From Chiloscyllium plagiosum (taxonomy: Eukaryota), in assembly GCF_004010195.1 (NCBI RefSeq), contig NC_057718.1, positions 72,990,854 through 73,054,853 of the forward strand: DNA of 64,000 nucleotides. Reading direction: 5' to 3'. Positions 1-64,000 of the stretch are shown here, in pieces. The notes under the pieces were generated by a model. It saw only the letters and a program-made list of their open reading frames with translations, did not search any database and was not told the DNA's origin. Position numbers and translations under genes: made by a program. How positions within the stretch are numbered: the first letter of the stretch is position 1; each line of letters begins with the position of its first letter.

Positions 1-106
1 AAATAGAAAGTGGGTCACTGGAGGCTCATTGATGATGTTAGCCAGGATGGTGATGAAACGTCTGAAAACAAACCTTCCAGCTCAGTGAGCAAACTTACAT
101 CCAGGA
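1..106 (+). mobile_element. Penelope-like element terminal (pLTR) fragment with degenerate minimal hammerhead motif at 29-62
   Basis: Homologous to the arms of the 35776-36188 element; contains tTGATGA-tgttagccaggatggtgat-GAAA-CG-TC. Confidence 0.75.
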
Positions 107-227
107 CTTCCAGTAGCAAGGTACTCTCTGGCATCTTACTCTTTACCTCTCCACAAGCTTCTTCAAGCAGGAATTATCCTCACCTCCACAGTGTTTGATG
201 ATTAATCCAGAAATCTTCAAATTAGAT

Positions 228-335
228 TGCCAGTCTAGTCTAATTTCTGCCTCACTCCCTGCACCCTTTAATATCCTACCCAGTCTAACCTCTCTTTCCC
301 TCTCGCTCCCTGCACCCTTTAATATCCCACCCAGT
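228..335. repeat. Two-copy tandem duplication, unit about 53 bp
   Basis: ctc(a/g)ctccctgcaccctttaatatcc(t/c)acccagt occurs twice in succession. Confidence 0.8.
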
Positions 336-349
336 GGGATATGATCTCC

Positions 350-2190
350 CAACGAATATAATCCTAACTAATTCACCCTCTCCTCATACATAAATCCTGC
401 CATCCCAGGAATTAGACTGGTAAACTTTCACTGCACTCCCTCTGTGGCAAAAATGACCTTCCTCTGATAGGGAGACCAAACCTGCCCACAATATTTCAGA
501 TGTGGTCTCACCAAGGCTCTTTATAATCGCAGTAAGTCATCTCTGCTCCTGTACTCAAATCCTCTCACTATGAGCATACTATTTATGGTATTTATAAGCA
601 TATGCCAACATTGCCATTTGTCTTCTTTACTGTCTGCTCCACTTGCATGTATGTATGTATGAGAGCACCCAGGACTCCTTGCACGTTTTCCCCTCAATTT
701 GTAGCTGTTAAGATCATAATCTGCCTTCCTGTTTTTGCTACCAAAATGGTAACCTCATATTTATCCAATTTTACTGCATCTGCCAGACATCTGCCCACTC
801 ATTCGACTTGTCCAAATCACACTGAAGCATCTCTGTATCCTCCTTACAGTTTACCTTCCCACCAGCTTTGAGCTATCCGCAAGTTTGGAGATATTACCTT
901 TAGTTTCCACATCTAAATCAGTAAGACATGTGATAAAAGCTGGGGTCTTAGCACAGATCCCTGCACACCACTAGTCACTGTTTGCCATTTGGAAAATAAT
1001 CATTCCTACTCTGTTTCCTGTCTGCCAACCATTATTTTTTATCCATTTCAATACGCTACTCTCCATTCCCATGCACTTTAATTATACACAATACTTTCTT
1101 GTGTCGGACTTTGACAAAAGCCTTTTTGAAGCCCAAATAAAGTACATCCACTGGCTCCATCTCACTAACTCTACGAGTTGCATCCTTGAAGAATTGCAGT
1201 AGATTTGTCAGCATGACCTCCCTTCAGTAAATCCATGCTGACTCTGTCTGGACTTGCCATTGTTTTAAAGTCCTTTGCCATTAAATCTTTTCCAATCAAC
1301 TCGACAATTTTCACCACAATTTTTAGGCAGACTGCTCTATAGTTTTGTATTCTCTCTATCTCCCTCCTTAACTAGAGGGGTTACATGAGCTACTCTCTAA
1401 TCTGTAGGAACTGTTCCACAATCTAAAGAATCTTGGAAAATGACCGCCAATATATCCACAATTTCTAAGGCCACTTCCCTAAGTACTTTGGGATGTTGAT
1501 TATCAAGCCCTGGGAATTTATTGGCCTTTAGTTTCCCCAGCACAATTTCTCCACCATGCTGATTTCCTTCAGTTCCACCCTCTCACTAAACCTGTGTTCC
1601 CCAACATTTCTGGTATGTTATTTGTATATGCAGAACTAAAGTATGTATTTAGTTAGTCAGCCATTTCTTTGTATCCCATTATAACTTCCCTTGTTTCTTC
1701 CTTTAAGAATCCCACTGGTTTCTTCACTGATTTTTGTTCTCTTCACACATCTATAGAAACTTTTATTCAGTTTTTATGTTCCCTACAAGCTTACGCTTGT
1801 ATTCTATTTTCCTTTTCTTATTCAATCCCTTTGTCCTCCTTGGCTGAATCTTAAACTACTCCCACTCGTCAGGTCTGATTTATTTTCTGGCCAATTTGTA
1901 TGCTTCTTTTTTGTCTCTAATTTCCCTTGTAAGTCATGGTTTGGCTATCTTTCCCATTTTACTTTTGCACCAGTCAGGAATGAACCATTGTATTTTGCCA
2001 ATATGCTGTTTGAATGTTTACCATTGAATTTCCACTGTCACCCTTTTAAGTAACCTTCCCCAATCAGTCACAGCCAACCTGTGCCTCATACCATCATAGT
2101 ATCCTTACTTTCGGTTCAGGACTCTAGTTCCAGAATCAACTATGTCCTTCTTCATCCTGATGATGAATTCCATCTTTGTTCACTCATCAC
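350..2190 (-). mobile_element. Decayed CR1 LINE ORF2 fragment
   Basis: Reverse complement carries CR1 RT-type sequence homologous to the other CR1 copies in the window; many stops and indels. Confidence 0.8.
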
Positions 2191-2199
2191 ACAAGAGGA

Positions 2200-2572
2200 A
2201 AACACTTTGAGATGCTGTGAAGATTTAGTGGTGATAAGTAAGTCAGGAGTGTGTAGGGCACAGCTGTTTCCTTAGTTGAGAGGTCAATCACAAGGGGGCG
2301 TAGTTTTGTGCTAAGGGGCAGGAGATTCGGAGGGGATTTGAGAAAAACATTTTGCACTCAGAGGGAGATGGGAATCTGGAATGCATTGCGTGGGAAGGTA
2401 GTGGAGGCTGGAAACCTTACAATCTTTAAAAAAAATGTTTGGATGAGCTCTTAAAATATCATAACATTCAAGAATATGGAACAAGTGCAGGAAATTGGGA
2501 TCAGCGCACTTTTAGCAGTAGTTGTGTTGAAGCAGATTTGATGGGCCGAAGGGCCTTTTCTGCACTCTATGA
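2200..2572 (+). mobile_element. CR1 LINE 3' end
   Basis: ORF2 C-terminal TRGH/FFTQRV-like sequence followed by the tail gatgggccgaagggcct...ctctatgact. Confidence 0.8.
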
Positions 2573-3334
2573 CTTTATAAATGCAAGGTCTTTTTTTGAT
2601 TCCTTGTCTCGTAGACCTTTTATCTTCACTGAAGCAGACAAATCCAGGTTTCAGATAATTTATTAATTTCACTCTTAAGACGATGATACTCTTTGGACAA
2701 GAATAGAGAAGACTTGTGGCTGAGTACCATGTCTAAACAGTAACTTGTTAAAGTAAATGGAGGATAGAGGTCAGGGTGATAGTTGACCAGACTGAGCTCA
2801 TCTTTCTGTAGATTGTGTGACTCAACCATGAATGTATAAACCTTCCTTTACTTGATGGTTCCCAGTGTTTTACGTAATCGAGCTGTCTGATTACTATATC
2901 TGTCACTGATGAATGAGCATGCTAAACACAGAATGAGGAGCTCAGCTTGGTTGTATCCCAAGGCAGTTTCACTCTTTGCTCTTCATCCCTCAGCACAGAT
3001 TTATTTCTTCCTCATCTCTCATGAAGGTGCTGACTGCTACAGTTCCAAAGACAAGTTTCCAATTTTAAATGAATGCTATTGAGTGTGAGGCCAGTGAGTA
3101 TCGATAGGCTGTTTTTGGGTCTTTGTGCACATGTATATGTATCGACATGCACACAGAGATACTCTGGTCCTGATGAATCCTGATTAGCATTCCCCTTTGT
3201 TAATTTAAATGCTGAGATCTGCACTACAGCCCATGCTGAGTTCAGCCAGCTCCACACCAAGAACAAGCAGGTCCTGGTACTCTGAAGCCTGCTACCTACT
3301 GGGAAAGTGTGAGCCAGTGTTGTTTAAAAGCATT

Positions 3335-3787
3335 ACATTACTTCACAAATATGGTGCATCACACAACACATCTTTTTTAAATTCCATGGCAGCCCTTGTT
3401 GAGTTATTTGGACATAGATCTGCCTGCTATCTTAACCAGGATGGTTAGGTTTGCTAAGCCCTGGGCCTGGGGCGGGGGAGACTCCTGAGTTAATATGGGT
3501 ATATATACAACCCTCCCGTTTTTGTCTGGGAGCTTTGTGCTGAGCATTGTTATTTTGTGTTCTTGTGTGTTCTTCCGTTGTTTTTTTTTGATTTATTAGT
3601 CACTTACTTACTTATTGGTGTTGCTTTGCACAGTGTTTGGTTTTGTTTTGTATTATAGGGTAGGTTAGTAGTTAGTAGGCAGTATTGTATTGTAAGTTGC
3701 GTTTTTTAAATTTCACTGGTATTTGTTATATTTTCAATAACTTTACATTTTTGTTTTGCTAATAAATATATTTGTTTAAAAAAAAAG
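3335..3787 (+). mobile_element. Probable L1/Tx1-type LINE 3' end
   Basis: Reads ...PWQPLLSYLD..., like fish-type L1 ORF2 ends; then a T-rich UTR, AATAAA at 3761 and a poly-A run. Confidence 0.55.
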
Positions 3788-4950
3788 GCAGTCAGCATGG
3801 CTTTGAGGGGCAGGTCGTGCCTCACAAATCTTATTGAGTTCTTTGAGGTGACGAGACAGGTTGACGAAGGTCGAGCAGTGGATGTGGTGTTTATGGACTT
3901 CAGCAAGGCATCTGATAAGGTTCCTCCTGGTAGGCTCATTCATAAAGTCAGGAGGCATGGGATACAGGGGGATTTGGCTATCTGGATTCAGAATTGGTTG
4001 GCTGACAGAAAGCAGAAAGTGGTTGTAGATGGAAAGTATTCTGCCTGGAGGTGAGCGGTGTCCCGTAGGGCTCTGTTCTTGGGCCTCTGCTCTTTGTAGC
4101 TTTTATAAATGACTTGAATGAGGGAGGTTGAGGGGTGGGTTCGTAAATTTGCCGATGATAGTATAGAAGGCTATTGCAGGTTGCAACGCGATATAGACAG
4201 GATGCAGATCTGGGCTGAGAAATGGCAGATGGAATTCAACCTGGAAAAATGCAAAGTGATGCATTTTGAAAGGTCGAACTTGAATGCTGAATACAGGATG
4301 AAAGACAGGATTCTTGGCAGTGTGAAGGAACAGAGGGATCTTGGTGTTCAAATGCATAGATCCCTCAAAGTTGCCATCCATGTGGATAGGTTTTTAAGAA
4401 AGCATATGGTGTTTTAGCTTTCATTAACAGGAGGATCAAGTTTAAGAGCTGTGAAGTTTTGCTGCAGCTCTACAAGACCCTGGTGAGACCACGCTTGGAA
4501 TATTATATTCAGTTCTGTTTGCCCTATTACAGGAAAGATACTGAAGCTCTGGAGAGGGTGCAAAGAAGGTTTACCAGGATGCTGCCTGGACTGGAGGGCT
4601 TGTTTTATGAAGAGAGGTTGACTAAGTGCGGACTTTTCTCACTGGAGAGGAGGAACTTTATTGAGGTATACAAGATAATGAGAAGCATGGATAGAGTCAA
4701 TAGCCAGACACTTTTCCCCAGGGCAGGATTGACTAGCATGAGGGGGTCATAGTTTGAAGTTATGAGGAGGGGGGTATAGAGGAGACGTCAGAGGTAGGTT
4801 CTTCATGCAGAGAGTTCATGCATTGACAGCAGTGAATCGAGGGGGGCATAGGTTAGGTTATTCTATTTTAGATTAGAAATAATCCGCGGCACAACATCGT
4901 AGGCCAAAGGGCCTGTTCTATGCTGTACTTTCCTATATTCTATGTTCTAT
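3788..4950 (+). mobile_element. 5'-truncated CR1 LINE (RT to 3' tail)
   Basis: ORF track: [44 protein letters not shown]. Ends in a (ttcta)-like tail. Confidence 0.95.
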
Positions 4951-5689
4951 TACTATTTCAATGACAATCACTATGTCACTGCCTCCACTAAACAAGTAAT
5001 GAAATGTATTCACTGTTGTAGCATATCTGTATTCTACAGATCCCTTAGCAAATAGGAACCAATAAGCAAGTAGATCAATGCAAAGATGACAGAATAATTG
5101 ACAGGATGTGTTCAATTACCCGAAATAAACTAGCAAGACAAAAAGGGGTAAAAGGAAAATGTAAATTGAGCTTTCACCATTTGTCAGGGCTCTTCTCAGC
5201 CAGTAACTAAGTAGGGAATCACTGTTAAAAAATGAACTACAGCAAGAGACAGGCAAGAGAAGGAGATTATTTAGGTAATTGTGATCACAACATAATCAGG
5301 TTTAAGTCTGATTGAAGGGAAAACAAATAAAAATAAATCAATTGGTTAAAAAAGCAAAGTCGAGTGAATGAAAGAGGCAGAATAACCAGAGGGGAAGAAA
5401 AGGCAGATTAGACAGCAAACGTCTTAAAGAACAGTGTGTCCATGACCATTATATTCTCCACAAAAGCAAGGACAAACTAGGTGATAATGAAACAGTTAAT
5501 TAAGGAATAAAAGGGTAAAACCAAAACTAAGAAAGTTCATAATATATATATAAACAAAAGAAATGGCAAGAGTCAGCACTAAAAGGTTAAAAATAATAAA
5601 GAATTATGAAATTAACTCAGTTTAAAAAGTACATTAACAAAAGCAAAATCAAGTTAGATCCATCACAAAGGGGTGTGCAAGATCATCTC

Positions 5690-7232
5690 TAGAGTCAGAG
5701 TTGTACAGCATGGAAACAGACCCTTCGGTCCAACCCATCCACGTTAACCAGATATTCCAACCCAATCTAGTCCCACCTGGACCATATCCCTCCACACCCT
5801 TCCTATTCATATACCCATCCAAATGCCTCTGAAATGTTGCAATTGTACCAGCCTCCACCACATTCTCTGGCAGCTCATTCCATACACATACCACCCTCTG
5901 CGTGAAAAAGTTGCCCCTCAGATCTCTCTTATATCTTTCCCCTCTCACCCCTAAACCTATGCCCTCTAGCTCTGGACTCCCCGACCCCAGGGAAAAGACT
6001 TTGTCTATTTATCCTATCCATGCCCCTCAATTTTGTAAACCTCTAGGTGGTCACCCCTCAGCCTCCGACACTCCACGGAAAACAGCCCCAGCCCTCTCCC
6101 TGTAGCTCAGATCCTCCAACCTTGGCAACATTCTTGTAAATCTTTTCTGAACGCTTTCAAGTTTCACAACATCTTTGATAGGAAGGAGACCAGAATTGCA
6201 CACAATATTCCAACAGTGGCCTAACCTATGTCCTGTACAGCCGCAACATGACCTCCCAACTCCTGTACTCAATACTCTGGCCAATAAAGGAAAGCATACC
6301 AAACGCCTTCTTCGCTATCCGATCTACCCACAACTCCACTTTTAAGGAGCTATGAACTTGCACTCCAAGATCTCTTTGTTCAGCAACATTCCCTAGGATC
6401 TTACCATTAAGTGTATAAGTCCTGCTAAGATTTGCTTTCCTAAAATGCAGCACCTCGCATTTATCTGAATTAAACTCCATCTGCCACTTCTCAGCCCACC
6501 GGCCCATCTGGTCCAGATCCTGTTGTAATCTTAGGTAATCCTCTTCACTGTCCACTACACCTCCAATTTTGGCGTCATCTGCAAACTTACTAACTGTACC
6601 TCTTATGCTCGCATCCAAATCATTTATGTAAATGACAAAAAGTAGAGGGCCCAGCACCGATCCTTATGGCACTCTTTTAGATTAGATTACTTAGTGTGGA
6701 AACAGGCCCTTCAGCCCTATAAGTCCACACCGACACGCCAAAGCACACCCACCCAGACCCAGTCCCCTACACCTAACACTACAGGCAATTTAGTGTGGTC
6801 AATTCACCTAACCTGCACGTTTTTGGACTGTAGGAGGAAACCAGAGCACCCGGAGAAAACCCACGCAGACATAGGGAGAATGTGCAAACTCCATACAGTC
6901 CATACCCGAGGCGGGAATTGAGGCACTGTGAGGCAGCAGTGCTAACCACTGTGCCATCCACTGGTCATAGGCCAGTGTGAAAAACAACCCTCCACCACCA
7001 CCCTCTGTCTTCTACCTTTGAGCCAGTTCTGTATCCAAATGGCTAGTTCTCCCTGTATTTCATGAGATCTAACCTTGCTAATCAGTCTCCCGATGAAGAA
7101 CCTTGTCGAGCGCCTTACTGAAGTCCATATAGGTCACATCTACTGCCATACCCTCAATCTTCTTTGTTACTTCTTCAAAAAACTTGAGACATGATTTCCC
7201 ACGCACAAAGCCATGTTGACTATTCTGAATCA
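5690..7232 (-). mobile_element. 5'-truncated CR1 LINE interrupted by a SINE
   Basis: ORF 6226-6657 LGPLLFVIYINDL...KFADD...WQMEFN; 3' tail at about 5690-5740. Confidence 0.95.
6677..6957 (-). mobile_element. HE1-like V-SINE
   Basis: tRNA-like head, V-domain tgtatggagtttgcac...tcctcctacagtcc, CR1-like tail, (TCTAA)n end. Confidence 0.93.
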
Positions 7233-7337
7233 GAAGTGACAGGAATATTCACAAACTTTGCCTCAGTAATTAGTGTTCTACATGGCATGAGAAGTGATCA
7301 GAATTGATATAAATCCATTTAGCATAGCAAAAGGTAG

Positions 7338-7635
7338 GATAGAATCATAGAATCCCCACTGTGGAAACAGGTCATTCGGCCCAATGGGTCCACACCGGCA
7401 CTCCAAATAGCATCCCACCCAGACCTGTTCTGCTCCCTATCCTTGCATTTCTAATGGCTAACCCACCTAGCCTGCACATCTCTGAACACTATGGGCAATC
7501 TAGCATGGTCAATCCACCCAACTTGCACATCTTTGGACTGTGGGAGGAAACCAGAGCAGCCAGCAGAAATCCACACAAACGCCCAATCATAGAATTGAAC
7601 CCAGGTCCCTAATGTTGAGGGGCAGTAGCATAATA
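7338..7635 (-). mobile_element. Older HE1-like V-SINE subfamily copy
   Basis: Same V-domain and tail architecture, with a (ttctat/gattctat) tail; diverged. Confidence 0.85.
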
Positions 7636-7814
7636 GAGTCACATGCTCATGAATATTACAGGTACAAATCTTTGAATTCAGAAAGCTTGTGTTTACATAT
7701 ATTAAAATAAACTGTAGAACACAATATTAACTAGAGCCAGTGCAAAGAATTTCAAAAGGTTTGACCAAACTTTTGTGACTTCAAAGGATCCAGTAAAGGA
7801 TTAGCAAGAGTACT

Positions 7815-8345
7815 AGAGCAGATACTATATATTTACATGTTTAAAAAGGTCTCCAAGAAAATACAACATAGCAGATTCATCACTTAAGACAGAACATGTG
7901 GAATCAGTGAACAAATAGAATGGACACAAAGTAGAGGTGACAGGCAATTATTTAGACTGGCAAAAGGTGGAAAGTGACCCTCAACAAGAATCAGCCCGAG
8001 GAACACTGTTCACCATTTGTATCAACACATTTGAGGTTGTAGTTCCAATAACAAGGTCTAAATGAATGAATGACAAATTACTGTGTAAATATTGAAAGAG
8101 TGACAAATAGAAATTTTATTAAACTCATATCACACACTTGCAAGTAACAGAATAATTTTAATATGGTAAGTCTGGTGATACGATTTGGAAAGGTACATCC
8201 TACTTGGCAAATGAGAATCTATGGAACATAAAAATTTAGGACAGTGAATCGCTATTCCTAGGAAAATTGGATTGAGTTTAAGGCTGAAATAACCAATATG
8301 GTTTGATTTTAAAAATATGAAAGCTATGTTGAACTAGATAATAAT
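7815..8345 (+). mobile_element. Very old CR1 RT remnant
   Basis: Faint similarity to the YMDFxKAFDKVPH region and downstream RT segments. Confidence 0.45.
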
Positions 8346-9168
8346 CAGAACTGATAGGCAACATTGAGGATAATTTCTACAAATAAAAGAATGCTGAGTG
8401 ACTTGACAGTGATGGGATCACATCTCATTTGAAGGGAAATTCAATAAAAGTACAAGGGAGACAGAGGATTAGAAGTGTGTGCTGATGGTATTATTACACA
8501 AGGATTGGATGAGGGTCATACATATATATGTCAGCTGGGTGAAATGGTCTATTTCTACACGTTCAATGTAATTCCATGCAAACATCCTTTTGGAAATTCT
8601 CTTCAATTTTCAAATTCTGACTAGCATTTTTAATTAGCCAAATGCTTCATTTTTCTTATGAACATGTAACGGAATGAAATTAAACTAACATTGTAGGCCA
8701 GTTTTCATTCATTCCATGTGTTTTAACGAGATTACCCCTCTCACGTCTAGATTCTTGGAAATACATAATCTACCCTCACAGATACTCCATGTTTTACCTC
8801 ACAAAGGCCATGCACAATTGTAGCAAGATTTCTTTACTCTTCATAGTTCAATCCAATTGTAACAAAAGTCAATAAATTATTCTGTAATGCCTGCACATAA
8901 ACTTCTCAAGATACACGTACTTTATTTGCAAACACTCAATTTCAAATTCTGGATGATTAAAACAAAAAGCATTTTATTTTCTTGACTTCATAAGTGCAAA
9001 ACTCTCAAAACAAAAACACACAAGTACTACAAAGCGAGCTGTCAGAAGTAAACTATTTGATGGCAAGCTAACTGCTTTTAACCAAGTAAACTACATCACA
9101 ATGAACAATTTAGAGAAAGCATAGTGTATACTAAGATTAGCAGTAATCTTATTTGACAGATATCCTAC

Positions 9169-9304
9169 CTTTCTCCTGCTCCATTGGCTGCTGGAAGAAA
9201 ATGCTTTCAAGTACAGAGCTCTTCCAAATGCTACCCTCCTGGGCAAGTACAGACAACATTTGAAGTTCTAGATTCCCATATTCTGACAGTATTTTATGGG
9301 CTGC
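9169..9304 (-). CDS. ZNF292: ZNF292 internal coding exon (136 nt, equivalent to human exon 4)
   Basis: Minus strand: acceptor ttattttccAG|GCA, donor AAG|GTAGGA. Encodes AAHKILSEYGNLELQMLSVLAQEGSIWKSSVLESIFFQQPMEQEK + 1 nt, matching recalled human VAHEKLMENGSCELHFLATLAQETGVWKNPVLCTILSQEPLDKDK. In frame with the 79-nt exon. Confidence 0.92.
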
Positions 9305-9499
9305 CTGGAAAATAATCCATAATAAATTAATTTTATCCCAAACAATCAGTCATTACAATATAGAAAGAAACCACTGGAACCATCAGGTCCACGAAGAGTG
9401 ACAGGACTTTTCAGGGATAAAGATGTATGTATAAACCAAAGGAGGAGAAAATATACATCTTTAAAAGGTGACAGGAAAAATTTATAAGATGGTTGAAAA

Positions 9500-9720
9500 A
9501 CTAATGGTTTACTTCGGTTTTCAAATATAAGAGTAGAGTACAAAGGCAAAAAGAGAATGTTAAAACTTTAAAATCACAGGTTAGACCTCATTAGGTGCAG
9601 AGAAGGTTCACTAGGATGCTATTAATGATGAGGGGCTTTACTAAAGAAATGCTGGAAAAGTTTGGACTGTCTTGGATCAGAAAAAGGTCAGAGAGAACCT
9701 GATGGGAACTTCAAAATCCA
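9500..9720 (+). mobile_element. Old CR1 ORF2 C-terminal remnant
   Basis: gtgcagagaaggttcactaggatg = VQRRFTRM motif. Confidence 0.65.
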
Positions 9721-9749
9721 GCTTAACGTTTTGTGATGAAGCCTTAAGA

Positions 9750-11700
9750 CTCAAGACCATAAGACATAGCAGCAGAACTTAGGCCATTCGGCCCATCGAG
9801 TTTGCTCCATCATTCAATCATGGTTGATAAGATTTTTCAACTGCATTCTCCTGCTATTTCCCATAACCTTAGACTCCCTTGACAATCAAGAACCTATCTC
9901 TGTTTTAAATATGCTCAATGACCTAGCCTCCACAGCCTTCTGTGGCAATGAATGCCACAGATTCACCACTCTCTGGCTGAAGAAGTTTCTCCTCATCTCC
10001 TTTCTAAAGGGTATTCTCTTTACTCTAAAGCTGTGCCCTCTGGTCCTCATCTCTCTTGCCAATAGAAACATCTTCCCAACCTCCACTTTGTCCAGCTGTA
10101 CAGTATTCTGTAAGTTTCAATGAGATTCCATCCCACCCCCACCCCCACACCCCCCATCCCCTCTTTCTCAACTTCATCAAGTATAGTCTCAGAGTCCTCA
10201 AACACTCCTGATATGTTAAGCCTTTCATTCCTAGGATCATTCTTGTAAAGTTCCTCTGGACCCACTCCAGGACCAGTACGTCGTTTCAGAGGTATGGGGC
10301 CCAAACACACTCACATTATACTAAATGCGGTCTGACCACAACTTTATAAATAAGTACATTCCTGCTTTTATATTCTAGTCCTCTAAAGATGAATGACAAC
10401 ATTGTATTTGCCTCCCTAACTACCGACTCAAGCTGCAAGAGAAACCTGGACTAGGACTCAAGTTTCTTTGCACTTCAGATTTCAGAATTTTCTCCCCATT
10501 TAGAATACAGTCCATGCCACTATTCCTCTTACCAAAACGCATGACCTCACGCTTTCCCACGTTGCATTCTATCTGCCACTTTTTCGCCCACTCCTAGATC
10601 TTTCTGCAGCCTCCCTGCCTCCTCAATGCTACCTGTCCCTCTACCGGTCTTAGTACCATCTGAATACTTAGCCATAATGCATTCAGGTCCTTCATCCAGA
10701 CTATTAGGGTATTAAATGAAAAACTGTGATCTCAAAACTGACCCTTGTGGAATACCATTGGTCACCTGCCATCCTGAGAAGGACCCTTTTCTCCACACAC
10801 TGACTTCTGCCAGACAGCCAATCTTCTATCCATGCTAGTACCTTGCCTCTACAGCATGGATCCTGATCTTACTCAGCAGCCTTCTGTGCAACACCTTATC
10901 AAAAGGTCTTCTGGAAGTCCAGATAGATAACATCCATTGGCTCTCCTTGATCTAACCTGCTCATTACCTCCAAGAATTCTAACAAATTTGTCAGGCAGGA
11001 CCTCCCCCTGATGAAACCATGCTGACCTTGCACTATTCTACTACGTGCTTCCAAGTAATCAGAAATCTCATCCTTCACAACATACTCCAGAATCTTACAA
11101 AATGACCAAGGTCTGGTTAATCGGCCTATAATTTCCCATCTTTGCCTTATTCCCTTCTTAAACCGGGGGTCACATTAGCGATTTTCCAGTCTTCTAGGAC
11201 CCTTCCTGACTCAAGTAATTCCTGAAAGATCACCACTAAAGCCTACACTATCTCTTCAGCTACCTCCTTCAAAACTCTGGGGTGTAGCCCATTTGATCCA
11301 GGTGGTTTATCCAGCTTCAGGCCATTCAGTTTTTCTAGCACCTTCTCCTTGGCAATGGCATACTCTTCAACGTTCTTGAATTTGAGATATTACTAATGTC
11401 TTCTGCCGTGAAGACTGTGCAAAGTACTTATTCAGTTCCCCACTACGACTTCTCCAGTGGCCTGATGTCCACTTTTGCCTCTCTTGCCCTTCTATATATC
11501 TAAAGAAACGTTTGCAATTTGTTATAGTCCTGACTAGCTTACCCTCATATTTAATCTTCCCCCTCCTCCTTTCTTTTATCGCTGTCCTCTGTTGGTCTTT
11601 GTAGGTTTCCCACTACCCTTCGCCGCATTATAAGCTTCATTTTTTGCTTTTGTGTGGTCCCTGAATTCCCTTGTCAGCCATGGTTGCTTCATCCTCCTGT
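9750..11700 (-). mobile_element. CR1 LINE, 5'-truncated
   Basis: ORF track: TRGHSFRV...RRNFFSQRVVNLWHSLPQ; RT motifs further right; 3' tail at about 9750-9800. Confidence 0.92.
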
Positions 11701-12612
11701 CCTGGCTGCAGGGACACAATAAATCAGTGAAATAAACCAGCAGGGATTTGTAGAAATGCCAAGGCCAGGCCCTTATGATGTCAATAGTGGAAGGAAAACA
11801 TCTTAAGGCCCATCAGTCTGTAGTGACAAAGTGAAGTCTTAGTTTAGAATTATTTAAAATAAATTCAAAGCCTTTCAATTGTTTTTATAAGTTTACATAA
11901 CTATATTGTGACAATTAAAAATGAGAAATCATTATGTGAATTGTGAAGGTACTTATCAAAAATGATAAAGTTCATTTGGTCTCCGAATGCATTTTGTTTT
12001 TGTGCGAGTTTGCTGAATGGATTAGAAGTGGCCAATCATTCCCAAATGCATTAAATTCAGTGTATTGACAATTCTTTCATGCAGAAGGGATCAACAATGG
12101 GCAAGTGCTAGTTAATAACTAGGGTGATAGCATGCGAGGCAGTGGTAGTTTACATGGGGAGAAGATGAGTTTTCAGCAAGTTTACTGTGAGGCTTTCACA
12201 AAATAGCTTCTGTTGCTCATTACTTTCAAACTCATGCCTGTAATTGAGAGTGCATCCTAAAATAAATTTCAAGGGTAGGGTATCTAGCCAAAATTGACAA
12301 AAGCCTGTCAGTGCCAGGGGGTACTCATGCACAGTTCCAGGCATTTTACCTCTGTCAATTGAAAGAGGAAACTCCCCTCGCAAATATCTTGTATAATGGT
12401 TTTAGCTCCCTTGATTTCTACACACCCAACGCCGGTGAAAGTCTGAACACTCATCACTAATTCCATCAGATGATCAGGCCAATCCCTCTAGCGAGTGGGT
12501 CAATATAGGCCACGGATCCAAATATAGTCAAGTCCCAATGGAGGAGAAGAAACCATTTCAAAAGTTTCAGCAATGTGGAATTTACTTGCAAAAAAAAAAA
12601 AATGGAGGAAGC

Positions 12613-12948
12613 GTGGCCACTAGGTCCGTTTGCTCACTTGGCTGGCCAGCTAGGTTTGTGATGCAAAGTGATGCAAAAGCATCATAAAAAAATTCAGAGA
12701 CCAAATGAACTTTATCATTTTTTTTCCTAACTTCTTTTGCAATTCACATCACCGATCTCTCATTTTTACTTGTGTCTAAGTTATATAAGCTCAAAAGTTT
12801 AATTCCTGCGCCAGTTGAGGTTACGATGAAGGACTGTCTTCTCAATCTCTTCCTTTGCCTTAAGTGTGATGACCCTCAGATTAAAGTACCCATGTCATCT
12901 CTCTCAAATCCGAACAGTCTGATAAGACTATCATGGCTTTACTCTTAG
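12613..12948 (+). mobile_element. Old tRNA-type SINE of a second family, split by an insertion at about 12685-12796
   Basis: Head ...ttggctggccagctaggtttgtgatgcaaagtgatgc... resumes after the insert at gtttaattcctg (B-box-like); recognised as a common shark interspersed repeat. Confidence 0.55.
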
Positions 12949-13009
12949 CCACTATAGCTTCAGTCAAAGTTTCTACTTCACATGGCATTTTCAGCCTATT
13001 CCACTGTCC

Positions 13010-13512
13010 TGGTCCTTGTGAAATACAACCTCTAGGATGTAAATGCATTAGAGGTAGTTTACTGAGGTGGTTACCTGGAATGAGCAGGTTGTCTTATAAG
13101 ATAGATTGCACAGGCTCAGCTTGGTTTCACTGCAAGTTACAAGAATGAGGGATGACTTGATTGAAATATATAATCCTGTATGCCCTTGACAAAGTGGATG
13201 TGGAAATGATGTTTTCTCTTCTGGGTCAGTCCAGAACCAGGTAGATGGGGCAGGGAACAATTTTTAAGAACTAAGGTTGCCCTTTCAGGGCAGATATGAT
13301 AATTGTGCAACTTTGGAACTCTGACTCAGGTGGTGAAAGTGGAATAATTAAATATTTTAAAAGGTTAGACAGATTCTTGTTAAGCAACAGAATCAAAGGT
13401 TATCAGTAGATGGGAATGTAAAATTTGAAATACATATCAGCCATGATCTTATTGAATGTGGAGTTAGCTCCATGGCTCATGGTCTACTTCTGTTTCTATG
13501 TTCGTATGTTCT
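13010..13512 (+). mobile_element. CR1 LINE 3' end, decayed
   Basis: agaggtagtttactgagg...gaatgagggatgacttgattgaaa... followed by tail ttctatgttcgtatgttct. Confidence 0.75.
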
Positions 13513-13659
13513 ACTTGTTTGTCCTGTACTTGAAGGTACGGGAGAAGAAAGAAAAAAATTTCCATTTATAGACATTTAATCCACTTCCTATATGTATATT
13601 AAGGAAAATGCTTAATAGTAGATAAAAAACGATAGCAACTGGGGTCACTAACTCAATTC

Positions 13660-14345
13660 CTAACTGACAATTCCAAATGTAACAAGTCAGGGGGGCAGTT
13701 CTGGATCTAATATTTGGAAACGAGGCTACAAGATGGAAGGCGTATCAGTAGGACTGCACTTTGGAAATACTGATCCAAACAAGATTTAGGATATTACAGA
13801 AATAGGTAAGGATGGCTTATATACAGATGGCAAAAGGCTAACAAATTTGGCCGAAGTAGACTGGGAGCAGCAACTTGCAAATTAAACTTCGTGGAAGGCA
13901 TTTGAGGAGGAACTAGAGAGATAGCAGAAAAAATACATTGCCACAAAAGAATAAAAGTGAAACCTAGAATGGAAAACCTGGATGTAAAGGGATACAAGAT
14001 TAGGACTAAGAAAAAAAGCTAGTAATGGCAGATACCAAGAGTTCAAAATGACAGAGTCCCTTATAGGAATATAAAATTGTAAGGGGCTGGGGAGACCGAA
14101 CAAGACAGATCGAAAGCAAACGTTGTGTGTGTAAGAGCTGATGTGTAGAATAAAGGAATGCCAACATAGGTTTTCAAAAAAAAACATATTAAAAGTAAAA
14201 CAAATTAACTTGGGGAAGAGAAGGATTCATCAGGGACCATATAGATAACCTGCATGGGGCCCTGAAAAGTGTGGGTACAATCGTCAAAAGAATTAATCAT
14301 GTCTTCACAATGAAGAGGAATGATGCAGACGTAGATATTAGGGTG
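13660..14345 (+). mobile_element. Decayed CR1 ORF2 (post-endonuclease) fragment
   Basis: gcagttctggatctaatatttggaaacgag = AVLDLIFGNE, the CR1 EN C-terminal motif. Confidence 0.65.
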
Positions 14346-15090
14346 AGTCATACAGCATGGATGACTTTGGCCCAAACTGGTCCATGTCAAACAAAACGTC
14401 CATCCATGCTGAACCCATTTTCCTGCACTTCCCAAATCCTTCTAAATCTTCCCTATGTGTTTGTCCAAATGCCTTTTAAATGTTGTTAATGTACCCACCT
14501 CAACCACATCTGCTAGCAGTTCATTCATTATGCATACCACCCTCCAAAACAATTGCGTTCAGGTTACCAGTTATTCTTTCCCCTCTTACCTTAAACTGAT
14601 GCTCTGGGAAAAAGATGAAGTGCATTCTCCCTATCCATATCTCTAATGATCTTATACATCTCCCTAAAAAGGTCCCTCCTCAGTCTCCTATGCTCTAAAG
14701 AAAAAAAGTCCTAGCTTGTCCAACCTCTCCCTATAACTCACACCATTTCATCCTGGCAACATCCTTGTAAATTTCTTCTGCACTCTTGCCAGTTTAACAA
14801 CATCTTTTCTATAGCAAGGTGAACCAAAACTGAACAGAATACTCGCCAGGTAGTGTGGCCTCACCAATGTCCTGTATAATTGCAGCATAACTTCACAACT
14901 TCTATACTCAATATCCTGATAATGAAGGTCAATGTGTCAAAAGTCATCTTCACTGCCCTGTCTGTAACTCCACTTTCAGAGAACCATGCACCTGAACTCC
15001 AAGATCTCTCTTTTCCACTGCACTCCTTAAGGCTCTACCATTCATCATGAAACTCCTACCTTGATTTGACTTTCCAAAATCCTCATTTAT

Positions 15091-15320
15091 CTGCCTCGCA
15101 GCGCCAGAGACCCGGGTTCAATTCCCGACTCAGGCGACTGACTGTGTGGAGTTTGCACGTTCTCCCCGTGTCTGCGTGGGTTTCCTCCGGGTGCTCCGGT
15201 TTCCTCCCACATCTAATCTAATCTAATCTAATCTAATCTAATCTAATCTAATCTAATCTAATCTAATCTAATCTAATCTAATCTAATCTAATCTAATCTA
15301 ATCTAATCTAATCTAATCTA
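15091..15320 (+). mobile_element. Young HE1-like SINE, internally deleted, with long (ATCTA)n tail
   Basis: Head and V-domain nearly identical to the copy at 24869; jumps from ttcctcccac directly into the repeat. Confidence 0.93.
15211..15320 (+). repeat. (ATCTA)22 pentanucleotide microsatellite
   Basis: 110 bp perfect run. Confidence 0.98.
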
Positions 15321-16965
15321 TGTTAAATTGCATTTGCCATTTGTTGGCCCACTCCCCTGCTGACCAAAATCCTGCTGCAATTACTCACTGTCTACGATAC
15401 CACCTATTTTAGTGCCATCAGCAAACTTACTAATCATGCGTTGTACATTCCGATCCAAATCATTGATATAGATAACAAACAGCAGTGGGCCCAATCCGAG
15501 GCACACCGCTAGTTACAGGCCTCCAGTCCAACAAGCATCCTTTCACTATTGCCCTTTGCTTCCTACTATCAAGCCAATTTTCATATCCAATTTACCAGCT
15601 GATCCTAGATTCCACGTGATTTAACCTTCCAGAGCAGCTGACCATGTGGAACTTATCAAAAGACTTTACTGAAATCCAAACATACTATGCTTACCACCCT
15701 ACCCTTGTCCACCTGCCTGGTCACTTCTTCGAAGAACTCGAATGCATTTCTGAAGGATGATCTCATACACACAAAGCTATGCTGACCACTCCTAGTCAAG
15801 CCCGGTCTTTCCAAATACATGCATTTTTATCTCTGAATCTTCTGAACTAACTTACCCACTACATGTTAGGCTTAATGGTCTATAGTTCCAAGCATTTGTT
15901 TTGCAACCCTTCTTGAATAATGGCACGTTTGCTACTCTCCAGTCTTCCGGGACCTCACCCGTGGCTAATAGTGTAAAAGTATTAGGCAGGATCCCCACAA
16001 TTTCTTCTCTAACCTCTTGCAGTGAAGTTGGATATATCCAGTCAGGACCAGGAGATTTATCCACCTTCACACATTTCAATGCATCAACACCTCCTCTACT
16101 GTGAGATGGACTGTCCCCACAATATCACCACTAACATCCCCAAGTTCTTAAGTCTTCATGTTTTTCTCCATGGTAAACACAGGAGAAATATTTATTGAGA
16201 ACCTTACCTATATGCTGCAGTTCTACACATACATGTTAACTTGGTGAGGAGCCCTATTCTCTTTCCAGTTTTTTTTCCCCCTTTAATATACTTTGGATTC
16301 ACCCTAATCTTCTCAGCCAAGGCTATCTCGTGCCCCCTTTTCACCCTCCTGATTTCCTCCTTCAATAAACTCTTGTATCCTCTATATACCTGAGGATTCT
16401 CTTGATTCCATCTGCCTGTACCTGAGCCATGCCTTTTTTTCCTGCCCAAAGTCTCAATACCACTGGTCATCCAGGATTCCCTATTCCTACCAACCCTGCC
16501 CTTCACTCTCACAGGAACATATAGACCTTGAACTCTATATACTGCTTGACAAAATTTTCCTGAACACATTTAAATTCCGCCCCATCTAAGCCGTTAATGC
16601 TCTGGCAGTCCTGGTCTATGTTAGGAAAATTAAACTTCCCTACTTCACAACCCTTTTGCTCCTGCAGGTCTCTCCAGTGTCATTGTATTTTTGTTCCTCT
16701 AATTCCCATTTTGACTATTTGAAAGCCAATATACAACTCTAATTACAGCACCATCCCTTTTTTACGTCTTAGCTCCACCCACAAAGCCTCACTGGATGAT
16801 CCTTCAGTTATTTCCTCTGACTACTGCTGTGATACTTGCCTTAATCAAAACTGCAACTCCCCCTCCCCTCCAATCACCTCAATTCCACCTAAAGCACCTG
16901 TACCCTGACACATTAAGCTGCTAGTCCTGGCAATTGCTGGTGAGGAACTATGAAAAATGAGAAAA

Positions 16966-17270
16966 ATTCATAGAATCCCTACAGTGTGGAAGCAGGCCAT
17001 TTAGCCCATCTTTCCACACCGACCCTCCGAAGAGGGTCCTACCCAGACCCATAACATCTACCCTATCCCTATAATCCTGCATTTCCCATGACAAATCCAC
17101 CTAGCCTGCATATCCTTGGACTGTGGGAGGAAACCGGAGCACACGGAAGAAACCCATATAGACAGGGAGAATATGCAAATTCCACACAGCCAGCATTCCG
17201 AGAGTGGATCAAACCTGAGTCCCTGGCGCTGTGAGGCAACAGTGCTAACAACTGATGCACTGTGTTGCCC
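16966..17270 (-). mobile_element. Older HE1-like V-SINE
   Basis: catagaatccctacagtgtggaagcaggcc...ggactgtgggaggaaaccggagc...gtgctaacaactg. Confidence 0.9.
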
Positions 17271-17274
17271 TGGT

Positions 17275-17680
17275 GACAGAAAGAAATACCAGTGGGTTTA
17301 GCTGCCTTAAGTGGATAAACAAAGGCCAGTGAGATGTAGCCCAGGCTGTTGATGGAGACAAGGGAGAAGGTATCAGAAGCACTGGCAGTCATATTTAAAT
17401 TCTCTGGCAACAGGAGAAATGCCAGAAGCCAAATTACTATTAATGTTGTTCCATTATTAAAGAAAAGGGATAGACCAGGAAAATTCAGGTCTAATCTCAA
17501 TGGTGGGGATATTATTAGAAAGAATTCTAAGGGACAGAGTACACCTGCACTTGAAAAAAACATGGATTGATCAGGATTAGTCAGCATAGAAATGTTAAGG
17601 TCAAGTTGTGTTTGACAAATTTGATCAAATCTTTTTTGTAACCAAGTGTGAGATAAAGGTAGCATTTGATGAGGTCTATG
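17275..17680 (+). mobile_element. Decayed CR1 RT N-terminal fragment
   Basis: NVVPLLKKRDRPG; gtcagcat...gtcaagttgtgtttgacaaatttgat. Confidence 0.7.
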
Positions 17681-17899
17681 TAGGGGAAATTTCTTCCTTG
17701 CATATAATCTGTCTAGACCAGTTATAATTGGAGAATGTAGTGAACAATCATAGATGAACCAATCTCTATTATGACAGTCCTGGCATCCCTTGCATCAGCC
17801 TAGTGAATGTTTGCTGTACCTTTGCTAATGGTCCTCTCTTAGGTTGGGAGACCAAGTTTGCACACAGTACTCTGGGTATGGTGTCACTGAGGTCCTGAA

Positions 17900-18550
17900 T
17901 ACGATCTGTGCAAGATTGAGGGTCACAAATAGGATGGATAGAAAGGCACTATTTCCACGAGTAGAGGTCAATAACCTGGTGGTATTGACTTAAGCAATTC
18001 CTGTTGCCTTGAGAAAGCAGCCAAAGGCCCCTTCCAGCCCAGTTATACTCTCTTCAAATCGGGCTGAAGATATAAAGTTTGAAAACATGATCGAAAGAAC
18101 AGCTTCTTCCCTGCCGTTATCAGATTTATGAATGGACCTCATATTAGAGTTGATCTTTCTCTGCACTTTCTCTGTAGCTGTAACTATACTTTATATTCTG
18201 TTCTATTACCTGATGTACTTATGTAAGGTATGATTTGTCTGGTTAACATGCCATACAATACTTTTCACGGTCTCAGTACATGACAATAATAAAATCAAAT
18301 TAGAAGGATGCCAGAGAAATGTTGAGGGATAGGTTTTCACCCAGAAGGTAGAGAGAGTCTGGAACTCACTGCCCGAAAGAGTGGTCAATTCAGAAACTCT
18401 TGAAGCAGTGAGCAATATTTAGGTATTTACTGGTGTTGCCCTGGCCTCCAGCATTATAGATTAGAAGTTACAAAATGGAATTAGTGTCAGAGCACTGTAA
18501 AGTGGTACAGATATGAGATGGATTTCATTTTATGCTGTAAAAGTCTATGA
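17900..18550 (+). mobile_element. CR1 3' end split by a Rex/Babar fragment
   Basis: aggatggatagaaaggcactatttcc... resumes as ttttcacccagaaggtag...ctggaactcactgccc. Confidence 0.65.
18010..18300 (+). mobile_element. Rex1/Babar-type LINE 3' end
   Basis: aagaacagcttcttccctgccgttatcaga = KNSFFPAVIR, preceded by a DPSHP-like segment; ends caataataaaatcaaat. Confidence 0.7.
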
Positions 18551-19689
18551 GAACACAGACTAAGTAATGAGAATAGAAACAGAATAGGGGCTTCATACAT
18601 TTGAGCCCATAAGTGTAAAGGTGATATGGACTTAGTGGAAATTCGTTACTGCTTACTGTCTGCGATAAGGAAAAGAGGTAGCTAGCTCCCAGTTATCCAC
18701 TGAGAATGAAATAATCAGTGACCACTAACACATGGCAGTCATATTGATTTGACGCCAATATTAGTATAGTGTTTCCATCTTCATAATAACTTGCAACATC
18801 CTTATCTGTTTTATTGATCCATATCTTTTATTTCTGACAGTTCACACTTCCAGGAGTCAGTGGAGGAGCTACATCCTTCTAAGGGTGTAACTTCACAGCA
18901 CTTGTGGTAGACCTGCAAAGCATGTATTCACTTCACAAATGAACAAGAATAGATATTGAAGACAGGCAGTAGTGAAAGTTTGCAGACGGTACAGCCTCTT
19001 AAAAGCTCAGCTGAATTTGCATGCTGTATCCTGGGGGCTACTGAATAGCAGATTCTCTGATTAGTAGCAATATGCATTCAATGCAATGCGTCCTTCCAAG
19101 AACAACGATCTTGACTTCAGAGAGAATGAAGCTCTCCACCTCAGTCAGAATGGCAGTTGACATTGCAGGTCATTGCAACTGCTTTTTTGTTGTACTGACA
19201 GCGCGGCCAGCTCTATGGAATGCCAAATCTTCTAATCAAATGAGCCCATTCTGTCTTTATCACGAGTGTTAAGCCACTGGATGGCAACTACCTTGAAAAT
19301 CAAGGATTTGCAAAGCCACAGATTTACATGAAAGTTCTTGCAAGCCCACTAGTAGCAGTGAAATGCTGTGGGTCATGAAATGGTTATAAACAAAAGGAAA
19401 TACAGAACTGTCAAAGTACTTCACATTTCATTTGTTAAGAAAAACTACGTATGCAAGAACAAACTATGTTCAATCTATGACAGTTATCGAGCAGCATCAA
19501 GAGCAGGAAGACAAGACCATATAAACTGCATCAATTTTAAGAAGGCAATTGACGGGCAGGGCCCTCCCACCACACAGTGAATGAGAATGTGCACGGAGCT
19601 CTCTCCTCTGGGGAGTTGCAGAAGTGACTCCACAAATATCCTCATCCTCAGGTGATTGGACAGTACAGTGCATCAACACAAGAAATGAG

Positions 19690-20165
19690 GCTAATGCAGT
19701 GCTGAGTGGATGTTCCACCTCTACCTCCTCCACAAGGTCCTACACAGAAGTAATGCCAAATCAATTCACTCCACTCCCTTTGATAACAAGCACTGGAGAC
19801 AAAGGCTATGAGCATGGATAATATTCCAACAATAATACTGGAGGGCTTCAGAACATGCCACACCCCTTGCCAAGCTGTTCCAGCACAGTTACAGCATTGG
19901 CATTGGGAATGCTGTGCAGAAAAAGCAGGACAAGTCTAACCTGGTCAATTACCATCCCATCAGTTACTTTCAATTAGTAAAGATATGGAAGGTATCATTA
20001 CACAGCAATAATCTGCTCACTATTCCCCCCATTTTGGGTTCCATTAAAATCATTCAGCTTATGACCTTACCATAATCTTGGTTCAAACATGGACAAAAAA
20101 AAAGAGCTGAAATCCAGAGACAAGATGAGAGTGACAATCTGACATCAAGGCCACAGTTAACCATG
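19690..20165 (+). mobile_element. RT N-terminal fragment of a second CR1/L2-group LINE family
   Basis: Translates in pieces to KAMSMDNIP, PLAKLFQ, KKQDKSNLVNYHPISY, LVQTWTK..LKSRDKMRVT, DIKA. Confidence 0.75.
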
Positions 20166-21680
20166 TTAACTCTCCTTTCCGGTTTCTAACCTCAGCCTAT
20201 ACCACCTCAGTAGATGAGTGCTCAAGCATCTTTTCTGCTAACATAACACTGTCCTTAACTAAATGGCACAACTCCCCCTCTTTTACCATGTTCTGTTCTG
20301 CAACATTAAATCCTGGAAACTGCAACAACCGTTCCTGTCCCTGCTCTATCCACGTCTCTGAAACAGCCACAACAACAAAGTCCCAGCTATCAACCCATAC
20401 TGCAACTTCACCCACTTTATTCTGGATGCTCCTGATGTTAGAAGTAGACACACTTCAAACCTCCCTGCTTGCTGGTGCACTCTTGAAACGTCAAAGCCAT
20501 ATTTCTGACCTTCAGGAATCTGAAACCTTCCCTCCTGCACCATCCCTGTAGCCACATGTTCAACTCCTTGCCCTCCCTATTCCTCACCTATGGCCCAGGC
20601 AACAAACCAGAGATGACAACTGTTTGTTCTAGCTTTAAGCTTCCACCCTAGCTTCCTGAATTTCTGCCTTAAATCCTCATCCTTTTTCCTACTTATGTTG
20701 TTGGTGCTTATGTGGACCACGACTTGGGGCTGCTCCCCGTCCCCCTCAAGGATCCTGAAAACACGATCTAAGACATCATGAACCCTGACACCTGGGAGGC
20801 AACACACCAACTGAAAGTATCTCTCATTCCCAAAGATCCTATCTATCCCCTTAACTACAGACAGAGTCCCCACCAACTAATGCTCTGCTCCTCTCTCCCC
20901 TTCCCTTCTGAGCAACAGGGACAGACTCTGTGCCAGATACCTCTACCCCATGGCTTACCCTGATAAGTCACCCCCACAACAGTATCCAAAATAGTATACT
21001 TGTTATGGAGGGGAATGGCCACAGGGGATCCCTGCTCTGTCTGCCGGTTCCCTTTCCGTCCCCCGAATGTAACCCACCTGCCTTTTTCTTGTACCTGAGG
21101 TGTGACTATCTCCCTGTAACTCCTCTCAATAAATCCCTCCACCTCCCAAATAATCTGAAGTTCATTCAGCTCCAGTTCCCTAATGCAGTTTGAGGAGCTG
21201 GAGTTGGGTGCACTTCCCGCAAATGAAGTCAGCGAGGACACTAATCATGACCCTTGCATCCCACATTCTGTAGGAGGAACATTCAACTGCCCTAACTGCC
21301 ATTCCCATTATTCTAAATTCCCAAAGAGACTAATCGAGAAACAATAAAAAAAAGTAGTTACTTACCAATCTAGTGTACAGAACTTTTTTTTTGGTAAGAG
21401 GAAGAGGATGGCTGGGAGACACTAAGTGGTGCTTCCGGTAATGCAAACGTCCAAATATATTACATCACTTACTCAGCTATCCCATATCTACTGCTCAGCA
21501 TGCGCTCCGCCTATTCATAAGGTAAGTTTTGAAATCAGCGATTTACCTCCCCGACAGCCTCTCACTCCTCACTGCTCCCCCCCCCAAAAAAAAAGGAGAC
21601 TCTACTCTCAAGGTAAATCCCTTTTAAGTGGGAAACTTACCTCTTGGCAGCCCCCGCTCCTCTTTCCTCACTAAACCTCC
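20166..21680 (-). mobile_element. CR1 LINE 5' part: 5' UTR, ORF1 (esterase/SGNH-like) and start of ORF2 endonuclease
   Basis: ORF track: LVCCLPGVRVHDV, QPQVVVHISTNNI, PVAIPLHNKYTILD, NIRSIQNK...VVAVSETW. Confidence 0.9.
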
Positions 21681-21916
21681 AAGAAATTGAGCTTTAATGA
21701 TTTGATATCTTTCATAACTACTTAAAGAAAACACACTATTATGAATAAATTAAATCAGGAACTACTCTGGTCATGCTGTTTTATTTAAAACCTTCAGTCA
21801 ACTCTCAGAAAAACAAAATCAGGATAAAGCAAGAATACTTTACAACATCCTATCTTTAATACATCACTACCAGAATTTGGAACCCATTCAATCTTAGTTC
21901 AGGGTTAATATAACCC

Positions 21917-22130
21917 TGCACGTTCTCCCCGTGTCTGCGTGGGTTTCCTCCGGGTGCTCCGGTTTCCTCCCACAGTCCAAAGATGTGCAGGTCAGGTGAA
22001 TTGGCCATGCTAAATTGCCCGTAGTGTTAGGTATGGATGGGTTGCGCTTCGGCGGGGCAGTGTGGACTTGTTGGGCCGAAGGGCCTGTTTCCACACTGTA
22101 AGTAATCTAATCTAATCTAATCTAATCTAA
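21917..22130 (+). mobile_element. Young HE1-like SINE, 5'-truncated
   Basis: V-domain, tail and (TCTAA)5. Confidence 0.95.
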
Positions 22131-23146
22131 TAAACGTGTTAACAATTCAAGTTGATGACATTTAATAGAACCCATTTATAGGGATGATTAATTTTGCCCG
22201 TCCTGCATCTTCTTCACATAAGTATATGTTGTACTTATAAGTAAAGACTCATGTTTTAAAGGCACATGTCAGATGAGTGAATTTTAAACCAGTAAATGTA
22301 CGAGGTGTTAAAGTGCATGCTTGAGTTGGGGCCAGATGAAATCTAAGACTACCAGAATAGAATAAATTAAACAACTATCAAACTGAGGAATTCATATTAA
22401 ATATCAATATTTTATAAAGTTGAAGCCATACAAAATTTAATCTAAATTATTTAATCTAGTGAAAAAGGACAGACATGATCAAAAAGTTAAAGTTCTAAAT
22501 TAGAGGAAGGCAAGAACTTTCAGAAGTTGATTAGGAGTGGATGTTAGTCAAGGGATGGCTGGAAAATGAGAAGCCTTCAAAAATGAGATAACAAGAGTCC
22601 AGAGACAGTATGTTCCTGTTAGGGTGAAAGGCATGCCTGGTAGGTGTAGGGAATGCTGGATCACTACAGAAATTGGGGCTTGGTCAAGGAGCAGGAGGAG
22701 GAGTAGTAGGAGCAGGAGGAAGTGGGTTAAGTCTGGTAAAGACAGCAGGGATCTATTGAATCCCTAGAAGAATATAAAAGGAACTACGAGCATATTTCAG
22801 AGGGAAATCAGAAGGGCAAAAAGGGGATGAGATAGCTTTGACAAAATAGGGTTAAGGAGAATCCAAAGGGATTTTATAAGTACTTTATGGACAAAAGGGT
22901 AACTTAGGAGAGAACAGGGTCCATCAAAAGGAGGCACTGCAGGAGATACTAGATGAGTATTTTGCATTAGTCTTTACTGCGGAGAAGGACATGGAAGATA
23001 AAAATGTGGGCAAGTTGCTGGAGGGAGTCCTGAGGGACCGGATTTACAAGTACTTGGAAAGGCAAGGACTGATTAAAGATAGTCAACATAGCTTTATGCA
23101 TGGGAAATAGTGTCTCACTAATTTAATTAATTAGTGTTTTGAAGTA

Positions 23147-23546
23147 CAGGTAGAAGATCCTTTACCTTAACATCCAAAAACCGAAAAGCTTCAAAATCAG
23201 AAAGTTTTTTTCTCATTAACAAGGTTTTTTGGTGAGCAAACAGTTAACCCAAGTCAACACCCACTTGATGTGGGTCACCCAGATGCGACATGGGGGGGGT
23301 GTGGCCAAGCACCAACAGGCCTGGGGTTTCTCGGTGAACACAAGTTGACATCCACTTGATACGAGTCACTCAAATGAGATCGGTGGGGGGGGGGGGGCCT
23401 GACAAACATTCTTAGTTAGAAATCTGCTTCTCCAGTACGATTTTTAAAAATGTCACCATTACATTGTCACATTCTGAAACCCGAAACATTCCGAATTCCA
23501 CAAAACAACTGGTCCCGAGCATTTCACATAAAAGATCTAACCCCTG
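23147..23546. mobile_element. Tc1/mariner (pogo/Tigger-type) MITE, 400 bp
   Basis: TA|CAGGTAGAAGATCCTTTA ... TAAAAGATCTAACCCCTG|TA: imperfect TIRs and a TA duplication. CR1 sequence is continuous across it. Confidence 0.85.
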
Positions 23547-23692
23547 TAGCAATGAAGAGGATTGATGATGTGATCAATATGGACATCAGTACAAATTCGA
23601 CAAGGTTCCTCATGGGACTGGTTAGCAAGGTTAGATTACTTTGAATACAGGAAGAACTAGCCACTAACCATTTGGATACAAAAGACAAATCA

Positions 23693-24000
23693 GGGCAGAA
23701 CGGTGGCTCAGTGGTTAGCACTGCTGCCTCACAGCGCCAGAGACCCGGGTTCAATTCCCGCCTCAGGCGACTGACTGTGGAGTTTGCACATTCTCCCTGT
23801 GTCTGCGTGGGTTTCCTCCGGGTGCTCTGGTTTCCTCCCGCAGTCCAAAGATGTGCAGGTCAGGTGAATTGTCCAAGTTAAATTGCCCGTAGTGTTAGGT
23901 AAGGGGTAAATGTAGGGGTATGGGTGGATTGCGCTTCGGCGGGTCGGTGTGGACTTGTTGGGCCGAAGGGCCTGTTTCCACACTAATGTAATCTAATCTA
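23693..24000 (+). mobile_element. Young HE1-like V-SINE
   Basis: A box ggtggctcagtgg, B box gggttcaattccc, V-domain, tail, (TCTAA)n. Confidence 0.96.
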
Positions 24001-24868
24001 GTCACATACGCATAATGGAGTGTTGCTGAACAAAGACCTTGGAGTGCAGGTTCATAGTTCCTTGAAAGTAGAGTCACAGGTAGAGAGGATATGAAGGCGG
24101 TGTTTAAAATGCTTTCCTTTATTGCTCAGAGTATTGAACATAGGAGTTGGGAGGTCATTCATGTTGTGGCTGTACAGGATGGTTAGGCCACTTTTGGAAT
24201 ATTGCGTGCAATTCTGGTCTCCTTCCTATTGGAAGGATGTTCTGAAACTTGTAAGGATTCAGAAAACATTTACATGAATGCTACCAGGGTTAGCAGATTT
24301 GAGCTACAGGGAGAGCTCAATAGGCTGCAGCTGTTTTCCCTGGAGGGTTGGAGGCTGAGGAGTGACCTCAGAGGTTTATAAAGGCATGAGGGTCATGATA
24401 GAGTAAATAGACAAGTTCTTTTCCCTGGGGTGGGGGAGTCCAGAACTAGAGGGCATAGCTTTAGGGTGAATGTGGAAAGATATATATTTATATAAAGGAG
24501 ACCCAAGAAGCAACCTTTTCACAGAGTGGTGAGTGTACGCAATGAGCTGCCAGAGGAGTGAAGGAGGTTGGGAAAATTACAGCATTTAAAAAGACATCTG
24601 GATGGGCATTCGAATAGGGAGGGTTCAGAGAGATATGGGCCAAGTACTGGGAAACAGGATCAGATTAATTTAGGATATTTGGTTGGCATGGATGAGTTGG
24701 ACCGAAGGGTTTGTTTCCGTGCTGTACATCTCTGACACTAATGTAATACAATAAAATATTTCACACTGAAATTCTTGAAAATCACACATTCATCAGTTGA
24801 ACTACCAATGTGGCTCAACTGTATATCATATGTACCTTAGTCATTGGCAGAAATTTCAGCATAATTGT

Positions 24869-25182
24869 GGGCGGCACGGTGGCACAGTGGTTAGCACTGC
24901 TGCCTCGCAGCGCCAGAGACCCGGGTTCAATTCCCGACTCAGGCGACTGACTGTGTGGAGTTTGCACGTTCTCCCCGTGTCTGCGTGGGTTTCCTCCGGG
25001 TGCTCCGGTTTCCTCCCACAGTCCAAAGATGTGCAGGTTAGGTGAATTGGCCATGCTAAATTGCCCGTAGTGTTAGGTTAAAGGAGTAAACGTAGGGGTA
25101 TGGGTGGGTTGCGCTTCGGCGGGTCGGTGTGGACTTGTTGGGCCGAAGGGCCTGTTTCCACACTGTAAGTAATCTAATCTAA
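24869..25182 (+). mobile_element. Young full-length HE1-like V-SINE
   Basis: gggcggcacggtggcacagtgg...gggttcaattccc...taatctaatctaa; CpGs largely retained. Confidence 0.97.
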
Positions 25183-25379
25183 TAATCAAAGAAATTTGCA
25201 TTCAATATTTTACATTCTAAAAATTAACTGACAATATTGGAATAAAGTTCATTGTACAAGTTTACAAACTATTCACAATATTGCTGGCAAGAGTGCTTGC
25301 ACGTTTCTTTGTCCTCCAACAGCCATGTTCCACATTTTTCAGATATCATCTCAAAAATCACAATTAAGGATATGGCTAT

Positions 25380-26140
25380 GGCTCAGGTTGTATGTTTGCT
25401 CACTGAGCTAAGATTTGATTAGATTACTTTACAGTGTGGAAACAGGCCCTTCGGCCCAACAAGTCCACACCGACCCGCCGAAGCGTAACCTACCCATACC
25501 CCTACATTTACCCCTTACCTAACACTACGGGCAATTCACCTGACCTGCACATCTTTGGACTGTGGGAGGAAACCGGAGCACCCGGAGGAAACCCACGCAG
25601 ACACGGGGAGAACGTGCAAACTCCACACAGTCAGTCGCCTGAGGCGGGAATTGAACCCAGGTCTCTGGCGCTGCGAGGCAGCAGTGCTAACCACTGTGCC
25701 ACAGTGCCGCCATGCCGTTCTCAGACATTTTGTCACTATGATAGGTAAAATCAGTGAGCCTCTGTTGAAGCACTGGTGTTCTGTCCCGCTTTCTATGTGT
25801 GTGTCTTGGTCTGTTGAGGTGGGTGATATCACTTCTGGTTCTTTTTCGGAGGGGTTGGTAAATGGGGTCCAAATCTGTGTTTGTTGATGGAGTTCCAGTT
25901 TGAATGCCAAGCCTCTAGAAATTCCAATGTTTCCGATGTAACATTTGTTGCAGTTCTTGCAGGGTATTTTGTATATGATGTTCATTCTGCTGTTTGCTGG
26001 CACAGGGTCCTTTGGATGCATCAATATGTTTCAGTGCATTTGTATGTTTGTGGGCTACCATGATGCCAAGGGGCCAGCATAGTCTGGTTGTCATCTCTAA
26101 GAAGTCACAACACACCACAGACTCGAGCCACACTATCAGT
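25380..26140 (-). mobile_element. Penelope-like element 3' part (GIY-YIG endonuclease remnant and pLTR)
   Basis: ORF track: HPKDPVPANSRMNIIYKIPCKNCNKCYIG and MDPIYQPLRKR. Terminus is homologous to 35776-36025. Confidence 0.88.
25410..25711 (-). mobile_element. Young HE1-like V-SINE inserted in a PLE terminus
   Basis: Near-identical reverse complement of 24869-25182. Confidence 0.97.
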
Positions 26141-26502
26141 CTTTTTAAGAGACTCACGGTTGGCATGTTGCCTCCCAGGTGCCATGTCTCGCATTGTGTT
26201 TTTGGGTCCTTGAGGGGGGAGGGAGAGCAGCTCCAAGTCGTAGTCCACTAATGACAAAGGTAGGAAAAGGGATGGAAGGAGCTAGGGTGGAAGAACTTGG
26301 ATGGCAGAGGGGTGGGAACCTGAGCTATATACCGGAGGTGAGAGTTGATGCAGATGCAGCAATAGCAAGAGGGAGACCAACTAATGGGAAGGATTTTCCT
26401 GGGAAGGAACCAAGGGATCAGTTAAAGTGTGTTTGCTTTAACGCAAGGAGTATCAGGAATAAAAGTGATGAATTTAGAGCATGGATCAGTACCTGGTGCT
26501 AT

Positions 26503-26816
26503 GATTAGATTAGATTACTTAGACTGTGGAAACAGGCCCTTCGGCACAACAAGTCCACAGTGACCCGCCGAAGCGAAACCCACCCATATCCCTACATTTA
26601 TCCCTTACCTAACACTACAGGCAATTTAGCATGGCCAATTCACCTGACCTGCACATCTTTGGACTGTGGGAGGAAACCGGAGCACTCAGAGGAAACCCAC
26701 GCAGACACGGGGAGAATGTGCAAACTCCACACAGTCGGTCGCTTGAGGTGGGAATTGAACCTGGGTCTCTGGCGCTGAGGGGCAGCAGTGCTAACCACTG
26801 TGCCACCGTGCCGCCC
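26503..26816 (-). mobile_element. Young HE1-like V-SINE inserted in the CR1 endonuclease (between WCYD and VVAITET)
   Basis: Full SINE architecture; CR1 frame continues on both sides. Confidence 0.96.
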
Positions 26817-28596
26817 TTAAATGTTGTTGTGGCCATAACAGAGACATGAGTTTCTCAGGGGCAGGAATGGTTGCTGGATGTTCCAGGATTTAGAGCATTT
26901 AAAGAGAATAGGGAGGGGGGGGGGGGGAGAAAAAAAAAAGAGAGGAGGTGGTGTAGCACTACTAATCAGAGAGGGTATCACAGCTACAGAAGCTTTCATT
27001 GTCGAGGAAGATGTGCCTACCGAGTCAGTATGGGTGGAAATTAGGAACAGCAAGGGAGCAGTCACCTTGTTAGGGGTTTACTACAGGCCCTCCAATAGCA
27101 GCAGGGAGATTGAAGAAAGCATAGGTCGGCAGATTTTGGAAAAGTGTGGACATAGTAGGGTTGCTGTAATGGGCGACTTTAACTTTCCCAATATTGATTG
27201 GAACCTCCTTTGAGCAGAAGATTTGAATGGAGCTGTTTTTGTAACGTGTGTTCAGGAGGGCTTCCTAACTCAGTACGTTGACAGGCTGACGAGGGGAGAG
27301 GCCATTCTAGACATGGTGCTCGGAAACGAGCCGGGACAGGTATCAGATCTTGTGGTGGGAGAGCATTTTGGTGATAGTGACCACAACTGCCTCACATTCT
27401 ACATAGCTATGCAGAAGGAGAGGATTAGGCAAAATGGGAGGATATGATGCGATTAAACAGGAGTTAGGGAGCATGGACTGGGAGCAATTGTTTCATGGTA
27501 AAGGCACTATAGACATGTGGAGACTGTTTAAGGAACAGTTGTTGCGAGTGATCAATAAATATGTCCCTCTGAGACAGGCAAGAAGGGGTAAGATAAAGGA
27601 ACCTTGGATGACGAGCGCAGTGGAGCTTCTTGTCCAAAGGAAGAAGGTAGCTTACATAAGGTGGAGGTAGCTCGGGTCAAGCTCAGCTCTAGAGGATTAC
27701 AGGCAGGCGAGGAAGGAGCTCAAAAATGGTCCGAGAAGAGCCAGGAGGGGGCACGAGAAAGGCTTGGCAGAACGGATTGGGGAGAATACAAAGGCATTTT
27801 CAATTATGTGAGGAGTAAGAGAATGGTCAAAGAAAGAGTAGGGCCAATCAGGGATAGCATAGGGAACTTGTGTGTGGAGTCTGAGGTGGTAGGGGAAGCC
27901 CTAAATGAGTTTTTTGCTTCTGTCTTTACGAAAGAAACGAACTTTGTAGTGAATGAAACCTTTGAAGAGCAGGTGTGCATGCTGGAATGGATAGAGATAG
28001 AGCAAGCTGACGTGCTGAAAATTTTGTCAAACATTAAGATTGACAAGTCGCCAGGCCCGGACCAGATTTGTCCTCGGCTGCTTTGGCAAACGAGAAATGC
28101 AATTGCTTTACCACTTGCGAAGATCTTTGCATCCTCGTTCTCCACTGGAGTCATACCTGCGGACTGGAGAGAGGCAAATGTAATTCCTCTCTTCAAGAAA
28201 GGAAATAGGGAAATCCCCAGCAATTACAGACCAGTAAGTCTCACGTCTGTCATCTGCAAGGTGTTAGAAAGGATTCTGAGGGATAGGATTTATGACCATC
28301 TGGAAGAGCATGGCTTGATTAAATGCAGTCAACACGGCTTTGAGAGGGGCAAGTCATGCCTCACAAACCTTATTGAGTTCTTTGAGGATGTGACTAGAAA
28401 AGTTGATGAGGGTCGAGCTGTGGATGTGTATATGGACTTCAGCAAGGCATTTGATAAGGTTCCCCATGGTAGGCTCATTCAGAAGGTCAGGTGGAATGGA
28501 ATACAGGAGAACTTAGCTGTCTGGATACAGAATTGGCTGGCCAACAGAAGACAATGAGTGGTAGTAGAAGGAAAATATTCTGCCTGGAAGTCAGTG

Positions 28597-28813
28597 NNNN
28601 NNNNNNNNNNNNNNNNNNNNNNNNNNNNNNNNNNNNNNNNNNNNNNNNNNNNNNNNNNNNNNNNNNNNNNNNNNNNNNNNNNNNNNNNNNNNNNNNNNNN
28701 NNNNNNNNNNNNNNNNNNNNNNNNNNNNNNNNNNNNNNNNNNNNNNNNNNNNNNNNNNNNNNNNNNNNNNNNNNNNNNNNNNNNNNNNNNNNNNNNNNNN
28801 NNNNNNNNNNNNN
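28597..28813. other. Assembly gap (217 N)
   Basis: Run of N inside the CR1 RT. Confidence 1.
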
Positions 28814-29095
28814 TGGATGCTTTGGAGAGGGTTCAGAGGAGGTTTACCAGGATGCTGCCTGGACTAGAGGGCTTATCTAATGAGGAGAGGTTGACTGAGC
28901 TCAGACGTTTTTCATTGGAGAAAAGGAGGAGGAGAGGGGACCTAATTGAGGTATACAAGATAGTGAGAGGCATAGATAGAGTCAATAGCCAGAGACTATT
29001 TCCTAGGGCAGAAATGGCTAACACGAGGGATCATAGTTTTTAAGCTGGTTGGAGGAAAGTATAGAGGGGATGTCAGAGGCGGGTTCTTTACACAT

Positions 29096-31230
29096 AGTAG
29101 GTGAGCACTTTGGTGATAGCAACCACAATTTGTTTATGTTTACTTTAGTGATGGAAGGGGATAGGTATATACCACAGGGCAAGAGTTATTGCTGGGTAAG
29201 AGGCAATTATGATGCGATTAGGCAAGATCTAGGATGCATTGAATGGGGATGGGCACAACTGAAATATGGAACTTGTCCAAGGAACAGCTACTGTGTGCCC
29301 TTAAGTGGAAGAGTGGAAGTGGTCGAGTGAGGGAGCTGTGGTTGACTAAAAAAACTTGAATCTCTTGTCAAGAGGAAGGAGGCGGCTTGTGTTAGGATGA
29401 CACATGAAGGGCGCTTACATGTTACAAATTAGTCAGGAAAGACCTAAAAGAGAGAGCACTACGAAGAGCCAGGAGGAGATAGGATCAAGGAAATCCCTAA
29501 AGCTATCTATTGATAGGTATATCAAGAATAAAAAGAATGACTAGCGAAAGATTAGGGCCAATCAAGGATAGGAGTGGGAAGTTGCGCGTGGAGTCGGAGA
29601 AGATAGGCGAAGCGCTAAATGAATATTTTCATCCGTATTCACACAGGAAATAGACAATGTTGTTGAGGAGTATACAGAGATACTGGCTACGAGACGAGAT
29701 GGGATGGAGGTTAACAAGGACGAGGTGCTAGCAATTCTGGAAAGTGTGAAAATAGGTAAATCCCCTGGGCTGGATGGGATTTGTCCTAGAGTTCTTTGAG
29801 AAGCCAGGGAGGAGACTGTAGAGCCTTGGTTTTGATCTTTATGTCATCACTGTCTACAGGAATAGTGCCAGAAGAGTGGAGGATAGCAAATGTTCAAGAT
29901 GAGGAATAGAGACAACCCTGGTAATTATAGACCAGTCAGCCTTACTTCAGTTGTGGGAAATGTTGGAAAAGGTTATGAGAGATAGGATTTATCATTGAGA
30001 GGAATAAGTTGATTAGGGATAGTCAACACGGTTTTGTGAAGGGTAGATTTTGCCTCTCAAACCTTATTGAGTTCTTTGAGAAGGCAACCAAACAGGTGGG
30101 GGAGGGTAAAGGGTGTATATTGGTTTCAGTAAACTGTTTGATACGGTTCCTCACATATTGCCCAACATACTGAGGCATGGGATTGAGGGTGGTTTCGCAG
30201 TTTGGATCAGAAATTGGCTAGCTGAAAGATGACAGAAGGTGGTGGTTGATGGGAAATATTCATCCTGGAGTTCAGTTACTAGTGGTGTACCTCAAGGATA
30301 TGTTTTGGGGCAAGTGCTGTTTGTCACTTTTACAAATGATGTGGATGACAGCATAGACAGATGGATTAGTAAATTTGTGGAGTTGTGGACAGTGCTGAAA
30401 GATGTTGCAGGTTACAAAAGGGACATAGATAAGCTGCAGAGCTGGGCTGACAGGTGGCAAATGGAGTTTAATGCAAAAAAGTGTGCGGTGATTCACTTTG
30501 GAAGGAGCAACAGGAATTAAAGAGTACTGGGCTAATGGCAAGCTTCTTCGTAAATGAGCAGGGACATCTCAGAGTCCATGTACATAGATCCCTGCCACCC
30601 AGGTTGATAGGTTGTTAAGAAGGCATATGGTGTGTTAGCTTTTATTGGTAGAGGGATTGAGTTTCAGAGCCATGAGTTCATTTTGCAGCAGTACAAACTC
30701 TCGTGCGGGCCACTTGGAGTATTGTGTATAATCTGGTCACCGCATGATGGGAAGGATGTGGAAGCTTTGGAAAGAGTTCAGAGGTGGTTTGCTAGGATGT
30801 TGCCTGGTATGGAGGGAGCGTCTTATGAGGATTGGCTGAGGGACTGGAAGCTTTTTTTTGTTAGAGAGAAGGTTGAGGTGACTTAATTGAAACATATAAA
30901 GATAATCAGAAGGTTTGATAGGGTGGATAGAGAGAGCCTTTTTCCTTGGATGGTGGTGGCTAGCACGAGGGGACATAGCTTTAAATTGAGGGATGACAGA
31001 TATAGGACAGATGTCAGAGGGAGTTTCTTTACTCAGATGTGTAGGGGCATGGAATGTACTGCCTGCAACAGTAGTAGACTCATCAGCTTTGAGGGCATTT
31101 AAATGGTCATTGGAGAAACAGATGGATGAAAATGGAATAGTTTAGGAGAGATAGGCTTCAGATTGGTTTCACAGCTCAGCGCAACATAGAGGGCTAACAA
31201 GGTCTGTACTGCACTGCAATGTTCTATGTA
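29096..31230 (+). mobile_element. Second CR1 LINE abutting the previous one, with 3' tail
   Basis: VGEHFGDSNHN, VTSGVPQG, WQMEFNAKKC, TRGHSFKL; tail at about 31180-31230. Confidence 0.93.
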
Positions 31231-31234
31231 TGAC

Positions 31235-31592
31235 ACTGAGTAGCAGCAGCGTGCACTCTCTCCAAGATGCACTGCAGAAATTCATGCAAGATCCTTAGAC
31301 AGCATCTTCTAAACCCACAACCGCATGCATCTAGAAGAACAAGCTGCAGACACGGTCAAACTACTACCTGCAAGCTCCCCTCCAAGCCACTTGCTATCCT
31401 AACTTGGAAATATATCACTGCTTCTTCACGGTCACTGGGTCAAAATCCTGGAGTTCCCTCCAAGGACATTGTGGGTCAACCTGCAGCATATGGATTGCGG
31501 TAGGGCAGGGCAGCAGCACACTACCACATTCTCAAGGCCAGCTGGAGACAGGTAATAAATGCTGTCCACGTCCAATGAGTGAATAAAAGAAA
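31235..31592 (+). mobile_element. 3' end of the second CR1/L2-group LINE family
   Basis: LTWKYI..., tcaaaatcctgg..., ending aataaatgctg...gaataaaagaaa; homologous to 50880-51520. Confidence 0.8.
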
Positions 31593-32574
31593 GTTCCTCC
31601 TTGGTAAATTACTTGACTTCAGTTGCATTAAGAGATTGGAAATGCCTCACTGTGAAAGTGATTCTTAATTCTCTTAAGATTCTGCTGTGCACTGATATGT
31701 TGCACCACTCCACACCTCTAAAGCCAGTCCATTGACTACTGTTCCACCCGCAGCAGAATGGGTGAATGTAAAATCTAAAGCCTCATTGATTGACAGGCTA
31801 GATACTGGTCATCAGCAAATTCAAAATGCTGACATTATGCTCCCAGCTGCATTTCCTTAACCAAGTGCTACCTAAATCTCTAGAAGATCTCGATGGCAAA
31901 ATAAACCAGATAAGCATCAGTAAGTCAGCCATCATTGGTTGTGTTTTGGATACCATTCAGTCGCTGCTTTAAAGAACAAACTATGGAGAATTAGATGCAG
32001 ACTTACCCACTGAATGCAGCTTAAACACATTTCACTTCAAATCAATGGAATGAGTATGAATGCAATCCTTTGAAAGTGTAAGGCTTATTTTTGACTGAAA
32101 ACAACTGCTCTGTGAAAATAATGTAATGGTAGGATCAAAAATGATCTCCACAAACCAGACTATTAAGGGTTAATTGGACATGACAATGAGCAATTGAAGT
32201 AAAGTGGAAAAGTATGTGGAAACAGCCATAATACAAAACAGCCTGTTTTGATTGAAAAGTAACCATGTGACACTAAATTGTCGGTGAGAATAGTCCTTTT
32301 AGGTCAACACACAGAGCCACCTGGAGATGTTTTCCTATATAATGGAAAGCCTGGAAAAGCGCTGAAGGTACCATGAAATTATGATACATCATGTAATCTT
32401 AGGTTCAGAATATTAGCAATATCAGGGGACTTTGCCCCATTCATTGGATTTCACTTCAGGCTGGAATTTGCAACTGTAAGAAGGCAGTCAGTCTTGTTGT
32501 CAACTTAGCACATGCACTATTTGCTGCTGGATTTCAAGTCAGACCGGGGTTTGCAAATGGTGCCAGGATCAGAG

Positions 32575-32695
32575 TTATAGTCAAAAAAGCTGTACAACAA
32601 GGAAGTAGACCCTTCAGTCCAAGTCATCCATGCCGACCAGATATCCTAAATTAATCTAGGCCCATTTGCCAGTATTTGGCCCATACATCTCTGAG
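32575..32695 (-). mobile_element. CR1 3' tail fragment
   Basis: Reverse complement of the tail seen at 24630-24735. Confidence 0.8.
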
Positions 32696-33394
32696 CATTG
32701 ACATAGAGCAGGGTACAACAGGCAGAAGGCAGTGAGACTCGTTATTATACATTTGTTGCTAATAAATGTACTAATGTGCTTTAAAACAAAGCACAATTGC
32801 CTTCTTGTAATCATTTTGATCAGACTTTGAAAAACCTGTTATTATGCACTTTCAGTCTAACAATACAAGTAGAAGATGTGACATGGCTCTTATATAAAAT
32901 ACTTTGTGCCAGTCTTCAAAGCAATAGGGCGATATTCACGCAGATATCTTTGGTCAAGGAGGAACAGCATGAAGTACTGGGTAACGAAAACAGATAGGGA
33001 AGATATTACAGGGTTTAAGCTATCTATTTCATGTCTTTATAAGTAGATAAATCATTAATCCTGAATAAAAAAAACCCAGCTTAAAAAGAAGCAAGCATTA
33101 AATAACAATATACAGGCCAGTCTAACTATCCTACTTGGTGGGCAATTTGCAAAAAAAAAAATTCAGAGTGATAACAAACATCACGTCTACAAAGGATGAG
33201 GAGAAATCTTGCGGAAAAAAACTATACTCTTGCCCATTTTAAAAAATATGATTCTTACAACAATCAAAGTTGCTCTTATTCAACACAGAAGGGTCAAGAA
33301 AATTCTAAGAATTTTCAACAATCGTCAGGGCAAAAGCTAAGCTAACTTATCGCTGGAATTTTATATTTCAGATTGTTATGCACATTAACTCCAA

Positions 33395-33610
33395 CCCACA
33401 AACTCCTGTCATGTAATATCTTGCATCTGCTGCCTCAGCACAAGCTTCTGTTTTTTGTCTTTTGCCATTCTCCTCCATTGTCACCATATAGAGTTATCAC
33501 ATTTCTAATATTTCCGAAGAAAGGTAATGTCCTGAAACGTTAACTCTTCCTCTCCAAATAGCTTCTGCCAAACGTGCTCCTTTTATCCAGCATTTTGTGT
33601 ATTTATTTTG
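33395..33610 (+). mobile_element. Old PLE-derived terminal fragment with degenerate hammerhead motif at 33514-33542
   Basis: ccgaaga-aaggtaatgtcct-GAAA-cgtta followed by a PLE-type tail (tccagcattttgtg). Confidence 0.5.
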
Positions 33611-33973
33611 TATGATTGTTTTGCTGTAATTCTAAGTTGTTGCTGAATGAGTAACAGCAGCTTGGCAAAGTGTTTAACATTGGAGCGCAAAGCTATCTGC
33701 ACAAACTGAAAGTAACATTGATTCAAGCCTTTAGACTAATAAAAAACATTAAGCATTGGGAAACCAAAGAATGCTTAGGAGCAATTAACTGCTCAAAATA
33801 TTTCTCTTGAAATCAAAAGTAAAGTTGTTTTCACTCATGCTCATCATGCGACGAATTTATATTTTAGGGATAGATGGATGTAAAATAGACTCAATAGTAA
33901 TAGCTGGGGTAAAGATGTGTCAGATTGTTTGACGATTCACACTTACTTTCACCCTTGATGGAGCTCAACTTAC

Positions 33974-34052
33974 CTGCACACAAACCTGAAACTGTTCCCA
34001 CAGTGTCCCTGGTACTTCATCAGGCAAGCAAAGCAAAAGCTCTGTACAACTC
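33974..34052 (-). CDS. ZNF292: ZNF292 internal coding exon (79 nt, equivalent to human exon 3)
   Basis: Minus strand: acceptor ttatccttttcAG|G, donor CAG|GTAAGT. 1 nt + 26 codons give SCTELLLCLPDEVPGTLWEQFQVCVQ, matching recalled human ZNF292 SCVELLLCLPVELSDKQWEQFQTLVQ. Length and phase fit ZNF292 exon 3. Confidence 0.92.
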
Positions 34053-35775
34053 CTGAAAAGGATAAATGTTGTAAATATTATTTCAAATACATTTCATGTA
34101 ACTATTTATTGTGGCAAACTGACCTTTAGTCAGCTCTGTACAGAGTGTGATCAGACCTTTACAGGTGTTCCAAAAAAATGACAATGTAATAAAAATCCTA
34201 ATTATCAAATCTTACAGTAACAATCCAAAAAGTACACAAGTTTAAATACATTACTAATTCAAAAGTTGTTTATACAAATAAAGCATTAAATTATTATACA
34301 AATACAAGCATTAAATTATTAAATTCATTCTCACTGATACTTAAATGAAAAGCATTAATCGTTCAATAACTTGAAAGGAAAAATGATGTCATCAGAATCA
34401 GATTGTACTGTATAACTTGCTACAGATACAAGTAATCATGCTGCACTAACATAATAAAAACACCTGACAGTAAGAACAAAGTTTCCATAATGGTGTAGGA
34501 TGTAAGGACATATCAGCACAAAACCAATGTCATCAATGCACTGGCCAGTGGGGTTCAGCACTATCTTGTACAGACCAGTTATTTCTGTTAAAAAGTTCTT
34601 AGAGTAATCTTGGAGAGAGAACTATTTTTGATTAATAGTAATCAAAAGGCAGTTATACCATAAAGTCATAGTCCCCTAGATTTGCAGGATTAGCTTAAGC
34701 TCATAAATCACTATGTAGCCTTTTGTTTAATTATCAAAAGTGTTAAACATTCAACAAAATTGAACAAAAAGTAGTATATTCGCAAGCTAAAGGCACTGTA
34801 ACTGAACCAACTGGTGTAATGGTGTATCAGAAACAAATACATCATATTTTTGACATTCTGCTGACAGTTACGTGTGAAAAAGCATTTCCAGTGTGATAAA
34901 GGTGAATAAATCTTTAATAAAATTGGCTGTATTTTGGCCATTCAATTCTTTGTGCTTCTGTTAATGCTGTGACAAACTATCTGCAGTCTCCATGCTCAGA
35001 TTCTCTTCTGGACAGTTTTCAAAATTTTAGTTTTCAAAACACCTATGAATTTAGTTTTTGCCACTGTTACTTGAATGGATTTTTGATTTTACAATATTCT
35101 GCATAAAATTTATTAATTTCTTCCTGTAGTTTTTTGATAAATCATTTTATATCCTCTGGTTAAATGACTCGAATCGAATTAGATGAAGTTAACAAAATGC
35201 ACAATAGCCAGTTGCAGTTTGAATTCAAAAGTGGATAAAAATAAACACTGGGCATTATTCGTAACAGAGGAACACACAATTCTAGCAGCCAAAATGGTAC
35301 ATGAGCCAAGAATAATGCCTCTCATAGCACTTAAACTTTAATTACTGACTCCAACAAACTGTGATATCATGATTTCCACTTTATAAGGACGAGTATCATG
35401 GTGACACCAGCTACATATTGTTCACAGTCAATTGCTTTGATTCATGACCAGACCTATAGATAAATCAGTTATAGGATCTGAAATTACTTCAGGTCACTAT
35501 TGCTACTTTTTCAAAACAAAAATCAAAATATGGATGACACTAACAGAGTTATATCTATTGCCTAAACCCACCCTCCCTGAAAGTGTGCAGATGGATCTTC
35601 ATTGATTTCCAAACTTCTTGCAGAGATGAGGAAACTAATGATAATAGACAAAACATTTTGGTTTAAATGGCAACAAGGCATTATTTCCCATTACTGCGTT
35701 CCATGCCAGAAATGTTTGGCATGCAAGTCTCAGGAAAACACATTTCAATATGATAATCTTCCATAAACAAGATGT

Positions 35776-36188
35776 TTTGAGACGATTTGTAGCTCAGGTT
35801 GAGGTTCTGGATGTAAGTTTGCTCACTGAGCTGGAAGGCTTGTTTTCAGACATTTTGTCACCATACTAGGTAACATCATCAGTGAGCCTCCAGTGAAGTG
35901 CTGGTGTTATGTCCTGCTTTCTATTTGTGTCTTAGTTTCTTCTAATTGGTGATGTCATTTCCCTGTTCCTTTTCTCAGGGGGTGGTAAATGGGGTCCAAA
36001 TCAATGTGCTTATTGATAGAGTTCAGAAATGACATCAACCCAAGGAAACTTAGACAAATGGAAAGCTGGACTAACACCAGGGCTTCACATGAGGCTTACT
36101 GACTATGTTACGGGAGGCTTACTTAGTATGGTGATGAAATGTCTAAAAATGAACCTTCCAGCTCAGCAAGCAAACTTTCATCCAGAAC
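35776..36188. mobile_element. Fold-back PLE-derived element (inverted pLTR arms 35804-35961 and 36026-36188)
   Basis: gttctggatgtaagtttgct...gatgtcatttc is the reverse complement of gaaatgacatc...agcaaactttcatccagaac, with mismatches. Confidence 0.85.
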
Positions 36189-37504
36189 AAAATGGATATT
36201 ACGTTGTGTCAGATACAGATACTTGTAATTTCTTTTCTAGTGACAACCACTTGTCACCAAAAGTGACCAGTTCAAAAGCACAGTTCTTGAAACATTCTCA
36301 AGCTTCGTAGATCTGAAAATACAATATAAAAGATAGGTAAGATTTGAAAAGCATTACAAGAACTAAACAGCTCAATGATTTATCTTCACTATAGCTGACA
36401 TACATTGTCCTGATTGCAAAAATATTGGAACACATACTGACTTATTTAAAATTGCACTCCAACTTACAGTAGAGGTTTACGTGATAGGATTACACATGAT
36501 AGAAGCTTTAAAGACAGCACAATATTTTTGAGCAGTTCAGTATTGTTGCACGTTTCTCTCTAAATCAACAGATACATGAAGCTAGGGTAAAGTCATAATT
36601 CTCCTCAGGCACATTATTTGGCTATCTGAATGCAGACAGACAAGTATTTAGATACAGTTTCCTCGCTAAGAATAACTAGATTGTGAACGAGGAACAATCA
36701 TACTTCAGCATGAACAAAAAAAGTCTTTTTAAAAAAAAAAATTAGCAACCAGAGTAGGAATGAAAATAAGTTCATGATTGTGCCCTAATCTAGGTTTACC
36801 TTAATATTTTAGAGGCAGCTTTTACTTTTGGGGAGGATAATTTATAACAGTAAGGTAATTACACTGTCCTTTAGGACCTGTCAGAACAACTCAAGTAAGA
36901 CAGTTCAAAAGGTAATCTTTGTTTAATTAATGCAGGTCAGGGCTGAGTGTGAAACTAGAAACATTGGAGCCATTTTTCATGAGGTCCTTAGTAGAGAGAT
37001 GTCCCAGTTGTCTTCATAAAAAGGGTAAAATAAGTTATTGTTTTAAATAAGCCAATAGCAATTTTGTAAACAAAGGAGTTTCTTGGTGGAATCAGTAAAT
37101 CGAGGAGAAATATTCTGTTTTCAGTAGAAATTTAAAATATCCAGGTGGGCCTCAATCAAAGATTTAGTTACAAGGCAAGGTATATGAATTTTTACTTGAA
37201 ATATCCCATGTACACCGTGGTGATCAGTTGCAGGGAATTGCCCTTTTGTCTAGCGATTACCTGCATGCATGTTTATACAGGTAGTCAGCAATTTAGTTTG
37301 GAACAAAGAGTCGTAATTTATTGACGGTCAAGGGAATGAAAGAGATAAACGTTAGCAGGGCCTGTACCTTAAACGGAGGAAAAAAACTAACCTGCTCATT
37401 CACTTGGGGGGGGATTGGTGGTGGGTGTTCTGCTTAATTTGACAGAGCATGAAAGAGACTAGAAGATTAGAGACTAGAGTCTACCAGGAAAAATGGAACA
37501 GGCA

Positions 37505-37633
37505 TGAGTCCTGAAGAAGGGTTACACCCGAAAAATCAACTTCTCCACTTCCCGATGCTGCCAAGCTGTTTGTGTTCTTCCAGTCTCCTGCCTATTTTGG
37601 ATTCCAGCATCTGCAGTTTTTTTTTGTCTCTAA
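37505..37633 (+). mobile_element. Short PLE terminal fragment with hammerhead-like core at 37511-37537
   Basis: CTGAAGA-A-GGGT-tac-ACCC-GAAA-aa-TC, then gatgctgcc...tccagcatctgcag, as in the 45629-45754 terminus. Confidence 0.7.
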
Positions 37634-37659
37634 GTATGGAACAGCTATGCATGAAATTA

Positions 37660-38010
37660 GGGCTTTTTATTTGTTCATGTGATGTGGCTGTTAGTAGTCA
37701 GGTTAGCATTTATTGCCCTTCCCTAATTACTCAAGTTATTGCCTTCAGTAATTGAAATCCTGGGATCATGGGTACATCAGTGCTGTTCAGGAGCGAGTTC
37801 CAGGATTCTGAACTTTTGATACAGTGAAGGCAGGGCAGAAGTCAGGATTGTCTGGCTTGGCAAAGGGACTTGCAGGTGGTGATACTACTACCACTCCCGC
37901 TTTTTCCAATTCTGAGGCTTACAAGTCTTAGGTTTAGAAAATGTTGACAAGGGAGTTTAGGTAAATTGATTTAATGAGCCTTGCAGATTAGAGACTGCTA
38001 TTACAGTCAG
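37660..38010 (-). mobile_element. 3' end of the second CR1/L2-group LINE family
   Basis: Reverse complement of the tail seen at 31235-31592 (agcatttattgccc..., ccaggatt, gggacttgcaggtggtg). Confidence 0.7.
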
Positions 38011-38046
38011 TGAGTGAGTGAGTGAGCGAGCGAGCGAGCGAGCGAG
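38009..38046. repeat. Compound (GAGT)n(GAGC)n microsatellite
   Basis: agtgagtgagtgagtgagcgagcgagcgagcgagcgag. Confidence 0.9.
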
Positions 38047-38299
38047 GTGAGTCGGTGATAGACTGTTGTAACAACATCCTTATTGGCTTAACCCTCTAAA
38101 ATTTGCATAGGTTCAAAAATACATGAAAAGCATGCTGAGACATGACATAATTGAAGTGAGTTGCAGCAAATGGAGATCACCCATAGTGATGGCACCCAAC
38201 AACTGTGTGGACTATCAAAGTCAACGCAGTTATGAAATTTGATTTGCATCTTATTCCATGTGTGGGAGACTGCATCAAGGAGCTGGAACAGCAACTCAT

Positions 38300-38598
38300 T
38301 TCTACACTGGATTTACTCAGAAGATATTGACAGGTACACTTATCTGAAAGATCAAGGAAATTTCAGCATTCATGACACTAAATGAACTTTATCAATTGAA
38401 AATATCTGGTGTGAAGAATGCACCAACCACATTTCAAAGACTAACTAATTAGGTCATTTTGGGATTACACAATTGTGTCATGTTTGTAGATGACCTGATA
38501 ATTTTTAGTCACACATGGAAGCAACATTTGGAGCATCTATCAGAATTGTTTGATCGATTTCAGGAGGCAGGGTTGTCGATAAACCTGGCTTGGTCAAG
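38300..38598 (+). mobile_element. Gypsy RT fragment
   Basis: LDLLRRY*QVHLSERSR, KNAPTTFQRLTN, MFVDDLIIFSHTWKQHLEHL, GLSINLA. Confidence 0.88.
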
Positions 38599-39555
38599 TA
38601 CGTGTGAGTGTGTGATGGGGTATAAGCCTGTGTATAAGGGTATAAGGGTGCGTATGTGGGAGTGCGGGGTGGGGGCAGGGTGGATGTGCGCGCGTATGAG
38701 AACAAGCTTATGTATGAAAAGGGACAGACAGAATACGTAGGTGTTTGGGTGTGCGTAGGTGTGCATGCTACCATTGGGTGACCACCCTCCAAGGCGGACT
38801 TCAGGACAAGCAACAACACAGAGTGGCCAAGCAAAGGATAATAGCCAAGTTCGGTACCCATGGCTCGATCAGGACTTTGGGTCACACTACAGATGACCCC
38901 ATTGCACCATACACACACACTCTCTTATGGACACTTGCACTCCCCCCACTCATATCCACGCACGCTTATATCCCATGAGACACACACATACTTGATCATG
39001 CTTACACAAACGCTTTCATGTGCACTCAACCCACACGCATGCACACTGTCTCTCTTGCATGCGCACAGGGAGGTTTATGGGGCGAATTTGTATTTGCAGA
39101 ATTACATTTTATTTTGCTCAAAAACTACACAAATCCATGCAAGATTCTTTAAGTCCCACTTTAGAAATAGAACCAGTCTGACTCAACATTGGGATACAGA
39201 TAGATTTTAACTTCACACCTGTAAGGCACTGCCTGAGCAGAGATGGTACCCATTGTTAGAAAAGCTAAAGCCATCTTGAGAATGTAACTTAAAAGGAACT
39301 CCTGGATTTATATATAAAAGAACTGAAACTAGCATATCCTATTCTAAAAGATGAAAGACAATCTAAATTTGTTTAATATATCTTTACAGCTCCATGACAC
39401 TATAACCCTTTTGCTATAAATTTGATTTTATACTCCATAACCACCTGAAAGAGCAGCACTTCAAAAGCTCGTGCTTCCAAGTAAATCTGTTGGACGATAA
39501 CCTAGTGTTGTGATTTTTAACTTTGCATACTCCAGTCCAACATCAGTGCCTCCAT
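38599..39555 (+). mobile_element. Penelope-like element 3' end with inverted 5' piece
   Basis: GIY-YIG C-terminal-like LQGGLQDKQQHRVAKQRIIAKFGTH. The CA-rich UTR is mirrored by the GT-rich 38600-38765. Decayed hammerhead motif near 39445-39469. Confidence 0.75.
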
Positions 39556-39559
39556 ATCA

Positions 39560-40445
39560 TGGCTCAAGATTGGCATATGTAAGAGTAGATATACCATGCC
39601 ATAAGATTGCAGACAGTGGTTGAATATAGTTCTGAAGGACCACAGGGCCTCATTGATACCCAGACTAGAGTTGGTAGATCTATTCAAAATCTGTCCCATT
39701 TAGCACGTGATCATGCTATACAACATGAAAGATATCCTCACGGTAAAGGCAGTAGTTTATCTTCATAAGGACTGTGTGGTGGTTACTCCTGTTATTGAAT
39801 TGGTGAAGGTTCAGTAGGTTTTGCCTCTGCTGACAATCCAATCTAGCAGCTTTAGTTCCTTTACAACTGTGCTAGCTAGATCAGAAGGGCTGCTCGCAAA
39901 CAAGTTGGGTGATGGACAGTGTTCTGGTTGAGTGAACTCATTGTGCTCTTGCTACGCATCATGCTTCTTCCAATTTGTGTTCAACATGGAGCAATATGAT
40001 TCATCAGCCAAGGGAGGAAAGATTAGGGTTGGGTCGGCAGGAAAGGAGGAGATGGCAAGGAGTACATGTCCTCAATCAGAAGTTTGACCCAATGTCATGA
40101 AATGTGGGATTCAGAGTTAATGGAGGACTTTGATGGCAATTCTCTCTTGCTTGCATACCACTAAGGGATTCCATCCTGCCAACGTAATAAGACACACCCA
40201 GCGACAGTGATGGTCCGACCTGGGACCCAAAGAATCATGCATCACACAGAGGGCGAGACAGAGCAGTGGGGAAAGGGTGTTGACAGAGACAGCCTATTGC
40301 TTGACTAGTCTGCAGAGAAGATACAAATAAAAAAAAAGGACTTTGCAAGGTCAACAGGGCTGGTCTTGACATTGTTGAGTGCTTAGGTTTAATTAGTCTT
40401 AGGCTTCATAATGGTTTGCTACAGAATGGCTTGCCAGGTAATTTC
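39560..40445 (-). mobile_element. Decayed endonuclease region of the second LINE family
   Basis: Recognised as the 5' ORF2 part of the same shark LINE family; heavily mutated. Confidence 0.5.
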
Positions 40446-40451
40446 AGTGAC

Positions 40452-42775
40452 TAGGAGAAAGTGAGGACTCCAGATTCTGGAGATCAGAGTCAAACATGTG
40501 GTGCTGGAAAAGCACAGCAGGATAGGCAGCAGCCAAGGAACAGGAGAACCGACCTTCCGGGCATAAGCCCTTCATCAGGGATTGTGGGCTGGGTGTTGGA
40601 GAAGGGGACTGAAAGATAAGTGGGAGGGGTGGAAGAGGTAGCTGATAAAGCGATAGGTAGATGCAGGTGGGGGTGATGATCTGTCTGAGCAGAGGGTGGA
40701 GTGGATAGTCAGGAAGGAAGATGGACAGGTAGGACAGTTCAAAAAGGATGGTGCTGAGTTGGAGGGTTGGATCTGGTTAAATCGATGTTGATGCGATGTG
40801 GTTGGAGGGTCCAAAGTCAGAAAATGAGGCATTCTTCCTCCAGATGTCAGATGACTAGGATTTGGTAATGGAGGCAGCCCAAAAGTTGCATGTCCTTGAT
40901 GGAGTAGAAGGCAGAGGTGAAGTGAAGTGATGTGCCACAAGTGGGGAGGTTGTTTGGTGAGTTTTATTCAGAGAGGTTCTTTACAATGTTCCTCGAGTTG
41001 ACGTCCAATTTCCCTAGCATACAGAAGACTAGATCAAGAGCAATTGACACAGCAGATGAGGTAGGAGAAAGTGAGGACTGCAGATGCTGGAGACCAGAGT
41101 TGAAAAGCGTGGTGCTGGAAAACACAGCAGGCCAGGCAGCATCCGAAGAGCAGGAGAATGAGGCTGGTGTGCCAAGCGAGCTGAGTTAAAAAGGTGGGGT
41201 GGGGGTGAGGCAAGGAGGGGCACTGGGAATACGATAGGTGGAAGGAGGTGAGGGTGAGGGTGATAGGCCAGAGAGGGGGTGGTCGCAGAGAGGTCAGGAA
41301 GATGATTGCAAGTCAAGAGAGTGGTGCTGAATCCAGGGGTTGGGACTGAGATAAGGTGGGGGGAGGGGAAATGAGGAAGCTGCAGAAATCGACATTCATC
41401 CAGTGTGGTTAGAGGGTTCCTAGGTGGAAGATGAAGCGCTCTTCCTCCAGGCGTTGTGTGGCCAGGGTCTGGCGATGGAGGCGGCTAAGGACCTGCATGT
41501 CCTTGGCGGAGTGGGAGGGGGAGTTAAAAGTGTTCAGCAAAGGGGCGGTTGATGCAGGTGTCCCAGAGGTGTTCCCTGAAACATTCCACAAGTAGGGCGG
41601 CCCGTCTCCCCAATGTAGAGGAGACCACATCGGGTGCAGCGGATACAGTAAAAGTTGTATGTGGAGGTGCAGGTGAATTTGCGACGGATATGGAAGGATC
41701 CATTGGGGCCTTGGATGGAGGTGAGGGGGGAGGTGTGGGCACAAGTTTTACACTTCTTGCAGTTGCAGGGGAAGGTGCCGGGAATGGAGGTTGGGTTGGT
41801 GGGAGGTGTGGACCTGAGGGAGTCACGGAGGGAATGATCTCTCCGGAACGCTGATAGGGAAATATATCCCTGGTGGTGGGGTCTGTTTGGGAGGTGGCAG
41901 AAATAACGAAGGATGATACGATGTATCCGGAGGTTGGTGGGGTGGAAGGCGAGGACCAGTGGGATTCTGTCCTGGGGGCGATTGGAGGGGCGGGGTTCAA
42001 GGCCAGAGGTGCAGGAAGTGGAGGAGAACATCATCGACCATGTTGGAGGGGAAATTGCGGTCTTTGAAGGAGGCCATTTGGGTTGTGCGGTAGTGGAATT
42101 GGTCCTCCTGGGTAGATGAGATGTTTGGATATGTAAGGATCCTTTGGGGCTTGGATGGAGAGGAGTGGGAATCAAGTATGGGCACAGGCTTTACACCTTT
42201 TGTGGTGGCAAGGGAAGGCATTGGAAGTGGAGGGTGGGTTGGTGGAGGGCATGTACCTAATGAAGGAGTTGCAGAGGGAATGGTCTCTGCAGAATGCTGA
42301 TGGGGTGGGAAGGGAAATATCTCTCTGGTAACAGGGTCTGACAGTAGGTGACAGAAATAGCGGAAGATGGTGGTGGGGTGGAAGGTGAGGACCGGTGGGA
42401 GATTCCATCCTTGTCGCAGGTAGATGGATGGGCTTCAAGGACAGAGGTGCACTAAGTTGAGGTAGAGATGTACTGGAGGGCATTATTGATCATGTGGGGA
42501 GGTGCAATCCAGATAGCTGTCAAAGAGTTGGTGGGTTTGAAGTAGATATCCACGTTGAGTTGGTCACCAGAAATGGAGATCGCGGGGTCCAAGAAGGGGA
42601 GGGATATGTCACAGATGGTCTCAGTGAACTGGAGGTCAAGTGGAAGGTGTTTGTGAAGCTGATGAACTGTTCAACTTAGTCACGGGAGCACAAAGTGGCT
42701 CCGATACACACAGTCATCAACATAGTGGAGGAAAAGGTGGGGAATAGTGCCAGTGTAACTACAGAAGATGGACTG
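40452..42775 (-). mobile_element. Neptune-type Penelope-like element (outer, older copy)
   Basis: Terminus ggagaaagtgaggac...gatgctgg-type; AFCRDHSLCNS, FPCHHKRCKACAH; RT-thumb-like sequence at 42490-42775. Confidence 0.82.
41061..42113 (-). mobile_element. Neptune-type PLE (inner, younger copy) with Cys-rich linker and GIY-YIG
   Basis: ORF 41534-42175: RIPLVLAFHP, AFRRDHSLRDSL, GTFPCNCKKCKTCAH, FYCIRCTRCGLLYIGETGR. Flanked by agatgag at 41054-41060 and 42114-42120. Confidence 0.92.
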
Positions 42776-43075
42776 TTACAGATGTTATGTGGATGTGGGT
42801 GAACTGCACCTCAGTCTTAAAAGCTAGCAGAACTACCTGACAACACCAAGTGTTCTGGATAAAGGTAACAATGTAGCACTTGGTCAAAAGCTAGATTAGC
42901 TGATTGCCTGGAAACGACAAAACAAATTTGAATTATACCAGTTTAAATTATACCCTGAAAGATACCAAATTCCAATCAAGTTTGAATTTAGTATTTTGAT
43001 AATCTTAAACGTCAATAACACAATCAAATTCTTTGGGGGTAAAAGCCCAGGGAAAATTGAATAGTTGGAAGGAGA
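42775..43075 (+). mobile_element. Gypsy-type LTR fragment
   Basis: Starts tgtta; cagtttaaattataccc...tttgaatttagtattttga...ttgggggtaaaag is homologous to the reverse complement of 57640-57770. Confidence 0.7.
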
Positions 43076-43221
43076 ACACCTCCATCCAAAGCCCCAAAAG
43101 GATCCTTCCACATCCAGCAGAGATCTTCCTGCATATCTAAACACTTCATCTACTGTGTCCATTGCTCTCTATGCGGTCTGCTCTACACTGGAGAGCCTGG
43201 ACGACAGACTTCTGCAGATCG
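43076..43221 (+). mobile_element. Inverted PLE GIY-YIG fragment
   Basis: atctactgtgtccattgctctctatgcggtctgctctacactggagag = IYCVHCSLCGLLYTGE. Confidence 0.85.
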
Positions 43222-43723
43222 GAGTTATTGGAGGAATACTAGAGAGGTTATGGTAGGGGATATTAACTTTCCAAACGTAGACTGGGACTGGCATAGTGTT
43301 AAGGGGGTTGGAGGAATTTGTTAAGTGTGTACAAGAAAATTTTCTGACTCTCAATGTGGATGCACCAGTATAGAAGGTGTAAACGTGATGTACTCTAGGG
43401 AAATAAGGCAGGCGACTGAGGTATCAGTGGGGGAAGCACTTTTTGGCCAATGACCATAATACTATTGGTGTTAAAATAACGATGAGAAAAAAAGGATAGA
43501 TCAAATCTAAAAGTAAAAGTTTAAATTGGAGGCTGGTCAATTATGACAGCATTAACCAAGAACTTTGAAAAGTTGAACGGGGGCATTTGTTCGCAGGTAA
43601 AAAAGGGACAGCTATAACATGAGAAGCCTTCAAAAATGAGATAACAAGAATATCTTCCTATTACGATGAAGGGCAAGGTTGGCAGATGGAGGGAATGCTG
43701 GAGGATGAGAGAAATTGTGGTTT

Positions 43724-44044
43724 TTAGATTAGATTAGATTAGATACAGTGTGGAAATAGGCCCTTCGGCCCAACAAGTCCACACTGACCCGCTGAAGCAT
43801 AACCCACCCATTCCCGTACATTTATCCCTTTACCTAACACGACGGGCAATTTTAGCATGGCCAATTCACCTGACCTGCACATCTTTGGACTGTGGGAGGA
43901 AACCGGAGCACCCGGAGGAAACCCACGCAGACACGGGGAGAACGTGCAAACTCCACACAGTCAGTCAGTCGCCTGAGGTGGGAATTGAACCCGGATCTCT
44001 GGCGCTGAGGCAGCAGTGCTAACCACTGTGCCACCGTGCCGCCC
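43724..44044 (-). mobile_element. Young HE1-like V-SINE
   Basis: Full architecture with (TCTAA)n tail. Confidence 0.96.
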
Positions 44045-45140
44045 ACTTGGTCAAGCAAAAGGAAGCATATGTCAGGTTTAGACAGCCCATGGACTGAGTA
44101 AATCCCTAGAAGTGCATAAAGGCAGGAGGAGTATACTTCAGAGGGCAAAAAGGGGACACAAGATAGCTTGTAGGCAAACAGGGTTACAGAGAATCCAAAG
44201 GGATTCTCCAAATACATTAAGGACAAATGGGTAACTAGGGAGAGAATAAGACCCCTTAAAAGATCAATAATGTCACGTATGTGGAACTGCAGGAGATGGG
44301 GGAAAGATATTAAATGAGTATTTTACATCAGTGTGTTTGCTGTGGAAGATATGGAAGACAGACAACATGGGGAAACAAATAGCAACATCTTGAAAAATGT
44401 CCAGATTACAGAGATGGCGGTGTTGGATAACTTAAAACAAAGGTGGATAAATCCCCAGGACCAGTCCAGATGTATCTTACAACTCTGTGGAAGCTGGGCC
44501 CCTTGCTGAGACATCTGTATCAACAGCCACAGGTGAGGTGTTGGAGAGACTAGAGGTTGGCTAACATGGTGGCACTATTTAAGAAAAGTTGTAAGGAAAA
44601 GGCGGGGAACAACAGACTTTGCGAACCTGATATCAGTGGAGGGCACGTTGTTGGAGAGAATTCCAAGGAACACTATTTGCATGTTTTTGCAAAGGCAAAG
44701 ACTGATTAGGAATAGTCAACATGGTTTTGTGCATGGGAAATCATGTCTCACTATTTCTTCAAAAAACTCAATCAAGTTAATGAACAGGACTGAAGAGGGC
44801 ACAGCAATGGGCGTGATCTAGAAGTACTTCAGGAAGGCATTCAACAAGATTCCACACGGTAGACTGGTTAGCAAGATTAGATCACATGGAATACGGAACT
44901 CTCTCAAAAAGGTAGAAAACAGACAGTGGTGGTGGAAGGCTGCTATTCAAACTGGAGGCCAATGACCAATGGAGTGCCACAAGTAGCAGTGCTGGGGTCA
45001 CTGCTTTTCGTCATTTATATAAATGATTTGGACGAGAACATCAGAGGTATAGTTACTAAGTTTGCAGATGACACAAAAACTGGAAGTGTATGGACAGCAA
45101 AGAAAGTTACCTCCGAATACAACAGAATCTTGATCAGATG

Positions 45141-45754
45141 AGTAAATGCTGAAAAAGCACAGCAGGTCTGGCAGCATCCAAGAAGCAGGAGAATCGACGT
45201 TTTGGGCATAAGCCCTTCTTCAGGAATGAAGAAGGTGTGCCAAGCAGGCTAAGATAAAAGGTAGGGAGGAGGGACTTGGGGGAGGGGCGTTGGGAATGCG
45301 ATAGGTGGAAGGAGGTTAAGGTGTGGGTGATAGGCCGGAGAGGAGGTGGGGCGGAGAGGTCGGGATGATGATTGCAGGTCAAGGCGGCAGTGCTGAGTCT
45401 GAGGATTGGGACTGGGAATTCATACACTAAACAAACTTCAGTCCCAATCCTCGGACTCAGCACCACCTTCTTGACCTGCAATCTTCTTCCCAATGTCTCC
45501 GCCCCACCCCCTCTCCGGCCTATCACCCTCACCTAATCTCCTTCCACCTATCGCATTCCCAACGCCCCTCCCCCAAGTCCCTCCTCCCTCCCTTTTATCT
45601 TAGCCTGCTTGGCACACCTTCCTCATTCCTGAAGAAGGGCTTATGCCCGAAACATCGATTCTCCTGCTACTTGGATGCTGCCTGACCTGCTGCGCTTTTC
45701 CAGCAACACATGTTTCAGCTCTGATCTCCAGCATCTGCAGTCCTCACTTTCTCC
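45141..45754. mobile_element. Fold-back PLE-derived element with 6-bp TSD and a hammerhead motif in each arm
   Basis: Arms 45147-45414 and 45439-45705 are near-perfect inverted repeats. cagatg is duplicated at 45135-45140 and 45755-45760. Host CR1 continues across the element. Confidence 0.93.
45629..45656 (+). ncRNA. Minimal PLE-type hammerhead ribozyme motif (one substitution in stem III)
   Basis: CTGAAGA-A-GGGC-TTAT-GCCC-GAAA-CA-TC; the opposite arm supplies CG at the stem III position. Confidence 0.7.
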
Positions 45755-47149
45755 CAGATGGGTTAAAGGGCTGAGGAGTGGCAGATGGAATTAAATTTAG
45801 GTAAATGTGGGGTATTTTGGTACGGCAAATTAAAGCAGGACATATACACTTAATGGTAAGATCCTGGGGAGTGTTGCTCAGAGGCCTTGGAGTCCAGGCT
45901 CATAGTGGAATTTTAGGTCGAGAGGACTGTTTTTTTTAAAAAAAAAAGTGTTTGGTAAGCTTGCCTTTATTGGTCACAGTATTGAGTACTGGAGTTGGGA
46001 GGTCATGTTTGCAGCTGTATAGAACATTAGTTAGGCTACCTTTGAAATACTGTGTGCAATTCTTGTTTCCCTGCTATAGGAAGGATATTGTGAAACTTGA
46101 GGGTTCAGAAAATGTTCAAGGATGTTGGAAGGTTTGAGCTATAGGGAGAGGTTGAATACTCCAGGGCTATTCTCCCTGGAGCATTAGCAGCTGAGGAGTG
46201 ACCTTACAGAGGTTTATAAAATAATGAGGGGCATAGATAGGGGAAAACAAAGTTGTTTCTTTAGGGTGGGGGTTTCCAAAATTAGAGCACTTAGGTTTAA
46301 GATGGAGGAGAAAGATATAAAAGGGACCCAAGGGGCAACATTTTCATGCAGAGAATGGGGTGTATGGCATGAGCTGCTGGAGGAAGTGATGGAGGGTGAT
46401 ACAATTACAGCATTTAAAATGCACTGGGATGGGTATTATGAATATGAAGGGTTGAGAGATAATCAGCCAAATGCTGGCAAATGGGGCAAAAGTAATGTAG
46501 GATCTCTGTTCGGCATGGACAAGTTGGACTGAAGGGTCTGTTTCCGTGCTGCATAGCTCCATGACTAACTCTATGAACGGAGACTCGTATGGGTGTAATG
46601 ACCCCCCCCCCCCTCCATACAATACTATTTTGTGATTCAAAGAATTTACACCCAAAGTATTGAACTGTTTTTAGAGGCTGATGGATCTGGTGTTAATTTA
46701 AAATTTAATTCCATATTTAATTAAGTACATTCACTCTTCTCATGCTTTCTAACACTGACATATGAAGGCAGTAAGATATCTATTTTCAGTGGGCTTTTGA
46801 GCTCATTTCAAGAATCAAAACTCTGTAGATAAAAAGGGAATCTGAACATGTAATGCTAACAGTCCACTCACAGGAATTAAGGAAATTGAATTACTAAGAG
46901 TCTAAATGGGAGTAAGCCTCGCTACACCATTCCACAAGATTATGGCAGATCCCTCCAAGACTCAACTCATCTTTCATGTTCGCTCCTCAATAACACAAAT
47001 AAATCTACTCATGCAGGGCTATGCCAAGCCTTGGTCAGGTCTGCCCACTCAATGCTTGCACTGAAATCTTTGTGCTATATTAATCCGTTCAACTGTGATT
47101 GTCGTCACTCAGCTCGAGAAGGAGACTGTACATACATGGTTCCTGACCA

Positions 47150-47610
47150 CACAAGATAAGAAATAGGAGCAGAAGTCTATCCTGTCATTCTACAAGATCA
47201 TGGCTCATCTGCCCCAGGCCCCTCAACACCTTAGTATCACAGAAATCTTTTTACCTCCTGAGTATTTTGCGATCAAACCTCCACAAATCTCTGGGGTAGA
47301 GAATTGCAGACATTTGGTACTGTCAGAAGAAAGTCCTCCATATTATAATTTAAAAACTCTTCCCTTATTCTGCAACTGCCCCCCAAGTTCAAGATTCCTC
47401 CATTAGCAGAAACATTTCTCAAATTTACCCTGATAAGAATTTACAGCCCCCTTTAATCCCTTAAACTCTAATAAATGAAGGCCAACACATTTAGCTGCTT
47501 CTTGATAAGTCAACTTCTTTATCCCAGGAATCAACTAAGTGAACTGCCTTCAATGCCAATATACCCTGTCTTAAATAGAGGGATAAAACTATGCACAGTA
47601 CTTACTAACA
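47150..47610 (-). mobile_element. Old CR1 3' fragment
   Basis: ataagaaataggagcagaag tail; ggggtagagaattgcaga; cccaggaatcaactaagtgaac. Confidence 0.7.
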
Positions 47611-47639
47611 CCCTCTCATAACATGACTTATAGAGCTTT

Positions 47640-48500
47640 ACAGTCAGAAGTCTACAGAATGGAAACAGGCTCTTCAGCCCAACTAGTCTCATTTGCCAGC
47701 ATTTGGTCCATATCCCAAAACACCTTTCCCTTTCATGTGTTTCCCTTCAGTATGGAAACAGGCCATTTGGCCCAACAAGACCTTCCAAAGTGTAACCCAT
47801 CTAGACACATTCCCTTACCTACATTTACACCTGACTAATGCAGCTAACACTATGGGCAATTTAACTTGGCTAATTCACCTGTCCAGCACATTTTGGATTG
47901 TGAGAGGAAACCGGAGCATACCAAAGCAGACACAGGGGAATGTGCAAACTCCACACAGTCGCCCGAGGTGGGAATCGAGCCCGGGGCCCTGGCACTGTGA
48001 GGCAGCAGTGTTAACCACTGAGCCACTATGCTGCCCAATGTAACCTAAATGTTTTTAAATGTCAGAATTGAACTCTCCTCCACCACTACCTCTCGCAGCC
48101 TGTTCCAGACTCTCAGCACCCTCTCGAAAAAAAATTACCCCTCTGGACTCTTAGATCTCTTCCCCCTCACCTTAAACCTATGCTCTCTAGTTTTAGGCTC
48201 TCTTACCATGGGGACAAACTTTCAGCTATCTACCTTATTTACGCCTCTCATGATGTTATAGATCTCTATAAAGGTCACTCTCAGTCTCCTACATTCTAGG
48301 GAAAAAAAGAGTCCCAGCCTATCCAACCCCTCCTTATAACTCAAATCTTCCAGACCAGGTTGCATCCTACTAAGTCTTTTCTGCACTCTTTCTAGTTTAC
48401 TAATTTCCTTTCTATAGTAGGGTGACCAGAACTGCATGCAGTACTCCAAATGTAGCCTCACCAACATCTTGTACAGCCTGCAACAAGAGTTCTGTAATTC
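47640..48500 (-). mobile_element. CR1 3' fragment with nested SINE
   Basis: ORF 48222-48467: LVRLHLEYCMQFWSPYYRKEISKLERVQKRL. Confidence 0.88.
47747..48036 (-). mobile_element. Older HE1-like V-SINE
   Basis: tgtgcaaactccacacagtcgcccgagg...gcagcagtgttaaccactgagcc. Confidence 0.9.
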
Positions 48501-48834
48501 AATGCTAGGACAGATTTTCTAGTTTTAAATGCCAAACTCCAAATTCCTTGCAATAAGAACAGGGACTAGGATCCTAGCAAAAAAGCTGAATAGGATGGTC
48601 ACAAGGACTTTAATACTTGGAATGCAAGTAACCCTATTGGTAGCTTCACTAGGTTGACACACCATTTTCAGGAATGCCTGGTGTTGTTCTCTATATGCCC
48701 TCCTGTAGTCTCTACTGCCCCCTCATGTAGCCATGCTGTATCAGCCTTATTTTACCATGCACTTCCAAGTATCTGCAATCTCAAACTTAACAATGAACTC
48801 TTAAACCTTAGCAGCTCTCAAGGTCAGGCGAATT

Positions 48835-49160
48835 GGCCTTGAATTTCCTGTCATCTGCCTCCCTTGAAGGAGGTGTTACATTAGCCTTTTTTCTTTTTCC
48901 AGTCGTCTGGGATCCCTCGCTCACTCCAGTGATTCCTGAAGGATAACCAATTCTTCCACAAGCTATTTCCTTTGGAACCCTGGGTGTAATCCATTTGATC
49001 TGAGTGATTTATCCATTTTCAGACCTTTCAACTGCCCCAGCACCTTAGTGATGGCCACTGCACTCACGTCTGCCCCCAACTCTGGAGGTTCTGATGTGTT
49101 ACTAGTATCTTCCACCATGAAGATTGACGTAAAGTACCTTTTGAATTCTTGAACCATTTA
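48835..49160 (-). mobile_element. CR1 ORF2 fragment
   Basis: YFTSIFMVED...LKGLKMDKSLRSNGLHP. Confidence 0.75.
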
Positions 49161-50879
49161 ATAAAAGGCAAAAAAAAAGGGAGAGGTTTAGCAACATCTT
49201 GGGAGAGAAAGACAAAAAAAACTCTTTAGTAAAGAGTCATATCAGACTTGAAATGTTAACTTTGTTTCTTTATCAGACCAGAAACTCAAAATAAGAGCAA
49301 AGTAAACTTTAAATAAAAGTCTGTTCAGAGGGAATATATAGGAATTAAAGGAGCATACAACTTAAAAGCAGAAGTTAGTCCAGGGAGAGAAGGAGAAACT
49401 GCTCAAGGAATCAGATTCATTAAAAGTACAGTTGGTCAATATTGGACTCTTACACGGAAATGTTGAAGGAAAAAAGGTTCTCCACATTTTTACTATCTAA
49501 CACTATGTCCAACACAGACATCCTTTAAGTAAAATACTACTATAAATGCAGGAATTTCCTTTGAGTCTTTGAATAAAAATCTGTAAGAAACTGTTTGCTG
49601 TTTAAAAGTATAAATTTTACATTTCTTTGCTTAAAAAAGCACACATACCAACATTCAGCTCATATAATCAGTATTTAACCAGCCATCAATTCTGAACTTC
49701 ATTTTGTTAGGGTGCACTAACATCTGTGCTTAATAAAGCAATATTTCACATCTTCTCTTATTGCTTTGAAAAAGATCCAAACCATGTTGAAACAATCAAG
49801 ACATCATCGATATTGTTGAGTAATTGTTTTTTTTTAAAAAAAACCAAACATTCCATGCTGCAAAGGACTAAATTAAAGATTACGATGCTCGGCAACAATT
49901 TTCTACTAACAAAGTTAACAAGAAGTAAAATCACTGAAAAACAACATGGTTCAAACCAAAATTTAAGAAAAAAAAAGGAGGTAACAAAAAAAAGTTACTA
50001 TTAACATCAACTAGTTTCCAAGAGTATTATCAGATTGTGAACAGCAACATAAGCAACTCAAATCATATTTCAAAAAGCCAAACTGTTCCAGAATAACATG
50101 CAATTTAAATACCTAACTTGGGCCATAAATTGAGGGGTAGACCACAGTTTCTAACTCACAATGTCATTTTTACTTCAATCATGTGACAAAGAAAACAGTA
50201 ACTCAAAATGGACTTTATACATGAATTTCTTACGGAATAGTGCAGTTCTCAATTGCTACAAAACGTACCCAAGCTGAAAAGACTGCACTGCACATGCCGA
50301 TTCATCTGTTACATACCAGCTTAGGAAAGCATTGGAGATAAACTGACAATTGTGATCTTCAAATAGAAAATGCTGGAATTGCAGGCCAGGTCAGTAAAAA
50401 GCCACATTAATCTTTATGGCATAATCTTTGTGCAGGGGTATCAAAAATGATTACGCCTTGAAATGTCAAATATTTATTTCTCAGTATTAACTGGCACATA
50501 AAAACAAAAGTTTGTTGGAACGTTCTAATTTCAGAATCTCCAGTTTCCCCAACCAATCCCCAAACCACTTGTGATCCTGGAAGGATCTGTTGCTCCAGTC
50601 TGAAATCAGATGTAGTCAACGCATTAATGATTAATTCATACTCCGGTTTATTTTGATAACACTAGAACCATTGGTCATGGCGAGACAAAATATGCTGTTT
50701 AAAAAATTAAGACTTGCGTGACAAGTGGGATAATCAAATTTCTCCAATTTGACAATGTTGAATTTAATTTAGAAAGATGCTTAACAGTTTGTTCTGTGCT
50801 GTGGACGTATTAAAATCTTCAATGAGTTGCTTATCTCACAAATTAGAACCATTTTCTTTACAGAAAAAGACGACTGAGA

Positions 50880-51520
50880 GGATTCACATCTTTTGGATTT
50901 CCACTGATCAGAAGCTGAACTGGACTAGCCGCATTGACATTGTGGCTACAAGAACAAGTTAGAGGCTGGAAACGTTACATCAAGAACTCACCTCTCAACT
51001 TAATGCACAAATCAAGGGTGTGATGGAATACTCTCCACTGAGCTTGAAAATGCACCTCCAACACAAGTATCTAGACAGTTTTCAAGGGAAGCCACCTTAC
51101 ATGATTGGCAACTCATCATCTCTTTCAATATTCACTCCCTTCTTCACTGAAGTACAGTAGCAGCAGAGTGCACCATGTGCAAGATACACTACAATAAACT
51201 TACCAAAGCTCCTGAGACAGCAGCTTCCAAACCTGCAATTTTTGACATTTAGAAGGACAAGATAAATGGAGTACACCACCACCTGCAAGTTCCCCAAGCT
51301 ATAATCATCTGGACTTAGAGCCATATCACCATTTCTTCTGTGAAGACTTTCTGAAAATCTTAGGATTCACTCATTCGAGCAGCAGAGCAAGTGTACCTAC
51401 ACAACACAGACTGCAGCAGTTCAAGGAGACCGCTCACCACTATGCTGAAGGTCATATGGGGATGGATAATACCTGCTAGTCTAGTCAGCCATGCCCAGAT
51501 CCCATAATGGATTAAAAATA
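50880..51520 (+). mobile_element. 3' end of the second CR1/L2-group LINE family
   Basis: DQKLNWTSRIDIVATR; tail ctagtcagccatgcccagatcccataatggattaaaaa. Confidence 0.82.
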
Positions 51521-51597
51521 AGTCAACTAACCACTCAAACCTGGAAATTAAGCCTCCAGAGGCCTGGATCTATTGATGAATCTATTTTTGAAGTACA

Positions 51598-54500
51598 GGA
51601 ACATAGAAAGTAGATGGAGTTGGCTATTCGGCCCTTCAAAGTCCTGTGTAATCATTCAATATGACCATGGCTAATCATGCAATCTCAGCATCTCATTCCC
51701 GCTTTCTCTCCATAACCCTTGATCCTTTAGCTGCAGGGGCCATGTCCAGCTCCCTCTTCAATAAATCTAATGAAACGGGCCCCAACAGCTTCCTGTGGGA
51801 GAGACTTCACAACCGAGTGATGAAATTTTCCTCATCAGTCCTGAATGGCTTACCTTTTATTCTTAGATTGTCACCCCTCGTTCTGGATTTCCCCAATGTC
51901 AGGAACATCCTTCCAGCATCTAGTCTGTCCAGTCCCATCAGGATTTTATATGTTTCTTTGAGATTCCCTCCTCATTCTTCTAAATTCTAGTGAACACAAG
52001 CCCAGTCAATCCAGACTTTCCTTACATGTCCTGCCATCCTGGGAATCAGTCTGATGAACCTTTGCTGGACTCTCATTAGCAAGAATCTACTTCCTCAGAT
52101 TAGGAGACCAAAACAGCACACAATACTCAAGGTGTGGCCCCACTAAGGCCCTGTATAACTGCAGCACAACATCCTGATTCTGACACTCAATTCCTCTTGC
52201 TATGAAAGCCAGCAGATCATAAAATCCCCAGTGTGGAACAGGTCATTTGGCCCAACAATTCCACACAGACCCATTCCTCTATTACTCTACATTTACCCCT
52301 GACTAATGCATTTATCTTACATATCCCTGAACCCCACTATGGGCAATTTAGCATGGCCAATTCACCTAAACTACATATCTTTGGATTGTGGGAGGAAACC
52401 AGCAGACAGGGGGAGAATGTGCAAACTCCCTACAGAGACACAGTAGCCTGAGGCTAGAATCTAACCTGGGTCCCTGGTGCTGTGAGGCAGCAGTGCTAAC
52501 CACTGAGCCACTATACGTCATTAGTTTTCTTCACCGCCTGCTACACCTGCATGACAACCTTCAGTGACTGTTCGACCGTAACACCCAGGTCTTGTTGCAC
52601 CTCACATTTTCCTAAAATGCCACCATTCAGATAATCTGCCTTCCTGTTTTTGCAACCAAAGTGGATAAACTCACATTATAATGCATTTGTCAAGTATTTG
52701 CTCACTCGACCAGTCTAAGTCACCCTGCAGCCTCTTAGTATTCTCCTCAGGATGCTCACTGCCACTAGCTGAGTGTCATCTGCAAAGATGGAGATATAGC
52801 GTTCAATTCCTTTGTCCAAATAGTTAATGCATATTGTGAGCAGCTGGGGTCCCAGCACTGAACCCCACAGCACCCCACTAATCACTGCCTGCTACTCTGA
52901 AAAGGAGTTTATTCCAACTCTAATTCCTATTTGCCAACCAGTCCTCACCCATATCAATACATTACCTCCCATACCATGAACTTTAAATTTTCCTTACTAA
53001 GCTCACCTTTTGTCAAAAACCTTTTGAAAGTCCAGGTTCACAACAGCCACTGATTCATCCTTGCCCACTCTACTGGTCACATCCTCAAAAAAAAATGCCA
53101 GAAGATTTGTCAAGTATGACTTCCCTTTCGTGATTCCACCTGACTTGAACAAATTCTGTCAGCGCTTTCCTAATGCTCAATTATTACATGCTTAATAATT
53201 AAGGCCAGCTTTTTCTCCATCACCAAAGCCAGGCTAACTGGCCTAGAATTCCCTATTTTCTCTCGCTCTCCCTCCTTTTTTGTAAAAGAAAAGTGGGGTT
53301 GCATTAGCTACCTCCTGTATATTGGAGCTCTACGAGAATTAACAAGATATTGGAAAATGATCACCAATCTGTCCGCTCTTTGTAGGGCAACTTCCTTAAG
53401 TACTCTGGGATGCAGAATATCAGGCACTGGACTTGTTGGATTTTAACCACATCAGTATCCCCAAAACCATTGTCTGACTAAGGATTTCCTTCAGTTCCTC
53501 TTTCATGCTTGACCCGCTGTCCCCTAGCATTTCCCGACTGTGTCCTTCCTCCTCAGGTGAAGACCGATCAGAGTATTTGTTCAACTGGTCTGCCATCTTC
53601 TTTGTTGTCCATTATGAAGTCACTGGATTGTAATTGTAAGAGACCTATATTTGTCCTCACCAGTCTCTTCACAAATCAATAGAAGCTTTTGCAGTCAGTT
53701 ATATTTTCCACAAGCTTACTATCATATCCTATTTTCCCCTTTCTGAATTAAACCATTTGTTCTCCTCTGCTGAATTTTAAACTTCTCCCAGTCCTCCCCT
53801 TTACTGATTTTTCTGGCAATTTATATACTTCCTCTTTGGCTTATACACTATCCCTGATTTCCCTTGCTAGCAGTGATTGAACCACCTTCCCCGTTTTACT
53901 CTTACACTAGGTAGAGATGTACAATTATTAGAAGCTCATCCATGTGTTCTTTAAACGTCTGCCATTGCCTATCCACTGTCAAACCCTTATATACCTGTGG
54001 CCAGCTTATCCTAGCCAGCCCATGCTTCAGACAAACATTAGCTTTCTTTAAGCTCAGGACCATGATTTCAGATTTAATTGGATTACTCTCCATCTTAAAT
54101 GGAGAATTCTACCATATCATGGTCATTCTTCCCTAAAAGATTTTGCACCACAATATTGTTAATCTTTTCTCATTAGACAATACCCAATCGAGGATGGCTT
54201 GCTCTCTAGTCAGTTCCTAGACATATTGGTAGAGGTAACCATCCCTTACACATTCCAGCAAATACTCCTCCATCACACTGCTACCAGTTTGATTAGTCCA
54301 AATCAATATGCAGGTTGAAGTTACCCATAATGTAACTGCTGTACCCTTATAGCATACACTTCTAAATCTCCTGTTTGATACAATCTCTAAACTCACAATT
54401 ACTGTTGCTCGGCGACCTGTACACAACTCCACTAATGTCTTATTTCCTTCGGTATTTCACAGCTCCACTCAGATGCCAAATCCCTCCAGGCTAACACTCC

Positions 54501-55720
54501 TTAACTAGCAACGCTACCCCACCTCCCTGTCTAGCTTTCCTAAAAATTTAATAATCCCGATCATAGAGTTCTCATCCTGGGTCACCCTGGAGCCAGATCT
54601 CCATGATCCCAATTACATCATTTCCATTAATAACTGTGCAGTTAATTCATCCACGTTATTACAAATGCTCCTCGCATTGAGACAACCTTCAAGCTCAATT
54701 TTCTTGCCATTTTTGAATCATGGTGCAATGGGGCCTTTGATTTGTGTCTTTGGTTTCTCTCCCTTCTATTTTCACTCTTCCCCTTGCTATCTTTAGTTTC
54801 TGTCGCCACTTTACTTCCTGCAAAGATCCCCATTCCCCTGCTATATTAATTTAAACCCTCCCAACAGTATGAGCAAACGCTCCCTTGAGACATTGGTTCC
54901 AGTCCTACCCAGGTACAGACTGTCTGGTTTGTAGTGGTCCGACCTCACGCAGAACTGGTTCCAGCAATTTGAATCCCTCCCATTTGCACTATTCTTCAAG
55001 CCACATATTCATCTTTGCTATCCTGCTATTCTTACTTTAACGCATGATATTGGTAGCAATCCAGAATTACTACCTTTGAAATTTTAGTTTTACTCCTAAC
55101 TCCCTAAATTCAGCTAGTAGAACCTCATCCTTTTTTTTAAAAAATATATCATCGGTGCCCATATGCATTATGACAACTGGCTGTTCACACTCCCCCTCCA
55201 GAATGTCCTTCAGCTACTCAGACATCCTTGATTCTTGCACCATGGATGCAACATACCATTCTGGACCACCGCTTGATTCCAGAGACACACCTGTCTATTC
55301 CCCCTACAAATGAATCTACTATCACTTAGTTTGCCACTATTTTTTCTGCCCTCCTGTGAGGAGAGCCAGTCATGAACATGGTTCCTGCTGCCTGCCTGCA
55401 ACTGGTGAGCCATCTCTCCCAAAAGTATCCTCAGAAAATTGCCTGATCTTAAACCAGTGAACAATCCACTCTGCTACTTGTACTCTTCAGTCTTTGACCT
55501 ACCTTTTGACTAATAAAGGTGCATCTCAATAAAGAGGTCCCCTGTACTACTTTTCTGCTTTTCTACCTTCCAACTTTTCTTCTGTCTGCTGGTCACCCAT
55601 TCCCTATCTTCCTCAGTAATTTTTATCTGCGCTGCAACCGACTTAGTGAAGGTGCTATCCACAATTCCCTCAGCTTCACGGACATACCAATGCAAATCCA
55701 GCCACAGCTCCAAGGCTGTC
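51598..55720 (-). mobile_element. Near-full-length decayed CR1 LINE (ORF1 and ORF2)
   Basis: ORF1-like ALELWLDLHWYVREAEGIVDSTF and PWCKNQG (CLPGA region); EN and RT remnants; 3' tail at about 51600. Confidence 0.88.
52215..52512 (-). mobile_element. Older HE1-like V-SINE
   Basis: gggcaatttagcatggccaattcacc...gcagcagtgctaaccactgagcc. Confidence 0.9.
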
Positions 55721-55764
55721 AAGTAGTTAAAGAGGGAAGTACTACCAGAGGCAGTTGTTCCTAC

Positions 55765-56260
55765 AAGTCATTAGAAAAATGTGTAGTGACAACAGGCCAG
55801 TGGGCAGCCAATAATGCCCAAATTTAAAAAGGAGGACAGAATAGAGGGAATTGCAGATCAAGAGAGATTTACAGAGGTGAAAAAAGAGAAATCTTACTCT
55901 AAGAGACAATAGAACATCTACAAATCAGAAATATAATGATGAATAGTTAACATGGATTGCAATCAACATTAGAGCTTTTCTGAGATAGTAACAAGTAGAC
56001 AATGAGAGTGTAATACAAGACGGTTTATCGGGATATTCACAAAGCTTTTTATTAAGATGCACCTTATTAGTCAAAAGATAGGTCAAAGTCTGCAGAAAGG
56101 ATTGTTCACTGGTTTAAGACAGAAAGGGCAATTTTCAGAATGGAAAGAGATGGGAAATGACATCCCACAGGGTCTATGCTGGAACCACTGCTGATCAAAA
56201 TTTACATGGACTTCAGATCAAAAAGCACAATCTCCATGTGTGGATGACATTCAATTAACA
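55765..56260 (+). mobile_element. Very old CR1 RT remnant
   Basis: gccaataatgcccaaatttaaaaagg; cccacagggtctatgctggaacc (PQGSMLEP); gtggatgac. Confidence 0.55.
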
Positions 56261-56287
56261 TCAAGGGAGTTTACACCAAGAGCAGTA

Positions 56288-56436
56288 TAGAGGCACATAG
56301 TTAGCACTGCTGTCTCAGGGCCAGAGACCCAGGTTTGATTTTAGCCTTCTGTGACTATCTATGTGGAGTTTGCAAGTTCTCCCAGTGTCTGTGTGGGGGT
56401 ACTCTGGTTCTTTCCCCATGCTCCAAAGATGTGCAC
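56288..56436 (+). mobile_element. Old partial V-SINE
   Basis: ttagcactgctg...gagacccaggtttgatt...tgtggagtttgca...ccaaagatgtgc. Confidence 0.85.
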
Positions 56437-57187
56437 ATTATGTGGGCAGAGAAATAAACTGCTTTGTCTCTAAATACAAGTCAAGACACAAATCCAGCCA
56501 AACCTTGTAAAGGTCATTCAAGTGCTGCCCCGACACTTCGTGACTATTATTATTATGGTTTAGAAGTGAAAACAAATTCCTGGCTGTTATTATTTCCCTT
56601 TTGTAATAGTATCTGGTCAGCTTTTGACAGCATTTCCATTCAAATAATGACAATTTTAAAATAAGTTTGTTCTTTTTATACTTTTTTGCAAGATGAACAA
56701 AATATCTTTGACTTTAATGTTGTATGTGTAGTTGATGTGTAAGCTAGCATTTAATAAGATACAGTGATGTAGATTCTTTGTAAAATTGAAGATAAAACTA
56801 TTTGTAAGATGAAGTGCAATGATTCCCAACTAATAACACATGATGTCTTTGTCACTAGAGCTAAGCACATATCTTCATATGGCAAAGAAAAGGTAAGTTT
56901 GACCATATAATTCATATTATGGTTCCAAACAGTATTTTATGACCGCATATTTTTCCCCCAAATGATTGTGCATGCATTTGTAAGATCACTGGAGGGCACA
57001 ATATGAAGAAAATTGGGATTGAAAAGATATTTTTTGCGAAACTGAAGAATCAAAACTCTTGCCTGTCTATTGCAATTTGATGGGTCGAATTTTGATCTTG
57101 TCACATTACTGCTGTATCCCAGTACCAAAGTGCTCAAATATATCAATCACTACCCATTGCACTACAGATTAGTGATCTTACAACATA

Positions 57188-57795
57188 GCGGTGAACTCTT
57201 CTGCTAATTAAACCAAACACACAAAAGATCACCTCGCCTCCTAATCTGTTCAATATGAGTGACAGAGAACTCCCAACTTCCACTATTTAAAGAAAAAAAA
57301 AAATCAAATTTATTCCTTAACTCTAAAAGTTAACATTAAGCAACAACTATTTACACTGCTAAGCCTCCTTTCTCCTGACTGCTTGTTATCTGCTTCCATC
57401 TTCTGTTCCAATATCAGACCACATTACAATTACATCAACTTAGTTTTCAAAACCAGGCAGCAGTGGTAGTCTCCGGTGTCCTCCTTCTCTGGGTGTAGAT
57501 CTCAGAGTCATCTTCGTAATTTTGTGCAAAGGTGTTTCATATAAAAAAAAGGTACCTTTGATAGAGTGTTTTGAATGGCAGTCTCTCTAGACGGCAGTTT
57601 ACTCTCTCTAGCTAACTCTCAAAATGCTTCTTTACAAACCGGCTTCTTTTTACCCCAAATATCTGATCATCTCATTGGTCTGATGCTGTCAAAATATTAC
57701 ATTCAAATTAGATTAGGTTTTAGCATCTTGGGGCATAATTTAAACTGATTAAATTCGAACTGCTGTGAAAACATAGCAAACCAAATTCAGGTATG
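57188..57795 (-). mobile_element. Gypsy-type LTR (partial)
   Basis: Adjacent to a minus-strand Gypsy RT; AATAAA on the minus strand at 57309-57314; homologous to 42775-43075. Confidence 0.65.
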
Positions 57796-58470
57796 GCCTC
57801 CATTGGCCTTTGTCTTTGCGTTCAATGCAGAATGGGGAATCAAATCCAGATGACGTCGAGTTTCATGTGCCTCAAAATGTATAAATAATTAATTCCTTAA
57901 GGAGTGGTGTAGGTTAGTGAGCTGAAAAAAGTTTGTTGAAAGGTTTGTGCTCGGAAGGAGGTCGACCTTCCGATGTCCCAAGGATGTCACCTCTGCTTTT
58001 GCAAATTCTGTTTTATTAAAAGTTTTCCTTCTTGTAATCAAAGAGCTCTGCCAACTGTACAATGATCTTTCCATGACTCACTAAAGACCACTACATCGTC
58101 CAGATAGACTGCACACAGCTTGTTAACCCAGCCATAACTCTGTTCATGCATCTCTGGAATGTGGCGAGTGCGTTCTTCATTCCAAGGGCAAGGAGCAACA
58201 CTTTAAACCGATATAGCCCAATTGGGGTTATAAATAAATGCAGAAAGCTCTTCCACTTTCTCTGATAAAAGATACCTATCAATAACCACGGAGTAAGTCA
58301 AACGTTGCAACGTTACTGGTTTGTCCAACTTTCTCTGTACAGTATTCCAATTGTGGTAACGGGTAGGACTCTGAATTTGTTAGAGCGTTGACCTTCCAAC
58401 AGTCCACAGAAAATTGTTGAGTCCCGTCAGGTTTGGATACTAACACGAGGTGCATGGGAGAAGGATTCAC
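57796..58470 (-). mobile_element. Gypsy reverse transcriptase remnant
   Basis: VLVSKPDGTQQFSVDCWKVNA, FDLLRGY, GMKNALATFQRCMNRV, YLDDVV, EFAKAEVTSLGH. Confidence 0.92.
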
Positions 58471-58611
58471 ATTTTTGGATTATTGGAAGCTGTTTTGGGG
58501 TAGAAGTGACATGTACTAGGACAGATTACACTTGGAAGGGGACTAATATACTGGCAGGGAGATCTGCTAGAGCTGTTCAACAGGATTTAGACTCGTAAGG
58601 TGTGGGGGGAC

Positions 58612-59091
58612 TGTGGTGAAAGGGTTAAAATTGTGTCCCAATACATGTGTGAATCTAACCGAAAATGGAAGGTGTCGCTTAGTCCCGTGTGAATCTTATT
58701 ACACACCTTCCCGTGTGAATCTTCTTATCTGTATGTGACCAGAATGGAATGTGTTTTTCAGCCTTGCTCTGCTGTTCACATGAATGTTTAGATCTCGAAA
58801 AGAGTTTATCAGCTGGAAAAGTCTCCAGTTCGGTAGAGTCTGCTCCGGGGTTGCGTTTAACCGCCGAGCGTGGGTTGTTGGCAACCGCTCTACGAGAACT
58901 GACGGCTCCCAGTTCCGGTAACACGTAGAGTGAGTATAAACCAGACCCGTTGTAAGTACGAGACCTGGTTGTGGCGACGCTGCGGGGAATAAAACACTTA
59001 TATTCTAGCAGACTCGCCTCTTGGCTGTTTGTTCTGTGTCAGACTACTTTCCTGCGAGCCTGGTCCTTGACCTTGAGAATTTTTTAAAACA
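58612..59091 (+). mobile_element. Solo LTR, 480 bp, 5-bp TSD GGGAC
   Basis: gggac|TGT...ACA|gggac; TATAAA at 58935-58940; AATAAA at 58988-58993; CpG-rich. Confidence 0.9.
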
Positions 59092-59956
59092 GGGACCCAG
59101 GGAGATAGTGAGGAAAGAGATTAGAGACTGGTACTGTTGAGAAAAGAAACAACTCAAACAGGCAGGGACAAGGCATAGAACAAGGTAGGACTGATAAATC
59201 AATCTGCATTTATTTTAATGCAGGAGGCCTAACAGGGAAGACAGATGAACTCAGGGCATGGGTAGGAATATGGGACTGGGATATCATAGCAATTACAGAA
59301 ACATGGTGCAGGGATGGACAGGACTGACGCTTAATGTTCCAGGATACAAATGCTATAGCAAGGATACAAAGGGAGGCAAGAGGGAGGGAGAGAGACTGGC
59401 GTTTTTGATAAGCGATAGCATTACAGCTGTAATGAGAGGGGATAATCCCTGAAATACATCCGGGAAAGTTACTGGATGGAACTGAGAAATATGAAAGAGG
59501 GATGCTCACTTTATTGGGATTGTATTATAGACCCCCTAATAGTCAGAGGGAAATTCAGAAACAAATTTGGAAGGAGATCAGTGATCTCTAAGAATAATAG
59601 GGTGGTTATAGTAGGGGATTTCAACTTTCCAAACATAGACTGGAACGACCGGTGTTAAAGGCTTAGTTGGAGAGGAATACATTGAGCGTGTACAAGAAAA
59701 TTCTCTAATTCAGTACGTGGATGTATCGACGAGTAAAGGTGCAAAACTTGACCTACTCTTGGGAAATAAGACAGGGTAGGTGACTGGGGTGTCAGTGGGG
59801 GAAGCATATTGGGGCCAGCGACCATAATTCAATTAGTTTTAAAAATAGAAACAGAAAAAAGATAGACCAGATCTAAAAGTTGAAGTTCTAAATTGGAGAA
59901 AGGGCAATTTGGAGGAATTAGGCAAGAACTTCAAGGAACTGACTGGGGGCACATAC

Positions 59957-60281
59957 TTAGATTAGATTAGATTAGATTAGATTACAGTGTGGAAACAGGC
60001 CCTTCGGCCCAACAAGTCCACACCGACCCGCCGAAGCGAAACCCACCCATACCCCTACGTTTACCCTTTATCTAACACTACGGGCAATTTAGTATGGCCA
60101 ATTCACCTGACCCTGCACATCTTTTGGACTGTGGGAGGAAACCGGAGCACCCGGAGGAAACCCACGCAGACACGGGGAGAACGTGCAAACTCCACACAGT
60201 CAGTCGCCTGAGGCGGGAATTGAACCCGGGTCTCTGGCGCTGTGAGGCAGCAGTGCTAACCACTGTGCCACCGTGCCGCCC
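59957..60281 (-). mobile_element. Young full-length HE1-like V-SINE
   Basis: Full architecture with (TCTAA)5 tail. Confidence 0.97.
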
Positions 60282-61921
60282 ACTAATTACTTGCAGGTAA
60301 AAAGGGACGGCTGGAAAATGGGAAGCCTTCATAAGTGAGATAACAAGAATTCAGAGATGGTATATTCCTGTTAGGGTGAAAGCAAAAGGCTGGTAGGTAT
60401 AGGAAATGCTAGATGACTAAAGAAATTGAGAGTTTGGTTAAGAAAAAGGAGGAAGCATATGTCACATATAGATAGGAGAAATTGAAAAAATCCTTCGAAG
60501 AGTATAAAAGGCAGTAGGAGTATACTTGAGGGAGAAATCAGGAAGGCAAAAAGGGGAGAGGAAATACCTTTGGCAAACAAGGTTAAGGAGAATCCAAATA
60601 AAGCTTTTAAGAAATACATTGAGGAGAAAAAGGGTAACTAGGGAGAGAATAGGGTCCAAAGATCAGCAAGGTAGCCTTTGTGTGGAGCTACAGGAAATGG
60701 AGGAAGATGCTAAACGAGTATTTTGCATCAGTGGTTACTGTGGAAAAGGACATGGACAATACAGAATGTCAGGAAACAGATGGTAACATCTTGAAAAAAT
60801 GCCCATATTACAGAGAAAGAAGTGCTGAATGTCTTGAAACACAAAAGTGGATAAATCCCCAGGATCTGATCAAGTGTACTCCTGTGGGAATCTAGGGAAG
60901 TGATTGCTGGGCCTCTTGCTGAGATATCTTTTCCATCAATAGTCACAGGTGAGGTGATGGAAGACTGGAGGTTGGCTAACATGGTGCCACTAATTAAGAA
61001 AGGTGGTAAGGACAAGTCAGGGGACTATGGACCAGTGAGCCTGACGTCAGTGGTAGGCAAGTTGTTGGACAGAATCCTGAGGGACAGGATGTACATGTAT
61101 TTGGAAAGGCAAGGACTGATTACGGATAGTCAACATGGCTTTGTGCGTGGGAAATCACGTCTCACAAACTTGATTGAGTTTTCTGAAATAGTAACAGAGG
61201 ATGGATGAGGCAGAGCAGTAGACTTGATCTATGTGGACTTCAGTAAGGCATTCAACAGGGTTCCTCATTGGAGACTGGTTAGCAAGGTTAGATCACATGG
61301 AATACAGGGAGAACTAGCCATTTGGATACAGAACTGGCTCGAAGGTAGAAGTGGTGGTGAAGGGTTGTTTTTCAGACTGGAGGCTTGTGACCAGTGGAAT
61401 GCCACAAGGATTTTTAGTGGGTCCACTACTTTTCGCCATTTATGTAAATGATTTGCATGTGAACATAGATGGCATAGTTAGTAAGTTTGCAGATGACACC
61501 AAAATTGGAGGTGCAGTGAACAGAGAAGGTTACCTCAGATTACAATGGGTTTTTGATCAGATGGGCCAGTGGGCTGAGATGTGGCAGATGGAGTTTAGTT
61601 TAGATAAATGCAAGGTGCTGCATTTTGGGAAAGCAGTAAAGTCCTAGGGAGTGTGACTGAACAAAGAGACCTTGGAGTGCAGATTCAGTAGAGTCACAGG
61701 TAGATAGAAGAGTGAAGAATGAGTTTGGTATGCTTTCCTTTATTGGTCAGAGTATTGAGTATCAGGGTTGGCAGGTCATATTGCGGCTGCACAGAATATT
61801 GGTTAGGCCACTGTTGGGATAGTGTGTGCAATTCTGGTCTCCTTCCTATTGGAAGGATGTTGTGAAACTTGAAACAGTTCAGAAAAGGTTTACATGAATG
61901 TTGCCAGGGTTGGAGGATTTT

Positions 61922-62025
<104 letters not shown>

Positions 62026-62437
62026 AATAGGTTAGGGCAGTTTTCCTCAGAGTGCCAGAGGCATGACCTTAGAGGTTCATAACATCACGAGGGGTATGGA
62101 TAGGGTCAATAGACAAGGTCTTTTCCCTGGAGGTATCCAGAATTAAAGGCAAAAGTTTAGGGGGAGTGAGGAAGAAGGGAAAGATATAAAATAGACCTAA
62201 GGGGCAAATTTTTCATGTAGAGGGTGGTACACATGTGGAACGGGTTGCCAGAGGAAGTGGTGGAGCCTAGTACAATAACAATATTTAAAAGGCATCGGGA
62301 CGGGTATCTGAATAGGAAGGGTTGATAGGGATATGAGCTGGATGCTGGCAGGTGGGACTAGATGGAGTTGGGATATCAGGTCAGCATGGATGAGTTGGAC
62401 CGAAGGGTCTGTTTCCATGCTGTACATCTCTATGACT

Positions 62438-64000
62438 CGATGTTGCCAACTCCTGCATTTAGAGTCAAAGGTGCTGGTTGTATTACTGCCTGCGGCTTAC
62501 TTACTATTTGGCATGTATGACATGTACGGCAAACATTAACCACATCCTTGTGCATTCCAGGCCAACTTTTGTACCTTAGCCTGAGTTTTCCTTACACCTC
62601 TGTGACCTCCTACTGGTAGTTCATGTGCTACCCATAACACTTCCAGTCTGTATGCTACCTGCAACACAAATCGGTTGCATTTCTGCCCATTTCTCCTCTG
62701 CATGAACCTGCCGTGGTCTCCATTTTCATCTGGGATTCTATCTTTAAAAGATAATAACCTTCAGGAATGTTCTAATTTCTTTTCTGAGTATGCAACACAC
62801 ATCTTTTATGGTCTAGTCTTTCTGTTGCAAGCCTTTAGCCTTTCAGGACTAAACACTTCTGCCTGACCCTCTGCCTGTCCAGGCTTTCCATGCACCATTA
62901 CATCAGACAGGGTGTCTGCTAACTGAACCTCAACTCTTTCATCTTTCTCTTTCGTTTTTACTTCATGCTGAGACTTATGATAGTGGGATCTTGTTACTAC
63001 ACAGTCTGGGACAATTCTAGGGTATTTTTCTTTTAACTCAGCTCCCTAGTCTTCCTTTGGCTTCTCCACAAGGAGCATCACTCCCACCTTTGATCCTGCT
63101 AAATTGTTCCCACCAAATTGTATTCCTGGAACGGACACTCTCAATCACTCCCACTGTTACTCCTCCACTCTTGAGTTGGCCCTCCAACCTGACCTTACAT
63201 AGGCAAACACTAAACTTCTCTCATCTATTCCCCAAATTACCACTCTCTCGGGTAATAGGTTAGAAAGAGTGCAATTATGTTCATCTCTTACTATTAGACA
63301 CTGGTTAGATCCTGTATCTCAAAATTATAGCTTCTTTCCATTTTCTTCCAGTTCTCTCTCAGGGAACTTTACCCAGAGGCGAATTCTTTATAGAGATCAG
63401 GCACTAACTCCATACCCAGCCCGTGCCTAGACTGTGCACTCTCATACAGCTCAACTTTTCTTGGGGTTTCCTTTGTTAGCTTTACTAATGCCACTGGTTT
63501 AGTTTCTTTTCCCACAGTGCCTTTCTTTAAACAAAAACCAGCACTTTGATTTTACATGCCCCACTTTCTGGCAGTGAAAACACTTTTTCCCAGTGCCTTT
63601 CTTAAGCCACCGGCACTAATTTTCTGCATCCCATTCCATTACAGTGAAAACAGATGCCTTTCATCTCCTTTCCACCCGATTGGGCTTCTTTGAAATCGGT
63701 GGTGAAAAATTACCAGTGCGCTCTGTTTTGTAGGGTAGGATCTCCCCTTCTCCCCAATTTCTATCCCTCATGGGATGAAATTTTTGCAGGAAGCTAAAAA
63801 CTTGATCTGATGCACCAATGGATATTTATCTGCCATCTCTGCTGCCTTTCTCACTTTTTGAACTTTGCGTTCATCCACATGAATTCTGATCATCTCTGGA
63901 AGTGAGTTTTTAAAACTCCTCCAGCAGAATAATCTCTTGGAGATTGGTCTTATCTTTTTTTTTAAAAAAGGACCACCTCCACCATCTATCAAAATTACTG
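62438..64000 (-). mobile_element. Gmr1-like Gypsy element: gag (SCAN-like, two CCHC), protease, integrase HHCC; decayed
   Basis: FKNSLPEMIRIHVDERKVQKVRKAAEMADKY; CFHCQKVGHVKSKC at 63541-63582; DTGS near 63310; HELPVGGHRG...WPGMHKDV..VCRTCHTCQ at about 62508-62630. Confidence 0.88.

Follow-up and report, generated by a model that had tools for sequence, protein, structure and literature searches.

A fold-back of a Penelope-like element 3′ end with mutated hammerhead motifs in Chiloscyllium plagiosum, probably a single-copy product of reverse transcription

A 614-base insert in the genome of Chiloscyllium plagiosum carries a hammerhead ribozyme motif on each of two inverted arms and raises the question of whether such a structure is a member of a self-propagating, retrozyme-like family or a by-product of reverse transcription. 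The insert lies in a stretch of 64,000 nucleotides (contig NC_057718.1, positions 72,990,854 to 73,054,853), hereafter the window. Our analysis strongly favors the second reading: the insert is very probably a single-copy, one-tailed fold-back formed from the 3′-terminal part (pLTR) of a Penelope-like element (PLE), with a 21-nt loop from the ORF of the element; it likely arose in one target-primed reverse transcription event and has been decaying since.

The layout of the insert is given in Table 1, where pLTR positions are counted from the canonical tail end (45754) as 0, with minus values upstream and plus values after the tail end. The inverted arms at 45147-45414 and 45439-45705, which are separated by 24 nt, share 91.8% identity over 256 aligned columns, and a folding comparison of the two counted 21 mismatches and 1 gap. 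An earlier note, made from the sequence of the window, had described a 614-bp insert flanked by a target-site duplication (TSD), with two inverted arms of ~268 bp. Both arms could be located; the right side, however, runs 49 nt further than noted, to 45754, and includes a PLE tail. The hexamer that borders the insert on either side stands once at the insertion point in 14 other copies of the host LINE site (with its last base changed in 1 of the 14), and therefore its repetition is a genuine target-site duplication. The length of 6 bp is probably an underestimate, since 11 of 14 bases agree between 45135-45148 and 45755-45768 and sibling fold-backs carry duplications of 8-16 bp, with 14-16 bp in 9 of the 14 mapped; given this longer duplication, the insert would measure ~606 bp. 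At -47 to -49, the end of the left arm falls 10-15 nt short of where tail-less arms usually stop, and the border between this arm and the duplication is ambiguous. We take the interrupted host LINE to be a CR1; its coding stretch matched RVT_1 in Pfam at E=0.1, below the cut-off. Just upstream of this LINE fragment, a short and, judged by eye, presumably SINE-like insertion is located at ~43740-44045 (-).

Table 1. Features of the insert and of its host site, in window coordinates
Feature	Positions	Strand	Remarks
Host: decayed LINE reverse-transcriptase coding stretch	44983-45134	+	interrupted by the insert, resumes after 45760; based on 14 uninterrupted sites and translation
Left target-site duplication	45135-45140	+	6 bp exact; probably extends, decayed, to 45148
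Inverted arm, pLTR without tail	45147-45414	-	spans about -315 to -49
Hammerhead motif, minimal type I, G12>A at 45203	45196-45223	-	CpG transition
Loop	45415-45438	+	45416-45436 derives, in sense, from the N-terminal part of the PLE ORF; 1-2 nt unassigned per junction
Direct arm, 5′-truncated PLE 3′ end (pLTR)	45439-45754	+	-315 to canonical end 0
Hammerhead motif, minimal type I, G16.2>A at 45654	45629-45656	+	CpG transition; ACGU palindrome broken
PLE tail, ~34 bp	45721-45754	+	right arm only; same one-arm pattern in sibling fold-backs
Right target-site duplication	45755-45760	+	probably to 45768

Judged by its sequence context, each arm represents the 3′ terminus (pLTR) of an abundant PLE, because the sequence upstream of the pLTR in natural long copies is the end of an ORF with reverse-transcriptase-like and GIY-YIG-like stretches. 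Stop-free fragments of these copies matched RVT_1 (E=2e-5) and GIY-YIG (E=0.003) in Pfam, both below the curated cut-offs, and YIGET and Cys/His motifs are visible in translated PLE copies. Arms and loop map to the natural long copies L111, L112 and L114, the first of which contains a tandem pLTR-ORF-pLTR unit of ~3.35 kb. Furthermore, 7 of 29 translated PLE segments, many of them broken, have a C-X4-C-XX-C linker before the nuclease; a linker of this kind (C-X2-5-C-XX-C between RT and EN) is a Neptune/Nematis trait according to PMC8557442, and Neptune would be no more than a candidate clade here. The window itself also harbors an older, 5′-truncated copy of the same PLE at 41054-42775 (-), of ~1.7 kb, in which the tail is present and the hammerhead region is deleted, as well as a more decayed 3′ end at 40450-40924 (-), which holds a third, older match to the hammerhead pattern at 40553-40578. 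In four copies (L039, L112, L114 and L119), an ATG in the loop of hammerhead stem II opens a frame that runs through the tail; the long ORF is in another frame and has its first Met ~40 nt past the tail end.

The loop had been regarded as unrelated to the arms. With 86 nt around it as a query, the window alone gave a full match among the best 40 of 159 candidates, and the other 39 covered the arm part only; the spacer was likewise absent from all 29 non-self loci fetched, most of which run upstream into one common PLE sequence. Searched by itself with up to 2 mismatches allowed, the spacer 21-mer (45416-45436) matches the genome 960 times, versus 17 for a reversed control, and the context of these matches is the part of the same PLE that encodes the N terminus. 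L114 has the 21-mer at +444 to +464 (20 of 21 bases identical), and in L111 it starts 438 nt past the tail end; it is in sense orientation like the right arm. The spacer shows no similarity to the arms, as stated, but originates from the ORF of their own element, and therefore the whole insert is PLE sequence. The description as PLE-derived, non-coding and TSD-flanked agrees with our data in that the arms are pLTR with a one-sided tail and a duplication surrounds the insert.

The hammerhead motifs are a feature of the PLE family. The core pattern was found at 45198-45223 (-) and 45629-45654 (+) with 1 mismatch each and in 0 of 100 shuffles. Both lesions are at CpG sites and differ between the arms, G12>A at 45203 and G16.2>A at 45654, as had been read from the sequence before; the proposed consensus, a minimal hammerhead with a palindromic ACGU, exists in the family, where 145 of 293 aligned copies have kept the full core and the palindrome. 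An intact minimal type I hammerhead, with CUGANGA and GAAA boxes, stem II, a palindromic 15.2-16.2 and NUH, is accordingly present in those copies and in neither arm of the insert; one natural copy, L051, matches the intact motif on both of its arms. G12 is the general base of the hammerhead, and the plus arm has lost the ACGU palindrome that a dimer would require. Stem I of the family, as read from the alignment columns, is weak, with two pairs, a U-U and then one pair. Since G12>A is seen in 32 of 293 family copies compared to 33 of 293 at a non-core CpG, the decay of the hammerheads looks neutral.

Each strand of the insert has a single sense motif, and in a transcript the antisense arm would come first. 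In folding predictions of the full rod, stem II has a probability of 1e-15 (plus) and 1e-13 (minus), and opening of the core would cost 39.8 and 35.6 kcal/mol, respectively, whereas stem II forms at 0.94-1.0 in isolated arms; the hammerheads are thus predicted to be inaccessible in transcripts that span the whole insert. The differences between the arms comprise 5 G-U on the plus and 8 on the minus strand and 8 transversions (p=0.58), with no compensatory change among them and no G-U bias. An Rfam scan of 44000-47000 gave 14 matches, 0 of them at the gathering score and none to a hammerhead family; matches to microRNAs reflect the long hairpin only. Three DNA sequencing runs cover the right arm very deeply and leave the loop uncovered, a gap which is uninformative on presence. 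A 63-nt contig of one run (X7) corresponds to 45735-45797 without differences and reaches only 20 letters to the left of the junction, fewer than the 31 required for a call. One RNA run had 0 reads on the stretch, which is uninformative on expression.

Fold-backs of this kind are common in the genome. An exact pattern for two hammerhead ends placed head-to-head at a distance of 10-40 nt matched 1,464 loci (control 0), with mostly different loops among 50 listed loci, and in 60 stretches taken at round coordinates (564,826 non-N bases) 19 of 64 pLTR clusters carry a head-to-head pair; in 4 of the 19 the loop exceeds 150 nt, and these could be insertions that are nested or separate. A very rough extrapolation from 19 per 565 kb would give ~100,000 head-to-head PLE ends genome-wide. 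PLE copies end either at 0 (45754) or at about -32 to -37, the latter being where most tail-less arms of sibling fold-backs stop, and the tail is the stretch between these two sites. Of 34 fold-back rows compared, including two for this insert, 30 carry the tail on one arm only, as do all 14 mapped sibling fold-backs, and in 33 the 5′ ends of the two arms are within 12 nt of each other. Moreover, the arms are discordant at three subfamily-diagnostic sites in 1 of 33, 2 of 33 and 0 of 34 rows, where 16.3, 14.7 and 11.1 would be expected if they were independent. At the level of sequence, this comparison establishes that both arms of the family fold-backs stem from one template. At one locus, L320 (C32:38228244), the arms differ at a subfamily-diagnostic loop base, which could reflect a later mutation or a rare two-template event.

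These observations bear on the idea that the hairpin was formed later at the DNA level, either by an inverted duplication or by two adjacent separate insertions. The arms of the insert are indeed less similar to each other (91.8%) than to their nearest sibling L100 (95.7% and 93.5%). However, these identities are explained by independent decay after insertion (7 and 15 private changes, p=0.13), a single duplication encloses both arms, which stop at the same base, and 30 of 34 rows show the same combination of a one-ended tail and template-concordant arms. We therefore regard a DNA-level origin as the least probable of the alternatives considered here.

The reverse transcription reading can be described as a series of steps. 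The GIY-YIG nuclease of the PLE would have introduced nicks into the LINE DNA, staggered by about 14-15 nt. Reverse transcriptase would then have started at the tail end, copied ~315 nt of the pLTR and jumped onto the element's own ORF RNA, of which ~21 nt were presumably copied. The second arm may stem from a snap-back of the cDNA or from renewed priming on the same RNA by the other target strand, with a stop near the second start site; the data fit snap-back and same-RNA twin priming equally. Repair would have closed the gaps, followed by neutral decay. The hammerheads would have been passengers of the pLTR, both of them hit later by CpG decay.

Traces consistent with template jumps are also seen elsewhere in the family. 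The 5′ ends of pLTRs pile up near -128 (equivalent to 45625-45628 in the window), 1-4 nt before the hammerhead core. The context at this position is initiator-like, and transcription of the PLE RNA may begin at about -128. With probes at +76, +246, +431 and +1586, pieces of the ORF were seen joined straight to a downstream pLTR end in 22 of 29, 9 of 29, 4 of 29 and 3 of 29 loci, respectively, and these joins mostly restart near -128. Such circularly permuted ORF-to-pLTR products would fit template jumping. The first-look candidates for the four ORF probes, which are not copy numbers, fall with distance from the tail (925, 688, 426 and 77). Across L124-L152, L154-L182, L183-L212 and L214-L242, pieces of the ORF 5′ region stop at scattered positions and are followed by a pLTR end, often with an inverted piece upstream. 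ORF-derived pieces were found in 2 of 17 other loops of at least 11 nt that had not been selected for this property (L059 and L283). The ORF stretch of the loop had come under suspicion as a preferred jump site from 4 of 19 loci with the spacer beside pLTR pieces, a sample selected on the spacer, and was rejected as such since breakpoints do not pile up at +444 to +464. A narrow literature search found no account of PLE fold-back loops that contain ORF pieces, nor of junctions that had been re-copied.

Has this junction spread? Exact-pattern scans covered the whole 3.56-Gb assembly, which has N stretches inside some long fold-backs. The left-junction pattern matched itself and 1 further site at two mismatches (control 2), the right-junction pattern itself and 7 further sites at two mismatches (control 1), and none of these eight two-mismatch matches (0 of 8) has the arms. 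A pattern scan of the assembly for fold-backs near the same arm position revealed 8 loci, none other with the loop of this insert; a second mid-arm head-to-head pattern was present at 3 loci with 3 different loops and at 0 in the opposite orientation. Copies with the same spacer and breakpoints and different TSDs, which the earlier note had proposed to look for, are thus absent from the assembly as it stands, although siblings could be hidden because of the N stretches inside long fold-backs.

Two recurrent structures were considered as propagating units and rejected. A short junction that recurs among the 50 listed fold-backs has 8 exact copies; because these fall into two loop subfamilies, independent origin is equally likely. 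A complex fold-back at L119-L122, with four copies of about 88-93% identity, represents a segmental duplication because kilobases of flanking sequence are common to all four loci.

A third case is different. An identical fold-back junction, in which an inverted arm to -332 is joined to a direct arm from -353, is located on three chromosomes, at L303 (C1:72515738), L304 (C5:71877178) and L308 (C31:25577267), and has exactly three copies at up to 1 mismatch. The flanks of the three loci are unrelated. L304 and L308 have duplications of 16 bp and 15 bp, respectively, and carry the tail on opposite arms, while L303 has no clear duplication; L303 and L304 include N stretches. Moreover, all three share a 2-nt insertion that is absent from 83 other loci covering the site. 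The likeliest reading of these sequences is re-insertion of an RNA spanning the junction, which needs no ribozyme activity; gene conversion is an alternative, albeit a less likely one. Fold-back junctions can thus probably be re-copied, if rarely, and one-off origin is no rule for the whole family because this junction stands in three copies. Whether the PLE protein occasionally re-copies fold-back junctions with fresh ends, giving rise to small non-coding families, while loops and ORF-to-pLTR joins record template jumps, is in our judgment evenly balanced.

For the insert in the window, two rival readings were considered. One is that the insert is itself a re-copy, made by the PLE protein without involvement of a ribozyme, of an older fold-back junction whose source is lost or unassembled. 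The three-copy junction suggests that such a route probably exists, and gaps in long fold-backs hide some loci; however, a second copy is absent from the exact-pattern scans of the whole assembly, and the two arms have just 1 variant in common that departs from the column majority, in a column that is polymorphic. We consider this origin highly unlikely, and would say the same of the insert having propagated since. The other is the self-propagating, retrozyme-like family of the earlier note, a non-autonomous fold-back family whose rod RNA would be processed by the hammerheads and re-inserted by the PLE protein. It can draw on the PLE tail and duplication of the insert and on the three-locus junction, according to which re-copying probably happens in the PLE family. 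It is opposed by the lack of a sibling with this spacer and these breakpoints in the assembly, by the sole sense hammerhead of each strand, which is mutated and predicted to be buried in paired structure by 36-40 kcal/mol, by the lack of compensatory changes between the arms, and by the rarity of recurrent junctions, of which the short one chosen fits independent origin. Membership of the insert in such a family is to our mind a very faint prospect, even slightly more so than a re-copied junction; for the PLE family at large, a weak version of the idea holds up through the three-copy junction. A one-off reverse transcription event is the reading we retain.

The layout of the insert is in line with what has been reported for EN+ PLEs. 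Their insertion units, as outlined in PMC3846280 and PMC8557442, comprise a 5′-truncated copy, an adjacent inverted copy, a tail of 30-40 bp at one end and a short TSD; the portion of PMC8557442 on this point presents an inverted pLTR with tail and TSD as typical, and self-priming and template jumps have already been proposed for PLE inverted pLTRs in the corresponding section of PMC3846280. The insert combines a PLE match, an inverted 5′-truncated pLTR copy placed head-to-head, a tail of 30-40 bp at one end and a TSD. In contrast to the units outlined there, it is reduced to two pLTR pieces, and its loop is a 21-nt piece of the element's own ORF in place of a palindrome or overlap. The duplications, mostly 14-16 bp in the family here, are longer than the 8-10 bp of the rotifer examples.

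The hammerheads also have counterparts. Metazoan PLE pLTRs, in the account of PMC4209133 as far as it concerns us here, contain pairs of minimal hammerheads on opposite strands, spaced ~100-700 bp, along with many solitary motifs associated with truncated PLEs. Our motifs are similar in having no loop 3, a palindromic 15.2-16.2 and an extra base before stem II, and are 406 bp apart; they deviate from the family motif of that account in the mutation of both motifs of this copy and in the weak stem I of the family. In vitro work on the Poseidon PLE of Anolis, in the outline of PMC11167929, revealed two internal reverse transcription start sites that delimit the tail and showed that both target strands are cut and extended; the hammerhead is located near the ORF start, and its cleavage is dispensable for insertion in vitro. 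The family here resembles Poseidon in the two end sites delimiting the tail and differs in the C-X4-C-XX-C linker of several natural copies. Non-LTR retrozymes, as characterized in the main lines of PMC7229834 and bioRxiv 10.64898/2026.07.22.740005, are head-to-tail tandems with at least 2 same-strand hammerheads that release circular monomers. Like these, the insert is non-coding, with a ~300-bp unit related to the PLE pLTR and a type I hammerhead; unlike them, it is head-to-head and single-copy with one damaged motif per strand. Tandem units of the same polarity are absent from the insert, and no dispersed copies were found in the assembly.

Overall, the insert is most likely an ordinary by-product of reverse transcription and no new self-spreading ribozyme element. 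Its layout is already described in PMC3846280, PMC8557442 and PMC4209133, and as one of very roughly 100,000 head-to-head PLE ends it matters little as a single locus. The fold-back population, however, is useful for the open question of how inverted PLE insertions form: it reveals that the arms come from one template, that there are two start sites (0 and about -34), that most cDNAs end near -128 and that jumps onto other RNA of the element are possible. Moreover, the three-copy junction, if it represents true re-insertion, shows how non-autonomous fold-back derivatives could begin.
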